Shown here: piece after piece, positions 1 to 64,000 of the stretch
How positions within the stretch are numbered: position 1 is the first letter of the stretch
Layout of the letters: each line of letters begins with the position of its first letter
Origin: Ignavibacteriota bacterium
Lineage (GTDB): Bacteria; Bacteroidota; Ignavibacteria; UBA10030
Direction: 5' to 3'
Assembly: GCA_963727825.1 (NCBI GenBank)
Contig: CAVSHO010000010.1
Span: 64,001 to 128,000, forward strand
Length of the DNA: 64,000 nt
Program-made: the position numbers and the translations under genes
Notes under the pieces: model-generated
Seen by the model: the letters and a program-made list of their open reading frames with translations, nothing else
What the model was told of the DNA's origin: nothing
The model's database searches: none

Positions 1-573
1 GAGGAAGCTTTAACAGAAGATTCAGAGCTTAGCATCCGAATTTACGAAGCGGGTTACAAAATTAAATTTATTCCCTATGCAATAACATACGAACAAGAAC
101 CGCAAAAGTGGGGTGTCTGGATTCGACAGCGCATGCGATGGGTACGGGGTAACAATTATGTCGCAAAAAAATTCTGGAAAGAAATTCCACATTTCAAGAG
201 CAAAAGATTGGCGTTTGATTTGCTGTACACACTCTCACTCTACTATATTTTCTTTTTCGCTGTCGTTTTCTCGGACATACTATTCATTGTAAGTTTATTT
301 CAATTGGTGACAATTTCTTTACCTGGCCCTTATACTTTTGTGTGGGTAACGTCTTTAATTTTGTTCATCTTTGAAATATTTCTCGCGATTTCATACGACG
401 ATGAAGATAACCTTAAAAATCTTGCCATTGTTGTTCTCATGTACTTTTCCTACTGCCAATTGTGGATTTACGTGGTTATCAAAGCAGCATATCAGGATTA
501 CATTAAAAAGGAAAAACACATCTGGGATAAAACAATACGGTTTGATCCACTTGCAGCGCCACCAAAGAAATAA
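1..573 (+). CDS. Family 2 processive glycosyltransferase, C-terminal part (5' truncated by window edge)
   Basis: Frame 1 is open from base 1: EEALTEDSELSIR...IRQRMRWVRGN gives the TED and QRxRW motifs, followed by TM helices. Confidence 0.85.
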   Translation, partial: EEALTEDSELSIRIYEAGYKIKFIPYAITYEQEPQKWGVWIRQRMRWVRGNNYVAKKFWKEIPHFKSKRLAFDLLYTLSLYYIFFFAVVFSDILFIVSLFQLVTISLPGPYTFVWVTSLILFIFEIFLAISYDDEDNLKNLAIVVLMYFSYCQLWIYVVIKAAYQDYIKKEKHIWDKTIRFDPLAAPPKK

Positions 574-598
574 TAAACCGCGGAATACGCATCAAAAT

Positions 599-762
599 AC
601 TTCATCTAAAGAAATTCATCTTTTGTTTCAGCTCATTGATGAAGCATATGAGAAGCACGCATGGCAAGGAACAAACCTGCGCGGTTCTATTCGCGGGTTG
701 ACTGCGAAAGAAGCTGCGTGGCTCCGGCACCAAATCGGCACAATATCTTGGAGATTGTAATT
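599..762 (+). pseudogene. Truncated, frameshifted DinB-family (DinB/YfiT-like) gene remnant
   Basis: Reads LLFQLIDEAYEKHAWQGTNLRGSIRGLTAKEAAW, then in a shifted frame PAPNRHNILEIVI. This resembles the DinB-like N-terminus (AWHG..L..V....A.W.P....H.IWEIV). No start codon and no C-terminal half. Confidence 0.6.
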
Positions 763-787
763 AAAATGCCCAAACAAGGAGAGAAGA

Positions 788-2179
788 ATGACACTTTTTA
801 AGTGGAAATTCATAGGTGTAATTGCCTTGTTTTTATATATACCGATAAAATTGTTACTATCTACAAATATTGTGCAGTTCACTCCCGATGATGGCTTTTA
901 TTATCTCACATTGGCGAGACATTTTGCAAATTCTGGAAAATGGACATTCGATGGAATACATGCAACAAGCGGATTCCATTTGTTATGGGCTTATTTATTA
1001 GCTGTAATCAGTTTTATAATTCGACCATCGGTAGATACCTTTCCAATTCTTGGATTGGCAATGAGTTTTTTAATAATAGTAGGAATGATAATCTATGCTG
1101 ATAGGACACAGAGTGCAATTACGATGTTGTGGCTATTGTTTCTCATCACAACGCCAATATTTATTTATAATTCGATCTCACTTACAGAATTTTGCTTAGT
1201 AGTATTGTGTTCCTATTGTGTTATCAACGACAAGCATCCATTGATATTTTCAATGCTTGGTGGACTTGCGCGAACGGAGTTTATTGTAATTCCACTGACA
1301 GTATTCACGATACAGCTTATTTTATCGAAGAAATACAATTATAAAATATTACTCATCGGTATAATTGGAATAGGAATAGTTGTTCTGCACACTTTTATTA
1401 TAACCGGAGAATTTATTCAGTCGAGTGCCTTAATAAAACATGAATGGGTACAGTATTATTCATCTAATGTATTGCTTAATAATTCTCTATACCTGAGTAC
1501 AAATTTCTTTTATGCTTATTCATTTCAAGCGAAAAAAATTGTTTTTGTAATTATAATTATCCTTGCGTTTATTTTGATAATCCGCAACAGGTACAATAAT
1601 AAAGCATTTCAAGAATTAAATATTTCTTTGTCTCTTATTCTTGTATTCACTGGATTATATTGGAACAGCGCTGATGTACAGGGGTGGTATGTTGGAGTTT
1701 TCTTTGTGCCAGTATTTATTATAGGCAAATATACGGTGCAAGAAGTGAATATTGTTCCGGCTTATTTGATTCTTGTTTGTGCGATATTGTATAATCTTTC
1801 TTTTAAATATCAACCGTACTATCCACATCAGGAGTATACGTCGAGAGCGGCCAGGTATTTATCAGAGAACAAATTAGATGGTAAGGTTGCCTCTTGGAAC
1901 GCAGGGATTATCGGATATTATGAGGGTGGTAACGTGATAAATCTTGATGGATTGGTGAACAATAGTATTTATCCATACATAAAGTCCAACAATGTTCCAG
2001 AGTATTTGAAGAAAGAGAACATTCGATATATCGTAGATTTCTCTAATATGTATCGTGACCCGTATCCGCGACGCGGCGGTTATAATAACAATGATTTTTT
2101 ACATACCCTAAAACCAATATATACCTTTGATTCAGGTCAATACTATTGGAATTATTTGTGTATTGCGAAAATAAACTAA
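788..2179 (+). CDS. Polytopic membrane protein, probable GT-C fold (ArnT/PMT-like) glycosyltransferase
   Basis: 463 aa with many TM segments, a DDGFYY motif after TM1 and a C-terminal 'AGIIGYY...INLDGLVN' domain. Preceded by AAGGAGAG RBS. Confidence 0.6.
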   Translation: MTLFKWKFIGVIALFLYIPIKLLLSTNIVQFTPDDGFYYLTLARHFANSGKWTFDGIHATSGFHLLWAYLLAVISFIIRPSVDTFPILGLAMSFLIIVGMIIYADRTQSAITMLWLLFLITTPIFIYNSISLTEFCLVVLCSYCVINDKHPLIFSMLGGLARTEFIVIPLTVFTIQLILSKKYNYKILLIGIIGIGIVVLHTFIITGEFIQSSALIKHEWVQYYSSNVLLNNSLYLSTNFFYAYSFQAKKIVFVIIIILAFILIIRNRYNNKAFQELNISLSLILVFTGLYWNSADVQGWYVGVFFVPVFIIGKYTVQEVNIVPAYLILVCAILYNLSFKYQPYYPHQEYTSRAARYLSENKLDGKVASWNAGIIGYYEGGNVINLDGLVNNSIYPYIKSNNVPEYLKKENIRYIVDFSNMYRDPYPRRGGYNNNDFLHTLKPIYTFDSGQYYWNYLCIAKIN

Positions 2180-2274
2180 ATGTGAATCATCGCAAGGACT
2201 AACCATTTGTTATTTTTATATGCCAATACTGTTCCAATGATCAAGCGTAAAAATATTAAGATGACGCTTCTCAA

Positions 2275-2303
2275 TTGATAAAAAGAGAATAGTTTTGTAT
2301 AAT
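2275..2303 (+). promoter_or_regulatory. Sigma70-type promoter for the tRNA-Gln/tRNA-Glu pair
   Basis: TTGATA-17 bp-TATAAT, about 60 bp upstream of tRNA-Gln. Confidence 0.6.
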
Positions 2304-2361
2304 ATTATTGCAAGGTAATACAATCGAAATTTCCAGTAAAAAGAATTTTGACATATCTTAT

Positions 2362-2434
2362 TGCCCCGTAGTGTAATTGGCAACACGCCTGACTCTGGAT
2401 CAGGAAAGTCTAGGTTCGACCCCTAGCGGGGCAG
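2362..2434 (+). tRNA. tRNA-Gln (anticodon CTG)
   Basis: Acceptor TGCCCCG/CGGGGCA, anticodon arm CCTGA-CT CTG GA-TCAGG, T-loop GTTCGAC. CCA not encoded. Confidence 0.95.
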
Positions 2435-2441
2435 CACACAT

Positions 2442-2491
2442 TTGCGAATTGCGGATTTTTAATTTCGAAATTGAAAATTTGAAATTCGCAA
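2442..2491. repeat. About 50-bp imperfect inverted repeat with 7-bp periodicity in the tRNA spacer
   Basis: TTGCGAATT...ATTTT-TAATTT-CG-AAATTG-AAAAT...AATTCGCAA. Confidence 0.7.
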
Positions 2492-2497
2492 TTTAAT

Positions 2498-2570
2498 GGC
2501 CTTATCGTCTAACGGTTTAGGACGTGACCCTCTCAAGGTCGAAATACGGGTTCGATTCCCGTTAAGGCTA
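2498..2570 (+). tRNA. tRNA-Glu (anticodon CTC)
   Basis: Acceptor GGCCTTA/TAAGGCT, anticodon arm TGACC-CT CTC AA-GGTCG, T-loop GTTCGAT. Confidence 0.95.
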
Positions 2571-2912
2571 CTTCATCAAATTGCACTCTTCACTTCAACC
2601 TAAACAGTTTTAAACGTGTTGCATTCAAAAAATTTCTTTAAGAAAACCTTCGGTGTTCCAATTGCATTGAGACTTTCCCAGGGTTAAACGCAAAGATCTA
2701 CCAATATTAACTATTTCTGCGTTTTTATTGAATATTCGGCATTTCTCACGATTCTGTGCTCTCAACAGATCAAATTCAACAGCTACTTTTTAGTATCAGG
2801 CTTTTCCATTAAAATATATTTTTTTATTATTTCTTAAATTTTATTTGCTCATTTCATCAAGAATCTATATTTTCCACCACGTTTTCTTAACATTATCTAA
2901 AAGTGACAAATT

Positions 2913-5900
2913 ATGGCAATTGATCTGCTCGAGCAGATACATCCTCATATAAAGGATTCAATCTATCCATTGCGAACTCCTCTTCCGGATTGGAGGATGA
3001 AAGAGGGCGACATTCCCGATGGTGGGTCAGCGTCATTGCATGATAAATCGTGGACGTCAATTCGAATTCCTTTCCAATGGGGGAAGTACGATAAAACGTA
3101 CTGGTTTCGACAAACGATTACGATAACACAGGATTTTTCTGGAAAACCGTTAGTCTTACTTCTTGATTTTCCCGATGCACTTCTTTACCTCAATGGAAAA
3201 CCATTTCATGGTATAGACCATAATCACAAAGAGATTTTAATTTGTGAAAAATCAAAACTCAACGAGCAATTTGTTATTGCCATTCAGGCATATAGCGGAC
3301 GAAAACATGAACACAACACTTTCTCTATAGCGGAACTCGCGGTATTGGACACAACTGCACGCCGCCTTGATAGTGCTTTGACTGTTCTCCAGGAACTCGA
3401 TAAACTGATAGATCACGGATCGTACGAATCGAAAAAAATTCGCGAGCTGATTCACCGAACGCTCATCTTCTTAAAGTACTTTAAACCCGGCAGTGAAGAA
3501 TATCCTAACGCAATCCGCCGGGCATATAATTTTCTTCTCAACACGCTTGACACAGATATTAAGACGACAATTCCTGGACTTGTCTATCTCATCGGACATT
3601 CGCACATCGACACTGCATGGTTGTGGACACTTCATGAAACGTCAAGGAAGTGCGGCCGCACATTTTCGTCAGTATTGAGATTGATGGAAGAGTTTCCAGA
3701 ATTTAAGTTCTCCCAGGGTCAGCCAATTTTATACGAATTCACAAAACGGCATTATCCTGATTTATATAGGCAAATTAATCAACGTATTACGGAAGGAAAA
3801 TGGGAACCGCTTGGTTCGATGTGGACTGAAGCCGACTGCAATATACCGAATGGCGAATCGCTTATTCGTCAGATCATATTTGGAAAAAGGTTCTTCAAGC
3901 AAGAATTTGGAATTGATTCAAATATACTCTGGCTTCCTGATTCGTTCGGCTTTAATTGGTCGCTGCCTCAAATACTTAAGAAATCCGGAATAACAAATTT
4001 TTATTCTTCCAAACTTTTATGGAACGACAAAACAATATTTCCGCACACGTCGTTTTGGTGGCAAGGAATTGATAAGACAAAAATTCTTTCACACATCTCG
4101 CCAGTTGGGCTTGAAGGTCATATTACGCCGAAGTCTATCCTGAAGAATGTAAATCAAACACAGCTGGATCAAACAATACCACCAGTCCTCCAAACCTATG
4201 GATTCGGTGATGGCGGCGGCGGACCGGTAAAAGAAAACCTTGAATTTGCCGTTATACTCAAAACAATCTTAGGATTGCCGTCTTCTCAGCTTTCGTTTGC
4301 TCGAGATTTTTTCAAACAATTAGAAGAACAATCGGCAGACCTTCCAACGTGGAACGACGAGCTTTATCTTGAAACGCATCGTGGTACATATACGACCCAA
4401 GCTAAACTTAAAAAAGAGAACCGTGAAAGTGAAACTCTTATCTATTCTTCCGAGCTTCTCTCTACTCTCGCTATGTTATTTGGAAAAAATACAACTGCAC
4501 GACGTTATCCAAAACAGAAACTTGAAGAAGCATGGAAGAAACTGCTTCTCAATCAATCCCATGATATAATTACTGGCACGTCAATTGCCGATGTTTACGA
4601 AGATGCCAAGCGGGATTATAAAGACATCAAGATGATTTGCACGGATGTAATTAGTAATTGTATTCAAGGATTATCCCTGCCTGCTAAGAAAAGCAAATCA
4701 GAGTTTCATTTTACGCTTTTTAACTCACTCGGCTGGCAGCGAAATGAATATGTAGAAGTATTTGTAAAATCGGATGAAAAGAATCTTTCTGTTGAAAACT
4801 CGGATGGGAATCCCATCGTTTATCAGACTGTAAAGCGAACAAAGACAGGGCAAACAATTCTTTGTTTTATAGAGAACATCCCCGCTTTTGGATTCAAGCA
4901 TATTATTGTCCGCACACATGGAAACAAAACAGAGTCGTTAGAACTTTGGCCGACATCATTAAATAAGTTAGAAACACCTTTTTATAGAATTCGCTTAGGT
5001 GGCAAGGGCATTTTCAAATCACTTTATGCAAAGCAATTACGGCGTGAATTATTTCAAAAAGGCAAGATCGGAAATTCCTTTGCAACATTCCGTGATGTGC
5101 CCAAGCAATGGGAGGCATGGAACATTGATGCCGAATATGAAAAACACCGGATCGATTTGTGGAAATTCAAGCAATGTAAAATAATTGAGCAGGGTCCTTT
5201 ACGCGCAACAATTCGGTTTGAGCTCAAAACGGAAAACGGATCCATTCTCTCCCAGAATATTCATTTCTACCATCATTCGCCGCGGATTGATTTCCAAACA
5301 TACATACGTTGGGAGGAAAAGCAAGTGCTGCTGAAGGTTGCTTTCCCGTTCAATATGAAAATATCGGACTCGACATATGAGATCCAATTTGGTGCAATAA
5401 ATCGATCATCGAAACCACGTACAGATGAGGATATCGCGAAATTTGAGGTGCCTGCACAACAATGGGCAGACATGTCTGATACAAAATATGGCGTCAGCCT
5501 ACTAAATGACTGCAAATATGGGTACAATGCAAAAGAAAATACACTCCAGTTGACTCTTTTAAGATCGCCCCGTTATCCAAATCCTATCGAACCCTGGCAT
5601 TGTGATGAAAGTGTAATCGATCAAGGTGAACATACATTTAGTTATTCTCTATTTCCCCATAGCGGTGACTGGGCAAAAGGCGGAACAGTTCATAAGGCAC
5701 GGGAATTTAATAATTCAATTTTAATATTTCAGAATCTTCAAGTAGATAGTATTCCATCACTCTTTGAATCTTCAAAGGCTAACATTATTGTCGATGCGGT
5801 CAAGAAGGCCGAAGATAGCGATGCTGTCATTATAAGAATGCATGAAGCGCATGGTGTTCCGACAGATACGTCGCTCCGTTTTGGAATTGATGCATCGAGT

Positions 5901-6035
5901 GCAACGGAATGCAATTTACTAGAAAATGACGAAAAGTTGCACAAAATTACTAGATCAAAATTGGCTATCAAATTTAAACCTTTTGAAATTAAAACACTCA
6001 AATTGGCAACGAAGCCGTCAAAAAAGAATCGTTGA
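2913..6035 (+). CDS. Alpha-mannosidase, glycoside hydrolase family 38 (cytoplasmic type)
   Basis: HSHIDTAWLW, WLPDSFG (nucleophile), GDGGGGP, HRGTYTTQ and LLNQSHDIITG motifs. 1040 aa, no signal peptide. Confidence 0.9.
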   Translation: MAIDLLEQIHPHIKDSIYPLRTPLPDWRMKEGDIPDGGSASLHDKSWTSIRIPFQWGKYDKTYWFRQTITITQDFSGKPLVLLLDFPDALLYLNGKPFHGIDHNHKEILICEKSKLNEQFVIAIQAYSGRKHEHNTFSIAELAVLDTTARRLDSALTVLQELDKLIDHGSYESKKIRELIHRTLIFLKYFKPGSEEYPNAIRRAYNFLLNTLDTDIKTTIPGLVYLIGHSHIDTAWLWTLHETSRKCGRTFSSVLRLMEEFPEFKFSQGQPILYEFTKRHYPDLYRQINQRITEGKWEPLGSMWTEADCNIPNGESLIRQIIFGKRFFKQEFGIDSNILWLPDSFGFNWSLPQILKKSGITNFYSSKLLWNDKTIFPHTSFWWQGIDKTKILSHISPVGLEGHITPKSILKNVNQTQLDQTIPPVLQTYGFGDGGGGPVKENLEFAVILKTILGLPSSQLSFARDFFKQLEEQSADLPTWNDELYLETHRGTYTTQAKLKKENRESETLIYSSELLSTLAMLFGKNTTARRYPKQKLEEAWKKLLLNQSHDIITGTSIADVYEDAKRDYKDIKMICTDVISNCIQGLSLPAKKSKSEFHFTLFNSLGWQRNEYVEVFVKSDEKNLSVENSDGNPIVYQTVKRTKTGQTILCFIENIPAFGFKHIIVRTHGNKTESLELWPTSLNKLETPFYRIRLGGKGIFKSLYAKQLRRELFQKGKIGNSFATFRDVPKQWEAWNIDAEYEKHRIDLWKFKQCKIIEQGPLRATIRFELKTENGSILSQNIHFYHHSPRIDFQTYIRWEEKQVLLKVAFPFNMKISDSTYEIQFGAINRSSKPRTDEDIAKFEVPAQQWADMSDTKYGVSLLNDCKYGYNAKENTLQLTLLRSPRYPNPIEPWHCDESVIDQGEHTFSYSLFPHSGDWAKGGTVHKAREFNNSILIFQNLQVDSIPSLFESSKANIIVDAVKKAEDSDAVIIRMHEAHGVPTDTSLRFGIDASSATECNLLENDEKLHKITRSKLAIKFKPFEIKTLKLATKPSKKNR

Positions 6036-6078
6036 TGAGTTTTCAAAATGTTCGTAAACAATAAAACAGAATACAACG

Positions 6079-6951
6079 ATGAAACTTACAGAACTTCTCA
6101 CCCGCTTCAAAAAGGGAATCACTGTTGCTATAAGTCTTGTCATCGTCGAGCATGTTGCATGGATTGTTGAACCAGCTGTATTCGGAAAAGTTATTGATGC
6201 TTTAATTGAACGTGCTTCTGGCCAGGCTGGCAGTATTAATGCCTCACTGTTTCCTCTGTTCTTATGGATTGGAGTCTTCGCAATTAATTCCGGCACCGGA
6301 GTCATCCGGCGAATCGTCGATCAAAAAATCTATCTCGCGATGTTCACTCAATTGGCAACAGACATTTCTACTGTTGCGCAAGAAAAAAAGTTCCGTGCTT
6401 CAAAGACTGCAGCGCTTGCACAGTTGTCAGAGCAATATATTACATTTTTTCAATATCGTATTCCGGAGATCATTGAACAAGTTGTCCAGATTGGCGGGGC
6501 TGTCATTGCGCTTGCGATATTCGATTGGCGAATCTCCATTACTTGTTTAACTATTATCTTACCGCTTCTTTTAATAAATGGAATTTACACGCGAAAAGTC
6601 AGCGGACTACAGAAAGATTCACATGATATTTTTGAGAATGCGTACGATGTGTTTTCTACGCAGAAACCGGAAGAAATCCATGGTTACTATGCAAAATCAG
6701 CAAGCATTAAACAGAAGATTGCAAACTGGGGTGCGCTTAATTTTGGAGTGATGCGATTCATTTTACTTTTTATCTTTCTCGCTGTTCTCTACATATCCAT
6801 CGATCTAGACGATTTTACTACCGGCAGTATTTATTCTATCGTGGCGTATATTTGGACATTTATAACATCTTCCGAATATATTCCGGAATTGATGGAGAGT
6901 TGGACTTCCCTCAAAGATATTTCTAACCGCTTAAATCAAGCGTCGCTTTAA
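6079..6951 (+). CDS. ABC-transporter six-TM-domain-like membrane protein (no ATPase domain)
   Basis: 290 aa, about 6 TM helices, 'PAVFGKVIDAL' start typical of ABC exporter TMDs. Confidence 0.65.
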   Translation: MKLTELLTRFKKGITVAISLVIVEHVAWIVEPAVFGKVIDALIERASGQAGSINASLFPLFLWIGVFAINSGTGVIRRIVDQKIYLAMFTQLATDISTVAQEKKFRASKTAALAQLSEQYITFFQYRIPEIIEQVVQIGGAVIALAIFDWRISITCLTIILPLLLINGIYTRKVSGLQKDSHDIFENAYDVFSTQKPEEIHGYYAKSASIKQKIANWGALNFGVMRFILLFIFLAVLYISIDLDDFTTGSIYSIVAYIWTFITSSEYIPELMESWTSLKDISNRLNQASL

Positions 6952-6959
6952 TACCTATT

Positions 6960-7340
6960 CTATATTGTCTCGTTAAGCAAATTGCGAATCATCTCAATAA
7001 TTTGAGCTGCATTGTACGGCTTTTGGATAAAATCTCTTGCCCCTGATTTGATGATCTCAATTCTCACATCCGGGTTGAAAAATCCACTCGCAAGAATTCC
7101 TTTCAACTCTGGATTTACCTCCCTCATTTTTAGGAATGCCTCCCAGCCGCCAAGGCGCGGCAAACCAAGATCACTTAATACGATTCCGATTTCATCCTTA
7201 TGTGCCGTAAATATTTCCAAAGCTTCCATGCCATCCACTGCCTCGAGAACCTTAATTCCGCTATCTTCCAACATCATTCTTAGAAGATCCCTTAGGTTTT
7301 CCTCATCTTCCACGATGAGAACTGTGTTGTGACTATTCAC
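6960..7340 (-). CDS. Single-domain response regulator (receiver)
   Basis: VLIVEDE, LSDLGLP (phospho-Asp), FIQKPY. Confidence 0.9.
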   Translation of the reverse strand: MNSHNTVLIVEDEENLRDLLRMMLEDSGIKVLEAVDGMEALEIFTAHKDEIGIVLSDLGLPRLGGWEAFLKMREVNPELKGILASGFFNPDVRIEIIKSGARDFIQKPYNAAQIIEMIRNLLNETI

Positions 7341-7554
7341 TAATTTGATTTCTATTAATATTCAGTAGAGTACATTGTTAAATTTGTATGAGTGTACTTT
7401 GAATATTATGAAAATGCAATATCAATCAACGACCAGCGACAAATAAATAATGAGTTATTAGTGTGGAACAATAAAGACGAGATTACATGAATTATGCAGG
7501 TTTAAATAATCAGATAGAACTGCGATTTCATAACATTAAAACATTACAGCGATT

Positions 7555-9114
7555 TCAGAAAGGAAATTCTTGCTTGCTATCAAACGATGATTTAATCTTT
7601 TCTATCGTCGGTTTCTTTGCTGTTAAATGTACAGGATTGCTATTTACGAAGATTGCCTTCCGCGGCTGGGCAGGGCAGGCATGCTCACAGGCACCGCAAC
7701 CGATACAGATTTCATCATCTACTTCCGGAACGACGAGCCATTCTTCGTACGGTACCATCTTCACTGCTTTTGTGGGACAATGCTCTGAACAAGCGCCGCA
7801 ATCTCTTTTCTTTGTAACGACTACGCAATCATCCTTGGCAAAGTGAGCTCGCCCTATTTGGACTTGTTTCTTAATATTTATATCAATCGGTAGAATAGCG
7901 CCTGTCGGACATACCTGGCTACAAATAACACAATCGAAATTGCAATAGCTTGCTGCATAATTCATTTTGGGCTGAAATATTCCGGCAATTCCATAATCAA
8001 GAAAAGAAGGAGATAATACTTGCGTTGGGCAAGAACTGACACATAAATGGCATGCCGTGCAAAGGCTTGAAAAATGTTCTATGCTTCTCGAGCCGGGAGG
8101 AGAAATGGGATGACGATGACTTTCATCGATCCTTATTTGATTCATTCCTGCACTGCTATTCTTATCTATCTCCGGTAATAGCAAGCCAAGTGCGGGTAAA
8201 ATAGATGTTTTTAGTATTTTTCGCCGCCCCTCATCTACAATCGGTAAAATATTTGAAGTTTTTTTCCATCTTCTTTCGTAACTCATTCCGACTGTCGGAC
8301 AAGCATCAATACAGTTAAAACATCCAACGCAAGCAGCAAAATCAACTTCCTTTGAATCACTATTGATGCAGTTTGCCTTGCACACTCTCTCGCATAGACC
8401 GCATTCTTTACAGTTATTTTCATCTATTACTATTTTAAATATTGAGAATCTTGAAATAATTCCAAGCAATGCTCCTACCGGACAGAGCAAATTGCAAAAC
8501 AATCTTCCATGATAATAAGAAAGATATAAAATCAAGCCAAGAAAAAATAAAGATGCAATAACCGATATAATATTAACATGAAGAAGTGGAATTTGAGAAA
8601 GAAAGAATAGGCCGAATAATTCAAAAATATTTCCGAGCACGTTATTTGCTAAAGCAATAGATGGACTTGCCAGATTAGAAAGAATTCGACCGTAATTACT
8701 GAAAGGTTCAAAAAGATTTAAAAGAATCATGCTTCCAATGAATGCCAATACCACTGCGAAAAGGAATAGAATATAATGAATTGTGTAGAATGGCTTTTTA
8801 AATTGGAACCGACGGCGCCGATTGATCCGTTTCGCAATGCGTATTGTAACATCCTGTAATATCCCAAGCGGACAGATTGTTGAACAATAAACTCTACCGA
8901 ATAGAAAAGTTAGAAGCAGAACAAAGAACAATCCGATGGATGCACTGCTGAAAAAAATCATTGTCCGTATCAAAGAGGGCGCAAGTTGCAATGAGGCAAG
9001 AAATGTATGCAATCCTGAAGAAGAGATATTGCCAAAATCAAGATAGAGGAAACTTATTGCGAAAAAGAACCCTGCAGCAATAATAACACGAATTTTTTTC
9101 AGCCACTGCAACAA
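7555..9114 (-). CDS. Membrane-bound polyferredoxin (4Fe-4S binding, NapH/RdxA-like N-terminus)
   Basis: GRVYCSTICPLG and GRLFCNLLCPVG motifs plus multiple CxxCxxCxxxCP motifs. Confidence 0.85.
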   Translation of the reverse strand: MLQWLKKIRVIIAAGFFFAISFLYLDFGNISSSGLHTFLASLQLAPSLIRTMIFFSSASIGLFFVLLLTFLFGRVYCSTICPLGILQDVTIRIAKRINRRRRFQFKKPFYTIHYILFLFAVVLAFIGSMILLNLFEPFSNYGRILSNLASPSIALANNVLGNIFELFGLFFLSQIPLLHVNIISVIASLFFLGLILYLSYYHGRLFCNLLCPVGALLGIISRFSIFKIVIDENNCKECGLCERVCKANCINSDSKEVDFAACVGCFNCIDACPTVGMSYERRWKKTSNILPIVDEGRRKILKTSILPALGLLLPEIDKNSSAGMNQIRIDESHRHPISPPGSRSIEHFSSLCTACHLCVSSCPTQVLSPSFLDYGIAGIFQPKMNYAASYCNFDCVICSQVCPTGAILPIDINIKKQVQIGRAHFAKDDCVVVTKKRDCGACSEHCPTKAVKMVPYEEWLVVPEVDDEICIGCGACEHACPAQPRKAIFVNSNPVHLTAKKPTIEKIKSSFDSKQEFPF

Positions 9115-9120
9115 ATCACC

Positions 9121-10041
9121 TCAAACTGTTATTCGCTTGATGCGGAGATTCTCCAAATCCATCCTGCCGACTTTCTGATCGGCGGCAAGCTGAATATAAC
9201 GGACATCGGATGGATTCATACCAAATAGTTTTGTTGCAGCAGTATCAATAGCTACCACATCTGTAGAAATGAGCAGAGATTTCATCGATACCAAGTCTTC
9301 TATAGAAACACCGCGAGGCCCATTTCGTTTCATCACATTGTAAGCATCAACAATATTAAGTGTCGGCTTGCGGTATGTTGCAAAGTCTGCAATACATTGA
9401 TGTAAATCGGTGCGATGCCAGATACCACGATCCCAGACATTTCCCATGAGATTTTTCATAGTAATTGTCATCCTGGTACCATCATGACATTTAAGTACCG
9501 GGACGTTAATAAAAACATCTGCCCCGAGTATGAGTTCGTGTTCTTTTGCTTTAGTAAGACTCTTTCCGTTTGGGATTGAAACTTCATGATAATAACTTTC
9601 AGTATGAGCCGGCGCAACCTTCCCGCCTGCTTCTTTTACTGCTGATTCTATCCCGCTGTTTTTATAACACCGCTGCCAATTATCGCATGTATGATCAAGC
9701 ACATAAACTTCGCTTGCTCCGGCATTGCGGCATTGACTAACAATTTCCGCTATCAACTTTGGATTTGTGTTGCCTGCGCGTTCTGGGCTGACGTCCCATC
9801 CAATATTCGGCTTGATTACTACTTTTTGTCCTTTCTTGACAAAGGTGCGAATCCCTCCCAGCGCTTCCATCCCCTTTTGCAACATTACATCCGGCTCACC
9901 GCCCTTAACTGCCACCAAATCAAACGGAACATTTGCGGAATCATAAGCGGTTGCAAACAGATTTTCATATTTGCCCGTAAGCGCAGCACCAACGACAACA
10001 GAGGCACCAAAGCTTTTTCTAAAGAAGGTTCTTCGATCCAT
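9121..10041 (-). CDS. DUF362-family protein with Tat signal
   Basis: MDRRTFF twin-arginine leader, VVIKPNIGW, INVPVLKCH, MKNLMG. Confidence 0.8.
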   Translation of the reverse strand: MDRRTFFRKSFGASVVVGAALTGKYENLFATAYDSANVPFDLVAVKGGEPDVMLQKGMEALGGIRTFVKKGQKVVIKPNIGWDVSPERAGNTNPKLIAEIVSQCRNAGASEVYVLDHTCDNWQRCYKNSGIESAVKEAGGKVAPAHTESYYHEVSIPNGKSLTKAKEHELILGADVFINVPVLKCHDGTRMTITMKNLMGNVWDRGIWHRTDLHQCIADFATYRKPTLNIVDAYNVMKRNGPRGVSIEDLVSMKSLLISTDVVAIDTAATKLFGMNPSDVRYIQLAADQKVGRMDLENLRIKRITV

Positions 10042-10105
10042 AAATACTCCTGCATCCTAATAAAACAATGTTCAATACTTACTAATCATCCGCCGAATAT
10101 AATGA

Positions 10106-10684
10106 TTAGTGCATCTTCATTCGCTGGAAATAAGAATACGTAATTGTTGCTGCAGCAATGATCTTTACTCCATCCCACCATGAGAATATCAAAAATCCAG
10201 CTTGAAAAGAATTTATCCAGTTGTGAAGATAGAGAAAGTTCAGTTGAATAGTACCAAGAGAGAATATTATTAAGGACCCAACGATCATAGAAATCATCAT
10301 CCACCAGTATTCACTACGAAGTCTGGTAAGATAACCAATAACAAACGCTGCAATAGGGAATGAAAGAAGGTATCCGCCGGTTGGCCCCAATATTTTTGAC
10401 AATCCAAACGCACCGCCAGCAAAAATTGGCAAACCAATTGCACCAAGAGTTAAATAAATGCCCATGCTTATAGCACCACCTCGTTTTCCCAATAATGCGC
10501 CAGCTGATAGGACGAAAAATGTTTGCATTGTAAATGGTACTGGTTGGTTCGGTATTTCAATTTGCGCTCCGATTGCCACAAGAACGGCAAATGTGAATGC
10601 CCAGAAAGCTTGAATATATACTCTCTTATCCGGTAAGCTTAACACTTTTAAATTAGTCTGGTCTCGCATAGTGATCATTTTCAT
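10106..10684 (-). CDS. bioY: Biotin transporter S-component BioY
   Basis: PVPFTMQTF, GAIGLPIFAGG and GPTGGYLLSF motifs. Confidence 0.9.
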   Translation of the reverse strand: MKMITMRDQTNLKVLSLPDKRVYIQAFWAFTFAVLVAIGAQIEIPNQPVPFTMQTFFVLSAGALLGKRGGAISMGIYLTLGAIGLPIFAGGAFGLSKILGPTGGYLLSFPIAAFVIGYLTRLRSEYWWMMISMIVGSLIIFSLGTIQLNFLYLHNWINSFQAGFLIFSWWDGVKIIAAATITYSYFQRMKMH

Positions 10685-10762
10685 CTCCGTTTTAACTTAC
10701 ATTAATAATAAATTAGGTAATTGCGGCAATAAAATCAAACATCATTAGTATTCTTTTCTTGT

Positions 10763-10791
10763 TTGACTTAGAGGTGTTTTTTCAATATATT
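10763..10791 (+). promoter_or_regulatory. Sigma70-type promoter of the tRNA-Gln-prs-rplY operon
   Basis: TTGACT-17 bp-TATATT. Confidence 0.6.
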
Positions 10792-10797
10792 TTTATT

Positions 10798-10823
10798 CCA
10801 ACTCTTCGGGAGTTGGTTTTTTT
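10798..10823 (+). terminator. Terminator-like hairpin with U-tract just downstream of the promoter
   Basis: CCAACTC-TTCGG-GAGTTGG followed by T7. Confidence 0.4.
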
Positions 10824-10844
10824 GTATAGTAGTCCCGTTGCTAT

Positions 10845-10897
10845 TGGGGTGTAGCCAAGCGGTAAGGCATCCCGCTTTGCGGGACACTCTCAGGTTT
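10845..10897 (+). pseudogene. tRNA-Gln-like copy A (3' truncated, anticodon arm replaced)
   Basis: First 25 nt identical to the real tRNA-Gln, then TCCCG-CTTTG-CGGGA, then CACTCTCAGGTT. Ends in the T-loop. Confidence 0.85.
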
Positions 10898-10913
10898 TGT
10901 ATCGAGAAATTAT

Positions 10914-10985
10914 TGGGGTGTAGCCAAGCGGTAAGGCAGCGGCCTTTGGAGCCGCCACTCCCAGGTTCGAATCCTGGCACCCCAG
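10914..10985 (+). tRNA. tRNA-Gln (anticodon TTG), the only intact copy of the array
   Basis: Acceptor TGGGGTG/CACCCCA, anticodon arm GCGGC-CT TTG GA-GCCGC, T arm CCAGG-TTCGAAT-CCTGG. Confidence 0.95.
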
Positions 10986-11003
10986 CAAGTTGATTGGAAG
11001 AAA

Positions 11004-11075
11004 ATGTTTTTTGTCTATGTTCTCAAAAGTCTAAATGGAAATTCAACCTTTAAGGAAATTATTGAGATGGATTAG
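11004..11075 (+). pseudogene. Internally deleted copy of the GIY-YIG nuclease gene
   Basis: MFFVYVLKSL|NGNSTFKEIIEMD* is the first 10 residues fused to the C-terminal residues of the ORF at 11173-11415. Confidence 0.85.
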
Positions 11076-11153
11076 GCGGTAAGGTATCCCGCTATGTGGG
11101 ACACCCCCAGGTTCTCCCGAAGGGACTCCTTCGGAGGAATCCTGGCACCCCAG
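11063..11153 (+). pseudogene. tRNA-Gln-like copy C (degenerate 5' end, replaced anticodon arm, 22-bp insertion in T-loop)
   Basis: GCGGTAAGG...TCCCGCTATGTGGGA-CACCCCCAGGTTC[TCCCGAAGGGACTCCTTCGGAG]GAATCCTGGCACCCCAG. Confidence 0.85.
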
Positions 11154-11172
11154 CAAGTTGATTGAGATAAAA

Positions 11173-11415
11173 ATGTTTTTTATCTATGTTCTCAAAAGTT
11201 TAAAAGACAATAGATTCTATATTGGACAAACGAACAATTTTTTATCACGCCTTCGCAGACATAACGAAGGAAGAGTACAATCGACGAAATATCGAGTTCC
11301 GCTTATACTCGTGTATTCGGAAAATTATGCGACACGAAGTGAAGCTATGGCAAGAGAGAGATACTTAAAGAATCTTAATGGAAATTCAACCTTTAAGGAA
11401 ATTATTGGGGTGTAG
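11173..11415 (+). CDS. Stand-alone GIY-YIG nuclease (small YhbQ/SLX1-like type, 80 aa)
   Basis: FIYVL...FYIGQT...RLRRHN...ARERYLK retains the Tyr, Gly, Arg, His and Glu motif residues. The last codons GGG GTG TAG are the 5' end of tRNA copy D. Confidence 0.9.
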   Translation: MFFIYVLKSLKDNRFYIGQTNNFLSRLRRHNEGRVQSTKYRVPLILVYSENYATRSEAMARERYLKNLNGNSTFKEIIGV

Positions 11416-11498
11416 TATAGGCGATAAGGCATCCCGCTTTGCGAGACACTCCCAGGTTCTCCCGAAGGGACTCCTCCGGAGGAATCCTGGCACCCCAG
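11406..11498 (+). pseudogene. tRNA-Gln-like copy D (altered D arm, replaced anticodon arm, 22-bp T-loop insertion)
   Basis: TGGGGTGTAG...TCCCGCTTTGCGAGA-CACTCCCAGGTTC[TCCCGAAGGGACTCCTCCGGAG]GAATCCTGGCACCCCAG. Confidence 0.85.
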
Positions 11499-11553
11499 CG
11501 TTGTTTTGTTCTATGGAAAGAAATAAAATGAAAATAATCGAAAAAGGAATTCA

Positions 11554-12498
11554 ATGAGCGAACTGAAGATTTTTTCGGGACGGGCAAATCGCCCATTAGC
11601 TGAACAAATCTGCAAAGAAGCAAATGTTCCTCTTGGAGAAGCCGCCATTCAAACATTTAGCGATGGCGAACTTTGGGTCAAATATATCGAGAACATCCGT
11701 GGTGACGATGTCTTTATTATTCAACCGACACAGCCGCCAGCAGAGAATTTGATGGAGTTATTGATTATGCTTGATGCTGCAAAACGTGCATCAGCAAAAC
11801 GTGTTACTGCAGTTATTCCTTATTTCGGATACGCGCGTCAGGATAGAAAAGATCAGCCTCGCGTAGCAATCAGCGCGAAATTAGTCGCAAATTTGATTAC
11901 GGAAGCTGGAGCTGATCGTGTGATAACAATGGATTTACATACAGCGCAAATCCAGGGATTCTTCGATATTCCCATGGATCATTTGTATTCATCGGCTGTA
12001 CTTATCGAGTGCTTCAAAAAAATGGATATTTCAAATCTTGCGGTTGCTTCTCCAGATGTTGGAAGCATTAAAATGGCACGTTCCTACGCCAAGCGGCTTG
12101 GTGCAGATTTGATTTTAATAGATAAGCGTCGTCCGAAACAAAATGAAGCAGAGATAATGAATATTATCGGTAACGTCGAAGGAAAGACTATACTTATTGT
12201 TGACGACTTGATCGATACCGGCGGAACATTCGTCAACGCAGCACGAGCATTGCGCAATAATGGCGCGAAGGAAATTTTCGGTGCCTGCACACATCCGGTC
12301 TTATCCGGCGACGCGTACCAAAAAATAGAGAATTCGGTCGTCAAGAAAGTCGTCGTTACCGATACGCTTCCATTAAAACAAACAAGTGATAAGATTCATA
12401 TTCGCTCTATAGCTCATGTATTTGCAGAAGCGATTCTTCGTACACACAGGAATGAATCTATCAGCTCACTATTTGATATTGATAAAGACAAGACTTAA
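11554..12498 (+). CDS. prs: Ribose-phosphate pyrophosphokinase
   Basis: FSDGE, PYFGYARQDRK, MDLH, DDLIDTGGT. Confidence 0.97.
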   Translation: MSELKIFSGRANRPLAEQICKEANVPLGEAAIQTFSDGELWVKYIENIRGDDVFIIQPTQPPAENLMELLIMLDAAKRASAKRVTAVIPYFGYARQDRKDQPRVAISAKLVANLITEAGADRVITMDLHTAQIQGFFDIPMDHLYSSAVLIECFKKMDISNLAVASPDVGSIKMARSYAKRLGADLILIDKRRPKQNEAEIMNIIGNVEGKTILIVDDLIDTGGTFVNAARALRNNGAKEIFGACTHPVLSGDAYQKIENSVVKKVVVTDTLPLKQTSDKIHIRSIAHVFAEAILRTHRNESISSLFDIDKDKT

Positions 12499-12512
12499 CA
12501 AGGAGATACACA

Positions 12513-13241
12513 ATGTCTGAAATAACTTTAACTGCGGAAATTCGAAAAAATATCGGCAAACGTGTCCGCGCAATTCGTAAAACAGGTAAAGTGCCTGGAA
12601 TATATTATGGGCATGGACAGCAAAATATCCCTGTGTCACTGCCTGCACCAACACTCGCACCTTTGTATTCGACTTCAGAAATGCATGTTATCAACTTAAA
12701 ATTGGATGATGGCTCGTCTCACCTATGCGTTTTAAGAGATGTGCAAATTGATCCCGTTACTGAGAAACCTGTGCATTTCGATCTATTCGGCTTGAGCGAG
12801 AATGAAACACTCACTATCCAGATACCAGTAAAGCTGACGGGCGGCATTCCAAAGGGAGTTCGCGAAGGTGGAATCTTACAGCATGTTTTACACAAACTAG
12901 AAGTCTCATGCTTGCCAAAACACATACCTGATCACATAGAAATCAATGTCGAAGATCTGGCTATAAACCATTCTGTTCACGTGAAAGATTTAACTATTCC
13001 AAATGTTACAATTATGGAAAACGCAACGAGCACGATTGTTGCCGTCGTTCCGCCTGTGGTAGTGAAAGAACCAGAACCGATAACCGCCGTTGTACCGACT
13101 GCTGAAGCACTTGCCGAACCTGAAGTTATTTCCAAGGGCAAGAAACCCGAAGAAGGTGCCGAAGAGGTGGATGAGAAAAAGAAACCTGAAGAAAAGAAAA
13201 AAACTGAAGAAAAAAAGAAACCTGAAGAGAAGAAGAAGTAA
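12513..13241 (+). CDS. rplY: 50S ribosomal protein bL25 (Ctc/TL5 long form)
   Basis: GKVPGIYYG, HFDL, GVREGGILQ. Located between prs and pth. KKKPEE-type repeats at the C-terminus. Confidence 0.95.
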   Translation: MSEITLTAEIRKNIGKRVRAIRKTGKVPGIYYGHGQQNIPVSLPAPTLAPLYSTSEMHVINLKLDDGSSHLCVLRDVQIDPVTEKPVHFDLFGLSENETLTIQIPVKLTGGIPKGVREGGILQHVLHKLEVSCLPKHIPDHIEINVEDLAINHSVHVKDLTIPNVTIMENATSTIVAVVPPVVVKEPEPITAVVPTAEALAEPEVISKGKKPEEGAEEVDEKKKPEEKKKTEEKKKPEEKKK

Positions 13242-13262
13242 TTTTTTATTCATCAGAATTTT

Positions 13263-13856
13263 ATGTATCTCATCGTCGGTTTGGGAAATCCAGGAAATGA
13301 ATATGTCCAGACGAGGCATAATGTGGGTTTTCTTGTTGCCGATCAACTTGCCGCATCTATGAATACACAATTTCATGCTGGTAAAGGCGAGTTTTGGTTG
13401 GCAGAATGTTCTTTGAAGAATGTCGAGGTCACGGTTTTAAAACCTGTGACTTATATGAATAATAGCGGAATCGCGGTTCAGGAATTTTTTGAGCAACAAC
13501 AAATCGCATTGGAAAACATTTTGATAATATGTGATGATTTTCAGTTGCCTTTAGGGACAATTCGACTCCGTAAAGATGGTTCCGATAGCGGCCATAATGG
13601 ACTATCGTCTGTTATCTATCATTTGCAGACCGATCAATTTGCAAGACTACGATGCGGAATTGCCTCTATGAGTATGCCGCCAGAGAAATCGAAAATGAAA
13701 GATTTCGTGCTCGACAGGTTTCCAGAATCCGAGTTGAGAATAGTGGAAAACATGGTTGAGCGAGCTAGAGACGCCAGTATATCGTTTGTTATGGATGGCA
13801 TAGACCAAGCAATGAATAAGTTTAATGCCAAACAAGAGGAAGAATTATTTACTTAA
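13263..13856 (+). CDS. pth: Peptidyl-tRNA hydrolase
   Basis: LIVGLGNPG..Y..TRHNVGF, KPVTYMNNSG, GHNGL. Confidence 0.97.
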   Translation: MYLIVGLGNPGNEYVQTRHNVGFLVADQLAASMNTQFHAGKGEFWLAECSLKNVEVTVLKPVTYMNNSGIAVQEFFEQQQIALENILIICDDFQLPLGTIRLRKDGSDSGHNGLSSVIYHLQTDQFARLRCGIASMSMPPEKSKMKDFVLDRFPESELRIVENMVERARDASISFVMDGIDQAMNKFNAKQEEELFT

Positions 13857-13860
13857 ACAA

Positions 13861-13925
13861 CCCTGCCCTCTCATTTGAAAATTAATTTCGTATTGAGCGG
13901 GCCTAATTATAACAAGTCCAAAGGG
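13861..13925 (+). promoter_or_regulatory. Putative S6:S18 ribosomal-protein leader RNA
   Basis: CCCT...AGGG basal stem covering the rpsF RBS, inner GCCC-TCTCA/TGAGC-GGGC stem, and an unpaired C-containing segment after it. Confidence 0.55.
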
Positions 13926-13934
13926 AACATATCT

Positions 13935-14399
13935 ATGGAAAAAAAGAAAAACATATATGAGACAACGTTCATTGTGAACGCCAGCCTCGATGATCCGCAA
14001 ATCGATGCCATTATCGAGAAAGTACAAGAAGTCATCATTAAAAATAGCGGTGAGATCATGGAGCTGGCAAAATGGGGACGCAAGCGATTTGCCTATGCCA
14101 TCAAAAAGAAGAACAATGGTTTTTATGTTGTCTGTGAGTTCAAGGCTTCCGGTGATCTCATTGCACGCCTTGAGCGATTCTTTCTGCTCGAAGAGAACAT
14201 TATTCGCTTTCTTATTATTGGATTAGATAAAAAAGCACTGCAAGCCCGTATCTCTGGAAATGATCTGATGAAACTATCAGCACCGGCAATTCCATCGACA
14301 AGCGGTTCGCCGCTTATTGCAGCTATTCCAGACGTGGACTCCGATATCCCCGAGGCTTTAGAAACTCCAATAGATTTTATAACACCAAACGAAGCTTGA
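13935..14399 (+). CDS. rpsF: 30S ribosomal protein bS6 (with C-terminal extension)
   Basis: YETTFIV, WGRKRFAYAIKK, GFY, IIRFLI. Start set at ATG 13935 after the AAGGGA RBS. Confidence 0.95.
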   Translation: MEKKKNIYETTFIVNASLDDPQIDAIIEKVQEVIIKNSGEIMELAKWGRKRFAYAIKKKNNGFYVVCEFKASGDLIARLERFFLLEENIIRFLIIGLDKKALQARISGNDLMKLSAPAIPSTSGSPLIAAIPDVDSDIPEALETPIDFITPNEA

Positions 14400-14434
14400 T
14401 TTTTCACGACGAAAGATAAGGAAGGACAAACATA

Positions 14435-14797
14435 ATGGCTATGTCATCTCAATCAAAAACACCATATTCACGAGGACAGCAGCGAGGATCACAAAGTGGA
14501 CCACAGCGTGGTGGCAGCGGCGGATATCGACGCGACTCTTCTCCAAATGGACAGCGATCAACTAATCGCCAACAACAACAGAGGAAGAAACGAACATGCA
14601 GATTCTGTGATTCAAAAGATGTCTATATCGATTACAAGAATGAGAAACGTCTTCAACGCTTCGTTTCTGAACAAGGGAAAATTATCCCGCGCCGTATTAC
14701 TGGAACTTGCGCACATCATCAACGTCAGCTTGTTACTGCTATCAAACGCGCGCGGCACTTAGCTTTAATTTCCTTTGTTAATGACGCTGTGAGTTAA
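14435..14797 (+). CDS. rpsR: 30S ribosomal protein bS18 (Zn-binding form, Gly/Arg/Gln-rich N-extension)
   Basis: [36 protein letters not shown]. Confidence 0.96.
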
Positions 14798-14835
14798 GCG
14801 ATTCTTATCATGAATGTATGTAAAAGGAGTACACA

Positions 14836-15279
14836 ATGAAGGTAATTCTAAGAAAAGATTCTGAAAAGCTAGGCCACGTCAGCGAAGTAGTTTCTGTTAA
14901 AGATGGATATGCGCGTAATTATCTTATACCTCGCGGTATTGCATACGAGGCTACTGACGGCAGTCTTCGCCAATTAGAAGAAGAGAAAAAGCAACAAGCG
15001 CGTCGGACAGATAAGGAACATACTCAAGCTGAAACCCTTGCTGCAAATCTTGAAAAAATTTCAATCACGATTAAAATGAAAGTTGGCGAAGAAGAAAAAC
15101 TATTTGGCTCCGTTACGGCTCAAATGATTGCTGACGCACTTATCGAGAAAGAAATAGCAATTGATAAACGTCAGATACAGCTTGAAGAGCCTCTTAAAGC
15201 CCTCGGCATTTACGATGTTCCAGTTAAACTTTCTGGAGGCGTGACTGGTAAAATTAAGGTATGGATTGTAAGGGAATAA
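14836..15279 (+). CDS. rplI: 50S ribosomal protein bL9
   Basis: MKVIL, VKDGYARNYLIPRG, KLFGSVT. Confidence 0.97.
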   Translation: MKVILRKDSEKLGHVSEVVSVKDGYARNYLIPRGIAYEATDGSLRQLEEEKKQQARRTDKEHTQAETLAANLEKISITIKMKVGEEEKLFGSVTAQMIADALIEKEIAIDKRQIQLEEPLKALGIYDVPVKLSGGVTGKIKVWIVRE

Positions 15280-15315
15280 CAGAGCGTTTCCTTTCTTTGT
15301 AAAAAGTATAATTGT

Positions 15316-15345
15316 AAAGGCAGCGTTACATACGCTGCCTTTTTT
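15316..15345 (+). terminator. Rho-independent terminator
   Basis: AAAGGCAGCGT-TACAT-ACGCTGCCTTT followed by T run. Confidence 0.85.
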
Positions 15346-15467
15346 CTTACAAGTAGGGATTTATTTTTACAAATAGAATGTTTTATAAGTAGATAAAAAA
15401 ATTATGGGTACGTTTCTTTCGATGATTTTAATACATTAAAATGTTTGGCAAATAAGAAAGAAATATA

Positions 15468-17313
15468 ATGGCAGGAAATAAACCCCAGCTTCTTAATGAA
15501 GTTACTATTCGATTTGCTGGTGACTCCGGCGATGGAATGCAGCTAACTGGTACTCAGTTCACTAACACAGCTGCTTTTATAGGCAATGATTTAAGCACGC
15601 TGCCTGATTATCCTGCAGAAATTCGTGCACCGCAAGGAACTACTTCCGGCGTAAGTGGATTTCAAATTCACTTTGGGAGTGTTGAAATCAACACACCCGG
15701 CGATTTTTGTGATGTTCTTGTTGCAATGAATGCAGCTGCACTTAAAGTCAACCTATTTCGACTCGTAAAAGGCGGCTCAATCATAGTTAATATCGACGGG
15801 TTTAATGATAAGAATCTTAAACTCGCACAATATGCCACCAACCCGTTGAAAGACGGCTCACTTTCTGACTATCAGTTATATGAAGTTGATATTACAAAGT
15901 TGACAACAATCGCACTTCAGGAGATGAACCTTTCCAGCAAACTTGTTGACCGATCAAAAAACTTTTTTGCATTGGGGATGATGTACTGGATGTACAATCT
16001 TCCTCTTGAAACAACACTTAAGTGGATCTCCGAAAAATTTAATAAAAAGATAGATATTCGCGATGCAAATACACGCGTGTTGAAAGCCGGATGGAACTAC
16101 GCTGAGACAACAGAAATATTTAAAGTCCGCTATCAAGTTGCACCGGCAAAACTTGCACCGGGAAATTATCGCAATATCACAGGCAACCAAGCCGCTGCTT
16201 GGGGATTGATGACTGCAGCAAAGAAAGCAAACCTCGACCTCTTTCTTGGCAGCTATCCAATCACACCTGCAAGTGAAATTCTGCACGAACTTTCCATGCA
16301 CAAAAACTTTGGAGTGAAAACTTTTCAGGCAGAAGATGAAATTGCAGGAATCACTTCTGCGATTGGCGCTTCTTTCGCCGGAGCGTTAGGTGCAACAACA
16401 ACAAGCGGGCCTGGTCTTTCATTAAAGACTGAAGCGCTTGGACTTGCAGTAATGGTAGAATTGCCGCTCGTTGTAGTGGATGTGCAGCGCGGTGGACCAA
16501 GCACTGGATTACCAACGAAAACAGAACAGGCAGACTTGCTTCAAGTCGTTTATGGGCGCAATGGTGAGGCTCCGATCCCTATTAGTTGCCGCCGCTACGC
16601 CAGCAGATTGTTTCAACGCTGTCTTTGAATCTGCGCGTATCGCAATTAAATATATGACTCCTGTTATTTGTTTGACGGATGGATATCTCGGCAATGGCTC
16701 TGAACCATGGTTAATTCCAGATTATAAGAAACTCCCAGATATTTCTCCCCATTTCAGAACTAATCCCGAAGGATTTCTCCCATACTCGCGAGATGAAGTG
16801 ACGCTTGCACGGCCATGGGCAATCCCCGGTACACCTGGACTTGAACATCGTATAGGTGGTTTGGAAAAACAGAATCTCTCCGGCAATATAGATTATTCAC
16901 CAAAGAATCATGATCTTATGACGCGTTTACGAGCAGAAAAAATTTCACGTATTGCAGATGATATTCCATTAGCAGAAGTTGAAGGCGATCAGCGAGGAGA
17001 TGTTTTGGTGGTTGGCTGGGGAAGCACTTATGGAGCTATCAGAGCCGCAGTGCTGCGTCATCGATTAAAGGGACATTCTGTTTCACATCTACACCTGCGG
17101 TACATTAATCCGATGCAAAAGAATGTTGGCGAGATATTATCTCAGTTCAATACTATTTTAGTCCCTGAATTGAACTTAGGGCAACTCATCAAAATCTTGA
17201 GATCTAATTATCTTGTGCCAGCGGTTGGACTGAACAAAATACAGGGACTACCATTTAAAACAGAAGAGATCGAAATGAAAGTCGGTGAGATTTTACAAAG
17301 GGAAAAATCATGA
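15468..17313 (+). CDS. korA: 2-oxoacid:ferredoxin oxidoreductase alpha subunit, split by one extra base near 16583
   Basis: [34 protein letters not shown]. Then ...GEAPIPI(+1 nt)[10 protein letters not shown] continues in the 16480-17313 frame to HRIGGLEK. Confidence 0.9.
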
Positions 17314-18362
17314 GCACACTTATTAATAATATTCCATTGCAATTGACTTCTTCAGGAACCGACAAGTTCACATCAAAGGATTTACAGAGCGATCAAGAAG
17401 TTCGATGGTGTCCAGGGTGTGGCGACTATTCGATCCTTGCTCAGGCACAGCGCATTATGCCGGATTTAGGAATTCCAAGACATAAAATAGTTTTCATTTC
17501 CGGCATCGGCTGCTCCAGCCGGTTCCCATACTATATGAATACCTACGGATTCCATAGTATTCATGGGCGCGCCACATCGATCGCATCGGGTGTAAAACTT
17601 GCCCGTCCAGATCTTTCTGTCTGGGTGGTTACAGGAGACGGCGATGGCATGAGTATTGGCGGTAATCATTTGATCCACCTGCTTCGCCGCAACATCGACA
17701 TCAAAGTTCTTTTATTCAACAATCAAATTTATGGATTGACGAAAGGCCAGTATTCGCCAACTTCAGAAAAAGGTAAGATTACTAAGTCTACACCGTTTGG
17801 TTCATTAGATTACCCTTTCAATCCAATATCACTTGCTCTTGGTGCTAGTGCAACTTTTGCGGCACGAACAATTGATCGGGATCAAAAGCACTTGCAACTG
17901 ATTCTAAAACGTGCCGCAGAACATGTTGGAACCTCGTTTATTGAAATTTATCAAAACTGCATTGTTTTCAATGACGGAACCTTCTCGCAATTCACTGATA
18001 AGGACATAAAAGACGATAATGTAGTTTTGCTTGAGCACGGCAAGCCGCTTATCTTTGGCAAAGAGAAAGACAAAGGCATTAAACTGAATGGATTTACTCC
18101 AGAGATTGTTTCACTCAAAAACGGAAAACATTCGATTAACGATTTGCTTGTGCACAATGAGAATGACACAACGCTCTCATTTATTCTTGCAGATATGACT
18201 TATCACACACATCTGCCTCGACCAATTGGTGTGTTTCTTTCTATTGAGCGGCCAACATATGAAACCGAGATGCAGCACCAAATTGAGTTCTCAAAAACGA
18301 CACAGGGCGAAGGAAATATTGAATCGCTTCTAAATTCCGGAGAAACTTGGACAATTCAATAA
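17310..18362 (+). CDS. korB: 2-oxoacid:ferredoxin oxidoreductase beta subunit
   Basis: WCPGCGD, SGIGCSSR, TGDGDG, NNQIYGLTKGQYSPT. Confidence 0.95.
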   Translation: MSTLINNIPLQLTSSGTDKFTSKDLQSDQEVRWCPGCGDYSILAQAQRIMPDLGIPRHKIVFISGIGCSSRFPYYMNTYGFHSIHGRATSIASGVKLARPDLSVWVVTGDGDGMSIGGNHLIHLLRRNIDIKVLLFNNQIYGLTKGQYSPTSEKGKITKSTPFGSLDYPFNPISLALGASATFAARTIDRDQKHLQLILKRAAEHVGTSFIEIYQNCIVFNDGTFSQFTDKDIKDDNVVLLEHGKPLIFGKEKDKGIKLNGFTPEIVSLKNGKHSINDLLVHNENDTTLSFILADMTYHTHLPRPIGVFLSIERPTYETEMQHQIEFSKTTQGEGNIESLLNSGETWTIQ

Positions 18363-18451
18363 TTTTTTTTCCCCTTAACGCGGGGTGTGGTTGCGAGGAA
18401 GAGATCATACCTTTTTTCACTAAAATGGCTATTATAAAATGAGGGTTCGCA

Positions 18452-19438
18452 TTGCCAATTCAGTTTGAAACATTTCGGACAATTGTTGAATCGCACTCGC
18501 GCTTTGTACTGACTACACATGTCTATCCAGATGGCGATGGTCTCGGCACCGAAGTTGCACTTGCCATCTATCTCAAGCAACAAGGAAAACAAGCAACGAT
18601 TCTAAATTATAGTGCAACACCTGAAAATTATCTATTCCTTGCGCAATTTTATCCTATCATTCAATTCGATCCCTCCCAGCATTCACAAATTATAGAAAAT
18701 GCGGAAGTGATTATTGTCTTGGATACTAATCACCTCGATAGATTAGTAACGATGAAGCCGGTTCTTTTATCGAGCAAAGCCGTAAAGATCTGCATCGATC
18801 ATCATCTTGAACCGGGAGAATTTGCCGATCTCTATATCTTAGATGATTCTTCTACGGCTACAGGAGAAATTATTTTTCGACTTTTAAGTTACTTGATCGG
18901 CAGCAACATCGATCGCGAAACAGCAATTGCACTCTATACTGCAATTATGACTGATAGTGGATCATTCCGATATCCAAAAACAGATACGGAAACACATAAA
19001 ATTATTGCTCAACTTGTTCAGATGGGAGCAAACCCTGTTGCAATTTACGAAGATGTCTATGAACGCGGTTCCATCAATCGCATTCACCTGCTTGGATTAG
19101 CGCTTGCAAATATGCAAACTGCACATGATGGAAAGCTTGCCTACATCGTTCTTACACATGAAATGCTTGATTCAACTCATGCTACAGAAATGGATACTGA
19201 AGCGTTTGTGCCGTACACTTTGTCAATTGACGGAGTTCAAATTGGATTGATGTTTTCAGAGACGAATGGAATTGTGAAAATCAACTTCCGCTCGAAAGGC
19301 GATATCTGGGTTAATGAGTTGGCAAAGGAATTTGGCGGGAATGGGCATAAGAATGCTGCCGGCGCTCGTATACCAAATGCAAAATTAGATGAAGTTGTAG
19401 CGCAAGTATTAGAACATGCTGGTTTGTATATTATTTGA
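18452..19438 (+). CDS. nrnA: DHH/DHHA1 bifunctional oligoribonuclease/PAP phosphatase
   Basis: HVYPDGDG, IDHH, TDSGSF, GGNGHKNAAG. Confidence 0.9.
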   Translation: MPIQFETFRTIVESHSRFVLTTHVYPDGDGLGTEVALAIYLKQQGKQATILNYSATPENYLFLAQFYPIIQFDPSQHSQIIENAEVIIVLDTNHLDRLVTMKPVLLSSKAVKICIDHHLEPGEFADLYILDDSSTATGEIIFRLLSYLIGSNIDRETAIALYTAIMTDSGSFRYPKTDTETHKIIAQLVQMGANPVAIYEDVYERGSINRIHLLGLALANMQTAHDGKLAYIVLTHEMLDSTHATEMDTEAFVPYTLSIDGVQIGLMFSETNGIVKINFRSKGDIWVNELAKEFGGNGHKNAAGARIPNAKLDEVVAQVLEHAGLYII

Positions 19439-19703
19439 GAAGAATAAACAAGACCTTAAGTTTTACTTTGTTGATATCTAAATAAACTGCCTCGGGACTT
19501 ATTACAAGATAGGCTATCAGTTTATTTTGGATTTCTGGCCACAACATCCCTTTCCGCATAAGCTCGATGAGCATTTACAAGCAGGTTAGGATACCGAATA
19601 TTGCTCATGTTGCGTTCCATAAGATATAAATGATAACTTATTGTTTTTTCTCATAACAATTTATTACATTTTACCTGATTGTTATATTGAAAGGAATAAT
19701 TAC

Positions 19704-20333
19704 ATGGATGCTGATTTTATTCGTGCAGTGATCATTGCAGGTATAATTATCGGAATGATTGTTCTATTCGTATGGATGACATCGCGGGCAAAACGCGGAG
19801 TCGTTAAAGCAGTTAAGAAGGCACAGGAAGCTTTAAAACTCACACCTGTCGTCAGCACTCATCCACAGTTGGGTACCGTATGGTATGCAGCTCGAGGCCA
19901 AGTTTCCGGAGTGACAATTAGAATTTTCGGGGGGAAGTCTCGCAGAGGTAGAAACGCGGGCGTATCGGGAGGAACGCGTGCTATGGATAAAGCATTCGTG
20001 TTGATTATTGCGTCTCTGCCCATTAATATTCCTTTTAGTTGCAACATTCAGCGAAGATCGGCACTTTCAATCCCCCGCTTTGGCACAAGTTATGCAGAAT
20101 TCGATAAATCTATTGAAGTTACAACAGATAATGAGAAGAAGGCTTTAACCCTGCTTAACAATGAACAATTGCGCAATGCGATAGTTTCATTTATGAAGTC
20201 AAACGCAATTACATTCATTACGAGTTCGGAAGTTATTATGAAAGTATCCAATGATAAACAAGTTATTCCTGCTGCCCATGAAGCAGTTAATCTTGCCAAT
20301 CTTTTAGGAAACCAAATTAACGCACTTCACTAG
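19704..20333 (+). CDS. Hypothetical single-pass membrane protein
   Basis: ATG 19704 after AAAGGA, N-terminal TM helix, soluble domain of about 180 aa. Confidence 0.65.
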   Translation: MDADFIRAVIIAGIIIGMIVLFVWMTSRAKRGVVKAVKKAQEALKLTPVVSTHPQLGTVWYAARGQVSGVTIRIFGGKSRRGRNAGVSGGTRAMDKAFVLIIASLPINIPFSCNIQRRSALSIPRFGTSYAEFDKSIEVTTDNEKKALTLLNNEQLRNAIVSFMKSNAITFITSSEVIMKVSNDKQVIPAAHEAVNLANLLGNQINALH

Positions 20334-20503
20334 AGAAAAGTTGAGGCAACGATAATTTCAGAGGTTATCGCGACTTACTGTAAGGATAGTTCGCCTGTCT
20401 GGATTGTTCCACTTGTGCCAATAGCACTTCGCGATTTTTGTTATATTCCACTAACAAATAAAATGCTTACAATTTCTGTAAGCACCATATTTTTAATAAG
20501 TTT

Positions 20504-21877
20504 TTAATGGTTCTCACCCAGCCAAAAGGTAGTATTAGTTATTATTGTACTATCAATCCAATTAGTTATTAAAAATCTTGTTGATGGATAACCTTTCGGC
20601 GTAGTGTATTGCAGATTTAAATCATAATCATAACTCTTTAGAAATCCTTCCGTTGTGCCCTGTGCTACCGCCGTTCGATTTAATTCTTGAATCCCTCCAA
20701 CAACCCTAAGCGTTCCGTCATTTCCTCGAGTTGAATAATTCTCTGCACCAAATCCTCCACTTGAGCTATACATACTTGCATCAATAGTCACATCACCAGC
20801 ATTATTATTATTTGCCACGGCGTAATTTTTGATGCCATCAGGAGAACCGCCAGATGTCTTGTTGGGATGTTGTGTGTCTGTGACTAAAATATCATTTTGA
20901 GCTACAATTCCCAACATGCTAGTAGTTATAGCTGAAGGGTTGCGGCTGCATGGCGGAGGTTCCTTATAAACAATCGACGAATCAATCATTACTATACTCC
21001 CGGTACCTATTGCACCAAGAGTTAGATTTACTTTCTCTAATACTCCCTTCACATGCAGTTCAGATCCATTAACAAGAACAACACTATTCGATGTCCATTG
21101 ACTAACATTAGCATAGGTTGTACATGCTTTTATAGTGCCAGTGGAAAATCCAGTTCCTGATGCGAGCCATCCATCCGAAGTACTTGCATTTGTTACTGTC
21201 CGCACACAAATTGATCCATCGGGACGGAATTCAACAAAAACTTTCACACCTGTATAATCTGCTCCACCTACAGCCCCATAAGCATTTAAATCATCAAATT
21301 TTCCATCCAATGGGATGTTAGTCTTTGGAACAACAGGATACTTAAAATATGGAGAGCCACCTGTAACTTTCCCATTTGTTGTAACCAGGCCATAAAATCG
21401 AGGCGTCCCGGTACAAGTTATATTATCCTGCGTGTGATAAGGACCAAAGCATGTATCTCCTGTTTGCCATTGGATACTATTTTCGCTTGAAGTGAACATA
21501 CCAAATTCAGCAAAACTCTGACCCTGCACTGTTACATTAGTTATTACTTGGCTGTAGTTGTCTGATGAAGTTGATTTTAAGTTAAAGCCACTTGTATCAC
21601 CTGATATGCTTTTTATTAAAGCTTCTGAAAGCGTTATTGTCCCTGGTATCCCAACCCCAGACGAAAATGGTGTAGTTGAAAGAGCAGTCGCTCGCGACCA
21701 ATATGAATTTGAAATAGCAATATTAATTCCGCTTTCTGCGGCAAGGCCTGCTTGTTCAATAGAATAATACGTCATATATTTATCATACGCTGACGATGTA
21801 AGTGATGACAATCTAAAACCCATCGTCATAAAAATTAAATTAAATGCCATAACCATTAGTATTGAAGTGCGTCCCAT
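20504..21877 (-). CDS. PilX-like/DUF4900-like protein with N-terminal hydrophobic helix
   Basis: 'EQAGLAAESGINIA' PilX-type N-terminal helix. C-terminal 'GFLKSYDYD...PKGYP' motif. Ser/Thr/Gly-rich. Confidence 0.6.
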   Translation of the reverse strand: MGRTSILMVMAFNLIFMTMGFRLSSLTSSAYDKYMTYYSIEQAGLAAESGINIAISNSYWSRATALSTTPFSSGVGIPGTITLSEALIKSISGDTSGFNLKSTSSDNYSQVITNVTVQGQSFAEFGMFTSSENSIQWQTGDTCFGPYHTQDNITCTGTPRFYGLVTTNGKVTGGSPYFKYPVVPKTNIPLDGKFDDLNAYGAVGGADYTGVKVFVEFRPDGSICVRTVTNASTSDGWLASGTGFSTGTIKACTTYANVSQWTSNSVVLVNGSELHVKGVLEKVNLTLGAIGTGSIVMIDSSIVYKEPPPCSRNPSAITTSMLGIVAQNDILVTDTQHPNKTSGGSPDGIKNYAVANNNNAGDVTIDASMYSSSGGFGAENYSTRGNDGTLRVVGGIQELNRTAVAQGTTEGFLKSYDYDLNLQYTTPKGYPSTRFLITNWIDSTIITNTTFWLGENH

Positions 21878-21896
21878 GATTATTCTCCTTGCTATC

Positions 21897-22517
21897 TTAT
21901 TGACTCTGAACGAGTGTAGACCTGGCTATAGACCGTATTTGGCGCCAATATATTTCGTATTGTGTAGTGTCTTGCGTATATGAAAGACTATCATTCTGTC
22001 GCAATCTATATGGACTCTCAAGCTGGATCGAGACGTCCACCGGTCCAACAAGTGAAAAGCTATCCACAGGAACAGTAGAAGGTAATGCAGTTGTAGCATC
22101 CGTAATATACCAATACTTGAACACCATCTTAGTCAAACCAAGATCCATTTTATGTTCTACACCGTTGACATTTCTGCGTAAATAGCGAAGATGTGGATTT
22201 ATTTTTGAGTTATACTCAATAGTGTCTCCAACTATCCAATCAATTGTATTTCCATTCACTATAAAACTAAATTCATTTTGTTTAGCAGTTATAAGAGGTG
22301 TGGGGGCAGTATTTGTCCGAGTGTAATATTTCCCAATATCTCTAAGATCAGTTTCGAGCATTAGAGTGAGCGTAAGCATATTAGTTTGAAGCATATAATT
22401 ATCATAATATGCACCTGTACTTTCGTTTGAAGCTGCATTTAACCGTAGTGCTACAAGTACAAGCAACCCGAAAGTTGTCATCGAGCCGATGATATCAAAC
22501 CATACTGAACTTCCCAT
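21897..22517 (-). CDS. PilW-like minor-pilin-like protein, no prepilin leader
   Basis: MGSSVWFDIIGSMTTFGLLVLVAL helix, then an 'LETDLRDIG' motif typical of PilW/GspJ-like helices. Confidence 0.55.
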   Translation of the reverse strand: MGSSVWFDIIGSMTTFGLLVLVALRLNAASNESTGAYYDNYMLQTNMLTLTLMLETDLRDIGKYYTRTNTAPTPLITAKQNEFSFIVNGNTIDWIVGDTIEYNSKINPHLRYLRRNVNGVEHKMDLGLTKMVFKYWYITDATTALPSTVPVDSFSLVGPVDVSIQLESPYRLRQNDSLSYTQDTTQYEIYWRQIRSIARSTLVQSQ

Positions 22518-22528
22518 AAGTATTCTTC

Positions 22529-23164
22529 TTAATAAAAACTTTTGATGTAAGAGAATTTAATTGTGTCTGTGCCCATGTCTTTGCTATTAATTGTACCTTG
22601 AGCGGCCGTGCGATTCACTGACCCATTAACATAAAGATCCATACGTTTGAGCCATGTCGGTGTTGTAGTTTTAGTGGGCGTAGGTACAAGGATAGTAGGC
22701 TGAGTAACATAATATACACTTGCACTAACGTGAAACCTATCAACATTTGTAATAGAAGTATCGATACTGAATCCATTATAATCATCGAAATCGTCATACG
22801 AACTGTCTTTATTAGCGTACTCTTTGGGAGGATTTATATTATGACTGGTAGCAGTATCCGGACCCAAGTTTGCTGCTAATGTTAAGAATTTTGTGTTTGC
22901 TGAGAAATCCGATGTCGATGTAAACGTCGCTGTTCCTGGATTTAAACTAGTAGCTAAGGCGCTTGGTCTGACAACTGTACCCTCGTCAAAATCCATACTC
23001 ATTGCTTTTTGAATATAAGAAGTAGCTAAAGAAACGCAATAAATACCTACCTGTGCTTGTCGCAAAATAGTGCCTTGTTGGAGAGAGGTTCTATTTGTTG
23101 TAAGAATAGTTGTTCCCAAAAGAACCACAGCTAAAATTGACAACATCATCTGTCCGGTATTCAT
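22529..23164 (-). CDS. PilV/MshD-like minor-pilin-like protein, no prepilin leader
   Basis: MNTGQMMLSILAVVLLG helix, 'FDE', 'YDDFDDYNG' and 'KRMDLYV' segments reminiscent of MshD-type pilins. Confidence 0.55.
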   Translation of the reverse strand: MNTGQMMLSILAVVLLGTTILTTNRTSLQQGTILRQAQVGIYCVSLATSYIQKAMSMDFDEGTVVRPSALATSLNPGTATFTSTSDFSANTKFLTLAANLGPDTATSHNINPPKEYANKDSSYDDFDDYNGFSIDTSITNVDRFHVSASVYYVTQPTILVPTPTKTTTPTWLKRMDLYVNGSVNRTAAQGTINSKDMGTDTIKFSYIKSFY

Positions 23165-23803
23165 ACTTTCTCCTTCACATCTACGGACGATATAATTTTA
23201 AATCTACTTGCACTCTATTTCCTGTTCCGGAAGTTATTTTCTTAAAAAGAATAAACTATAATTTGCACTTCACTTTTTAACTGATTGAGTGTACAAAAGC
23301 TCCTAATTAAAATCAAGGCATACAATCGCGATTTTATAAAATCAGCATTTTTTACCTTCGCAGCATTTTCTTAGAATAATATGTCAGTAAGTACTCACAT
23401 TTATGGTGACGAATATCACTCAGTTCATTTTGAATGCAACCATTTTTTCTATGTTAGATTGAACTATCTCCTTATTAGTATGACAAATTCTATGCCTGTT
23501 TTTCAATATTGCAATATCAATCAGAATTGTCCTATGTATTATAATCCATTCTTCCCATGTTAGGGAATAATGTAGAATTTGCTTCATTGTGCCCGGTTTT
23601 TTTTTCTGTCAGTCTATTTAGACAAGCTCTAATATTTTTTGTTATATCGAGAGTGATACAGAAAAGTCCCAATTTAGATTTGAGGTGAAAGATTTTAATA
23701 ATGAAGAAAATAATAAATAAGGAAATTCAGTCTTTCTACGTGAACCAATTTTCCTTGGACATTAGCCTCTGCACCAATTTACCTTCCCAAAAAAAGTCAG
23801 CTT

Positions 23804-24535
23804 CTAACGGTTTTCGTTTATGAGATATTTGGCTGCTACTGCTTCAATTGAACACTTAGAAGTTAAACCTTTATATAGTAAGCGAAGCGCTTTAATATCA
23901 GACTCCCAAACATAATCACCCGGAGCAATCAAACAAGCCCTGCCTGGCTCATGCGTTAAAGAAAGCTTGCCATCTTTAAAATAATAATACTCATCACTTA
24001 CTATGACGGGATACACCTGCATCAAAGGTGGAATATCGCTTGGCTTGAACCATAGTTTAATTTCTCGCTCTGCATCTGCAGCTGTTGCTGAAGCGTGGAT
24101 AAGATTATCCATTCTTTCACCAATCACTTTTCCTGTATTATCTTTGAGAGGTACTTTTATGCCCAGGGCACGAATACATCCTGGTTTTTTTTCGCGCGCG
24201 ACATGCGGATCTGTCGGACCAACAATATCTCTGATTTTTGCAATTGCATCCGGTCCTTGATACACAAGCGCTATCACTCTGCGCTTCCAGGGCTCATTAC
24301 GGTAATGAGCAAGTCCCATTATATAATCTATAAGCGAAGGGTAAAATATTTTTCCCTTATGTTCGGCATAATGCTCGGAAGCAAGCATTTTACTTACTTG
24401 CACAATTTTCGTTGCAGAGAAATGCAACCCTGTGAGAAATTCTGAAAGCTGAGTAATTACATAACCCGTCAAAGAATTCTTTAATGCGTCAGGTTTAATA
24501 AGCACAAGTGTTTGTTCAGACGCTTCTTTATTCAT
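23804..24535 (-). CDS. ndk: Nucleoside-diphosphate kinase with C-terminal extension
   Basis: EQTLVLIKPDA, HYAEHKGK, GPTDP, PGCIR, NLIHAS (catalytic His), AEREIKLWF. Confidence 0.85.
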   Translation of the reverse strand: MNKEASEQTLVLIKPDALKNSLTGYVITQLSEFLTGLHFSATKIVQVSKMLASEHYAEHKGKIFYPSLIDYIMGLAHYRNEPWKRRVIALVYQGPDAIAKIRDIVGPTDPHVAREKKPGCIRALGIKVPLKDNTGKVIGERMDNLIHASATAADAEREIKLWFKPSDIPPLMQVYPVIVSDEYYYFKDGKLSLTHEPGRACLIAPGDYVWESDIKALRLLYKGLTSKCSIEAVAAKYLINENR

Positions 24536-24594
24536 AATAGAAATACCTCTCTTTCAAAAAACATATATTCTTAATAATTTAACTTTTTTTAATA

Positions 24595-25602
24595 TCACTT
24601 TTTATTTTTTGTCAACTTACGTTTGACAATCTTTATAATATTCTTTCCCTTTGCCATTTGCTTTTTCCCTTTTACACTTCTCCTTTTAACTTTAACTGCG
24701 CGAACTCTCTTCAATACCCTCTCCATCGCTTCGCCAATTACAGCTGGACTTTCAACAACAATAATGCCTGCCTTGCTCATTGCTTGCATTTTTTCTTCGG
24801 CTGTTCCTTTTCCTCCAGAAATTATGGCACCGGCATGTCCCATCCGTCGTCCTGGAGGTGCAGTTTGTCCGGCAATAAATCCAACGACCGGTTTCTTTAC
24901 ATGCTTTTTGATATATTCCGCTGCCTCTTCTTCTGCAGTTCCGCCTATCTCGCCGATCATTACAATTGCATCGGTTTTTTTATCTTCGTTGAAAAGTTTA
25001 ATAATATCAATAAATCGCGAGCCAATGATCGGATCACCGCCAATACCAACACACGTTGATTGTCCAATACCATGTTGAGTGAGCTGTGAGACAGCTTCGT
25101 ACGTTAATGTTCCACTCCTCGAAACCACTCCAACATGTCCTGTTTTATGGATAAAGCCCGGCATAATTCCAACTTTCACTGCTCCCGGAGTAATCACACC
25201 CGGACAATTTGGCCCGATAAGTCGTACACACTTTTTAGTAACGTATTCGTAGACCTTCACCATATCACTTGTTGGAATGCCCTCCGTAATCGCAACTACA
25301 AGTGCTACTCCGGCGTCAGCTGATTCCATTATTGCATCGGCTGCAAAAGCAGCAGGAACAAAAATGATAGAGACATTTGCTCTTTTATTTTGTACCGCTT
25401 CTTTTACGGTATTGAATACAAAAACCGGACGCGGCAACGGATCTTTTTCATTTCCTAGGTAACTTGTGCCGCCTTTTCCCGGAGTCACTCCAGCAACGAC
25501 ATTTGTTCCATATTCCATCATTTGCTTTGTATGAAATGTTCCTTCGCTGCCTGTGATGCCCTGCACAACGAGGCGAGTATTCTTATCAACAAGTATACTC
25601 AT
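24595..25602 (-). CDS. sucD: Succinyl-CoA synthetase alpha subunit
   Basis: [36 protein letters not shown]. Confidence 0.97.
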
Positions 25603-25633
25603 ATGATTGATATTCTATTCTGTGACAAGTTTT

Positions 25634-27049
25634 TTAGTTAGCTGTTTCTATAAAATCTGAAACTCTTAAGATTATCGGTTCGCCAAACTGCGGTCCAAGA
25701 ATTTGCATTCCAATCGGCAATCCTTGATGATCTTCTCCGCATGGAATATTAATACCTGGAATGCCTGCAAGATTTACCGAGGTCGTATAAATATCTGAAA
25801 GGTACATTTGCAAAGGATCATCCATCTTATCGCCAGCTTTAAAAGATGTGCTGGGTGAAGTTGGCGCGATCAAACAATCAACACGTGAGAATGCTTTATC
25901 GAAATCTTCTTTGATAAGTCGCCGAACTTGCTGGGCTTTCCGGTAATATGCGTCATAATATCCTGCAGAAAGGACATACGTGCCAAGCATAATACGGCGC
26001 TTTACCTCCGCACCAAATCCTTCACTTCGTGACTTGATATACATTTGAGAAAGATCTGCATCATCTTCTGTTCTGAAACCATATCGAGCGCCATCATATC
26101 TGGCAAGATTAGACGATGCTTCAGCGGTAGCAAGAATATAGTAAGTAGCAATCGTGTATTCAGTATGCGGCAAGCTTATTTCTTCAATCGTTGCACTATT
26201 TGCACGTAAAATGCCGATCTTTTTTTCTATTGCCTGACGTATTTCTGAATCCAACGCATCTCCAAAATATTCTTTTGGAATTCCAATGCGAATACCTTTT
26301 ACATCCTTTGTCAACTGCGAGATATAATTCGGGACAGGCACTTTTGCCGAAGTTGAATCATTCGGATCGTGACCTGCAATTACTTGAAGGACATTAGCCG
26401 CATCTCTTGTTGTCAGCGCAAGAGGACCAATTGAATCGAAAGACGAAGCAAAGGCTACAAGTCCACAACGAGACACACGTCCATACGTCGGTTTCAAACC
26501 GACAACACCGCAAAATGCTGCCGGTTGACGAATAGAACCGCCAGTATCAGATCCCAAAGATGTTGTTGACATGCCTGCACGTACCGCAACAGCAGAGCCC
26601 CCGCTTGATCCGCCAGGAACTCGATCTTCGTCTTGTGGAAGTTTCACACGCCCGTATGCCGAGTTCTCTGTGGAAGAACCCATCGCAAACTCATCCATAT
26701 TATTTTTACCGATGATGACGGCATTTGCGTTACGCAAACGTTGAACAACAGTAGCATCATATAACGAGAAAAAGTTCTCAAGAATTTTTGATCCGCATGT
26801 CACACGCTCATCTTTTACACAAATAAGATCCTTTATAGACACTACCATTCCTGCCAATGGACCTGCATTTCCATCTTGTAGTTTTTTATCTATTGACTTA
26901 GCTTGTTCCATAGCTTTATCTGGAAATACAGCAAGGAGTGCATTCAAGTGCTTCTTCTCATCAATTACTCGAAGGTATTCCTCTGTGATCTTCTCACAGG
27001 TTGTTGTTCCTTCTGCAATTTCTCTTTTTAGAACATCAAATGATTTCAC
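25634..27049 (-). CDS. gatA: Asp/Glu-tRNA amidotransferase subunit A
   Basis: MDEFAMGSS, PGGSSGGSA, GSDTGGSIRQPA, SSNLARYDG, RRIMLGT. Confidence 0.97.
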   Translation of the reverse strand: MKSFDVLKREIAEGTTTCEKITEEYLRVIDEKKHLNALLAVFPDKAMEQAKSIDKKLQDGNAGPLAGMVVSIKDLICVKDERVTCGSKILENFFSLYDATVVQRLRNANAVIIGKNNMDEFAMGSSTENSAYGRVKLPQDEDRVPGGSSGGSAVAVRAGMSTTSLGSDTGGSIRQPAAFCGVVGLKPTYGRVSRCGLVAFASSFDSIGPLALTTRDAANVLQVIAGHDPNDSTSAKVPVPNYISQLTKDVKGIRIGIPKEYFGDALDSEIRQAIEKKIGILRANSATIEEISLPHTEYTIATYYILATAEASSNLARYDGARYGFRTEDDADLSQMYIKSRSEGFGAEVKRRIMLGTYVLSAGYYDAYYRKAQQVRRLIKEDFDKAFSRVDCLIAPTSPSTSFKAGDKMDDPLQMYLSDIYTTSVNLAGIPGINIPCGEDHQGLPIGMQILGPQFGEPIILRVSDFIETAN

Positions 27050-27105
27050 GGATCTCGCTATGCGAATTGTTGTATGTGTGCGGATTTAAGAAATCTGTAT
27101 CCAGG

Positions 27106-27303
27106 CTATAGTTTAGTATCATTCTTTTTATCGGGCTTATTTGCCTCTTCTTCAATTTCTGCCTGTACATCACGCGCTGCTTTACGAAATTCGCGTATTC
27201 CTTCGCCAAGCCCTTTTGCTATTTCAGGGATCTTCTTTGCGCCAAAGAATACAAACACGACAAGCAAAATTAATATAATTTCTGGACCACCTATATTACC
27301 CAT
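27106..27303 (-). CDS. tatA: Twin-arginine translocase TatA/E (copy 2)
   Basis: GGPEIILI...FGAKKIPEIAKGLGEGIREFRKA. Confidence 0.92.
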   Translation of the reverse strand: MGNIGGPEIILILLVVFVFFGAKKIPEIAKGLGEGIREFRKAARDVQAEIEEEANKPDKKNDTKL

Positions 27304-27354
27304 AGTATTTATTCCTTATCTATTAAAATAGAAATATTTATTTTCAGTCAACAA

Positions 27355-27561
27355 TTAACCTTGCGGTTTTGTTTCATCCTTCTCATCAAGTTTTTTAACT
27401 TCCTTATCGACTTCTTCTTGAACATCCTTTGCGGCTTTACGAAATTCACGAATTCCTTGTCCTAATCCTTTAGCTAATTCCGGCAATTTTTTTGCACCGA
27501 AGAAGATTAAAATGACAAGAAGAATAAGGAATAATTCACTTCCACCAATATTTCCAAACAT
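27355..27561 (-). CDS. tatA: Twin-arginine translocase TatA/E (copy 1)
   Basis: GGSELFLI...FGAKKLPELAKGLGQGIREFRKA. Confidence 0.92.
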   Translation of the reverse strand: MFGNIGGSELFLILLVILIFFGAKKLPELAKGLGQGIREFRKAAKDVQEEVDKEVKKLDEKDETKPQG

Positions 27562-27572
27562 GGCATAACTCC

Positions 27573-28283
27573 TTAAACTTGTTGATAAATAAAATTATGG
27601 ACTATTGATTCAAATATTTTTCTGCCATCCGTATGCTTCAGGACAGGATCTGAAGCTCGTTCAGGATGGGGCATCATACCTAAAACATTACCGGTCTCAT
27701 TGATAATACCTGCAATGTTATTCAATGAACCATTTGGATTTGCTTCATCAGTAATATTCCCCAACCGATCACAGTAGCGAAATACTACCTGTTGATTATC
27801 TTCTATTCGTTTTAATGTTTCGGGATCAGCGAAGTAATTACCATCGCCATGTGCAATCGGAATTTCGAGCACTTCACCCGATGTGCATTTATTTGTGAAC
27901 TTTGTATTTGCGTTCTCAACCCGGAGATGCAGATATTTACATATAAAAAGTAAGGATTTATTCCTCAATAAAACCCCCGGCAACAATCCGGCTTCTGTCA
28001 ATACTTGAAAACCATTACAGATGCCGATCACCAATCCGCCAGTGTTTGCAAACCTGACAACATCTTTCATCACCGGAGAAAAGCGCGCAATTGCACCGCA
28101 TCTAAGATAGTCGCCATATGAAAATCCACCGGGAAGAATGACAACGTCCACATCTCCAATTGACGCTTCTTTGTGCCAGATTAGGCGTGCATTCTGCCCC
28201 ATAATTGTCTCTGCCACATAATGCGAATCATGGTCACAGTTTGATCCGGGGAAAACAACTATTCCAATTTTTACTTTAGCCAT
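27573..28283 (-). CDS. purQ: FGAM synthase glutaminase subunit PurQ
   Basis: [33 protein letters not shown]. Confidence 0.97.
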
Positions 28284-28296
28284 GTTGTTTTTCCGC

Positions 28297-28551
28297 TTAC
28301 TCTTTTATCGGTTCTATTGTGAAAGAAAAACTTTCCATAATAAGATTTGCAAGGAGCTTTTCGGAAATTTGCTTTGCCATACGCTCTGCTTCATCAGGCA
28401 AATCTGTATCAATATCCATCTCAATGTACTTGCCAATCCGTACATTGCCGACTGACTCAAAGCCAAGTGAATGAATGCCTTGCTCCACTGCTTTCCCCTG
28501 TGGATCAAGAATAGATTTCTTCAATGTCACAAATACTTTTGAATGGAACAC
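28297..28551 (-). CDS. purS: FGAM synthase subunit PurS
   Basis: [26 protein letters not shown]. Confidence 0.95.
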
Positions 28552-28581
28552 GTTTATCTCCTATATGTCAATACTTATAGT

Positions 28582-29337
28582 TTACTCTGCCTTTACAGGT
28601 ACATTATCTGTTTTAATAAATATTTTTTTTATCCAAACGGCTGCCGCCCTAAATAAACCGAAAACAACGTAAAGCATTAGTATCTGAAAAAGATAGTTTT
28701 TGTCTAACAATAATTTAGAGAATGCTAAAACGAGTAAGGCAATAAAAATGATAATAATTTTATATGGATGTGATTTCAACTGAACCTTTGAGAGTTTCGG
28801 CATTGTGTCATACTTCACATGACTTACCATTAAGAGAGAGAGAACAACGACAAGTACTTTAAGCTCGATGCCTGCTAAACTGTCTCCACTTATTTTATCA
28901 TAGCCAAATTGAAGAATGAATGCGCAAATGGTTATCGCTTGCATTGGAATCGGCAGTCCATTGAAATATTCTTTATCGAAACCGATAAGTTGTATATTGA
29001 ACCGTGCTAATCGAATTGCGCCGAGCACAACAGGCAGGGCTGCAATAAGAATTCCCCATGGTTCTATAGTAGAGAGATACGCTTGATAGACCATGAACGA
29101 AGGCGCAACGCCAAAAGAAACAACATCTGCAAGAGAATCAAGTTCGACTCCAAATTGGCTCGATGAATGAGTCATTCTCGCCATAATGCCATCTAGTGAA
29201 TCGAAAACGGCAGCAAGGATTATCACCCAAGCCGCAATAATAAACTGCCCTTGACTTGTATATATAATCGAGAGAAAGCCGCAAAAGATATTAAGCGCTG
29301 TAAAGAGACCTGGGACAAACGCCCGAGTAATTTTCAT
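28582..29337 (-). CDS. pssA: CDP-diacylglycerol--serine O-phosphatidyltransferase
   Basis: DSLDGIMAR...FGVELDSLADVVSFGVAP, RLARFN. Adjacent to psd. Confidence 0.93.
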   Translation of the reverse strand: MKITRAFVPGLFTALNIFCGFLSIIYTSQGQFIIAAWVIILAAVFDSLDGIMARMTHSSSQFGVELDSLADVVSFGVAPSFMVYQAYLSTIEPWGILIAALPVVLGAIRLARFNIQLIGFDKEYFNGLPIPMQAITICAFILQFGYDKISGDSLAGIELKVLVVVLSLLMVSHVKYDTMPKLSKVQLKSHPYKIIIIFIALLVLAFSKLLLDKNYLFQILMLYVVFGLFRAAAVWIKKIFIKTDNVPVKAE

Positions 29338-30011
29338 TTAGATTTTTTCTCCAATTCATTCTGAGTGAATTCACCCAAGATTGTCTCGCCAGCAATTGTG
29401 ATATCATCAATATGTGTTTTTAATTCAACGGAAAGCGGTAAAAACACATCAACGCGGGAACCGAATTTAATCATACCGAACCGTTCTCCTGCAATGACTG
29501 TATCACCCGATTTCAGCGGGCACACAATTCGTCTTGCCACGAAACCGGCAATCTGTTTAAACATCACTTTCCTATTTGTATTTTCAAGTCCCACAATCAT
29601 TTGTTCATTTTTTTCTGACGCTTTATCTTCAAACGCAGCGAAGTATTCCCCTTTTACATATCTCGTGTGCTTCACCACTCCTGAAATCGGAACACGATTG
29701 ACGTGAACGTTGAACGGTGACATAAAAATGCTGATTTGCCAAACATCCGAATGAAAGAATTCGTTATCAAGTATTCTCTTGACAATAACGACTTTCCCAT
29801 CAGCCGGTGCTATGATAAGATTTTCACCTTTTGGCGTTATGCGTTCGGGATCGCGAAAAAAACTTGCGGCAAACCCAAGAACAGCAAGCGAAACCACAAT
29901 GATTGAATAACGATAAGATTTCGGTTCAATAAAGAGAAGCGCCAGTAAAATAATAACAAAACAAACAGCGGCTATCGTAAAAAAGACATCATATCCATAT
30001 TTTGTTATCAT
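29334..30011 (-). CDS. psd: Phosphatidylserine decarboxylase proenzyme
   Basis: FFRDPER, APADG, IFMSPFNVHVNR, FGSRVD (autocleavage site). Confidence 0.95.
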   Translation of the reverse strand: MITKYGYDVFFTIAAVCFVIILLALLFIEPKSYRYSIIVVSLAVLGFAASFFRDPERITPKGENLIIAPADGKVVIVKRILDNEFFHSDVWQISIFMSPFNVHVNRVPISGVVKHTRYVKGEYFAAFEDKASEKNEQMIVGLENTNRKVMFKQIAGFVARRIVCPLKSGDTVIAGERFGMIKFGSRVDVFLPLSVELKTHIDDITIAGETILGEFTQNELEKKSK

Positions 30012-30018
30012 AAGATTC

Positions 30019-30906
30019 TCAGACCTGTCCTGCTGCGTGATATGAGCTGCGAACCAATGGTCCGGATTCTATATGCCGAAATCCCATCTTCAATCCTTCT
30101 TCCTTCAACATCTTGAATTCATCCGGATGCACATATCTGTCGATTGGTAGATGTTCCTTCGTCGGCTGGAGATATTGTCCCAGGGTTAGAATATCACATG
30201 CCACAGTACGCGCATCTTTTATCACTTCTAATATTTCTTCTGTGTGCTCACCGATACCAAGCATTAATCCTGTCTTTGTTATAAAACCTTTTTGTTTTGC
30301 ACGTTGTAGTACTTCAAGCGATTGCTGATAATTTGCCTGCGGTCTCACTGTTCTATACAATCGAGGAACCGTCTCCAAATTATGATTGAGAATATCCGGC
30401 TTTGAAGCAAGCACGATGTCGAGCGCTTCTTCACTGCCTTTGAAATCCGGTATCAATACTTCTGTCTTACAATATGGAACACGTTCGTGTATGAGTCTGA
30501 CTGTTTCAGCAAATATCGGCGCACCGCCATCCTTGCGCTCATCGCGGTTGACTGATGTGATGACTGCATGTCGAATCTTCATCAGCTCAATTGCTTCTAC
30601 AACGCGGCGCGGTTCATCCCAATCCAATCTATAATCTGGCCGGCCGGTCTTCACAGCACAGAATCCACATGACCCAGTACAAATATCGCCAAGAATCATG
30701 AAAGTTGCAGTACCTAAATTCCAGCACTCTCCCATATTCGGACATCGCGCCTCTTCGCAAACAGTGTGGAGTTTGTGGGAACGCATTATGTCATTGAGAC
30801 GGGCATATTCCGTTCCACCCGGGATTTTTGCTTTAAGCCATTCGGGTCGCTGCTGTCGCGATAGCGGTGCTTTGTTTTCCGTTATATCATGAATATCAGT
30901 TGTCAC
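30019..30906 (-). CDS. lipA: Lipoyl synthase
   Basis: [35 protein letters not shown]. Confidence 0.97.
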
Positions 30907-32186
30907 TTTTGTACTAATTGAAAATCAAAATGTTCCAGGTGCCATTTTATACGAGACAAACATTGCCCGCCAATAGCGCCATCAATGATACGATGGTCAA
31001 ATGTCAGTGTCAAATAAATCATAGAACGTATCTCAACTACATCTTTGCCCTGATCATCGCTTAATACCATTGGCCTCTTTTTAATTGCACCGAGACCAAG
31101 AATTGCTGTCTGGGGCTGATTGATGATCGGTGTTCCTATTATGCTCCCAAAGATGCCATAATTCGTTATAGAAAATGTTCCATCGACGATATCGTCAGGC
31201 GATAATTTTTTAGCACGGGCACGGGCAGCGACATCTGTCAATGACCCCGCTAAACTTATAAAATCCTTTTCTTCAGCATTGCGCACCACAGGAACAATTA
31301 ATCCGTTCGGTGCGGCAACGGCAATACCAAGATTGATGAAGTTTTTATATATGATCACATCGCCTTCAAGTGAACTGTTGACGATGCAAAATTCCTTCAG
31401 GGCATTTACTGCAGCAAATGCAAAGAAAGGCATATATGTCAATTTAAAGCCTGTCTGTCTTTCGAACTGTTGTAATATACTCAAACGAAACTTCACAATC
31501 TCTGTCAAATCCACTTCATCGATAATAGTCACATGCGGAGAAGTGGATACACTCCGCACCATGTGCTCTGCCATTTTTTTCTGCATATTGTCCAAGCGGA
31601 CGAGGTGATACTTTGGCTCTGGATATTTTTTGTCTAATTCCGAGATATCAATAGCGCGGATGCCGTAGGTTTTTGTAGTATCAGGACGGTTCTTGAGATA
31701 ATTTAAAATGTCCTGTTTTGTGACACGGCCATGCGATCCCGAACCTACAATTTTATCGAGAGCATTCTGTTCAATTCCTTCCTTCTTCGCTATCATTTTT
31801 ACCAGGGGGGAATAGAATCGTTGCCTGTCTTGCTTTTGATTTTGAGCGTGCAACAAGATATTTGATCTGGATACGCTCGTGTCTTCTGAAAAATCCTGTT
31901 CAGCAGCTGCCACTTCAGTTTGACCAGCTGTTTCAATGCCGGCTGATAGATTTGTTTCAACATACGCGATAACCGTCCCCACTGGAACTGTTTGCTGCTC
32001 CTGTATAAGAATTTTTGTCAAAATACCTTGTACCGGTGAAGGAATTTCAGAATCAACCTTATCCGTGCTGATCTCGAGAATCGTTTCTTCTTTCTCGACC
32101 TTTTCGCCTACCTTTTTTATCCAGCGGATTATTGTTCCTTCAAAAATACTTTCACCCATTTTCGGCATGATGATTTCAACTTGCAT
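30903..32186 (-). CDS. Dihydrolipoamide acyltransferase (E2) of a 2-oxoacid dehydrogenase complex
   Basis: Lipoyl domain [13 protein letters not shown]3-binding [12 protein letters not shown], catalytic FDHRIIDG. Start set at ATG 32186. Confidence 0.93.
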
Positions 32187-32197
32187 AAGTATTTCTC

Positions 32198-34246
32198 TCA
32201 ATAACGAGCGAGCTGTTCAAGTGCTGCAAGTATTTTTTGTTTGTTAGGCAGAACAGCATCTTCAAGCGGCGGGCTATAAGGTACGGGAGCATCTAAAGCA
32301 GCAATTCGAACAACTGGTGCATCGAGATATTCAAAACAATTCGTAGTTATGAGCGCTGCAATCTCTGCCCCAAATCCACCTGTGAGAGTATCTTCATGAA
32401 TGATTGCAACTCTATTCGTTTTCTTCGCTGATTTGTAGATTGTGTCTTCATCCAGTGGATTCAGTGTGCGCAGGTCAATGACTTCTACGCTCACACCGCT
32501 TGCCTCCATCGTTCGTGCTGCTTCTAATGATTGCTGCACCATTGCTCCATAGGTGATAATTGTTATATCGTTTCCCTCACGCCGTAATGCTGCAACACCA
32601 AACGGCACCATATAATTTGCATCAGGCTCGAGACTGGAAGCATATCCTTGCCGGTACAATGCTTTGTGTTCCATAAAAATCACAGGATCATCTCCGCGAA
32701 TTGCAGATTTCAATAATCCTTTTGCGTCGGCAGCTGTGGATGGAAAAGCCAATCGAATTCCGGGAATATGCGCCATAAATCCTTCGATACTCTGACTGTG
32801 GTAAAGCCCTCCATGAATATATCCGCCAACCGGGACCCTGATTACCATAGGGCAGGACCATGAACCATTTGAACGATAGCGCATCATTGCTAATTCATTC
32901 CTGATCTGCATAAATGCGGGCCAAATATAGTCCCCAAACTGAATTTCTGTAACAGGAGTCCACCCATTTAATGCCATTCCAATTGCAGCGCCGACAATGC
33001 TTGCTTCTGCCAGTTGTGAGTTGAATGTCCGTTCGCTTCCGTATTTTGTCAGCAATCCTTTTGTTGCTGTAAAAACTCCGCCTTTTCCATCGGCAATATC
33101 TTCGCCGAACGTTACCATCTTTGGATTGGTTCCCATTTCTTCGTCCAAAGCATGGTTGATGGCATCTATCATAACAATTCTGTTTCCCGTATGTGTTGGC
33201 TCAACAAATTCCTTCGGCGGATGAGTGTAAGAGCTTCCATAGAGATTATACAAAACTGTTGAAGGATCCGGAAGCGATTGACTTTCTGCCCATTCTGCGG
33301 CATCATCGACGGTGCGCTTCACTTCTTCCTTCATCTTACGTGCTTCATCATCAAGCAAATATCCTTGCTCCATAAGGAAGCGAGCTAATCTTGGAATTGG
33401 ATCGCGCTGACGATCTAGCTCTATGTCTTCTGCTGTACGATATTTGCGATGATCGTCTGACGAGGAATGCGGCAGAAGACGAACGACATGTGCATGAATC
33501 AATGCTGGACCATTGTTTCCTCGCGCACGCTGCACAGCTTTTTGCATAGCCACGTATGTTTCTACGATATCAGTACCATCACATTGAAAACGTTCAAGCC
33601 CTTTGAAACCCTTTGTCACTTCGTAAATCGAACCACCGGCGGTCTGGGCAGTCACAGGAACCGAAATTGCTAGTTTGTTATCCTGAATAAAGAAAATCAC
33701 AGGCAGCGCTTCACGCGCTGCCCAGTTTATCGCCTCAAAAAATTCACCTTCGCTTGTCGCCCCTTCTCCGGAAGAGACATAGATGACCTCATTCAACTTT
33801 TCTTTCTTGACTGTTAGCGCAACTCCAACCGCTTGTAGAAATTGCGTTCCCGTGGGGCTGGACTGCGCAATAATTCGCAGCTGCTTCTTATTAAAATGCC
33901 CCGGCATTTGTCGAGCTCCACTCGCTGGGTCGTCTTCACGATGGAATGCAGCAAGAAAAATATCTTCCGGTGTCAAACCATATTGAAGAACAAAGGCCTG
34001 GTCACGGTAATAAGGAAAAGCCCAGTCGTATCCCGGCTGTAATGCCGCTGCTGCCGCAATTTGTGCTGCTTCATGCCCTGCTCCCCCGATGTGGAAAAAA
34101 GACTTCCCTTGTTTCAGGATCATTAATTGCTTTTCATCAATCCGACGGGAAAGAAGCATAATTCGATATGCATGAATCAAATCTTCTTTAGACAATCCAA
34201 TGACATGCACATCACTTGTTTTTCCTGGTTGCGTCGCACCTCTCAC
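32198..34246 (-). CDS. Fused E1 alpha/beta 2-oxoacid dehydrogenase (probably branched-chain/2-oxoisovalerate)
   Basis: TPP motif GEGATSEG...N, HSSSDD, and a beta domain with GEDI, EIQFGDY, GGLYHSQ. Confidence 0.9.
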   Translation of the reverse strand: MRGATQPGKTSDVHVIGLSKEDLIHAYRIMLLSRRIDEKQLMILKQGKSFFHIGGAGHEAAQIAAAAALQPGYDWAFPYYRDQAFVLQYGLTPEDIFLAAFHREDDPASGARQMPGHFNKKQLRIIAQSSPTGTQFLQAVGVALTVKKEKLNEVIYVSSGEGATSEGEFFEAINWAAREALPVIFFIQDNKLAISVPVTAQTAGGSIYEVTKGFKGLERFQCDGTDIVETYVAMQKAVQRARGNNGPALIHAHVVRLLPHSSSDDHRKYRTAEDIELDRQRDPIPRLARFLMEQGYLLDDEARKMKEEVKRTVDDAAEWAESQSLPDPSTVLYNLYGSSYTHPPKEFVEPTHTGNRIVMIDAINHALDEEMGTNPKMVTFGEDIADGKGGVFTATKGLLTKYGSERTFNSQLAEASIVGAAIGMALNGWTPVTEIQFGDYIWPAFMQIRNELAMMRYRSNGSWSCPMVIRVPVGGYIHGGLYHSQSIEGFMAHIPGIRLAFPSTAADAKGLLKSAIRGDDPVIFMEHKALYRQGYASSLEPDANYMVPFGVAALRREGNDITIITYGAMVQQSLEAARTMEASGVSVEVIDLRTLNPLDEDTIYKSAKKTNRVAIIHEDTLTGGFGAEIAALITTNCFEYLDAPVVRIAALDAPVPYSPPLEDAVLPNKQKILAALEQLARY

Positions 34247-34295
34247 GTCTGCTGAGGCTCCTTAAAAGTCATGAACAAACTTTATTGCTGATATC

Positions 34296-35033
34296 TCAAT
34301 CAACTGGCATACTCCGAGACAATTTATTCTCTTTGTACAGACATGGATGAAATTCCATAACCGTCGAGCTCAATTTTTCTCTTTCTATCCAATTAGGTTG
34401 ACATTCAAACACATCCGCAAAAGATTTCACTATCGACTTCTGGACAGATTCGATGGAAACTTCTCGATCCATCGTTCGCTGCATCGATGTTACGCCTTTA
34501 TGAAAGATGCCGCATGGAATGATTCGATCGAATTTCGATAAATCTGTATTAACATTGAGTGCGAATCCATGCATTGTTATCCATCGGTTCACCTTCACTC
34601 CGATGGCAGCTATCTTCTCGTTGTTCACCCAAACACCCGTCAAGTCTTTTTCCCGCTGCCCATAAATTCCGAAAGCAGCAAGCGCACGGATAATCACTTC
34701 TTCCAGGCTACGCAAATAGCGATGAATATCTAAAAAGTAATTATGAAGATCGATGATGGGATAACAGACAATCTGTCCGGGACCGTGGTACGTGATATCG
34801 CCGCCACGATCAATATGGAAAACTTCCGTACCAGAAATTTTTAGTTCTCCATCTGATGCCAGCAGATGATTGTCGTTCGTTGATTTGCCGAGGGTATAGA
34901 CATGTTCATGCTCGGTCAAAAGGAGTATATCCTGGATGCTGTTCGAATGCCGTAAAGTCCATACGTCTTGTTGAAGCTTCCACACCTCTGCGTACCGTGT
35001 GCGACCAAGGTTAGAAATAAGAAGAGGGATCAA
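34296..35033 (-). CDS. lipB: Octanoyltransferase LipB
   Basis: EHEHVYTLG, RGGDITYHGPGQ, KIAAIG, HGFALN, IIPCG. Confidence 0.96.
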   Translation of the reverse strand: MIPLLISNLGRTRYAEVWKLQQDVWTLRHSNSIQDILLLTEHEHVYTLGKSTNDNHLLASDGELKISGTEVFHIDRGGDITYHGPGQIVCYPIIDLHNYFLDIHRYLRSLEEVIIRALAAFGIYGQREKDLTGVWVNNEKIAAIGVKVNRWITMHGFALNVNTDLSKFDRIIPCGIFHKGVTSMQRTMDREVSIESVQKSIVKSFADVFECQPNWIEREKLSSTVMEFHPCLYKENKLSRSMPVD

Positions 35034-35054
35034 TATACTTCTCTTACTATATTT

Positions 35055-36449
35055 TTATATATGAATCGCAACATCAAATGCTTGCCCTGCTGCTTCCATA
35101 ACTGCTTCTGATAATGTTGGATGTGCATGCATCGTATTGTGCAGTTCTTCCCACGTTGTCTCAAGAGCTTTGGCAATTCCAAGTTCTGCAATTATTTCTG
35201 TCGCTTCAGAACAAATAATATGCGCACCGAGCAGTTCGCTGTACTTTTCATCAAAAATCAGTTTCACAGTTCCCTCAGTTTCGCCGATTGCCATTGCTTT
35301 CCCGAGAGGACGAAAAGGAAAACGTCCAATTTTTACTTTGTATCCTTTTGCAATTGCCGCATCTTCAGTTAATCCAACACTTGCAACTTGCGGCTGGCAA
35401 TATGTGCAGCTTGGAATATTTGTTTTATCGATGCCATGTTTCGCTTTTCCTGCAATGTGATCGATCGATATAATTCCTTCATGCGATGCAACATGTGCAA
35501 GCAACGGGGGCCCTGCTACATCGCCGACTGCATAGATCCCGTCTATATTCGTTTTCCCAAATTCATTCACTGCAATAAAGCCGCGATCTGTTTTAATGCC
35601 GAGTGCTTCTAATCCGAGATTTTCTACATTTGCCTGAACGCCAACAGCCATCAACGCTATGTCCGCAATGATGTCTTTCTTCCCTTCCTGATCAGAAACC
35701 GTTACTGTAACGATATCATCGATTTTCACACCCTCAACCTTTGTACTTGTGAGAATATCAATACCAGATTTCTTCAAACTTGCATCGAGAATCTTAGTGA
35801 TCTCTTTATCCTCCATCGGTAGAATTGATGGCAGCATCTCCACAATCGTCACTTTTGTGCCGAAAGAATTATAGAAGTAAGCAAATTCGACACCTATGGC
35901 ACCGCCGCCAATGATGATCATCGACTTAGGTTGCTCCGGCAATGTCATTGCTTCGGAACTTGTAATAATCTTTTTCCGGTCTATGGTAATTCCTGGAAGT
36001 GGGCGCGGTCTGCCGCCGGTTGCAATAACAATATTCTTCGTTTTTATAGTATCGGTGATCTTGCCGTCTTTTGTTACTTCAATCGAATTTCTTCCAGTCA
36101 GTTTTGCAGTTCCAGAGACAATTTCAATTTTATTCTTCCTCATTAGGTACTCAACACCTTTGGAAACGCGATTAGCAATTCCGCGGCTTCGTGCAATAAT
36201 TTTAGGAAAATCGTAAGACAACCCAGTATGAGTTATTCCGAACTCTTGCGATTTCTTAAAAGCATTATAAAGTTCCGCACTCTTAAGCAACGCTTTCGAT
36301 GGAATACATCCCCAATTTAGGCACACACCGCCAAGCTTTTCCCGTTCAATTAAACCGACTTTCATGCCCAGCTGAGCGGCACGAATTGCAGCCACATATC
36401 CTCCAGGACCGCCGCCAATCACTGTCACATCATATTGCCGTTCTGCCAT
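35055..36449 (-). CDS. lpdA: Dihydrolipoyl dehydrogenase (E3)
   Basis: GGGPGGY, GGVCLNWGCIPSK, HPTLSE. Confidence 0.97.
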   Translation of the reverse strand: MAERQYDVTVIGGGPGGYVAAIRAAQLGMKVGLIEREKLGGVCLNWGCIPSKALLKSAELYNAFKKSQEFGITHTGLSYDFPKIIARSRGIANRVSKGVEYLMRKNKIEIVSGTAKLTGRNSIEVTKDGKITDTIKTKNIVIATGGRPRPLPGITIDRKKIITSSEAMTLPEQPKSMIIIGGGAIGVEFAYFYNSFGTKVTIVEMLPSILPMEDKEITKILDASLKKSGIDILTSTKVEGVKIDDIVTVTVSDQEGKKDIIADIALMAVGVQANVENLGLEALGIKTDRGFIAVNEFGKTNIDGIYAVGDVAGPPLLAHVASHEGIISIDHIAGKAKHGIDKTNIPSCTYCQPQVASVGLTEDAAIAKGYKVKIGRFPFRPLGKAMAIGETEGTVKLIFDEKYSELLGAHIICSEATEIIAELGIAKALETTWEELHNTMHAHPTLSEAVMEAAGQAFDVAIHI

Positions 36450-36801
36450 AGGATTTCTTCCAAATGAGAAGGTTTCGACCGTTTCTTAATAATATAGCCA
36501 GAAATGCCCCGAAAGGCAAAACAGCCAATCGCGCCACTTCATGTATTCTCGTTTATTAACGATTAATAATGGCATCTAAGTTCCCTTCCATGATCGATAT
36601 TATTTTTTGCAATCATCACGAAATTGTTGCTTTTCGACAACAAGCGAACCTCGCAACGATAACCTACTAAGCACCGGCGAATTTGATTCCCATCATCATT
36701 ACACATCCAATATTAGAATAAATATTTCCCATAATTTAATTTTCGATTTCCGATTGATTCTTTTTTACTTTTCAGGTATGTTAAAATAAAAATATAAGCG
36801 G

Positions 36802-37263
36802 ATGTCTGAAGCACCACAGCGCATTTCCATAAGCAACCGCAAAGCGCGGCACGAATATTTTATTCTCGAAGCGTTGGAAGCTGGTATTGTTCTCACCGGC
36901 ACCGAGGTAAAATCGTTACGCAAAGGCAATGCAAATTTACAGGATAGTTATGCTGAATTGCGTAGCGGTGAAGTGTGGTTGGAAGGAATGCATATAAGTC
37001 CATACGAGCAAGGCAACATCAATAATCATGATCCTCGCCGTAGACGGAAGCTCCTCTTACAAAAGAAACAAATACGTAAGCTTATCGTCGGGATGAAGGA
37101 AAAAGGATTGACACTCATTCCATTGTCGGTATATTTTAAAGGACCCTACGCAAAAGTCGAGCTGGCATTGGCGCGCGGCAAGAAGAGTTATGATAAGCGT
37201 GATGCAATTGCCAAACGTGATGCAGAGCGTGACATTGCAAGAGCGAGAAGGAGTAGAACTTAA
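36802..37263 (+). CDS. smpB: SsrA-binding protein SmpB
   Basis: NRKARHEY, EAGIVLTGTEVKSLR, RKLLL, GKKSYDKR. Confidence 0.97.
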   Translation: MSEAPQRISISNRKARHEYFILEALEAGIVLTGTEVKSLRKGNANLQDSYAELRSGEVWLEGMHISPYEQGNINNHDPRRRRKLLLQKKQIRKLIVGMKEKGLTLIPLSVYFKGPYAKVELALARGKKSYDKRDAIAKRDAERDIARARRSRT

Positions 37264-37266
37264 GAA

Positions 37267-38472
37267 TTGTTCCCAACCATTAATGAACAAATGGATGTTA
37301 TCAAGCGCGGTGCTTCGGAAATCATTCCGGAAGAAGACCTCGTCAAAAAGCTTGAGCACTCCATCAAAACAAATAAACCACTCAACATCAAACTTGGCTG
37401 CGACCCAAGCCGTCCTGATTTACATTTAGGTCATTCTGTTGTTCTTAGAAAACTTCGGCAGTTTCAGGATCTCGGTCATATTGCAATTCTCATCATCGGC
37501 GATTTTACTGGAATGATTGGCGATCCTTCGGGAAAGAGCAAGACACGGCCATCGTTGACACTTGAAGAAACACATCGTAACGGTCAATCTTATTTCGAAC
37601 AAGCGGAAAAAATACTTTCTAAACAAAGAGTATCGATGCAATATAATTCTGATTGGTTGAACAAAATGAGCTTTGCGGATGTTATTCGACTCGCCAGCAA
37701 GTACACAGTAGCTCGGATGTTGGAGCGGGATGATTTTACAGTTCGCTACAAAGCAGGCGAGCCAATCAGCGTACACGAATTTCTCTATCCCCTGGCACAA
37801 GCTATGGATTCGGTTGCTATCCATTCAGATGTCGAGCTTGGAGGAACAGATCAAAAATTCAATCTTTTAGTCGGAAGGGATATTCAGCGGGAATATAGTC
37901 AGGAACCGCAGGTTATTTTGACTATGCCGATCCTTGTTGGTACTGACGGTGTCGAGAAAATGAGCAAATCGTTAGATAACTATATTGGCATAAGCGATTC
38001 ACCGAAGGAAATATTTGGAAAAACGCTTAGCATTCCTGACAAATTGATTTACCAGTATTTTGAATTGGTCACAGATGTACCGAAGTTGGAATTAGCCGGA
38101 ATCAAATCCTCTTTAGAGGATATAAAAAATAATCCGCGGGATATAAAACGGCAACTTGCACGAACGCTTGTGCGGATGTATCATTCTCAGATTTCAGCGG
38201 ATGATGCTGAAAAAGAATTTGACAAGATATTTATTCAAAAAAGTATTCCGGACAATATTGAAGAATTCAAACTGATTAAATCAATCAATATTATTGCTTT
38301 GATGACTGAGGCAAAACTTGCTGTTTCAAAAGGCGAAGCGCGGCGGCTCGTCGATCAAGGCGGTGTCAGCATCGATGATGAGCGAGTTACCGATCCCAAC
38401 ATGCTCGTGCCGGATAAGGACGAGTTTATACTCAAAGTCGGGAAGCGGCGTTTTCTAAAAGTTAAACGTTAA
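37267..38472 (+). CDS. tyrS: Tyrosine--tRNA ligase
   Basis: [27 protein letters not shown]-terminal S4-like domain. Confidence 0.97.
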
Positions 38473-38500
38473 TTATTCACTATTTGGCGGAGAAAATAAA

Positions 38501-39046
38501 TTGTTCACCCCCACTAAAATATTTTTCACAAAAGGCGTTGGACGCCATAGAGATTACCTGCAATCTTTTGAACTTGCCTTACGCGACGCAGGAATTGAAA
38601 TCTGTAATCTCGTTTCTGTTTCCAGCATATATCCGCCAGGCTGCAAACGTATTCCGAAGGATGAAGGCATCAAGCAATTAAGCTCAGGTCAAATTACTTT
38701 TTGTGTGATGGCACGTAATGCTACAAACGAACCCAATCGTCTCATAGCCGCGTCGATCGGAGTTGCACAGCCTGCCGACGATTCTGTTTATGGATATCTT
38801 TCAGAGCACCATCCTTTTGGCGAGACCGATGAGCGTGCCGGTGAGTATGCAGAAGACCTTGCAGCTTCCATGCTTGCTACAACACTTGGAGTGCAGTTTG
38901 ATCCGAATACTGAATGGGATGAGCGGGAAAAAATATTCAAAATGTCCGGCAAGATTGTCCGCACATTCAACGTAACTCAATCTGCCGAAGGCGATAAGAA
39001 TGGTTTATGGACGTCGGTAGTTGCGGCTGCGATGTTACTACCGTAG
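38501..39046 (+). CDS. pdaD: Pyruvoyl-dependent arginine decarboxylase
   Basis: [19 protein letters not shown] (Ser-Ser cleavage site), YGYLSEHH. Confidence 0.9.
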
Positions 39047-39198
39047 CATCCGTTTGCTAATTAAATCCCACATTTGCACTCGTACCATGTTATCATCGCT
39101 TGCAGTGCCATCTTAGACATCCCGCTACATTAGAATTAATATTGAAAGCGGGTTAGAATAGCCGCAAGCTAGGCAGTAAAAGGTTTATATAGTTGCTA

Positions 39199-39555
39199 TT
39201 ATTTTGCCAATAGCCAATGTATAGCAGCCGATTTGTCAGGGAAGACCTTAAGCAATGCACCGCGATTTATTGCAGTATTTTCGAAAAATTTATTCTTAAA
39301 CACTTTTTGATATACAATCGCTATTTTGACATTGCGAAGAACAGATGCAATATATTCCCCAAGGTCAAAGCGATCCATCTCCGGTGGAGGCCCTGAAACT
39401 AGAGACAAATCAGCTAAAACACGACTACATCTGTAATTCTTTATTTCAGCAGGGACTGTGTCGATGAAAGCCTTCAATTCATCTGTAATCCACTTTCCAG
39501 TAACCGTGCAAGCCAGATAGTCAGATTCCGATTGGAAATCGATCGATAAGTTCAT
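39199..39555 (-). CDS. Small hypothetical protein, STAS/SpoIIAA-like fold
   Basis: 118 aa after an AAAGGAG RBS. VLADL, KIAIV, FFENTAINRG and F.D...A..WL pattern. Confidence 0.6.
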   Translation of the reverse strand: MNLSIDFQSESDYLACTVTGKWITDELKAFIDTVPAEIKNYRCSRVLADLSLVSGPPPEMDRFDLGEYIASVLRNVKIAIVYQKVFKNKFFENTAINRGALLKVFPDKSAAIHWLLAK

Positions 39556-39572
39556 TACTAGCTCCTTTCGCT

Positions 39573-39639
39573 GCCTAACGGATAGCATTTAAGTCCCGAT
39601 TCGGCAAATTAATATTTCCCAATCAAATCGTTGTTAGCC
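39573..39639 (-). other. attC-like site upstream of the 39199-39555 gene
   Basis: Minus strand GGCTAAC...(53 nt, imperfect hairpin)...GTTAGGC, then 17 nt containing the RBS, then ATG. Confidence 0.4.
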
Positions 39640-39655
39640 AGAAGCCTGAAATTGT

Positions 39656-39674
39656 AATCCCGTCTTGCGGGATT
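39656..39674. repeat. Short palindrome related to the hairpin in the tRNA-Gln copies
   Basis: AATCCCG-TCTTG-CGGGATT versus ATCCCG-CTTTG-CGGGA at about 10869. Confidence 0.5.
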
Positions 39675-39775
39675 TTTATTTCGTTTTTATTTATGTCATG
39701 AATTCTATTTCTAAAGATGTGTTTCCTATTGTTTTCAGAACAGATTTCGTTCTTATAATTATTTTCATTTTTTGG

Positions 39776-40627
39776 TCAAATACTGAAATCGATTGGAGCA
39801 CCAGTCAATTCTTTCGGACGTACCGTGACTTTGCTTTCTTGATAGACAGATGAAAAAGGTGGTACGCTCGCTGTAAGCCAAACATTGCCTCCGATTACGC
39901 TATGACGGCCAACAACAGTCTCCCCGCCGAGAATAATTGCTTGTGCATAAATCACCACATTATCTTCAATGGTTGGATGGCGTTTTGATTTAGCAAACTT
40001 TTTGTCCACGCTCAGCGCCCCAAGTGTCACGCCTTGATACATTTTAACGTTATCACCAATGATTGAAGATTCACCAATTACAATACCTGTTCCATGATCA
40101 ATTGCAAATGACGAACCAATTTGCGCACCCGGATGAATATCAATTCCGGTCATTTGATGAGCATATTCTGTGATCAAGCGCGGGAATATCGGAACATGCA
40201 TTAAATAAAATTCATGCGCTAAGCGATAATACGCTATAGCTGTGAATCCTGGATATGCAAGTATGACTTCATCAATACTCTCTGCGGCCGGATCACCACT
40301 AGTGATTGCTTCAGCATCAAGCCAGAGTTTGTCGTGAATATTTGGAAGCGCAAGCATAAACTGCGTCACTATCGAATCCAAATTTAAAGGCATACCTTTC
40401 AATATTGGAATAAGCAAGCGTTTTAAATCACGTTCTAACAATACAAGGCGCGATTCAATTTCCTCCGTTGTATAGAATCCTTCCTTGCAAAAGTGTGGAA
40501 ATAAAACGGCAAGCATATTATCAATAAATTCTTGAGTCCCCTTTTTCATCTGGAATCCTAAAGAATGATCGTCGCGCCGTTCTTTCAAGGTTTTTGCGAA
40601 CTCGTTATATTTCATTTCGGTATTCAT
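39776..40627 (-). CDS. cysE: Serine O-acetyltransferase (EpsC-type CysE)
   Basis: GDPAA..EVILAYPG, TGIDIHPGA, IDHGTGIVIGE, YQGVTLGA, KRHPT. Confidence 0.95.
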   Translation of the reverse strand: MNTEMKYNEFAKTLKERRDDHSLGFQMKKGTQEFIDNMLAVLFPHFCKEGFYTTEEIESRLVLLERDLKRLLIPILKGMPLNLDSIVTQFMLALPNIHDKLWLDAEAITSGDPAAESIDEVILAYPGFTAIAYYRLAHEFYLMHVPIFPRLITEYAHQMTGIDIHPGAQIGSSFAIDHGTGIVIGESSIIGDNVKMYQGVTLGALSVDKKFAKSKRHPTIEDNVVIYAQAIILGGETVVGRHSVIGGNVWLTASVPPFSSVYQESKVTVRPKELTGAPIDFSI

Positions 40628-40693
40628 TTCTTATCCTTTTCAAATTAAATAATGTAATAGTAATAATGCATTATATTTCAAATAGGTTCCAAT

Positions 40694-40732
40694 AAAAAAG
40701 CTCATCCTGATTAATCTGGACGAGCTTTTTTT
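40694..40732 (-). terminator. Intrinsic terminator in the cysE leader (attenuator)
   Basis: Minus strand AGCTCGTCC-AGATTAATCA-GGATGAGCT followed by a T run, about 65 nt before the cysE ATG. Confidence 0.8.
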
Positions 40733-40755
40733 CATAAAAACAAAATTATAAATAT

Positions 40756-40869
40756 TCACAGCGTTTGTTTGTAATTGGCTCGTCCATTCATAGAAAAGCG
40801 ACAACAATTACACTGAAGCAGTTTTTTAACTTCATTTCCTTCAATATATTGCGAATTAATAATCTTCAT
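40756..40869 (-). CDS. Putative Cys-rich leader peptide of cysE
   Basis: MKIINSQYIEGNEVKKLLQCNCCRFSMNGRANYKQTL* (37 aa). Contains TGGACGAGC, complementary to the terminator 5' arm. Confidence 0.6.
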   Translation of the reverse strand: MKIINSQYIEGNEVKKLLQCNCCRFSMNGRANYKQTL

Positions 40870-40910
40870 ATCGAAATCTACTAGAAGCTATCTTAAAAAT
40901 ACTATTCGCT

Positions 40911-41029
40911 GTCAGACTAAGCTTGCCTGCCCACTGAAAAAATTCTTTTGCAGGCGGATCGAAGTCTGATCTGTGGCATATTCCGTCACCCTTCGTGCTT
41001 CGACTTTGCTCAACATGACTCAGGGTGAC
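40911..41029. repeat. Nested REP-like palindromic elements
   Basis: CAGACT/AGTCTG encloses CCTGC/GCAGG. GTCACCCT/AGGGTGAC encloses CTTCGACTTTGCTCAACATGAC. Confidence 0.55.
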
Positions 41030-41142
41030 TTAGAATCATTTTTGGGATGGTTTATAGATTTAATATGTATAAAGAAATAATTCAATTCAAGGGCTCGATG
41101 TATTTTTTGCACAATACAACGTTTGTTCTATTGCTTTCTTGG

Positions 41143-42747
41143 TTAGCTTCTCTTTTGATTCCACCAATGCTCCATTACATCTGTAATATCCGTCTTCTTA
41201 CCAGATTGTTTCCACTTATCGAAGAATTTAACATCCATGCTGTGCGGGGTTGGTTTTGGAAAATCAATTTGTACACGTTGCGGGATTGGAATAGCATCTC
41301 CAATAATAATTGCCTCACCCTGACGTAAAAGTGGAACGACACTATCCAAGCCACTAAATGAATCAGGTACAAGGCGGCGGATATATGCCTGATCTGTTGG
41401 GTTGAGAAGTCGTAGGATTATAAAATTGTTGCATTGCGAAAGAATCGTTTCTGATATATCCGACGGCCGTTGACTGACAATCATACAGCTAACGCCATAT
41501 TTTCTTCCTTCTTTTGCTATTCGCTCAACCGTGCGTCGCGCTGCTTTCGATCCATCTGTTGAGGTCGAGAGATAATTGTGTGCTTCTTCAAAAACAAGCA
41601 GTATCGGTAAATCATTTCGTTGAGGATTCCAAAAGTTAAAATCGAAAGTCGCTCGCGCTATGAGAGCTGAAATTGTCTTTACAACGTCGGAAGGCACGCC
41701 GCTCATATCCCAAATCGTGATCCTCGCCTTGCTGGCAAGTCCAAACAATGTCATAAATAACGGAACTACAGATTCTGTCTCTACGCAAATATTGGGTTGA
41801 AACATAAATGCATAACGAGGGTCGTTCATTTTATTATCGAGGCGTATCAATAAACGAGAAAATTTGCCGAAATATGTTCCTTCTTTCATTCCGACTGGAC
41901 TTGTAATCTTTTCAGTATCCATAAAATGCAGCTTCGAACGAATTTCTTTTAAATCGTAAGCTACCGGTGAATCGATCGTAATGACATCCGCAAGTGTTGG
42001 ATTCTTCGCTTTCTTCGCAGCGTAAATAAGATCCTGCAAAACAGCTCCTTGGATCGATGCATTTTCATCTGACGGTTCAACAAACATTTCTAACATCTCT
42101 TCAGCGTTCATCAGCCAGAATGGAAGTTCCAGCGATGCGATCTCACAATACTGTCCAGTTTCGGGAAATGCTTGTCGATATTCATTGTGAAGATCGAGTA
42201 AAACAATATGCGTATCCGCGAATTGAGCAACTTTTTGGAGAATGGAAGCGACAGAATATGACTTGCCGGCACCACTTGAGCCAAGAACTGCAAGATGTTT
42301 TCCAAAAAATTTATTCGGGTCCAAGTATGCACGCTCATTTTCGAATAGCGAAAGCTGCCCGACAGAGAAATTGTATTGCTGATATGCGGCAAATATTGAT
42401 TTAATGTCTTTATCTTCCAATAAATAGACGATCATATCAACCGTAGGCATAACCGAGACGCCAGTCTCATATTTTCCTTTCCGAATTGTCCCTACTAGTG
42501 TTACTGTCATCAAATATCGAATAAAACTTACTCCATCTTCACGGGTCTCTTCTTTCTTGATACCTGAAACCATGCCGATAATATAAATGGCACCAATAGG
42601 AATTAGCACATAGGAGCCGATCTGGCCGATATAATAAATCCTTTCACCGATCTTCTTGGTCATATTCGTAATTTCTCTGTCAAGAAGAACAACGATTGTT
42701 GCATTGACAACTTCTTTCACAATCCCTAGCTGTTTTTGTTCCCACAT
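41143..42747 (-). CDS. HerA/FtsK-superfamily ATPase (HAS-barrel + DUF87-type domain)
   Basis: GQIGSYV (HAS barrel), KHLAVLGSSGAGKS (Walker A), LDLHNEY, LPFWLM, FEEAHNY (Walker B), IAKEGRKYG, SQRPS, SQCNN. Confidence 0.9.
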   Translation of the reverse strand: MWEQKQLGIVKEVVNATIVVLLDREITNMTKKIGERIYYIGQIGSYVLIPIGAIYIIGMVSGIKKEETREDGVSFIRYLMTVTLVGTIRKGKYETGVSVMPTVDMIVYLLEDKDIKSIFAAYQQYNFSVGQLSLFENERAYLDPNKFFGKHLAVLGSSGAGKSYSVASILQKVAQFADTHIVLLDLHNEYRQAFPETGQYCEIASLELPFWLMNAEEMLEMFVEPSDENASIQGAVLQDLIYAAKKAKNPTLADVITIDSPVAYDLKEIRSKLHFMDTEKITSPVGMKEGTYFGKFSRLLIRLDNKMNDPRYAFMFQPNICVETESVVPLFMTLFGLASKARITIWDMSGVPSDVVKTISALIARATFDFNFWNPQRNDLPILLVFEEAHNYLSTSTDGSKAARRTVERIAKEGRKYGVSCMIVSQRPSDISETILSQCNNFIILRLLNPTDQAYIRRLVPDSFSGLDSVVPLLRQGEAIIIGDAIPIPQRVQIDFPKPTPHSMDVKFFDKWKQSGKKTDITDVMEHWWNQKRS

Positions 42748-42787
42748 AGTCTTTCCCGGTTATTTAGACGTTAAAGAAGATGTCCTC

Positions 42788-43912
42788 TTAGTTTTCACCA
42801 GGAGGATTCACTGGCAGTGTGAAACGAAATACTGTCAATTTTTTAGGCTCACTTTCCGCCGTAATACTGCCGCCATGTGCTTCAACAATTAGTTTACAGA
42901 TTGCAAGTCCTAACCCGGTTCCTTTTGCCTGCACAATTTCTGAAGCAATTCCTTGTTTGTAACGTTCGAAAATCGTTGGTAATTCTTCCGGTAGGATTCC
43001 TATGCCGGTGTTACTAATAGCCGTCCATACACATTCACCTGCATTAGTGCTCTCATGCATTTTTCCTATTACAATCTGAACAGTTCCGTTTGATGAAGTG
43101 AATTTTAGCGCATTGCTGAGAATATTAGCAAATACTTGCGATATTTTATTTGCATCAGCAGAAATAAGTGGCAGATTGTCTTCAAGCACGAGCTTGATGT
43201 GAATACTCTTCTGTTTGAATTGAGGATTCATCTGTTTCATTATTCTATCTGCTATTTTGCCAATGCTAACAAGGTCGCGGCTCAAATTCATCTTACCGGC
43301 CTCAAACTTTGAAAGATCGAGCATATCATTAATCAAATGGAGTAATCGTTTGGTAGCTTCTTCCGCGGATGTGAGCAATTCCCGATGTACTTCTTGTATC
43401 GGTTCGCCCCTGAGCAATGGTTCTTCTAATAACTCAAGTATACTGCTGACACCACCTATTGGACTCCGCATATCGTGTATGAGCATTGCCATAAAGTCTG
43501 CTTTTGTTCGCTCAAGTTCAATTTCCATTTTCTTGAGTCGAACGAGTGAACGCGCGCGCACTAATAATTCGTCTGTGTCAATAGGCTTGGTTAAATACTC
43601 TTCTGCCCCAAGTAAAAGACCTTGTTCAATACTTAAAGCGTCTTTTCTTTTCGCCGTGAGAAAGATTACGGGAATATCAGCACTTTTTTTTGATGCACGC
43701 AGATGTTTCAGCGTCTCAAACCCATCCATCTCTGGCATTTGAATATCTAAAAGAATGACATCAGGATGATGCTGTGCTGCAAGTTGCAGACATTCTTTGC
43801 CGCTGCTCGCACGCAGCATTCGAACCGGTTTCCGCTTGAGAGCAAATTCGAGCAAATCAAGGTTATCCTCTGTGTCATCCACAACGAGAATAGTAGGTTC
43901 AATAGTTTCCAT
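42788..43912 (-). CDS. Hybrid kinase REC-HisKA-HATPase
   Basis: ILVVDD/LLDIQMP receiver, IHDMRSP H-box, NALKF, GTGLGL. Confidence 0.92.
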   Translation of the reverse strand: METIEPTILVVDDTEDNLDLLEFALKRKPVRMLRASSGKECLQLAAQHHPDVILLDIQMPEMDGFETLKHLRASKKSADIPVIFLTAKRKDALSIEQGLLLGAEEYLTKPIDTDELLVRARSLVRLKKMEIELERTKADFMAMLIHDMRSPIGGVSSILELLEEPLLRGEPIQEVHRELLTSAEEATKRLLHLINDMLDLSKFEAGKMNLSRDLVSIGKIADRIMKQMNPQFKQKSIHIKLVLEDNLPLISADANKISQVFANILSNALKFTSSNGTVQIVIGKMHESTNAGECVWTAISNTGIGILPEELPTIFERYKQGIASEIVQAKGTGLGLAICKLIVEAHGGSITAESEPKKLTVFRFTLPVNPPGEN

Positions 43913-43931
43913 AGAATATTCCGCTCTTTCT

Positions 43932-46799
43932 TTATCTATGTGATTGAGAAATAATTTTTTTAATCGTACTCGAAATAAGTTCCTTCGAGAAGTGTCCTTT
44001 ATCTATAAAATCTTGAATGTTTCTATTCAAATTTCGGCGTTGATCGATTGTAATATCGGCTCCTGATAGAATCACAATCGGAAGATTGTGCCATCGTTCT
44101 TGAGACCGCAACTGTTCAACAACTGCAAATCCATCGATACCTGGCATTATAAGATCGAGAATTATTAATGATGGATTAATGGTTTCAATATTCTTCAGTG
44201 AATCTTCACCGCTATACAAAGCTACAGCTTTATATCCTTCAACTTCAAGTAAAATCTTTAACGAATCGGCAAAATCTTGGTTATCATCGACGATCATAAT
44301 TGGCTGTTTGCTGGAATGGCAAGCGCGATCTACAATACTTAATATTTCCTTTGGTTCAGAAGGTTTTGTAACTACTTCCAGTGCACCAAGTGAAAGCGCC
44401 AGTGGACGATTTTCGACCACTGAATGAATGATAACAGGAATATCGCTCGTTTCTGGATTGCTTTTTAATTCCCGCAATACTTGCCAGCCATCCTTCTCCG
44501 GCATCATAATATCCAAGGTAATAACTGCGGGATGGAGTTCCTGTGCCAATCGAATGCCTTCATCTCCAGAATTAACACCTCTGACAGAATATCCTTCCGG
44601 AATCAAATAGCGACGGAGCAAATCAATAACTTCTGGATCATCATCTATACAGAGGACAAGAACGCCGGTTGATGATGCAGGCGATTTTTCTGATACAGAT
44701 TTTGAAGTTAGTTCAACAACAGCACTTTTTATAGCCGGCGTTTCGTCAATTGGTTTTGGTAACCTTTCATCAGGAATCACCGGAGGAATCACCAGAGTGA
44801 AAGTAGAACCCTTTCCGAATTCACTACGCACTGTCAAGTTTCCACCAAGAAGGAGAGCATATTTCTTAGCAATCGCGAGACCCAACCCAGTGCCTTTGTA
44901 CTTTCTAGCATTACTCGAATCTATCTGCTGAAACTCCTCAAACACTCGGTCAAGATTCTGTGCTTCAATACCAATACCGTCATCTTTGACAGAAATTGAA
45001 ATCATACTATTATGTTTTTTAGCAGTAACTGTAATAGCCCCATGCTCTGTGAACTTCGCAGCATTACTCAAGAGGTTCAAGAGGATTTGCTTAACCTTGA
45101 GTGTATCAGTATTTAACATTGGCAAATCCGGTTCAATTTCTTGCAAAAGCTTTACGTCTTTCCCCATCAACATAGGTTCAACGGTCACCATTGCATTTGA
45201 GACGATATTCGCAACTTCATCTGAACTCATATTGATTGGCGTTCTGCCTGCTTCAATTTTTGAGAAATCAAGAATATCGTTAATGAGCTCAAGCAAGTGC
45301 TTACCGTTCTTTAAAACTTTTTCTAATGCCTTTGCTTGATCGGCAGTAAGTGGATCACCCTGTTGTGCCAGTAAAACTGATGTAAAGCCGATAATGGAAT
45401 TCAGAGGAGTTCGTAATTCATGAGACATGTTCGAAAGGAAGTCAGACTTTACCCGATACGCTTTCTGTAATTCCGCATTTTTGCTATTTAGTTCATTATT
45501 CTTTGTTGCAATTTCGCTTGAAAGTTTCTTTGTTGATTCTAGATTCATAGCATTGGTAATTGCGACACCGATTTGCGGAGCGGAATTATCCATAAGCTCT
45601 CGCCTTTGTACATCAAAGGATTTCATTGATCCCAATACAATCACACCAATAAGATTTTCTTGGAATAAAACAGGTACCGCCAGAATGTATGCAGGGACAA
45701 CATTCACGAGACCCGTATCAATTATAAAATCCTTAGCGGCAACGAAATCGCTGATTTCAATAGTTTGCTTCATCGCGGCACACTGGCCTGGGATTCCTTC
45801 CCCCATTTTGTACTCTATTCTATTATTGACGTTTTGAAGGGCGTATCCACTGACTAACCTTAATATCTTTGAATCAGTATCAAGAAGATACAGTGCACCA
45901 ATAGAAGCACCAGTGTGCAAACACAATATTTGCAAACTGGCTTGTTCTAAGGTTGTTAAAGATTCATGCTCGTTCAACGCTGTTAATATTTCTGAATATG
46001 CTGTTAAACGGTTGTAATTATTTTGAAGCATTTTGGACATTTGGTTGAAATCATTCGCCAAATCTCCAAACTCATCTCGTTGGCGCAGCATAATAGGCTC
46101 ATAAATACCTTTCATAATATTCTGCGTACCACCGCGTAATCGTTCTACTGGTTTTGTAATAGATCGTGTCAAGATAAAACCGAGAGCGATAGCAAAAATT
46201 GCAATTAGCACATTCACCAAAACAACAAACGATGCTATATTCTTTGACAAGCCAATAGAGTACTCAATATTCTTCGGCACTGATGTCAATCGTTGTTGAT
46301 ATAATGTACGTATCAGCGTTTGAGCTGTTTCAAGATACCGATTCAACGATTGTTGACGACCTAAGGAACTAATCTCCTTTCCAAGTTCATCACTCTTCAG
46401 ACCAGAAGAAGCAAGTAATATCTTTTTTTCTCCAATATTTGTAACCCAAGCATAGAAGGAAGTTCGTATTTGTTTCAATGTTTGCAGATTGATCGAATCA
46501 ACATAGCTTTTCTGAAGGGCAACAATTTCATTATCAAATTCCTTTAGACACTCATCGTATGCAGTTCTTTTCTCTGGAAGACCCGTGTACATATATCCAT
46601 CGGCAGTGGATTGGATATCGACGATCAAATCCCTCATACGATCCAAGTTGGATGTCGTTGTTATATCTACGGATGCTTGAGAATATTTTTCCTGAATTTG
46701 CAACAAAAAGTAGCGAGTAACATATGTAGTAGCGGAAAGAATAATTAGGAGAAGAGCGAAATAGAAGGTCACTTTCCAAAACAATTTAGAAGAAAACAT
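43932..46799 (-). CDS. Membrane hybrid sensor kinase (periplasmic sensor-HAMP-GAF-HisKA-HATPase-REC-REC)
   Basis: Two TMs, DEFGDLANDFN (HAMP), GEGIPGQ (GAF), MSHELRTPLN, NAAKF, GTGLGL, two receiver domains. Confidence 0.92.
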   Translation of the reverse strand: MFSSKLFWKVTFYFALLLIILSATTYVTRYFLLQIQEKYSQASVDITTTSNLDRMRDLIVDIQSTADGYMYTGLPEKRTAYDECLKEFDNEIVALQKSYVDSINLQTLKQIRTSFYAWVTNIGEKKILLASSGLKSDELGKEISSLGRQQSLNRYLETAQTLIRTLYQQRLTSVPKNIEYSIGLSKNIASFVVLVNVLIAIFAIALGFILTRSITKPVERLRGGTQNIMKGIYEPIMLRQRDEFGDLANDFNQMSKMLQNNYNRLTAYSEILTALNEHESLTTLEQASLQILCLHTGASIGALYLLDTDSKILRLVSGYALQNVNNRIEYKMGEGIPGQCAAMKQTIEISDFVAAKDFIIDTGLVNVVPAYILAVPVLFQENLIGVIVLGSMKSFDVQRRELMDNSAPQIGVAITNAMNLESTKKLSSEIATKNNELNSKNAELQKAYRVKSDFLSNMSHELRTPLNSIIGFTSVLLAQQGDPLTADQAKALEKVLKNGKHLLELINDILDFSKIEAGRTPINMSSDEVANIVSNAMVTVEPMLMGKDVKLLQEIEPDLPMLNTDTLKVKQILLNLLSNAAKFTEHGAITVTAKKHNSMISISVKDDGIGIEAQNLDRVFEEFQQIDSSNARKYKGTGLGLAIAKKYALLLGGNLTVRSEFGKGSTFTLVIPPVIPDERLPKPIDETPAIKSAVVELTSKSVSEKSPASSTGVLVLCIDDDPEVIDLLRRYLIPEGYSVRGVNSGDEGIRLAQELHPAVITLDIMMPEKDGWQVLRELKSNPETSDIPVIIHSVVENRPLALSLGALEVVTKPSEPKEILSIVDRACHSSKQPIMIVDDNQDFADSLKILLEVEGYKAVALYSGEDSLKNIETINPSLIILDLIMPGIDGFAVVEQLRSQERWHNLPIVILSGADITIDQRRNLNRNIQDFIDKGHFSKELISSTIKKIISQSHR

Positions 46800-47301
46800 A
46801 AAAACCTCATTATAACAAATGCATTATGATTACAAAATTGTAATATTTACTTCCGGTAAAAATAGATGCTACACTTCAGAATATTTTAATTTAGTTATAA
46901 TATATCCGGCCAATGCCACTTGGTCGTTTTTTTTCAATAATAAACTCTGTATATGTAACTATCGGCAGTAGTATCCTTGTCAATTTACAGCAAGGCACGT
47001 CGAAATGCAAGTACATATCTTGATGTTGGATTTGATGCAAAAACCAAGATTAGAAGAATCAACAATAGGATAATAATAAGCGAAGAAATGCACAGCATTA
47101 AGATAAAGAACTGGCAATTATCTTCTGATGAATCTTTTCGTTATCATTTTTTCTATCGTCCCATTCGAGTTTTGCCGTCACTTAACGCTTGCTTTTCCCC
47201 TTCCTTTATAATAATACTCTTGTCACCACTATATGATTATGCCTACCATAGATGAGCATCTTTTTTGCTATAATAATCACTGCACTAAAAAACCATCCAT
47301 T

Positions 47302-48711
47302 TTAAAAACCAAAATATTTTTTTGCATTATTGTAACTAATATCCTCAACTAAACCACCGATGAGTTTTAGATCATTTGGAATGAGACCCTTTTCGATTTC
47401 ACTGCCCAAAATATTGCATAATAACCGCCGAAAATATTCATGGCGTGGATATGAGAGAAAACTTCTTGAATCCGTAAGCATACCGACAAATTGACTCAAT
47501 ATGCTTTGATTAGAAAGTGTGTCAATTTGTTTTCGCATTCCGTCTAGTTGATCAAGGAACCACCAACTCGAACCATATTGCAATTTACCAGCAACGCTTC
47601 CATCCTGGAAATTTCCAATCATAGTTGCTATTAATTCGTTATCTCTAGGATTAAGATTGTAGATGATCGTCTTGGGAAGCTTATTTTCTATGTCCAGCCT
47701 ATCAAGAAATTTTGCCAACGATCTCGCAATTTCAAAATCACCGATAGAATCGTAACCGGTATCAGGGCCAAGCGCGCGCATCATACGGGTATTGTTGTTT
47801 CGCAAAGCGCCCAGATGAAGCTGCTGAATCCACCCTCGCTCACAATCCATTAGACCAAATTCATGCAACATTGCCGATTTGAATTTCAATATTTCAATCA
47901 AATCAAGATTTTTTCTCTTACGTAGCTTCTTGAAAATAGATTTGATTTCCGATTCCGTATAATCTTCGGCATATATTGTCTCAAGGCCATGATCCGAAAC
48001 TCGGCAGCCATGTAAATGGAAGAAAGCATGTCTCGCACGAATCGCCGTAATCAATGAATCAAAGTCTTTTATATCAACTCCTGATGCAGTTTCTAATTTC
48101 TGGATGTAGGATAGGAATGCTTCCACATTTTCCACTGCCATAGCTTTGTCCGGGCGGAAAGCAGGCAGCATCTTCGTGAAACCATTTCCTTCCTTTGCAT
48201 ATGCCTCGTGATATTCAAGAGAATCAATCGGATCGTCAGTCGTACAAATCACCTCGACATTCATCCGTTTTGCAATTCCCTGTGTTGTAAAACCTGGAGT
48301 CGCAAGTTCGGTATTACACTTTTCCCAAATCACTTTTGCCGTTTTCTCATTCAACATCATATCAGAAATTCCGAATGGACGATTCAATTCTAAATGTGTC
48401 CAATGAAACAAAGGATTACGGATAGTCTTAGGCACTGTGCACGCCCACAATTCAAACTTTTCCCAATCCGAAGCATTACCCGTAATGAATCGTTCATCCA
48501 CGCCGCATGTGCGCATTGCCCGCCATTTGTAATGATCTCCGGCAAGCCAGATCTGTGTCATATTTTCAAATTGCCGATTCTGCGCAACTTCTTTTGGCGA
48601 GATATGACAATGGTAGTCAATAATTGGAAGCGACTCCGCAAATGTGTGATAAAGCTTGGATGCGGTTTTAGTGTCCAGCAAGAAATTTTCATGAATAAAC
48701 TTCTTTTTCAT
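47302..48711 (-). CDS. uxaC: Uronate (glucuronate/galacturonate) isomerase
   Basis: PIIDYHCH, GDHYKWRAMR, CTTDDP, GPDTGYDSI, WWFLDQ, TDSRSFLSY. Confidence 0.97.
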   Translation of the reverse strand: MKKKFIHENFLLDTKTASKLYHTFAESLPIIDYHCHISPKEVAQNRQFENMTQIWLAGDHYKWRAMRTCGVDERFITGNASDWEKFELWACTVPKTIRNPLFHWTHLELNRPFGISDMMLNEKTAKVIWEKCNTELATPGFTTQGIAKRMNVEVICTTDDPIDSLEYHEAYAKEGNGFTKMLPAFRPDKAMAVENVEAFLSYIQKLETASGVDIKDFDSLITAIRARHAFFHLHGCRVSDHGLETIYAEDYTESEIKSIFKKLRKRKNLDLIEILKFKSAMLHEFGLMDCERGWIQQLHLGALRNNNTRMMRALGPDTGYDSIGDFEIARSLAKFLDRLDIENKLPKTIIYNLNPRDNELIATMIGNFQDGSVAGKLQYGSSWWFLDQLDGMRKQIDTLSNQSILSQFVGMLTDSRSFLSYPRHEYFRRLLCNILGSEIEKGLIPNDLKLIGGLVEDISYNNAKKYFGF

Positions 48712-48746
48712 AATACCTTCCTTGTTATTACTTGAACAGCTTTCAA

Positions 48747-49580
48747 CTACTTTAATCCATCCATTGAAACATTGTCCATATCATCAAACACTTGGTTTTC
48801 GCCGCCCATTGCCCAGATAAAGCTGTAGTTTCGCGTGCCACCGCCGGAATGAATAGACCAGCTCGGATTTAACACAGCTTGTTCGTTACGCATTATAATA
48901 TGGCGTGTTTCGTCTGGCTGTCCCATCAAATGCACAACAAGCGCATCCGGTGCAACATTGAAATACATGTACACTTCAGAGCGGCGCTGGTGAGTATGCG
49001 AAGGCATCGTGTTCCAAATGCTTCCTTCTTCGAGTTCTGTTAATCCCATCACCAACTGACAACTTTGTATACCTTTGGCATGGATCATCCTATTTAAGGT
49101 CCGTTTATTTGCATCCTTTTGACTTCCAAGGTAGGCATGTTCGGCATCGGCAAGCGAAGCGTGTGTGGTTGGATATTCTTTATGCGCAGGATAACTGACA
49201 AAATAGAATTTTGCCGGTGACTTCGAGGACTTGCTTGCGAAGGTCACTTCTTTTGTACCGCGCCCGATGTAAAGCACATCCTTTAATGCCATTCTAAATT
49301 CTTTACCATCAACCGTGATCGTACCATCACCACCGATGTTAATAACACCAACTTCGCGTCGTTCGCAGAAATTTTCTGCCGACATTTCTTTTTTTGTAGC
49401 AAGCAGTTTCAATTTTACTTTCACCGGTACAGCAGAACCGGTAATCGAACGATCGATATCAGAATACGTCATCGGTACTTTATCCGGCACGAAGAGATTA
49501 TTAATTAAATATGCCTTACGCAATTCTTCGGTCGTCATCTTTTGAAACCCTTGCGGGTCTGTTGAATATCTCACATCCAT
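48747..49580 (-). CDS. kduI: 5-keto-4-deoxyuronate isomerase
   Basis: RREVGVINIGG, SCQLVMGLT, WNTMPSHTHQRR, PSWSIHSG, MGGEN. Confidence 0.96.
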   Translation of the reverse strand: MDVRYSTDPQGFQKMTTEELRKAYLINNLFVPDKVPMTYSDIDRSITGSAVPVKVKLKLLATKKEMSAENFCERREVGVINIGGDGTITVDGKEFRMALKDVLYIGRGTKEVTFASKSSKSPAKFYFVSYPAHKEYPTTHASLADAEHAYLGSQKDANKRTLNRMIHAKGIQSCQLVMGLTELEEGSIWNTMPSHTHQRRSEVYMYFNVAPDALVVHLMGQPDETRHIIMRNEQAVLNPSWSIHSGGGTRNYSFIWAMGGENQVFDDMDNVSMDGLK

Positions 49581-49604
49581 AGTCTTATTTCCTTTTTAAG
49601 GTTC

Positions 49605-50360
49605 TTATCGAGCCATCCAACCGCCATCAACAACAAGGACATGGCCGTTCACATAATCCGATGCAGGTGATGCTAAAAAGATTGCTGCACCCTGCACATC
49701 GGCCGGTAGACCCCAGCGACCTGCAGGAATACGATCTAAAATTGCTTTCGCGCGTTCTTCATCCTGACGCAGTGCTTTTGTGTTGTTTGTTGCCATATAT
49801 CCAGGAGCAATAGCATTGATGGTGATACCATCTTTTGCCCATTCGTTTGCCATCGATTTCGTAATTTGCGCAACTGCGCCTTTGCTCGCTGCATACGATG
49901 GGACAAAAATACCGCCTTGGAACGCCAGCAGCGATGAAATATTGATAATCTTTCCGTACTTGCGCTTGATCATATCACGTGCGCACGCTTGCGAGAGGAA
50001 AAAAACTGTTTTGGAATTTATTTGCATTACTTCATCCCAATCTTTTTCGGAGAAATCTATTGCCGGAGTGCGGCGAATGATTCCGGCATTATTTATCAGT
50101 ATATCGATTTTACCAAATGTTTTTATTGTCTTCTCAACGACCGTTGTGATCGATTCCATTTTCATCAGATCCAATTCCAGCATCAACGTTTTCCTGCCCA
50201 TCTTTTTAATCAATTCCTCTGTTTCGGTAGAAGGAACATAATCTACCAGCACAAGATCCGCTCCGGCTTCTGCTAATCCAAGAGACATCCCTTGTCCTAA
50301 CCCTGTGCTTGAGCCAGTTACAACAGCCACTTTTCCACTTAAATCAAATAGATTGTTCAT
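49605..50360 (-). CDS. kduD: 2-dehydro-3-deoxy-D-gluconate 5-dehydrogenase
   Basis: SDR with NNAGIIRR, FQGGI.VPSYAASK, VDGGWMAR. Adjacent to kduI. Confidence 0.93.
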   Translation of the reverse strand: MNNLFDLSGKVAVVTGSSTGLGQGMSLGLAEAGADLVLVDYVPSTETEELIKKMGRKTLMLELDLMKMESITTVVEKTIKTFGKIDILINNAGIIRRTPAIDFSEKDWDEVMQINSKTVFFLSQACARDMIKRKYGKIINISSLLAFQGGIFVPSYAASKGAVAQITKSMANEWAKDGITINAIAPGYMATNNTKALRQDEERAKAILDRIPAGRWGLPADVQGAAIFLASPASDYVNGHVLVVDGGWMAR

Positions 50361-50669
50361 GGTTATTCCTCAACAATAATACGTGCAGAACAAATAATTA
50401 TCCAACTCTGTATTGAAGTATTGAAATTAGCATCAATTCAGCAATCAGTATAATTGCTCACATAAAAATAATATACCAATAATCTTTTTTAAGAGAAATA
50501 GCTACAATTATTGAGAATGCCTGTGCTTTACTCATACAAACCCAAAAAGCAGGCAAATGTTAAAAAAAATCTTGATGCATAAATTAAACTCGTCGCTATC
50601 TTGGCTTTGTCGCTTGTAAAACTATATCGGATCAGCACCAACATGTTCTGTTGCTTTCTATTGTGAACA

Positions 50670-51936
50670 TTAATTGGTTGTAAAATGCCAGATAGGCCCA
50701 CGAAGTGTACCCGTTTCGGTAACTTCATCAACACGCCAGTAGTACACCGTTTTTGTTTTTAGCTTGTCAAAATTAAAAGAAGCAGTTCTTTGGTTCTTTC
50801 TGAACTTTGGAGTTGGGCTATTTCCAAAATACACATTATGCGAGATTGCATTTCTTGCAGCCACCCATTTCAGAGTGACTGATTTATTCTGAATTTGCCT
50901 TGCGCCATCTATTGGCCGCGGTAAAAACACCATCGGCAGAACCGACGGCATTGTTTCTTCCGGATCCCATTTGCCGTCGAATGTCCACTTTGCAGTCGAT
51001 CTCATTTTCTTTCGGAGCGGTTTCGGCTTTTTCTAAATTATCATTGAACCAGGCAAAGTCGCCGCCATCACGGTGACAGTTGAAATAATAGTGCCGGTCC
51101 CCCCATTTCCATATTGTTCTACTACCTTTAGGCCAATAGATTGGAGTATCTGCCATTGCTTTAGAGAACTGGCAATCGAGTAAAAATATTTGTCCATCCC
51201 GATGGTTTCGCCCAAGTGCAAATCCCTGCACGCCATCAAAAGAAGAATATCGAATAACAAATTTCTGCCTCCTATCTGCATCACCGTCGTGCCAGATACT
51301 CGCAGAAAGATTATGTCCGTAAAATCTGCTATCAGTTATGTAGCACCATCCACGCGGGCAGACATAATCTACCCAACCCTCAAAATAACAATTAGCATGG
51401 TAATACATGCCATTCTTTTTATTCCAAAGACTGAGTGTATCTCCGCCATCGGCTATAACATTGCAATTTAAAATTACGATGTGTGTTCCACCACCACGAA
51501 TTGCAAATTGATGTTCTTCGGTATTATGTAAAGAACCATAATTATTATAGACAGTAAGATTAGCCAATGTAATGTCTGTAACGAAAGAATCGATGTTGAC
51601 AACTGCTGTACCCCAGTCCCATCTCATATCCAAAACTGTTTTATTTATATCCATCCTTAGTTGTGCATAGACAATGCGCGTGCTGTCCCGGTCTTCGCCA
51701 ACAAGTGTAATGAAACTTTTGGTTATAAATAACTTTTCGTGGTAAACACCATTACGGATTAGAATTATGACATTCTTTTTATTATCCGCAGGCACGGAAT
51801 CAATCGCATCTTGAATTTTTAAGAACTGTCCGCTTCCATCTTGCGCGACAATTATGTTCGCCTTATCTTTTGCCGACATGAACGAAGAAAATATACAGAC
51901 GACCAGAATGACAATAAAAGCGATTATATTTTTCAT
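50670..51936 (-). CDS. Pectinesterase (CE8) with small C-terminal domain, split by one extra base near 50997
   Basis: Signal peptide, VAQDGSG, GVYHEK, GGDTL, FEGWVDY, LGRNH. Then ENEI(+G)TAKWTFDGKWDPE continues in the 50670-51005 frame. Confidence 0.85.
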
Positions 51937-51961
51937 ATTATTTCGCCAGAATTAATTCAAT

Positions 51962-53646
51962 TTACTCTTGCTTTACTGCATTAGCCTTCACGTTTTTCTC
52001 AAGTTCAATTTCCTTTTCCACTTGCTTTAGATCGACACCAATCAAACGAATATTTTCCGACTTCTCACCGAAGACCTTTAGGAATAGATCAACTGGTGCA
52101 GGATAGATTCCGCCTTTGATAGTAACATTTCGGCTTTGAATAATATTAAATACATCTCCTGATTGTGGAACAATCCTGCAATTATTCATTTGTACACCAT
52201 CTGCATCGGCAATGAATACACCTCGTTTTGATGTAATGGAAACATTTTCGAGTAACATATTCTTGATCGACAATTCAGGAAGGCCGTTAATTACAATTGC
52301 ACGATCTGCGCCATTGCAAACGATATTCTTGACGAAGAAATTCTTAAACTGCGGTGTTCTGTCCGTTACAAGTTCTGCATTTCTTATAGTCAAGTCTTTC
52401 CTGGCTTCCACAATAGGAGAACCGCCGGAATAATACATATCAAAGAGAATCGCATCGGTCGCGATCTCTCGCATCTGAATCCCATCGATGAATATCTTCT
52501 CGATTACTCCGCCTCTTCCGCGCGCAGATTTAAAGCGAAGCCCCACATCTGTACCGCTAAAAACGCAGTTTCGGACGGAAACATTACGTGCACCGCCGTA
52601 GCTTTCACTCCCAATAACGAAACCCCCATGAGCATGATAGACCACACAGTCCGCAACTACAATATTCTCACAGGCTGGGCCCGGTTGCTGACCGGATGCT
52701 ATGGTACCAGGCTTTAGACATATTCCGTCATCACCTACATCGATCATACAATTATAGATCACTACGTTACGGCACGCCGAAGGATCTATGGCATCTGTAT
52801 TTTTTCCAAAGACCGGTGCGAGCACCTTCACATTGCGGATAATCAAATTTTCGCATTGCTGAGGAATGATATGGTACCTTGGCGAGTTTTCGAAAGTTGG
52901 ACCATCAAGCAAGATACCATTGCACTCGATAAAGTTAACGAGATTGGGTCGAAGATATTCTTTTGTCGATTCGTAATCAGCTATTGATAGTATCTTCTTT
53001 GCATCTATACTTTCTTTTAAAATTTTTCGGCTCCCATAGCTTCCTTTGAAGGCCACCATTCCCCGCCATCAGCCGACACAACACCACCTGAGGCAACAAG
53101 AGCTTTCCACTGAGACTCTGTTAAATCCTCTTTTAAAACATAGCGCCAACCTTCTCCAGCTCCGTTGAAGATACCATCACCGGTAATCGCAATATTCTTT
53201 GCCTTATAAGCAGAGATTAGCTGAGCTCTTCCATACCTGTTTTGTTTACCCCCTGGACTTTCAACAAACGGATAATCATTAATATTCTTGCTGAACTGAA
53301 CAAGCGCTCCTTTTTCCACATGGAGATTGATATTGCTTTCAAGTTTAATTGGCCCGGTAAGCCATGTGCCGGCTGGAACAACAACGGTTCCACCGCCGCC
53401 TATCGCGCATGCACTAATAGCATCAGCAAAAGCTTTTGTGTTCATGGTATACCCATCAGGGACTGCACCAAACTCTACAATGCTGACACTGCGCAGTGGA
53501 AACAGCGGCTCAACCATCTCAGGCATCGCAAATGGAAGGTTGGAAAGAAAATCCTTCAATTGTTTTTGATCTCCAGCAACAGATCTCATTACAAATAGAA
53601 AAACGAATATAACCACAATTTTTTTTCGCGACATTGCTTGTTTCAT
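51962..53646 (-). CDS. GH28 polygalacturonase, split by a missing base in a T-run near 53020
   Basis: Signal peptide, GGGTVVVPAGTWLTGP, then NTDAID, GDDGICLK, HGGFVIGSE, GLRFKS. GAEKF|LKESID is restored by adding one T. Confidence 0.88.
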
Positions 53647-53670
53647 TTCATATGGTCCTTTATTTAAAGG

Positions 53671-53742
53671 GTAGAAATCATCGCCTACACAAATAACATT
53701 GGGATCAGAATAATCGGCAAAGATGATTGGATTCGTATTGAA
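53671..53742 (-). pseudogene. Relic of a GH43 N-terminus
   Basis: FNTNPIIFADYSDPNVICVGDDFY resembles the GH43 'NPII.ADYSDPDVIRVGDDFY' motif. Confidence 0.6.
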
Positions 53743-53755
53743 AGGTTTAATTCGA

Positions 53756-55276
53756 TCAATGAACCGTTGAATTGGCATTTTTAAGAAGCCATTCAAATAA
53801 ATTCTTACCTGCTTTGGCGTTTTCATATTCAACAGGAAGCCTCCGTGAATCAAAATATTCATTATAAAGCCAAGGATCGCCCACCGCAAAGACCAATCCC
53901 TTGCCTACTCGTGCAGAGGCCATTAGAACGAGACCATTCTCTGTCAGGATTGACTTGGCAGGTTTTTCAATTTTAAGCGAACAAATCTCCTTCATAAATA
54001 TTTGTTTCACATCTTTGAAGATCGGATGTGATGGAAGATGATCACTCTTTCCAGTCTGAAAATTATTACCAATTACTTTATGGTAAGAATCTTCATTAAA
54101 ATGAATACCGAAATGTTCTGCCAATTTGTTGAAATGTTCAAACTCGGCATTTCCTTTATCATTCTCCATCATTACGAACACACCGCCCCGCTCAACCCAC
54201 GGAACAATAACGTTGATCGCATCCTCCGACATGTAATTTGGTTTATCGGTCTCGTCCGGCGTATCTGGATCGACAATAATGTACACACTGCAATGGTTCA
54301 ATACGGAATCAGTCGGAGTGCATTGAAGCGTATCAAGATCAGCACCAAGAAGATCGATGCTTCTCCCTAAAAGAGAAAATCCGCTGTTTGTTGTATCCTC
54401 CCAAATATAATGCCAGCGTTCACGCACACCATCTTTTCTCACGCGCCATTCATTATTAAAAAAATAATCAAGCCCAACAACTTTTCCAGTGCCTACCAGA
54501 TTGTTAGTTTGCACAGAAACAAGCTCGTTTTCTAACGGCAAGTGTAATTCTTTTATACCTTCAACGACAAGTGACGCCATCTGGATAGCGCCTTGTCTCG
54601 TGAAATGTGTGTTGTCTCGACGAAGCCCGTTAAAATTACGAAATTCGTTTTTAACACCCTTAAGATATAAGGGTTTCGATTGTTCATCACCAAGAGATAC
54701 TACCATCTTCTTGGATTTTTCAAACATATCGATAAGGGGAACGTTTTCTTCCTTTGCAACCTCTTTCATTGCAGCCGGATAATCACCGTGCGTTCCAACA
54801 TATTGACCAGTTGAATCAAACTCTCGCCGCGTAATTGGAGTCAGAATAATTGGAATTGCTTTTTTCTCGCGGGCATCCCGAATATATTTCACAAGATTGT
54901 TCTTGTAATCGGGGCGTGCTGCTGCATAACGTGCAGTATCTGTTATCTTTGCATCATTATGACCGAATTGAATAAAGACATAGTCACCTGGCTGAAGTTG
55001 ACCATAAACTGCTGCCCATAGGCCTTGAGTGATAAAACTCTTCGTACTGCGGCCATTTACCGCGTGATTAAAGATCTTAACATTCTGTGAAAAAAATAAT
55101 GGAAACACTTGTCCCCACCCATGTTCTGGATTATCAACAAGAGGTTTATCCGACATCGTGGAATCGCCAACGAGAAAGATACGTGTCTGAGTCTGAGGAA
55201 GCCATGCAACGAAAAGAATAAGTATAGTGAGTGAGAAAAGAACCATTAATAATTTTCGTATTTCTGTATTTTTCAT
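53756..55276 (-). CDS. Rhamnogalacturonan/pectin acetylesterase (CE12, SGNH) fused to a DUF4350-like domain
   Basis: GDSTM, GWG, AVNGRSTKSF, QFGHND, DNTH. Second domain VGLDYFFNNE...IVDPD...AVGDPWLYNEY. Confidence 0.85.
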   Translation of the reverse strand: MKNTEIRKLLMVLFSLTILILFVAWLPQTQTRIFLVGDSTMSDKPLVDNPEHGWGQVFPLFFSQNVKIFNHAVNGRSTKSFITQGLWAAVYGQLQPGDYVFIQFGHNDAKITDTARYAAARPDYKNNLVKYIRDAREKKAIPIILTPITRREFDSTGQYVGTHGDYPAAMKEVAKEENVPLIDMFEKSKKMVVSLGDEQSKPLYLKGVKNEFRNFNGLRRDNTHFTRQGAIQMASLVVEGIKELHLPLENELVSVQTNNLVGTGKVVGLDYFFNNEWRVRKDGVRERWHYIWEDTTNSGFSLLGRSIDLLGADLDTLQCTPTDSVLNHCSVYIIVDPDTPDETDKPNYMSEDAINVIVPWVERGGVFVMMENDKGNAEFEHFNKLAEHFGIHFNEDSYHKVIGNNFQTGKSDHLPSHPIFKDVKQIFMKEICSLKIEKPAKSILTENGLVLMASARVGKGLVFAVGDPWLYNEYFDSRRLPVEYENAKAGKNLFEWLLKNANSTVH

Positions 55277-55331
55277 ACACACCTTTAATCGCTTTTTTTT
55301 TTTATGTGAGACATTGATAAAACGAATAAAT

Positions 55332-56534
55332 CTATTGTTTTAATTCCAGAGCAGCCAAAATGAATGGACATATAGCTTTGAAGTCATTTGTGCGCTGTTT
55401 TTCACCGATATAATATTCATAGCTTCCATCACGGTACGGATTGCCGCCTAAACCGGCACCCTGGCACGCGTGATGGAGACTCACAATTCCTTTTTCATCC
55501 ACCGTCACCATCGAATCAAGAATGCCTTTGAAAGATTCCTGTGCAGCTGTCAAATATGCTTTATCTAAATACCCTTTGTTAGCTCCTTTTGCTAATGCAT
55601 ATACGAAAATGCAGGAAGCAGATGACTCTAAATAATTCCCAGCTCGATTTCCTTGGTCAACGATCTGAAACCATAGTTTAGACTTTGGTTCACGGAATTT
55701 AAGCAATGCGTTTGAAAGTCGCTGAAAAATTGCGATCAACTCTTTCCTTTTGGCATGATCCTGAGGCAGATAATCTAAAACATCTATTAATGCCCACGCA
55801 TACCATCCGATTGCACGACCCCAAAAATACGAAGAACAGCCCGTTTGTTTATTTGCCCAGGGCATTTGCTTGCTTTCATCCCAGGCGTGATATAATAACC
55901 CGGTTTTCGAATCCCGCGCATGTTGTTCCATCCAAATAAACTGATTTGCAATGTCATCGAAGTCTGCTGGTTCATGGAACATCTGAGCGTACTCAGCATA
56001 GAACGGTTCTGCCATATATAAGCCATCTAACCACATCTGGTACGGATAAATCTTTTTATGCCAGAAGCCGCCTTCGTTGGTTCTCGGTTGTTGCGTCAAT
56101 TGTTTACGTAATGTGTCGGCAGCTATTTTATATTTCTTATCGTCTGTCGCTTTATATAGAGCAAGCAAATTTCTGCCCGTAGCAATATTGTCAAGAGTGA
56201 ATGATAAATATTCATATGTACCTATGGATCCATCTTCCTGAACATATAAATCGATGTGCTTTTTGATGTAGTCCAAATATTCTTTCTTAGGAGTAGTAAG
56301 ATAGAGTTGATAGACTCCCTGCAACACTACGCCACGCTCATAATCCCATCGGGCACTTTTCGCAACTCCAGGATACTTAAGAGTATCCGCATTTTGTGTC
56401 ATAAGAGAATGGACGATGCGCACCGACCAAGGAATCTGGCTACTGCTATCAGCCAAACCGCCGCATTGAGCACAAAGACTGATCAGACATAGAGTTGCAA
56501 GTCCAAGGATATTTCGCAATAGATTCTTTTTCAT
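55332..56534 (-). CDS. Unsaturated rhamnogalacturonyl hydrolase (GH105)
   Basis: WDYERG, GGFWHKKIYPYQMWLDGLYM, GLLYHAWD, FWGRAIGW, YLESSAS. Signal peptide. Confidence 0.92.
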   Translation of the reverse strand: MKKNLLRNILGLATLCLISLCAQCGGLADSSSQIPWSVRIVHSLMTQNADTLKYPGVAKSARWDYERGVVLQGVYQLYLTTPKKEYLDYIKKHIDLYVQEDGSIGTYEYLSFTLDNIATGRNLLALYKATDDKKYKIAADTLRKQLTQQPRTNEGGFWHKKIYPYQMWLDGLYMAEPFYAEYAQMFHEPADFDDIANQFIWMEQHARDSKTGLLYHAWDESKQMPWANKQTGCSSYFWGRAIGWYAWALIDVLDYLPQDHAKRKELIAIFQRLSNALLKFREPKSKLWFQIVDQGNRAGNYLESSASCIFVYALAKGANKGYLDKAYLTAAQESFKGILDSMVTVDEKGIVSLHHACQGAGLGGNPYRDGSYEYYIGEKQRTNDFKAICPFILAALELKQ

Positions 56535-56595
56535 TGTTTTTATGTACTGTTGAATAAGGGAACTATATATCAAATGGTTAAGTGAACTTAATGGT

Positions 56596-57984
56596 TTATT
56601 TTACTGCCATAGATATTTTAACGCTAATCAAACTTAGATTCGTCACGTTATCTAAAACATTGGTTTCGGCAACATTATTGAACATACAGTTTACGATGTT
56701 CACATTTGCAACAGGCGATCTTTCATAACCGCGAATCCAAATTGCGAATTTACTCTTGTTACTTTCAATATTTTTTAATTCCACATTCCGCACAATCGGT
56801 GTAAAACTTCCTGCATCGCCTTCTTCATAATAAAAGTCTATCTGCATCACCGCATCGGCAACTTGCTCAACCTTGATATTTCGGAAATAAACATTTTCCA
56901 CTACTCCACCTCGAACAGAATTTGTTTTAATACGAAGCATGCGTTCAAGATTCGGGCTATCCATTGTATCATTTTCTGCATAAACATTTTGGATGCCGCC
57001 GGAGCATTCGCTCCCCAATGACACTCCGCCATGGCCATTCTTCATTCGACATCCTTGAACAATGATATTTGCACAAGGGACATTCACTCGCCGGCCATCG
57101 CTATTCCGCCCGGATTTAATCGCAATACAATCATCACCCGTATTAAAGAAACAATTCCTGATTAAAACATCGGTGCATGATTCGGGATCGCATCCATCAT
57201 TATTCGGGCCTAGGCCTTCTGTCGTGACACCAAGGACGGAGACATTAGTACATAAAACAGGATTTAAAAACCACATTGGAGAATTCCTAAACCTTACTCC
57301 CACAACCAGAACATTTTTACATCTATACGGCTCAAAGAAATTAGGGCGAAGATACGAGCCTTCTCCAAAGATTCGCTGCGCGACAGGAACATTCTTCTCT
57401 CCCATTTCATTGAGTTTAGCGCGGGCTTCTTTTTGGTTTGGCTTATCCGAATTTTTACTTCCCTTCCAACTCCACCAGTTATTGTCAGCACCTTGCCCGT
57501 CAAGAACTCCTTCACCTGTAACCGCAATATTGTCCTGCTCAAATGCATAGATCAGCGGAGAATAATTCATACACTCCACTCCTTCCCATCGTGCATACAC
57601 CACAGGCAAATATTTTCTTGGATCAGTGTAAAATTTAACAACAGCTCCTTTTGAAATATACAAGTTGACATTACTAAGTAAGCGAAGAGCGCCAGTAAGA
57701 TACACTCCCTTCGGCACAACGACTCTTCCACCTCCTGCTGCATTGCATTTTTCGATAGCTTTTTTGAATGCGCTAGTGCAATCTGTTTTATCATCGCCAA
57801 TTGCACCATATTTTGTTATAATAAAATCTTTTTGAGGAAAAGCAGGAGGAGAAATTCTTTTTAATATCGCAGGATATTCATCCCATCCCTGGAGAATAGG
57901 TGCCGTTTGTTGAGCAGCGACATAACAAATTGCCAACAGACAACATAGAAAAGTAATAACAAAACTTCGTCGGACAAAACTCAT
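56596..57984 (-). CDS. GH28 polygalacturonase
   Basis: GGGRVVVPKG, PNNDGCDPE, GDDCIAIKSG, GHGGVSLGSE, LRIKTN. Confidence 0.93.
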   Translation of the reverse strand: MSFVRRSFVITFLCCLLAICYVAAQQTAPILQGWDEYPAILKRISPPAFPQKDFIITKYGAIGDDKTDCTSAFKKAIEKCNAAGGGRVVVPKGVYLTGALRLLSNVNLYISKGAVVKFYTDPRKYLPVVYARWEGVECMNYSPLIYAFEQDNIAVTGEGVLDGQGADNNWWSWKGSKNSDKPNQKEARAKLNEMGEKNVPVAQRIFGEGSYLRPNFFEPYRCKNVLVVGVRFRNSPMWFLNPVLCTNVSVLGVTTEGLGPNNDGCDPESCTDVLIRNCFFNTGDDCIAIKSGRNSDGRRVNVPCANIIVQGCRMKNGHGGVSLGSECSGGIQNVYAENDTMDSPNLERMLRIKTNSVRGGVVENVYFRNIKVEQVADAVMQIDFYYEEGDAGSFTPIVRNVELKNIESNKSKFAIWIRGYERSPVANVNIVNCMFNNVAETNVLDNVTNLSLISVKISMAVK

Positions 57985-58087
57985 AGGTGGCGTTTTTTAT
58001 TCACTTCTTTTGTTTTAGTATATAGAATCGATATCTCTTTTACAGCTATCATTTTAATACCAATATTTTTTGCATATCTAATAACTT

Positions 58088-59714
58088 TTATTTTATTAGA
58101 AGCATTTTGTGCGTTTGCAAGAATGGTTGACGCGTCCCAGTCTGTGCAGATAACCGGGTAAAGTACAAACCGCTGGACATCCTGGATGCGTTCCATTGAA
58201 TAGAATAATTGCCCGGCTGCATTTGTTCATTCACGAGGATTGCGACTTCCTGTCCAAGTGTGTTATATATGCTCAACTTCACAATACTAACTGCCGGCAC
58301 ACTATATTTTATTTCAGTGGACGGATTAAATGGATTGGGATAATTTTGGTATAGAGTAAACGCATTAGGTATCGATGTATTAGTCTGATTATTAACGCCG
58401 GTAACAAAATTTGATTCGAAGCACCCCAAATCCGGAGCATTGCCGATGTATGCTAAGCCGACGTCGGTTCCTTTATTGACAAATTGACTTGTCGAAACGA
58501 GATGCATAAAGGTGATATCCGGCAAACTTCCATCTGACTTACGTGGTCCACGGACACCTGTAGTATCAATACTGATAAAATCTGCCACAATCGCGCCAGT
58601 AAAAGGGCTTGCCCAACTGTTTGTTGCAACAACCACAGGAGTCGGATTCGGACACAGCTGAACTCCATAGGTTGATCCTAATGAAATACAGTTCTCCACT
58701 GTCAATACTTTGCCTGCAGATGTTGCCAGCGTTTCTGGAAATGCATAATTATACTTGTCACCACTTGACGTTGAACCATTTCCATTATTAAATGCCGTAC
58801 AATTCAATAATGTAACAGAACCTCGATTATGATTTTGGTCGAACCCTTTTGCTTTGTTATAAAATGCGAGGCATTTTATCAGGGTCATATTATGCTTGAG
58901 AAGCCTTAGTCCAAGCACGGTATCGCATCCGCCAGTTTTAAATCCATTACCGTTGCCAGTTCCCATGGTAATTCCATCCTTGTAATATCCATTCATAAAC
59001 GACCAGCAATTTACCAACGTATCCGTAACATCATCCGAGGGCCTTAAATAACCATCCCAACCATCGTCAGAATTTTGCCAAGATCTGCATCCATAGAAAT
59101 AATTATTTGTTCCAACATCTAATTTTGGTGAAAAGCCATCTGCATTACCATCATAACTTGACCGAAGTAGAGTCTCTGTTATTATATGAATCACAATTGA
59201 TAAATCTATTATAAGATGCGCCTGATGCCAATTGAACTCCAGTATTTCTATTTTCAAAAGAGGTGCAAAACTCGATATCGTTATAATTTCCGCTGCTGAT
59301 TTTAATACCATTATGCGGTGCCCCTTTGCAGTCAAATCCTTTGATGTACCAATAACTGCCGTTAATCTTCAGTCCATCAGCACTCGTTCCTGTCATAGCA
59401 GAAAAATCGAGAAGTACGCGTTCTCCCGGATATGCGAAGAGATTGCACCTGAGTGATGTACTCAAGCCCGATGTTGTAAGTGTGATTGCTGTTGATGATC
59501 CTGTATATGAATATATACCACCGCGCACATATATGGTATCGCCGGCAACAATAATGCCAAGGGCTTTAGAAATTGTCAGAAATGGAGAAGTAATCGTACC
59601 GGAGTTTATATCATTGCCAGTCGTGGAGACAAAATATTGAGTCGCAGAGTTTGCCGTAAATATTGCGGAAAGGAGGGAAAAAACCATAACAAAACGTTGC
59701 ATGATTAATCTCAT
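58088..59714 (-). CDS. Pectate lyase family 9 with T9SS-type C-terminal sorting domain, frameshifted near 59160
   Basis: YFVSTTGND, GDTIYVRGG, AYPGERV, then GNADGF, NSDDGWD, GNGNGFK and YQNYPNPFNPST in a second frame. Confidence 0.85.
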
Positions 59715-59926
59715 ATTGTCCCTTTCTATTCTCGTACTCATAATCAGATTATTTTTATACTTAGTCAATCAAAATTGTGTGAGAAACAAAATTCCATATC
59801 TGGAAGAAGCAAATGAGAGTTAAGGCAGCTGCGATGGAATTAGATATTTACGTTATCAATCCAAAATTCGCAAATCTATATTATTCTTGAGTGAATATGC
59901 AAAATTTTTCTATAAATCATTTGATA

Positions 59927-59954
59927 TTGTCAAATATCCTCTGTATCTTACTAT
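59927..59954 (+). promoter_or_regulatory. Possible promoter of the cold-shock gene
   Basis: TTGTCA-16 bp-TACTAT, which implies a 5' UTR of about 230 nt. Confidence 0.4.
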
Positions 59955-60193
59955 TGTTAAATAACAGTACACCGTTATGGCTCCCTCGGGAGACCTTTTC
60001 TGTAGAGTAAGTCCTGTGTTGAGTCGTCTGTTGGTGGTTCCATTCAATCACATAGTTTGAACACCTCCATAAAGATGTTACCGACTTCTTTGGGCCGTAT
60101 CCAACCAGTAAAAGTGTTTTAAGAGTCGGAAGTACGGCGTACAACCTGCCGGCGGTCTGCCGGTGTTACAATCTTTATGAAAGGATATGTTCC

Positions 60194-60397
60194 ATGGAAA
60201 AAGGAACAGTCAAATGGTTTAATGGAGCCAAAGGTTTTGGTTTCATTTCACGTGCAAGCGGCGAAGATGTATTCGTCCACTTCAAAGCTATCACCAGCAA
60301 TGGCTACAAGACACTCAATGAGGGTGACAAAGTAGAGTTTGAAGTTCAGCAAGGACCGAAAGGCCTCCAAGCTGCAAACGTTACGGTAGTTTCGTAA
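60194..60397 (+). CDS. Cold-shock protein (CspA family)
   Basis: GTVKWFN, KGFGFI (RNP1), DVFVHF (RNP2), [10 protein letters not shown]. Confidence 0.97.
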
Positions 60398-60421
60398 GAA
60401 ACCATTTAGCGTTGTAAAACG

Positions 60422-60449
60422 AAACCCCGTCGATAAGACGGGGTTTTTT
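60422..60449 (+). terminator. Rho-independent (probably bidirectional) terminator
   Basis: AAACCCCGTC-GATAA-GACGGGGTTT followed by T run, between convergent genes. Confidence 0.88.
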
Positions 60450-60461
60450 GTTTCATGCCAA

Positions 60462-61454
60462 TCAGCTTTTTTCAATACGTTGCATTTGCATAGCAGGATA
60501 TCGTTCACCAGAAGCAACGCCTGCCGGTAATGCCTCGTTTATTTTCTTAACTTCTTCCGAAGTCAAATAGACATCCACCGCTTTAATATTTTCCCGAAGA
60601 TAATTCAATTTCTTTGTGCCCGGGATTGGAACAATATCTTCCCCCTGTGCTAAGCACCATGCAAGCGCTAATTGAGCCGGAGTGCATTTATTTGCTGCAG
60701 CAAACTTTTCGACCGTTTGAACTATCTGTAAATTCTTTTTGAAGTTCTCTTCAAGAAATCGCGGATGGTTGCTCTTTCGGAAATCGCCTTCTGTAAAATC
60801 TGAAAGTGATTTAAATCTTCCCGTTAAAAAACCTCTCCCCAATGGACTATAGGGCACAAATCCGATCCCTAATGAACGACAGGTTGGAAGAATTTCCTTT
60901 TCGACATCTCTGGTCCAGAGAGAATATTCTGTCTGCAATGCGGTGATAGGATGGACTCCATATGCCTTCTTGATGGTCGCAGGCCGTGCTTCTGATAGTC
61001 CGAGGAAACGAACCTTTCCTTCGCGCACAAGTTCTGACATTGCTCCGACGGTTTCTTCAATAGGAGTATTCGGGTCAACTCGATGTTGATAATAGAGATC
61101 GATTAAATCGATTTTCAATCGGCGCAGACTGGCTTCACAAGCCGACTTGACATATTCAGGCTTGCCATTAATTCCTAAAAAACTTTTATCAGCGCCGCGC
61201 ACATTCCCAAATTTCGTAGCGATGAATAATGAGTCACGTTTATCTTTGATGGCTTTCCCAAGCAGTTCTTCATTATGTCCGATACCGTACATATCAGCTG
61301 TATCGAAAAAGGTAATACCAAGATCGATCGCTTCATGAATCACAGATATGGATTCAGTATCGTTTCCCTTTCCATAGAACTCCGACATTCCCATACATCC
61401 CAGGCCAATAGCCGAAACAACAGGCCCATTTTTTCCAAGTACTCGTAATTTCAT
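60462..61454 (-). CDS. Aldo/keto reductase
   Basis: [39 protein letters not shown]. Confidence 0.95.
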
Positions 61455-61540
61455 TATATGGTTTCCTTTTCATAATTAACTTAGAAACAAAATACTAATA
61501 CTAATTCTCTAACAATAATTCAAACCCTGTTCGTTCCTAA

Positions 61541-63034
61541 TTATCGCGTGTCAATTTTAAAAACAAATGTCGTTTCATTTTTATTGTTTCTTGGATTGAG
61601 TCGATAGAATATATCATCAAGAAAGCTTGGTTCAATCCGCTGCTCAAGCGTAAACTTTAATTTAAGCGCATATTCTGTCTGTTGTACACGCTGATCGATA
61701 TCTTCCAATCCAAAAAAGATTATATAATTTGGATGAAAAGTACCATTGTCAAGCATTGTTTTCGCTTGAGTAAGTTGTAAATCATTATTGATCTCACATG
61801 TTGGAACCGGATACACCCCAGCATAGAACATTGGCGGTTGTGTTACGCCTAATTTTCCACCCACCATCACAATCCCACTTATTGGTTTATCGTATAGAGT
61901 ATACATCGCTTCAACTCTGGACTTCTTACTATAGTAAGTCGTAAATGGAATCAGAAGAATAAAATTTATTACCCAGAACCACGCCCACAGAGATTTTAAT
62001 GCAGTGCGATGATGCGACCAGAATGCTGAACCCTTCACAAATTCTTCCCACCCGACAATGCTTAACAGTAAAATCAGAGGCACAACTGGAAAAATGAACC
62101 GTTCCTGCTTGTTTGGGAAAAGAGAATGCGAGATAAAAAATACCATCACCGGTAGCACAATCAATAAAGTCTTTCGCCAATTCCTGCAAAACCCATATAA
62201 CAAAAAGAAACTCATTGGTGGAATTAAAGCACCAAGTACTAACAAGAAATAATTATACACCGGTCCTGTTGTATAGTCATATCCGTGTGTAGCGTTATAG
62301 CGCATATATTCCTGGAAAGAAGCGAACGGGTACCCCCATGCGAAAATATCCGCGCTGCCCTGAATCATCAATGCTGTTAAAAGAAATCCAGCTATCAGAA
62401 GTGCCAAATTTTTGAATTCCTTCCTGAAGAGGAATACCAATCCCAATGTACCTGTTATGGACAATGTTTGATAACGAAACACAAATGCAAGCCCGAACCA
62501 CACGCCAGCAACAAATGCATTCCGCAATTTTTCTTTGGAAGTCACTGCATAGAAAAAACCTGCCATAAGCGGAGGAATACAGACCATCTCGATAAGATTG
62601 CGGACACTAAGGAAAGGAAATGCCCAGAAGAGTGCTAGAATAAGCCCGGTTTTCTTTGCGGTCTGCTTGTCACTTATTACCTCGGCAATCTTATAACCGA
62701 AATATACAACCAGCAATGAATAGATCGCATGAAGAAAGCGCACAATATACATTTTTACCTGCGGATCTTGAATTCCAACAGTCTCGCATCCATTAAGGAG
62801 AATATAATGTATGAATGGATAAACGATACTGTGCCCATGCACTCCTGCCCGACTCGTCCAGTACGTTATGTATTTCATAATAATAAATGGCTGCTCGATG
62901 GGGCCAAAGTGGTCATCGTGCATTCCATACCCCTTAGAGAAAACAGCAGCGATAAAACGTGGGATGGAAGCAATCAGAATGATTGCAAGCAATGGGTGTT
63001 CGTTCCAGAAACGCTTCAATAAATTAACCATCAA
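61541..63034 (-). CDS. GT-C fold membrane glycosyltransferase (Alg9/PIG-B-like mannosyltransferase or GT39-like)
   Basis: DDHF after TM1, multiple TMs, FRYQ, and an HS.FPNKQERFIFP motif like the GT22 HKE.RF. Confidence 0.7.
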   Translation of the reverse strand: MMVNLLKRFWNEHPLLAIILIASIPRFIAAVFSKGYGMHDDHFGPIEQPFIIMKYITYWTSRAGVHGHSIVYPFIHYILLNGCETVGIQDPQVKMYIVRFLHAIYSLLVVYFGYKIAEVISDKQTAKKTGLILALFWAFPFLSVRNLIEMVCIPPLMAGFFYAVTSKEKLRNAFVAGVWFGLAFVFRYQTLSITGTLGLVFLFRKEFKNLALLIAGFLLTALMIQGSADIFAWGYPFASFQEYMRYNATHGYDYTTGPVYNYFLLVLGALIPPMSFFLLYGFCRNWRKTLLIVLPVMVFFISHSLFPNKQERFIFPVVPLILLLSIVGWEEFVKGSAFWSHHRTALKSLWAWFWVINFILLIPFTTYYSKKSRVEAMYTLYDKPISGIVMVGGKLGVTQPPMFYAGVYPVPTCEINNDLQLTQAKTMLDNGTFHPNYIIFFGLEDIDQRVQQTEYALKLKFTLEQRIEPSFLDDIFYRLNPRNNKNETTFVFKIDTR

Positions 63035-63232
63035 AACTCTGCCTTGCTAGTTTTAATCGGAAAATTCTAGTACGGTATTTTTACACCAATAGTAACATAA
63101 TCTTAGGTCATCTGATTGTAGTAATCAGTTACCATGAAATCAAGCATTAGGTTCATTTTTGAAATAACTGAACTTCTCTGTATCTTATATATAATTCAGA
63201 GTGATTATAAATGAACTGGAGTTATTGATTCG

Positions 63233-63880
63233 ATGATACAAGCTGTGCTATTTGATCTTGACGGAGTATTAGTTTCAACCGACGAATATCATTATCGCTC
63301 ATGGAAAAAGTTGTCTGATGAAGAAGGATTTGATTTTTTCGATCAGGAGTTTAACCACAAATTTCGCGGTGTGGCTAGAATGGAATGCGTGGAAATAATA
63401 ACGAAAGCATCCGGAAAGAACTACTCTCCCGAGCAGAAACAGGAACTCGCTGATAGAAAGAACAGGTATTTCGCAGAGTCACTTTTATCGGTAACCACGG
63501 AAGTGCTTTTGCCCGGCGCTCTTTCTGCATTACACGAATTAAAAAGTCGTGGAATCAAGACAGCTGTTGCATCCAACAGCCGCAATGCTGTGACTATCAT
63601 CAGACAAGTAAAGATTGAGCATTTATTGGATGCAATCGTAGATGGGTACCAGATCGAGAATTCCAAACCTGACCCCGAGGTTTTTCTACTTGCCGCAAAA
63701 AATGTCGGCATTTCCCCCGCATATTGTCTTGTCGTTGAAGATGCTGTTGCTGGAATCGAATCCGCAAAACGCGCGGGCATGAAAGTTTTAGGCATCGGTA
63801 CGAAGGAACGGCTTCCTAATGCCAATATAGTCGTTCCAGATCTCTCTGCTATTTCAGTTGATGAATTATTAAAAATGTAA
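63233..63880 (+). CDS. Beta-phosphoglucomutase-like HAD phosphatase
   Basis: FDLDGVL, ASNSRNA, SKPDPEVFL, VEDAVAGI. Confidence 0.85.
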   Translation: MIQAVLFDLDGVLVSTDEYHYRSWKKLSDEEGFDFFDQEFNHKFRGVARMECVEIITKASGKNYSPEQKQELADRKNRYFAESLLSVTTEVLLPGALSALHELKSRGIKTAVASNSRNAVTIIRQVKIEHLLDAIVDGYQIENSKPDPEVFLLAAKNVGISPAYCLVVEDAVAGIESAKRAGMKVLGIGTKERLPNANIVVPDLSAISVDELLKM

Positions 63881-63957
63881 GTTATTGAATAAAATGCTCT
63901 CGTATCTTTAGAAAAGTAATAATTAACTCTTTCTCAATCTTATAAAGGAGTTTTTTC

Positions 63958-64000
63958 ATGAAGATCTATTCTACTGTATTTGCAACCATCATTGCTTTTA
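63958..64000 (+). CDS. 5' end of a probably secreted protein (truncated by window edge)
   Basis: AAAGGAG RBS, then MKIYSTVFATIIAF, which looks like a signal peptide. Confidence 0.5.
   Translation, partial: MKIYSTVFATIIAF

What the first reader, a model, noticed from the sequence alone, without database searches (positions are those of the whole stretch)
10845..11498. Tandem tRNA-Gln / GIY-YIG nuclease array: a minimal tRNA-embedded selfish or defence-like element
Seen: four tRNA-Gln(TTG)-derived units (A 10845-10897, intact B 10914-10985, C 11063-11153, D 11406-11498) alternate with nuclease-derived sequence. B and C are each followed by the same spacer (CAAGTTGATTG..A.AAAATG) and a nuclease start. 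B, C and D are each preceded by GAAATTAT, the 3' end of the nuclease gene. The intact 80-aa GIY-YIG ORF has no stop of its own: its last codons GGG GTG TAG are tRNA nucleotides 2-10. No integrase or transposase is nearby. Established: small stand-alone GIY-YIG proteins (YhbQ/SLX1-like) are structure-selective nucleases, and tRNA-Gln upstream of prs is a conserved locus. Inference: the repeating unit is [tRNA + nuclease]. It borrows the tRNA promoter and stop codon and amplifies in tandem, possibly by nuclease-triggered recombination, while one functional tRNA is kept. I know of no description of this architecture, but I could not search the literature.
Basis: partly seen in the sequence, partly recalled or inferred. 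Interest (0 to 1): 0.88.

Follow-up and report, generated by a model that had tools for sequence, protein, structure and literature searches.

The report
Nuclease gene cassette nested in tRNA-Gln
A tiny nuclease gene, repeated together with broken, hairpin-carrying copies of a glutamine tRNA gene around the one working copy, is a member of a very widespread and apparently undescribed kind of selfish DNA cassette that lives in bacterial tRNA genes.

Summary
Window 10845-11499 holds one intact tRNA-Gln(TTG), three tRNA-Gln-like copies (psiA, psiC, psiD), one intact 80-aa GIY-YIG ORF and one internally deleted copy, between bioY and prs.

It is not a one-off. In this genome 10 of 12 GIY-YIG matches lie within 400 nt of a tRNA gene on the same strand. 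The same holds for 60 of 80 loci from more than 20 phyla and for 27 of 29 loci from relatives.

Typical layout: intact tRNA, ORF, then a partial or whole copy of the same tRNA whose loops carry GC-rich hairpins. The ORF often ends on a stop codon inside the tRNA (15 of 39).

The orthologous Gln/prs locus in 17 relatives is empty, decayed or filled by a different lineage. Two relatives carry 14-unit and 7-unit tandem arrays at other tRNAs.

Best reading: a selfish, homing-like nuclease cassette using the tRNA gene as target, promoter and homology. The mechanism is inferred, not shown. Four literature searches found no description. Earlier notes of this scan reported the same theme on other DNA.

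The parts
10763..10791 (+). Promoter-like site TTGACT-17-TATATT upstream of the array; probable native tRNA-Gln promoter that would also drive the cassette
   Evidence: 10 of 12 consensus positions; the sequence is conserved in same-genus loci. Function is inferred.
10798..10823 (+). Terminator-like hairpin plus T run between the promoter-like site and the first tRNA-like copy (context; role unknown)
   Evidence: conserved in relatives
10845..10897 (+). psiA: 5' part of a tRNA-Gln copy. It abuts the ancestral left flank, its anticodon arm is replaced by the hairpin TCCCGC-TTT-GCGGGA (10870-10884), and it is cut off in the T loop after GGTT
   Evidence: The left flank matches the empty-site relatives. 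The homologous copy in L015 aligns with score 41 against a shuffle maximum of 13.
10898..10913 (+). Junction holding a relic of an ORF 3' end (GAAATTAT at 10906-10913): remains of a deleted cassette ORF between psiA and the intact tRNA
   Evidence: the same junction is in L015
10914..10986 (+). Intact tRNA-Gln(TTG), the only functional copy. It lies inside the array and is flanked by cassette sequence on both sides
   Evidence: ARAGORN; Rfam 65.1 bits; same sequence as the single tRNA-Gln of empty-site relatives such as L014
10987..11003 (+). Spacer 1 (17 nt) between the tRNA 3' end and the ATG of the truncated ORF
   Evidence: repeat family D3
11004..11075 (+). Truncated GIY-YIG ORF (23 codons plus TAG): in-frame internal deletion of about residues 11-69. 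Its stop lies in psiC
   Evidence: families D2, D4; reading frame worked out
11063..11154 (+). psiC: full-length tRNA-Gln-like copy with a degenerate 5' end, an anticodon arm replaced by a hairpin (11087-11101), and a 23-nt double mini-hairpin inserted in the T loop (11115-11137)
   Evidence: not called as tRNA
11155..11172 (+). Spacer 2 (18 nt) between psiC and the ATG of the intact ORF
11173..11415 (+). Intact single-domain GIY-YIG nuclease ORF, 80 aa. The stop TAG (11413-11415) is nt 8-10 of psiD
   Evidence: Pfam PF01541 E=2e-16, covering residues 1-71. Y5, Y16, G18, R26, H30 and E62 are invariant among 8 cassette proteins. Nearest solved structures are the UPF0213 proteins 1ywl (E=1.2e-5) and 1zg2.
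11406..11499 (+). psiD: full-length tRNA-Gln-like copy abutting the ancestral right flank. Anticodon-arm hairpin at 11432-11446 (one mismatch) and a 23-nt T-loop insert at 11460-11482
   Evidence: The right flank matches the empty-site relatives. Contigs of relatives join GGTTC directly to 11482 onward (loose ends).

Best explanation
The region is a decaying tandem array of a small selfish cassette that lives in tRNA genes. A cassette has three parts: (1) a roughly 80-aa single-domain GIY-YIG nuclease gene, (2) a partial or whole copy of the host tRNA gene (psi-tRNA) whose loops or anticodon arm carry GC-rich hairpin modules, and (3) an adjoining intact tRNA.

Proposed working, with the status of each step:
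- The ORF has no room for signals of its own. It starts 1-26 nt after a tRNA 3' end, or ends inside a tRNA 5' end, so it is read as part of the tRNA precursor transcript. This is inferred.
- The nuclease breaks a cognate, unoccupied tRNA gene, probably at or near a conserved loop such as the T loop. This is inferred by analogy with T4 SegB.
- The break is repaired by copying from an occupied allele. The tRNA sequence on both sides of the ORF serves as portable homology. The result is always one whole tRNA plus a second, disabled copy. This is inferred; the end products are shown.
- Unequal recombination between the tRNA and psi-tRNA repeats, or repeated invasion of the still-intact copy, builds tandem arrays. 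The arrays are shown; the cause is inferred.
- Deletions and point mutations then erode the ORFs. This is shown.

In the window the order is psiA, relic of a deleted ORF, intact tRNA, truncated ORF, psiC, intact ORF, psiD.
For: (1) Association with tRNA genes. In the own genome, 10 of 12 matches lie 2-397 nt from a tRNA, all 10 on the same strand. Across phyla, 60 of 80 loci have a tRNA within 300 nt, all 60 on the same strand, covering 16 amino-acid types. Among relatives, 27 of 29 loci do; the two misses are one locus on a short contig with little flank and one in mid-array.

(2) Duplicates. The far side of the ORF holds an exact copy of at least 12 nt of the neighbouring tRNA in 38 of 58 loci (at least 15 nt in 33 of 58).

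(3) Presence and absence at one orthologous locus. Of 17 relatives' bioY/tRNA-Gln/prs loci, 8 show no trace, 3-4 have only a decayed upstream psi remnant, 4 have remnants on both sides, and 1 has a full ORF of a different lineage (60% aa identity, different spacer). In the window, the outermost copies psiA and psiD abut the ancestral flanks.

(4) Nuclease lineages follow tRNA identity. There are 31 changes of tRNA type on a tree of 87 proteins, against a minimum of 43 in 300 label shuffles. A Leu(CAA) clade has SH-aLRT support 98.

(5) The psi copies are conserved element parts. The psi-tRNA-Gln anticodon arm is replaced by a YCCCG...CGGGR hairpin (stem 6-10, loop 2-4) in Ignavibacteriota, several CPR phyla and Bdellovibrionota, and the distal stem changes in a compensatory way.

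(6) T-loop link. The intact neighbour tRNA has the motif RGTTCRANYCY in 59 of 63 loci, while the psi region has it in 10 of 63 (7 of 24 where psi lies downstream of the ORF). SegB, a GIY-YIG homing endonuclease in the T4 tRNA cluster, recognises GGTTCRANTCC (PMC2330249; abstract and passages read).

(7) Arrays: 14.1 and 7.2 units at 99% match in two relatives.

(8) ORF integrity. About 138 of the 150 listed matches in relatives have no internal stop (my count from the table). The catalytic-type residues are invariant.

(9) Compactness. The stop codon lies inside the tRNA in 15 of 39 loci. Where an ATG could be placed (20 of 21 loci with an upstream tRNA), it lies 1-26 nt after the tRNA 3' end in 11.

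(10) One RNA-library contig of a relative runs from the tRNA-Gln 3' end into an MFFV-type ORF start. This is a weak hint, because DNA carry-over is possible.
Against: - No cleavage, homing or transcription has been shown for any member.
- The occupied allele keeps an intact, presumably cleavable tRNA, so immunity is unexplained. T4 likewise keeps at least five SegB sites.
- The protein is only the catalytic domain (Pfam covers residues 1-71 of 80) and lacks the DNA-binding domain that gives Seg/I-TevI enzymes their specificity.
- Some psi copies are too short (10-20 nt arms split by hairpins) to act as recombination arms.
- 10 of 63 psi regions keep an intact T-loop motif, including the 14-unit array.
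- The T stems of the psi copies match the local host tRNA. Simple copying from a foreign donor does not predict this unless later gene conversion is assumed.
- 20 of 80 cross-phylum loci have no tRNA within 300 nt. I did not inspect these individually.
- The tree rests on 78 columns and is poorly resolved (42 of 84 inner branches open), and related hosts share labels.
- The sample was drawn with two peptide patterns from Gln/Leu cassettes and ranked by likeness to them, so it is biased.
Confidence: 0.55

Rival explanations
1. Hairpin-directed single-strand element (Ssn-like). The nuclease is a site-specific ssDNA nuclease that recognises the GC-rich hairpins, as SsnA recognises NTS/SRM. Hairpins and ORF would spread by cuts in single-stranded DNA, with the loops of folded tDNA strands as preferred landing sites, rather than by double-strand-break homing.
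For: - The Ssn family consists of single-domain GIY-YIG proteins of about 94 aa whose genes are flanked by hairpin repeats, and the authors note an IS-like NTS-ssnA-NTS layout (PMC11893778; sections 10 and 12 read in full).
- The own genome holds 76 perfect YCCCG..CGGGR hairpins against 2-8 in five Markov-simulated genomes. Fifteen of the 76 lie within 600 nt of a tRNA, a zone covering 1.9% of the genome.
- The own genome has a 28 of 28 match to the published NTS consensus and 9 more matches with 6 or fewer mismatches. One lies next to a second, non-tRNA type of GIY-YIG gene.
- Hairpin modules sit at the D loop, anticodon arm and T loop of psi copies. Of 133 unfiltered insertions of at least 8 nt: 29 T loop, 24 D loop, 15 anticodon loop, 23 anticodon stem, 30 D-stem/anticodon-stem junction or variable region, 12 other.
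- T-loop and D-loop hairpins differ between close relatives, so they were acquired secondarily.
Against: - The published SRM search pattern is found beside 0 of 10 own tRNA-linked ORFs and 1 of 70 cross-phylum loci, against a background of 3 of 2000.
- A GIY-YIG hydrolase has no known strand-transfer chemistry.
- Identity to the own genome's NTS-flanked GIY-YIG genes is only 31-35%.
- Membership of cd10448 could not be tested.
- The paper's main text never mentions tRNA (0 occurrences). Its supplements were not seen.
Confidence: 0.2
2. Domesticated, host-serving system. The nuclease with its decoy tRNA copies would protect tRNA genes (favoured integration sites of phages and islands), or would control recombination or transformation at these loci. 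That makes it a defence-like function rather than a parasite.
For: - Matches occur in 40 of 41 relatives, at 1-21 per genome.
- Most ORFs are intact.
- There is a weak PADLOC hit to the candidate family PDC-S14 (E=2.5e-5, partial).
- SsnA modulates transformation in Neisseria.
Against: - The orthologous locus is empty in 8 of 17 relatives and decayed in 7-8.
- There are pseudogenes in the own genome (C13 and C1, each with an internal TGA).
- Copy number varies strongly and there are runaway arrays.
- Lineages turn over at the same site.
- No partner genes are present.
- PADLOC hits are far from full length.
- There are only 4 weak phage hits.
Confidence: 0.12
3. Passive tRNA-linked repeats. 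Unequal recombination or replication slippage at tRNA genes makes partial duplicates, as in the tRNA-linked repeats of E. coli (recalled). The small ORF is then a passenger without any activity on tRNA genes.
For: - Partial tRNA 3' duplicates without an ORF also occur beside cassettes. Examples are L144 downstream of tRNA-Val, and the control side of the tRNA, which has a copy of at least 12 nt in 15 of 55 loci.
- Known sources of tRNA fragments are integration events and CRISPR activity (bioRxiv 10.1101/2022.07.05.498093; passages read).
Against: - This does not explain why one nuclease family sits beside tRNAs of 16 types in more than 20 phyla, always on the same strand.
- It does not explain why nuclease lineages follow tRNA type.
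- It does not explain why the same hairpin replaces the anticodon arm across phyla.
Confidence: 0.08
4. Assembly artefact: the array is a mis-join of reads from strains with and without the cassette in a metagenome-assembled genome.
For: - The genome is a 14-contig assembly with 6.55% estimated contamination.
Against: - The units differ by 9-14%, so they would not collapse or mis-join as identical repeats.
- L015 (another species) has the same psiA / intact tRNA / ORF remnant / psi order. L033 (another genus) has a two-unit array at the same locus.
- The flanks are collinear with those of relatives.
Confidence: 0.02

Closest known systems
Phage T4 SegB, a GIY-YIG homing endonuclease in the T4 tRNA gene cluster (PMC2330249; abstract and passages read)
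   Same: - GIY-YIG nuclease gene sitting among tRNA genes.
- Its recognition site contains the conserved T-loop motif GGTTCRANTCC.
- Relatives lack the gene at the same place.
- It spreads its own gene together with adjoining tRNA genes.
- The carrier genome keeps cleavable sites.
   Different: - SegB is a phage protein with a C-terminal DNA-binding part (NUMOD3, per the paper). The protein here has 80 aa, all catalytic domain.
- No hairpin modules or disabled tRNA copies are described for SegB.
- The cassette here is chromosomal, about 300 nt long, found in more than 20 bacterial phyla, and forms tandem arrays.
Ssn nucleases with NTS/SRM hairpin repeats (Chenal et al. 2025, PMC11893778; abstract, sections 10 and 12, and passages read; supplements not seen)
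   Same: - Single-domain GIY-YIG proteins of 80-100 aa.
- Genes accompanied by GC-rich hairpin repeats.
- IS-like layout.
- The TCCCGC...GCGGGA stem core of the psi-tRNA-Gln hairpin also occurs in the NTS consensus.
- This genome holds true NTS-like repeats as well.
   Different: - The published SRM pattern is not found next to the tRNA-linked genes.
- The paper's main text has no mention of tRNA.
- Here the hairpins are embedded in copies of a tRNA gene.
- cd10448 membership is untested.
- Only 31-35% identity to the NTS-flanked GIY-YIG genes of the same genome.
Integrase-borne islands and prophages in tRNA genes, which leave one whole and one partial tRNA copy (bioRxiv 10.1101/2022.07.05.498093; passages read)
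   Same: - The target is a tRNA gene.
[quoted passage not shown]
- The tRNA stays functional.
   Different: - No integrase is present.
- The insert is about 260-300 nt, not 9-120 kb.
- The partial copy carries hairpin insertions.
- The partial copy may be a 5' part, a 3' part or full length.
tRNA-linked repeats of E. coli tRNA operons (recalled, and named in an earlier scan note; not read here)
   Same: Short duplicates of tRNA 3' ends directly downstream of tRNA genes, sometimes tandem.
   Different: No nuclease gene, no hairpin modules, and no cross-phylum cassette.
UPF0213 proteins EF2693 and BH0048 (PDB 1ywl, 1zg2) and SLX1
   Same: Closest solved sequences: E=1.2e-5 and 4.6e-4 over residues 3-70. 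They share the small GIY-YIG core.
   Different: They are structural-genomics proteins with no link to tRNA genes in the PDB record names. SLX1 is a eukaryotic multi-domain enzyme.

Membership tests
GIY-YIG nuclease superfamily (Pfam PF01541) | Match to the family profile above the curated cut-off | tested here: met
   60.5 bits against a cut-off of 22.6, E=2e-16, residues 1-71
GIY-YIG nuclease superfamily (Pfam PF01541) | Conserved GIY and YIG tyrosines, and Arg, His and Glu of the active site (the roles are recalled) | tested here: met
   Y5, Y16, G18, R26, H30 and E62 are invariant in 8 cassette proteins
Ssn site-specific ssDNA nucleases (cd10448) | Single-domain protein of about 80-100 aa | tested here: met
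   80 aa, with the domain covering residues 1-71; the paper gives 94 aa for SsnA
Ssn site-specific ssDNA nucleases (cd10448) | Gene flanked by SRM repeats as defined by the published search pattern | tested here: not met
   0 of 10 own tRNA-linked loci and 1 of 70 cross-phylum loci have a match within 500 nt, against a background of 3 of 2000. The pattern is strict: it also missed the NTS-like repeats beside the two non-tRNA genes.
Ssn site-specific ssDNA nucleases (cd10448) | Placement in the cd10448 clade | not testable with these tools
   No CDD search is available. NCBIfam gave only a sub-threshold hit to TIGR01453 (20.8 bits against 56.05).
Ssn site-specific ssDNA nucleases (cd10448) | Cuts only single-stranded DNA next to its hairpin | not testable with these tools
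   This needs an enzyme assay
Free-standing GIY-YIG homing endonucleases (Seg type) | Separate DNA-binding domain joined to the catalytic domain | tested here: not met
   80 aa with no second domain. The best 150 relatives are mostly 79-140 aa.
Free-standing GIY-YIG homing endonucleases (Seg type) | Gene present or absent at the same site among related genomes | tested here: met
   Of 17 relatives' Gln/prs loci: 8 with no trace, 7-8 decayed, 1 filled by another lineage
Free-standing GIY-YIG homing endonucleases (Seg type) | Cleaves the unoccupied allele, and repair copies the gene | not testable with these tools
   This needs cleavage and conversion assays
Free-standing GIY-YIG homing endonucleases (Seg type) | Occupied allele lacks the recognition site | tested here: inconclusive
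   The psi copies lack an intact T-loop motif in 53 of 63 loci, but the adjoining intact tRNA keeps it in 59 of 63. The true site is unknown.
Integrase-mediated tRNA-targeting islands | Tyrosine or serine recombinase gene within the inserted DNA | tested here: not met
   The insert holds only the 80-aa ORF. The neighbours are Fer4, DUF362, BioY, Prs, L25 and Pth.
tRNA (Rfam RF00005), applied to copies A, C and D | Score at or above the gathering threshold, or an ARAGORN call | tested here: not met
   Only 10914-10985 is reported, even at E up to 10. ARAGORN finds one gene in the array. ARAGORN does call two homologous psi copies in relatives as 'Lys ttt' and 'Thr tgt'.

The most novel reading that the evidence does not exclude
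A nuclease-only mobile element class has gone unrecognised. It is an approximately 300-nt cassette of one 80-aa GIY-YIG gene plus hairpin modules, which uses tRNA genes at once as target, promoter, stop codon and portable homology arms. It always rebuilds one working tRNA while disabling the other copy at its loops, and it has spread through tRNA genes of most bacterial phyla. A profile of 8 cassette proteins finds 8,670 representative clusters at E<=1e-10, though that profile also reaches other small GIY-YIG proteins. If the nuclease is Ssn-like, folded single-stranded tRNA genes would be its natural substrate. That would link Ssn enzymes, palindromic repeat spread and tRNA gene evolution.
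Probability: 0.4. Interest if true: 0.85.

Novelty: new variant of a known kind. Interest (0 to 1): 0.75.

Why it matters
- tRNA genes are treated as stable landmarks and as integrase targets. A nuclease-only cassette that nests in them across many phyla would be a new route of tRNA gene turnover, duplication and horizontal replacement.
- It explains many 'GIY-YIG nuclease family protein' mini-genes, whose gene calls are often run on into the tRNA: many relatives have 20-60 extra N-terminal residues.
- It explains spurious extra tRNA calls. ARAGORN labelled psi copies 'Lys ttt' and 'Thr tgt'.
- It offers natural, very small nucleases with apparent specificity for individual tRNA genes or for hairpins, of the kind now sought as ssDNA tools (PMC11893778).
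- It gives a concrete, testable system for how palindromic repeats get into structured RNA genes.

Tried and rejected
- Reads. The look-up of sequencing runs found no run with more than 13% of the sampled words. Laying four runs showed only relatives: the tRNA itself, empty-site joints (skip of 69 nt, 10841 to 10911, in X1 and X16) and flanks with 10-18 differences. Neither the assembly nor transcription in this organism could be tested.
- Rfam at E up to 10 gave no family for psiA, psiC, psiD or the hairpins.
- NCBIfam gave only a sub-threshold group I intron endonuclease hit. PADLOC gave weak partial PDC-S14 hits. I do not file the protein under either.
- Phages. Only 4 records matched, at 37-39% identity, so there is no sign that phages carry this cassette.
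- The published SRM pattern gave essentially no matches.
- A generic census of adjacent double hairpins was swamped by chance matches in AT-rich DNA and is not used. The 20-nt palindrome found in psi-tRNA-Leu has 8 copies in the genome, 6 of them away from tRNAs.
- Cross-phylum near-identity as evidence for recent transfer was rejected for L057/L082, whose flanks are also 89% identical, so they are related organisms with different labels. L035/L036 share 91.6% over only the 419-nt cassette plus tRNA, with no alignable downstream flank. That is suggestive, but L035 starts at a contig end.
- The search for related loci with the 8-protein alignment failed for lack of conserved stretches. A 3-protein alignment was used instead, which biases the sample towards Gln- and Leu-type cassettes.
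- Two of the 20 loci returned (L030, L032) were dropped from the locus comparison, because the prs start could not be placed.
- Structure prediction, complex prediction and the protein atlas were not used.
Full report
WHAT IS THERE

The sequence between bioY (10106-10684, minus strand, PF02632) and prs (11554-12498, PF13793/PF14572) reads, in order:

- A promoter-like site TTGACT-17-TATATT (10763-10791) and a terminator-like hairpin (10798-10816 plus a T run).
- psiA (10845-10897).
- A 16-nt junction ending in GAAATTAT.
- The intact tRNA-Gln(TTG) (10914-10986; ARAGORN; Rfam 65.1 bits).
- A 17-nt spacer.
- A 23-codon ORF (11004-11075). It is an in-frame internal deletion of the nuclease gene.
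- psiC (11063-11154).
- An 18-nt spacer.
- The intact 80-aa ORF (11173-11412, stop at 11413-11415).
- psiD (11406-11499).
- 54 nt further on, prs.

The repeat finder confirms the repeat families. The two units are 86-91% alike, so the array is not a recent duplication.

The ORF is a GIY-YIG domain and nothing else (PF01541, E=2e-16, residues 1-71). Its closest solved relatives are the UPF0213 proteins 1ywl and 1zg2, followed by SLX1.

psiA, psiC and psiD are not called as tRNAs. In all three the anticodon arm is replaced by a short GC hairpin, TCCCGC-N3-GCGGGA with 0-1 mismatch. In psiC and psiD a 23-nt insert sits in the T loop directly after GGTTC.

IT IS ONE CASE OF A GENOME-WIDE AND PHYLUM-WIDE PATTERN

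In the window's own genome (3.12 Mb, 14 contigs, 45 tRNA genes by ARAGORN), tblastn finds 12 matches to the ORF. Ten of them lie 2-397 nt from a tRNA gene on the same strand: Gln, Ser-GCT twice, Ser-GGA, Leu-CAA, Leu-CAG twice in tandem, Asp, Pro-CGG and Pro-GGG. tRNA genes with 400-nt flanks cover about 1.3% of the genome.

Reading these loci shows the same plan each time. Either an intact tRNA is followed within 1-20 nt by the ATG, then the ORF, then a partial copy of the 3' part of that same tRNA. Or a partial 5' copy comes first, then the ORF, then the intact tRNA. The partial copy is interrupted by hairpins. Two copies are pseudogenes (an internal TGA). The two matches away from tRNAs belong to another subfamily with different flanking repeats.

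A scan of one genome per species with a 3-protein alignment returned 80 loci from more than 20 phyla. These include Ignavibacteriota, Bacteroidota, many CPR phyla, Elusimicrobiota, Bdellovibrionota, Zixibacteria, Chloroflexota, Omnitrophota, Planctomycetota and Pseudomonadota. The closest named loci are Ignavibacteriaceae genomes, so the window is probably from that group (inference).

Sixty of the 80 loci have a tRNA within 300 nt, and all 60 are on the ORF's strand. The tRNA is downstream in 33, upstream in 21 and overlapping in 6; they cover 16 amino-acid types. I did not inspect the 20 misses one by one.

In 38 of 58 loci the far side of the ORF holds an exact copy of at least 12 nt of the neighbouring tRNA. 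On the control side, beyond the tRNA, this holds for 15 of 55, which shows that extra fragments also lie there.

An independent sample came from a profile search of 40 relatives of the same order. Forty of the 41 genomes scored (G000 included) have matches, at 1-21 each. Twenty-seven of the 29 best loci have a same-strand tRNA within 300 nt; the two misses are one locus on a short contig with little flank and one in the middle of an array.

A profile of 8 cassette proteins finds 27,916 representative clusters at E<=0.001 and 8,670 at E<=1e-10 among 1.84 billion representatives. This profile surely also reaches other small GIY-YIG proteins, so it gives only an upper bound for the cassette family.

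THE BORROWED STOP CODON

Among 39 loci with the tRNA downstream, the ORF's stop codon lies inside the intact tRNA in 15. In 8 of these its last base is tRNA position 10, which is the arrangement seen in the window on psiD. Among 20 loci with the tRNA upstream and a placeable ATG, 11 start 1-26 nt after the tRNA 3' end.

There is therefore no room for a separate promoter or terminator. Co-transcription with the tRNA is the natural inference. It is supported only weakly, by one 321-nt contig from an RNA library of a relative that runs from the tRNA-Gln 3' end into an ORF beginning ATGTTCTTTGTT. DNA carry-over cannot be excluded.

HISTORY OF THIS LOCUS

Twenty loci were returned for the bioY-prs stretch. 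Two (L030, L032) could not be anchored and were dropped. All 18 that were read, the own locus and 17 relatives', have tRNA-Gln(TTG) upstream of prs.

The 17 relatives fall into four groups:

- Eight show no trace of a cassette (L014, L016, L018, L019, L025, L028, L029, L031). Here the ancestral flanks touch the single tRNA.
- Three to four have only a decayed remnant of an upstream psi copy (L023, L024, L026; L021 borderline).
- Four have remnants on both sides. L015 has psiA with an extra D-loop hairpin, the intact tRNA, an ORF stump, and a psi copy that ARAGORN calls 'Lys ttt'. L020 has an ORF stump and a psi copy called 'Thr tgt'. L022 and L027 have only the spacer and a psi copy with other T-loop hairpins.
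- One (L017) has a full ORF of a different lineage, with 60% aa identity, another spacer and a strongly diverged psi copy.

In the window the outer ends of psiA and psiD touch exactly the ancestral left and right flanks, and the working tRNA is internal. T-loop and D-loop hairpins differ between close relatives, so they were added after the cassette arrived. The locus has thus been occupied, eroded and re-occupied within one genus.

TANDEM AMPLIFICATION

Two relatives with few contigs hold large, nearly uniform arrays:

- G002 has 14.1 units of 299 nt at 99% match. Each unit is a psi-tRNA-Pro with a replaced anticodon arm plus the ORF, and the array runs to the contig end.
- G019 has 7.2 units of 305 nt at 99% match. 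Each unit is a psi-tRNA-Val 5' part with a TCCCGAT-TTC-ATCGGGA hairpin in the anticodon loop plus the ORF. The array is followed by the intact tRNA-Val and three further 3' copies, the last of which has a T-loop insert.

The window's array is a small, old version of the same process.

THE PSI COPIES ARE PARTS OF THE ELEMENT

psi-tRNA-Gln copies from Ignavibacteriota, several CPR phyla and Bdellovibrionota all have the anticodon arm replaced by a YCCCG...CGGGR hairpin with a stem of 6-10 bp and a loop of 2-4 nt. The distal stem differs in a compensatory way (GCC/GGC, GAT/ATC, TCAGC/GCTGA). The true tRNA-Gln anticodon stems of the same hosts are all different, while the T stems of the psi copies match the local tRNA.

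A local-alignment survey of all loci found 133 insertions of at least 8 nt in tRNA-like copies. It is unfiltered and includes some alignments between neighbouring true tRNAs. The insertions fall as follows: 29 in the T loop, 24 in the D loop, 15 in the anticodon loop, 23 in the anticodon stem, 30 at the D-stem/anticodon-stem junction or variable region, and 12 elsewhere. Recurrent modules are a 22-nt pair of mini-hairpins, a 30-nt pair of 6-bp hairpins, a 20-nt palindrome and single TCCCG hairpins.

The same hairpin kinds are dispersed in the own genome. There are 76 perfect YCCCG..CGGGR hairpins against 2-8 in simulations, and 15 of them lie near tRNAs.

COMPARISON WITH KNOWN SYSTEMS

T4 SegB is a GIY-YIG homing endonuclease in a tRNA gene cluster. 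Its site contains GGTTCRANTCC, the T-loop motif. T4 relatives lack the gene, and T4 itself keeps at least five sites (abstract and passages). Here the intact neighbour tRNA carries RGTTCRANYCY in 59 of 63 loci, while the psi region carries it in only 10 of 63 (7 of 24 where psi lies downstream of the ORF and should include the T arm). This fits a T-loop-directed nuclease whose second target copy is disabled. It would equally fit selection to kill the extra tRNA or to break up homology. The protein lacks SegB's DNA-binding part.

Ssn nucleases are single-domain GIY-YIG proteins flanked by hairpin repeats that cut only ssDNA (sections 10 and 12 read). The own genome has a perfect match to the published NTS consensus and nine near matches, one beside a non-tRNA GIY-YIG gene. 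However, the published SRM pattern is not found beside the tRNA-linked genes. cd10448 membership could not be tested, and the paper's main text does not mention tRNA.

Integrase islands also leave whole plus partial tRNA copies, but no recombinase is present here.

TARGET SPECIFICITY

On a tree of 87 cassette proteins (78 columns, poorly resolved), tRNA type changes 31 times, against a minimum of 43 and a mean of 47 in 300 label shuffles. A Leu(CAA) clade has SH-aLRT support 98 and a Gly(UCC) pair has 100. Related hosts share labels and the sample is biased, so this is suggestive, not proof. One row (L062) was left out for an internal stop.

MECHANISM AND ODDS

I commit to a homing-like selfish cassette (0.55) with these features:

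- It is transcribed with the tRNA.
- The nuclease breaks an unoccupied cognate tRNA gene.
- Repair copies the ORF, using the tRNA sequence on both sides as homology. This necessarily yields two tRNA copies, one kept whole by selection and the other disabled.
- Arrays arise by unequal exchange or by re-invasion of the intact copy.

What is shown: the architecture, its recurrence, presence/absence and turnover, the arrays, the decay, and the conservation of the hairpin-bearing psi copies. What is inferred: cleavage, target site, repair route and transcription.

The rivals are an Ssn-like ssDNA/hairpin transposition (0.2), a domesticated protective function (0.12), passive tRNA-linked repeats (0.08) and an assembly artefact (0.02).

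NOVELTY

Four full-text searches returned no paper describing small GIY-YIG genes nested with partial tRNA copies:

- GIY-YIG with tRNA gene, mobile and Bacteroidetes.
- GIY-YIG with pseudo-, partial- or fragment-tRNA terms.
- GIY-YIG with tRNA and CPR, Ignavibacteria or homing.
- UPF0213, YhbQ, COG2827, cd10448 or cd10456.

The nearest results are the SegB and Ssn papers and a study of rRNA-gene insertions in CPR (PMC11270868; search listing only, which shows 0 occurrences of 'tRNA'). Subscription-only literature is not covered.

Earlier notes of this scan report the same theme in more than 100 other genomes, mostly CPR. I re-tested the core claims here on independent data. I rate the finding as a new variant of a known kind (GIY-YIG selfish nuclease genes), with an undescribed architecture.

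Noticed in passing
window 10763-10823: A promoter-like site (TTGACT-17-TATATT) is followed 6 nt later by a terminator-like hairpin with a T run, directly upstream of the tRNA-Gln locus. It is conserved in same-genus relatives, including those without a cassette. It may be a leader or attenuator of the tRNA-Gln/prs unit, or a small RNA.
   Followed up: partly
own genome G000:C14:46550 and G000:C7:171145 (outside the window): There is a 28 of 28 match to the Neisseria NTS consensus of Chenal et al. 2025 in this probable Ignavibacteria genome, plus 9 further matches with 6 or fewer mismatches. One lies just upstream of a second, non-tRNA type of GIY-YIG gene (C7:171193). This looks like a genuine Ssn/NTS-like system far from Neisseria.
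   Followed up: partly
L143 (G002:C2:364300-369156) and L144 (G019:C9:1491500-1495000): These are tandem arrays of 14.1 units (299 nt) and 7.2 units (305 nt) of [psi-tRNA + GIY-YIG ORF] at 99% identity, at tRNA-Pro and tRNA-Val of two relatives. The first runs to a contig end, so its true length is unknown.
   Followed up: partly
L015 and L020 (relatives G005, G008), upstream of prs: ARAGORN calls the hairpin-bearing psi-tRNA-Gln copies 'tRNA-Lys(ttt)' and 'tRNA-Thr(tgt)'. Such cassette copies can inflate tRNA gene counts in annotations.
   Followed up: no
window 2362-2571: tRNA-Gln(CTG) and tRNA-Glu(CTC) lie 62 nt apart, and no GIY-YIG match is listed there. Not every tRNA gene of the genome is occupied.
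   Followed up: no
window 12513-13241: Ribosomal protein L25/TL5 has a roughly 60-residue C-terminal tail rich in Lys, Glu and Pro (repeats of the PEEKKK type).
   Followed up: no
run X16, record 20, laid on window 10930-10988: A 321-nt contig from a metatranscriptome library of a relative continues from the tRNA-Gln 3' end into a spacer and an ORF start ATGTTCTTTGTT (MFFV), like the cassette of L017. This hints at a tRNA-ORF co-transcript.
   Followed up: no
own genome, e.g. G000:C9:74375-74457, C8:109386-109468, C1:104686-104737: There are clusters of two or three consecutive TCCCG...CGGGA hairpins about 20 nt apart, repeated at several places away from tRNAs. They form a BIME-like dispersed repeat family.
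   Followed up: no

Follow-up and report, generated by a model that had tools for sequence, protein, structure and literature searches.

A tRNA-Gln locus of an Ignavibacteriota bacterium with hairpin-bearing tRNA copies around a small GIY-YIG nuclease gene: a candidate selfish tRNA-gene cassette

Structure of the tRNA-Gln locus

The window analysed here is a 64,000-nucleotide stretch of DNA from an Ignavibacteriota bacterium (GenBank assembly GCA_963727825.1, contig CAVSHO010000010.1, positions 64,001 to 128,000 of the forward strand), and all coordinates refer to it. Between positions 10845 and 11499, direct reading and alignment show four tandem tRNA-Gln(UUG) units, here called A to D, of which B alone is a genuine tRNA gene. 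B and C are separated by a deleted copy of a GIY-YIG nuclease gene, C and D by an intact one. The features of the locus are:

10845..10898, + strand: copy A, the 5' portion of tRNA-Gln with its anticodon arm swapped, truncated within the T loop (read and aligned)
10870..10884, unstranded: hairpin of copy A, TCCCGCTTTGCGGGA (TCCCG-CTTTG-CGGGA), substituting for the 17-nt anticodon arm
10899..10913, + strand: 15-nt spacer, whose final bases, gaaattat, are the end of the GIY-YIG unit
10914..10986, + strand: copy B, the sole functional-looking tRNA-Gln(UUG) (ARAGORN; Rfam RF00005, 65.1 bits)
11004..11062, + strand: internally deleted GIY-YIG gene remnant, with about 10 first and about 10 last codons retained (ORF 11004..11075; tblastn pieces)
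11063..11154, + strand: copy C, with a degenerate 5' end, a hairpin variant and a T-loop insert
11087..11101, unstranded: hairpin of copy C, TCCCGCTATGTGGGA (TCCCG-CTATG-TGGGA), with one G.T pair
11115..11136, unstranded: T-loop insert of copy C, 22 nt, double hairpin TCCC-GAA-GGGA + CTCC-TTC-GGAG
11173..11415, + strand: intact GIY-YIG nuclease gene, 80 residues, single domain (Pfam PF01541)
11406..11499, + strand: copy D, full length, with a hairpin variant and a T-loop insert, followed by native downstream flank and then prs (start 11554)
11432..11446, unstranded: hairpin of copy D, TCCCGCTTTGCGAGA (TCCCG-CTTTG-CGAGA), with one C.A mismatch
11460..11481, unstranded: T-loop insert of copy D, 22 nt, double hairpin, a single base different from the insert of C

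The upstream neighbour of copy A is native flank, matching the empty sites of two congeners (L007 and L008), and the 15-nt spacer, whose last bases match the end of the GIY-YIG unit, is what is left of a unit that has been deleted almost entirely. The stop codon of the intact nuclease gene (TAG, 11413-11415) falls within the 5' end of copy D.

In copies A, C and D the 17-nt arm GCGGC-CTTTGGA-GCCGC is exchanged for the hairpin with the flanks on either side preserved, and in C and D the 22-nt insert sits at the centre of the T loop, between GGTTC and GAATCC, without duplication of the target bases. Both the exact arm-for-hairpin replacement and the placement of the inserts had been described in an initial annotation of the sequence, and reading and alignment bear them out; the hairpin of A, also described there, is present, although its start had been put one base early, at 10869. 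A DNA fold computed for that earlier range, 10869-10883, has an energy of -5.2 kcal/mol (z -3.76). The remodelled copies depart from tRNA norms in that the loop of their hairpin has 5 nt (3 nt if a C-G pair closes it) against 7 nt in a tRNA anticodon loop, and in that the T loop measures 29 nt in C and D, against the usual 7 nt, and is truncated in A. Copies A, C and D gave no match to the Rfam tRNA covariance model RF00005 even at E <= 10, B alone matching, and ARAGORN called only B at this locus. Copy D retains 7 of 7 acceptor pairs and its T stem.

The GIY-YIG protein

The product of the intact gene matches Pfam PF01541 over residues 1-71 (60.5 bits, curated cut-off 22.6, E 2e-16) and retains the catalytic tyrosines of the GIY and YIG motifs, the arginine, the histidine and the metal-binding glutamate as Y5, Y16, R26, H30 and E62. 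In an alignment of 39 sequences, from which rows L071 and L082 were left out for stop codons (frame-checked), Y16, G18, R26, H30, T38 and E62 do not vary, and Y5, N31 and R55 reach a conservation of 90% or more. The AlphaFold2 model (pLDDT 95.2) has the element order E-E-H-E-H-H, with the three-stranded sheet and helices expected of a GIY-YIG domain, and its top Foldseek matches are 1zg2 and Slx1 (7cq2/7cq3, 6seh), with TMq values of 0.63-0.72; because the Foldseek E-values stay near 1e-3, the fold assignment leans on sequence profiles as well. The predicted fold is that of a UPF0213/Slx1-type GIY-YIG domain. Both Pfam and AlphaFold2 find the catalytic domain only, and an attached DNA-binding domain of the kind found in SegB-type enzymes is absent from their output. 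A group I intron endonuclease family of NCBIfam gave a sub-threshold match (20.8 bits, cut-off 56) and was set aside.

Recurrence in this genome, in congeners and in other phyla

Ten of the 12 GIY-YIG paralogues of this genome have a same-strand tRNA gene no more than about 165 nt away, and each of these ten has, on its opposite side, a partial tRNA copy with GC hairpins. Within the 3.12-Mb genome, the genome-wide count that the initial annotation had proposed gave 16 sites for TCCCGNNNNNCGGGA and 0 for the reversed control, and the TCCCG stem with loops of 3-7 nt ranks second among 160 GC-matched 5-mer stems (47 sites, median 5). TCCCG hairpins are also found singly and in composite dispersed repeats, and tRNA fragments with hairpins and no nuclease gene occur at C7:252591, C9:401644 and C11:148495.

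The same arrangement extends beyond this genome. Among 80 related loci from many phyla, 67 have a tRNA gene at most 250 nt away, without exception on their own strand. The 13 homologues nearest in sequence (54-64% identity) are all at tRNA-Gln, in hosts assigned to Ignavibacteria, Bacteroidetes, Moranbacteria, Gracilibacteria, Saccharibacteria and Micavibrio. Partial tRNA copies at the related loci, many of them truncated or reduced to halves, have an arm or a loop exchanged for a GC hairpin, mostly with a TCCCG stem, and this stem stands in the anticodon-arm position beside related nucleases in at least 10 phyla. A GC hairpin with a stem of at least 6 bp was found at 67 of the 80 loci, lying on both sides in 23 of those 67, and the same stem occurs twice at 24 of the 80; a perfect [TC]CCCG hairpin is nearby at 40 loci, the remainder having other hairpins or none. 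The density of perfect GC hairpins is 7.09 per kb up to 250 nt from the ORFs and 1.43 per kb beyond; 51 start with TCCCG and 12 with the runner-up, CCCCG. When 85 insertion or replacement events were compared, 15 were seen to remove precisely the 17-nt anticodon arm (in copies of tRNA-Gln, -Ala, -Ser, two tRNA-Pro and -Leu), 7 were pure T-loop insertions, and the other helices were intact in 62 against 38.4 expected.

The 11 tRNA-Gln/prs loci of relatives include four clean empty sites (L007, L008, L010, L011), three loci (L014-L016) with one tRNA plus an upstream stretch read as a decayed remnant, and four occupied loci (L006, L009, L012, L013), a presence/absence polymorphism at one site such as a free-standing homing endonuclease would give. 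L006 and L012 have the anticodon-arm hairpin and lack the T-loop insert, L013 has the hairpin and another T-loop insert at the same position, and L009 combines a divergent intact nuclease gene with a strongly remodelled copy. Because the congeners show empty, hairpin-only and hairpin-plus-insert states, the anticodon-arm swap and the T-loop insert are separate inherited events; and since congeners bear the same hairpin, the edits of A, C and D are common by descent rather than three independent remodellings. Acceptor pairing is broken in copy C and in the corresponding copies at L006 and L012.

On the protein tree the hairpin type requires 18 changes (minimum 27 in 100 shuffles) and tRNA identity 30 (minimum 40), which shows co-inheritance of hairpin type with nuclease lineage. 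Host phylum is clustered on this tree too (26 changes; mean of the shuffles 39.8), so that this co-inheritance is no proof of co-evolution. Taken together, the sequence comparisons indicate that the hairpins of A, C and D are conserved parts of a small nuclease cassette and not products of random decay. The initial annotation had named beforehand the outcome that would speak against a link to the nuclease, namely motifs confined to this locus and unassociated with GIY-YIG genes, and the survey of the genome and its relatives clearly found the opposite.

The 22-nt T-loop insert

Two folds, a twin hairpin and a single stem, had been proposed for the insert. Both are possible. The nearest-neighbour calculation, which has no bonus for the C-GAA-G motif, favours the single stem for the insert of C (-7.5 kcal/mol); for that of D it favours the twin form (-3.6 kcal/mol, no better than shuffles). 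Comparative covariation favours the twin form, the second stem being perfectly complementary in 22 of 32 sites and occurring in 13 stem versions. The DNA mini-hairpin GCGAAGC, an extraordinarily stable motif, shares its C-GAA-G core with the first hairpin of the 22-mer and with the complementary strand, and differs in the second base pair, which is GC..GC there and CC..GG here (PMC13037366).

Of the 401 genomes in a phylum sample, 33 contain the 22-mer pattern, in up to 131 copies per genome, against 2 hits in total for the reversed control, and most of the 53 distinct sites examined lie outside tRNA-like DNA. Its copy number does not match that of the nuclease, one genome (G030) having 131 copies and 4 nuclease matches. 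From its many unrelated sites and covarying stems, the 22-mer is a separately dispersed mini-palindrome. A search for a preference for the loops of existing hairpins gave no clear rule: flanking stems of at least 4 bp were present at 6 of 53 sites, the control having 5.6%. Some individual placements are striking, in a terminator loop (L122) and in T loops.

Comparison with known systems

SsnA is a 94-residue single-domain GIY-YIG enzyme that binds the hairpin repeat NTS as single-stranded DNA only, cleaves a few bases upstream of it and leaves RNA untouched, and ssn genes are bracketed by such hairpins (Chenal 2025, PMC11893778). In both systems the nuclease is tiny and single-domain, GC-rich hairpin repeats adjoin its gene, in many cases on either side (here in C upstream and D downstream), hairpin types are paired with nuclease lineages, and the residues mutated in SsnA, Y6, Y17 and E64, correspond to the conserved Y5, Y16 and E62 of the window protein (PMC11893778). 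Genes of the Ssn family (cd10448), whose single-domain proteins have about 90 residues, are expected to lie between hairpin-forming inverted repeats of 20-50 nt, and the hairpins of C and D take that position around the window ORF. The NTS core, published as TCCCGCG..CGCGGGA (PMC11893778), has its stem core TCCCGC/GCGGGA in common with the window hairpin, this palindromic core being all that the two share. Unlike those of the Ssn system, the hairpins here lie inside tRNA gene copies, where they replace an arm or fill a loop, the gene adjoins a working tRNA, and the oriented flanks CGTCA.. / ..ATCYRG that SsnA requires for cutting (PMC11893778) are missing. The published SRM pattern with its oriented upstream GTC had 8 hits in the genome against 8 in the control, none of them at tRNA-linked nuclease loci. 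Eleven NTS-like elements are present in this genome (control 0), two of which bracket a GIY-YIG paralogue not linked to a tRNA. The solved proteins nearest in sequence to the window nuclease are the UPF0213 members 1zg2 and 1ywl, neither a named Ssn member, and its identity to the NTS-flanked paralogue of the same genome (C7:171193) is only 33%; the cognate enzyme of the hairpins could thus be that paralogue, acting in trans.

The main text of Chenal 2025 does not mention tRNA, which figures in the supplements as gene names only (PMC11893778). Fusions of GIY-YIG domains with tRNA methyltransferases are described by Dunin-Horkawicz 2006 (PMC1564403), the accessible portions of which note no tRNA-gene adjacency, and literature searches found no paper connecting GIY-YIG or Ssn genes with tRNA-gene duplicates. 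Phage T4 SegB is a free-standing GIY-YIG homing endonuclease of a tRNA gene cluster, with a 27-bp site that includes the conserved T-psi-C stem-loop motif (PMC2330249), and reportedly promotes segmental amplification (PMC2330249; PMC13096335). As at the present locus, a GIY-YIG gene lies among tRNA genes; the SegB target is conserved tRNA-gene sequence and SegB spreads with adjoining tRNA DNA (PMC2330249; PMC13096335), traits that the nuclease cassette would share; tandem arrays, which recall the amplification attributed to SegB, are common among the nuclease cassettes described here. SegB differs in having several domains, in coming from a phage and in cutting DNA as a duplex (PMC2330249). 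It is not known to have hairpin-swapped pseudo-tRNAs. Nor is it, unlike the nuclease cassette, a chromosomal cassette spanning many phyla.

In the REP/BIME-RAYT and IS200/IS605 systems short hairpin repeats stand on either side of an enzyme gene, are recognised in single-stranded form and also proliferate apart from the gene. The nuclease cassette resembles REP/BIME-RAYT in its flanking short hairpins and in the occurrence of repeats away from the gene. The RAYT and IS200/IS605 enzymes are HUH/Y1 transposases with covalent intermediates, whereas a GIY-YIG hydrolase alone cannot transfer strands, and we know of no tRNA-gene link in these systems. In Allomyces mitochondria, Paquin, Lang and co-workers are said to have found mobile GC-rich mini-elements of two hairpins, and a free-standing GIY-YIG ORF there reportedly carries a part-copy of its target gene, leaving a displaced pseudo-copy. 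That setting differs in being mitochondrial, with a protein-coding target and no arm-for-arm swap, so the resemblance is a lead only. REP/BIME with RAYT transposases and IS200/IS605 are named in the discussion of the Ssn paper as well (PMC11893778).

Interpretation and alternative explanations

Our main reading, to which we give a probability of roughly 0.55, is that a small selfish tRNA-gene cassette has been amplified in tandem at this locus and has partly decayed, and that in this cassette the hairpin is the cis-motif of the nuclease and the 22-mer a later layer. Such a cassette would comprise one working tRNA gene, a GIY-YIG gene of 80 residues with the same orientation and, around this gene, spare tRNA copies that are partial or whole, with the 15-nt TCCCG..CGGGA hairpin as its conserved, inherited cis-element. 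By analogy with SsnA, we infer that the nuclease binds or cuts these hairpins and acts on single-stranded DNA, most likely binding the hairpin and cutting alongside it; that the anticodon-arm hairpin is the recognition motif of the cassette's own nuclease seems to us somewhat probable. The hairpin would disable the spare copy as a tRNA and would set nuclease-specific break points within tRNA-derived homology arms, and the breaks would presumably drive spread and amplification, with the cassette being duplicated, deleted or copied into further genes for that tRNA. The 22-nt double hairpin belongs to a family of tiny palindromic repeats dispersed in genomes of this class, and would have entered the T loop once the copy had lost its tRNA function and ahead of the duplication that gave C and D. 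The exactness of the arm swap counts against the cassette model in that it lies outside what the model explains. Also against it are the missing oriented flanks and SRM matches, the distance of the protein from named Ssn members, the perfect TCCCG-type hairpin at no more than 40 of the 80 loci, the clustering of host phylum on the tree and the mismatch between 22-mer and nuclease copy numbers. The initial annotation had suggested DNA-level marks linked to the adjoining nuclease, for which the association with GIY-YIG genes elsewhere and the Ssn precedent both argue; its suggestion of repair scars is not supported, because scars would not recur across phyla or follow nuclease lineages as the identical stem sequences do.

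The hairpins might alternatively be immunity marks, as the initial annotation had also suggested, against a homing endonuclease, the nuclease cutting intact tRNA genes as duplex DNA in the manner of SegB, at the anticodon-arm and/or T-loop sequence, and the hairpin patches destroying the site in the spare copy. SegB, with the T-psi-C motif in its site (PMC2330249), offers a precedent, and the 22-nt insert splits that motif precisely, at the centre of TTC^GAA; unrelated inserts appear repeatedly at the same T-loop spot, tRNA identity tracks nuclease clades, and the congener pattern is consistent with homing. We nevertheless consider immunity unlikely: the working tRNA beside the nuclease retains both sites and would therefore remain cuttable, a bare 80-residue catalytic domain has no DNA-binding domain, the T-loop insert is entirely absent from L006 and L012, and mere disruption requires no conserved hairpin sequence, yet the stems recur across phyla. 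That recurrence, with the TCCCG stem replacing the anticodon arm near related nucleases in phylum after phylum, also tells against independent miniature palindromes of the host genomes, which would settle in dispensable DNA or hairpin loops and lie near GIY-YIG genes because dead tRNA copies are on offer there. The 22-mer, spread far from tRNAs in numbers unrelated to nuclease copies, behaves as such palindromes would, as do the single and composite TCCCG hairpins and the tRNA fragments without a nuclease gene; but nuclease lineage predicts hairpin type, hairpin density is five-fold lower past 250 nt from the ORF, and insertion into loops is no general rule, which leaves this explanation with a low probability in our estimation.

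An RNA-level function is much harder to defend. The remodelled copies, chiefly D, which the initial annotation had offered as a possible tRNA-shaped RNA, might counter the nuclease as decoy or antidote, or act as signals that process or stabilise its mRNA. The copies lie on the tRNA strand without room for a promoter of their own and are therefore likely to be co-transcribed with the tRNA; D has kept its acceptor and T stems, the four-arm outline survives the arm-for-arm swap, and an RNA-library contig that spans tRNA-Gln into the start of a relative's nuclease gene gives a weak hint, other such contigs covering only the tRNA and prs of relatives. No public sequencing run contains this stretch, the best share being 0.15. 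Against a role as RNA stand the failure of A, C and D to match the tRNA model, the predicted RNA fold of D, which is not a cloverleaf, the broken acceptor pairing of C and of the corresponding copies in congeners, the frequent reduction of equivalents elsewhere to halves, and the inertness of SsnA toward RNA (PMC11893778). In 60 distinct TCCCG hairpins, moreover, the two stem pairs inside the core comprise 90 Watson-Crick, 4 G.T, 8 A.C and 12 other pairs; a wobble-pair strand test on one-mismatch hairpins near nuclease genes gave 3 G.T against 6 A.C, counts too few to separate RNA from DNA. An RNA role for the remodelled copies is thus not supported, and we regard it as very improbable. Ordinary decay of duplicated tRNA genes, with palindromes arising by chance, is scarcely credible as a full account: C and D each have point changes in hairpin and body, so decay is under way, but decay would have to yield a precise 17-nt arm replacement in six kinds of tRNA, a motif enrichment of 16 sites against 0, and a stem conserved across phyla.

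A wider form of the cassette reading is decidedly more tentative. It would make the cassette a selfish DNA of many phyla, with an Ssn-type nuclease whose own cut-site hairpins are grafted into tRNA copies; breaks made there in single-stranded DNA would expose near-universal tRNA homology arms, so that the cassette could amplify in place and reach the matching tRNA gene in unrelated bacteria. Homing of this kind would be donor-initiated and hairpin-programmed, unlike that of recipient-cleaving homing endonucleases or the movement of transposases.

Implications

If the cassette reading is true, tRNA genes in many bacterial phyla, the ultra-small Patescibacteria included, would host a common and unrecognised parasite, which would be a source of many annotations of 'pseudo-tRNA', 'tRNA fragment' and odd anticodons, and of assembly breaks at tRNA loci. 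It would also give the newly described Ssn-type single-stranded DNA nucleases a second biological setting, and would provide a natural library of nuclease and hairpin pairs usable for single-stranded DNA tools. The question that it would pose, one open to testing, is by what means a gene passes from phylum to phylum with nothing more than a bare 80-residue hydrolase and a 15-nt hairpin.

The tRNA-Gln array and its nuclease gene

Four units derived from tRNA-Gln(UUG), copies A to D, lie head to tail in the window, with a terminator-like hairpin on one side and prs (start 11554) on the other. ARAGORN and Rfam, run on the array, recognized only B as a tRNA, and not A, C or D.

Features of the tRNA-Gln array (window coordinates)
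10845-10898: copy A, derived from tRNA-Gln(UUG)
10870-10884: anticodon-arm hairpin of A, TCCCGCTTTGCGGGA
10914-10986: copy B, tRNA by ARAGORN and Rfam (65.1 bits)
11004-11062: internally deleted GIY-YIG gene copy, between B and C
11063-11154: copy C, derived from tRNA-Gln(UUG)
11087-11101: anticodon-arm hairpin of C, variant with one G.T pair
11115-11136: 22-nt insert of C, between GGTTC and GAATCC of the T loop
11173-11415: intact GIY-YIG gene, 80 codons, between C and D (Pfam E 2e-16, ORF search)
11406-11499: copy D, derived from tRNA-Gln(UUG)
11432-11446: anticodon-arm hairpin of D, variant with one C.A mismatch
11460-11481: 22-nt insert of D, between GGTTC and GAATCC of the T loop

The stop codon of the intact gene sits within the 5' end of D, and the 15-nt spacer between A and B ends in the final bases of a GIY-YIG unit. 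Together with the deleted gene between B and C, this identifies an array of units, each a tRNA copy plus a nuclease gene, in differing states of decay. The sole working tRNA, B, is internal, and the native flanks are adjoined by patched units, A at one end and D at the other. In all three altered copies, A, C and D, a 15-nt hairpin stands in place of the 17-nt anticodon arm, and the sequence on either side of it is retained. Direct reading and alignment bear out the initial annotation's account of this arm swap and of the T-loop inserts in C and D, including the claimed absence of target duplication at the latter.

The same layout elsewhere in the genome

A tblastn search found 12 GIY-YIG paralogues in this genome, 10 of which have a same-strand tRNA gene within about 165 nt (two Pro, three Ser, two Leu, one of them with two gene copies, Asp and Gln) and, on the opposite side, a partial copy of that tRNA bearing GC hairpins. 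The tRNA-Leu(CAG) copy carries CTGCCTGCCGGCAGGCAGG at position 24/25, and the T loop of the tRNA-Pro(GGG) copy holds the same kind of 22-nt insert, its second stem compensated (TCAC/GTGA). The genome-wide count proposed in the initial annotation placed TCCCGNNNNNCGGGA at 16 sites in 3.12 Mb, versus none for the reversed control; with loops of 3-7 nt, the hairpin stem occurs at 47 sites, ranking second among 160 GC-matched stems (median 5).

Hairpin-bearing tRNA fragments lacking a nuclease gene were found at C7:252591, C9:401644 and C11:148495 (contigs of this genome). In the regions of the first two, patched partial copies follow tRNA-Ala(CGC) (C7:252458-252650) and precede tRNA-Met (C9:401560-401800), with a TCCCG hairpin in place of the anticodon arm or D loop and, in the Ala copy, a T-loop double hairpin; since the nuclease gene is absent at both sites, they look like relics of lost cassettes, a cassette being a working tRNA gene, the nuclease gene and patched tRNA copies.

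Occupied and empty sites in congeners

The tRNA-Gln/prs synteny is conserved within the genus, and 11 such loci from relatives were compared. Four are clean empty sites (L007, L008, L010, L011), three (L014-L016) have a single tRNA plus an upstream stretch read as a decayed remnant, and four are occupied. In two of the last, L006 and L012, the anticodon arm is the hairpin (loops CTTTG and CTGTG) and the T loop is unaltered; L013 combines the hairpin (loop CAGTG) with another insert at the T-loop position used in C and D; and L009 pairs an intact, divergent nuclease gene with a tRNA copy that is heavily remodelled. Because the hairpin occurs without the insert, or with another, arm swap and T-loop insertion are separate events. 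The arm swap is the earlier one, passed on to A, C and D, and the cassette is gained and lost among close relatives.

One contig of an RNA library (X15) joins window 10925-10968 to 11482-11615. It represents a relative's tRNA-Gln copy beside prs, with its native anticodon arm and, precisely where the inserts of C and D lie in the T loop, a different insert of 30 nt made up of two hairpins with 6-bp stems; its origin in an RNA library is no proof of transcription.

The 22-nt T-loop insert

The pattern TCCCGAAGGGA-N4-TTCG was found in 33 of 401 genomes sampled across the phylum, mainly in the window's class, versus two matches in all for its reversed control. Both folds claimed earlier, twin hairpins and a single stem, drew some support. 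The second stem is perfectly complementary at 22 of 32 sites, in 13 versions, which supports the twin form, and an energy model favours that form for D. The same model favours the single stem for C, and at L019, a relative's locus, both loops are altered together (AAA, TTT), which is compatible with a single long stem too. Patched-copy T loops were hit repeatedly (Gln, two Pro and Ala in this genome, Pro in another, G009). A general preference for loops of pre-existing hairpins was not upheld when sites were examined, and most sites are not tRNA-like. On all these grounds we treat the insert as a separate, tiny dispersed palindrome. One genome of the window's order, G030, holds 131 copies, often within longer repeated units with extra CTTCG-type mini-hairpins, and only four scored nuclease matches.

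Relatives in other phyla

A protein scan yielded 80 loci in Ignavibacteria, Bacteroidota, several Patescibacteria lineages, Nitrospirota, Verrucomicrobiota, Micavibrio, Calditrichota, Chloroflexota and others, although phylum labels of metagenome bins may be wrong; the loci were picked by similarity to the window's protein, and percentages thus describe its subfamily. A tRNA lies within 250 nt in 67 of the 80, always on the same strand, and tRNA-Gln is the site of all 13 closest homologues (54-64% identity). Perfect GC hairpins number 7.09 per kb within 250 nt of the ORFs versus 1.43 per kb farther away, a fivefold difference. TCCCG begins 51 of them (the next commonest start, 12), and a perfect [TC]CCCG hairpin is present at 40 of the 80 loci; in the consensus, A or C comes after TCCCG and the interior covaries. 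Anticodon-loop letters survive in some hairpin loops (CTTTG in the window, TTACA in the tRNA-Val copy of L086), a hint that stems are rewritten rather than whole arms.

When tRNA matches were chained, 85 insertion or replacement events emerged; L061 (a Haliscomenobacter MAG) was excluded, since what ARAGORN calls tRNAs at that locus are patched copies too. Fifteen events, in copies of Gln, Ala, Ser, two Pro and Leu tRNAs, remove precisely the 17-nt anticodon arm, seven are pure T-loop insertions, and 62 leave all other helices whole, versus 38.4 expected under a null that is lenient for pure insertions. The chained matches, as read, include no uninterrupted full-length duplicate of the adjoining tRNA outside L061. 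ARAGORN called some patched copies tRNAs at L061 (249-1139) and L086 (1426-1854), assigning them new or unusual anticodons (two- and four-base ones; 'tRNA-Ser(gga)' on a Pro body), since a 5-bp stem with a 7-nt loop is one possible reading of the TCCCGA hairpin. Such calls probably give rise to annotation errors.

Mapped on a tree of 82 proteins, itself poorly resolved, hairpin type requires 18 changes and tRNA identity 30, versus minima of 27 and 40 in 100 shuffles; host phylum clusters as well (26 versus a shuffled mean of 39.8), so the pattern shows co-inheritance with the nuclease, not proven co-evolution. The family occurs in 55 of 61 genomes of the window's order, usually in multiple copies. 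In one genome, an array running to the contig end (G002:C2:364300-369156) has at least 14 tandem units with a period of about 298 nt, each a tRNA-Pro pseudo-copy with a TGGCGC..GCGCCA hairpin as anticodon arm, then an intact-looking GIY-YIG gene.

Comparison with the Ssn system

Residues Y16, G18, R26, H30, T38 and E62 are invariant in the protein alignment and Y5 nearly so. The AlphaFold2 model of the window's nuclease is confident (pLDDT 95.2), and by profile and fold its best solved relatives are the UPF0213 proteins 1zg2 and 1ywl, then Slx1. SsnA, a single-domain GIY-YIG enzyme of 94 residues, binds the NTS hairpin repeat (CGTCATTCCCGCGMAVGCGGGAATCYRG) as ssDNA only, cuts a few bases upstream, and has no activity on dsDNA or RNA; 71% of homologue regions contain one or more such motifs and 42% have motifs on both sides (Chenal et al. 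2025, PMC11893778). The paper's main text does not mention tRNA genes, and in the supplements searched the word appears in gene names only. The TCCCGC/GCGGGA stem of the NTS core is also that of the window's hairpin, but the oriented NTS flanks are missing there, and the paper's degenerate SRM pattern matched no tRNA-linked locus of this genome.

This genome has 11 NTS-like elements (central 24 nt matched with at most 3 mismatches; none in the control), one of which (C14:46550) matches the published 28-nt consensus perfectly. Two of the 11, near-consensus copies of the Neisseria NTS hairpin in inverted orientation, flank a second kind of GIY-YIG paralogue (C7:171146-171517, outside the window) that has no adjoining tRNA and 33% identity to the window's protein.

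Two other repeats were observed in this genome. A composite dispersed repeat of some six copies (C1:104686, C8:109386, C9:49903, C9:74375, C9:858517, C12:61790) consists of three or four consecutive GC hairpins, resembling a BIME-type cluster, with the parts GTCAC-TCCCGCG..CGCGGGA-GTC (NTS-like), TCCCGAC..GTCGGGA and TCCCGC..GCGGGA. An unrelated family of 42 sites (e.g. C12:12036-12417, C9:377759-378532) pairs hairpins GGGAGTTnnACTCCC and GGGAGAACATCTCCC between conserved flanks (agttggga.. / ..tcacaactt).

Discussion

The literature searched yielded no account of hairpin-patched tRNA copies on both sides of a GIY-YIG gene. The best reading, to which we assign a probability of about 55%, is that the anticodon-arm hairpin is the cassette's own putative Ssn-like recognition motif; what goes beyond the comparative pattern is inference, and the base-for-base exchange of an arm is left unexplained by it. 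Phage T4 has, within a tRNA cluster, the free-standing GIY-YIG homing enzyme SegB, with a site that includes the T-psi-C motif, and the hairpins could be comparable immunity marks, which we consider unlikely. That they are unrelated host mini-repeats, set beside their density around the ORFs, is equally doubtful. Functional tRNA-like RNAs made from the patched copies are improbable. The public sequencing runs contained conserved parts from relatives only. Plain decay is very improbable.

As a recognition motif of the cassette, the hairpin would kill the spare tRNA copy and would set nuclease-specific break points inside tRNA-derived homology. Such predicted break points would account for the arrays and the losses, and also for spread from one phylum to another.
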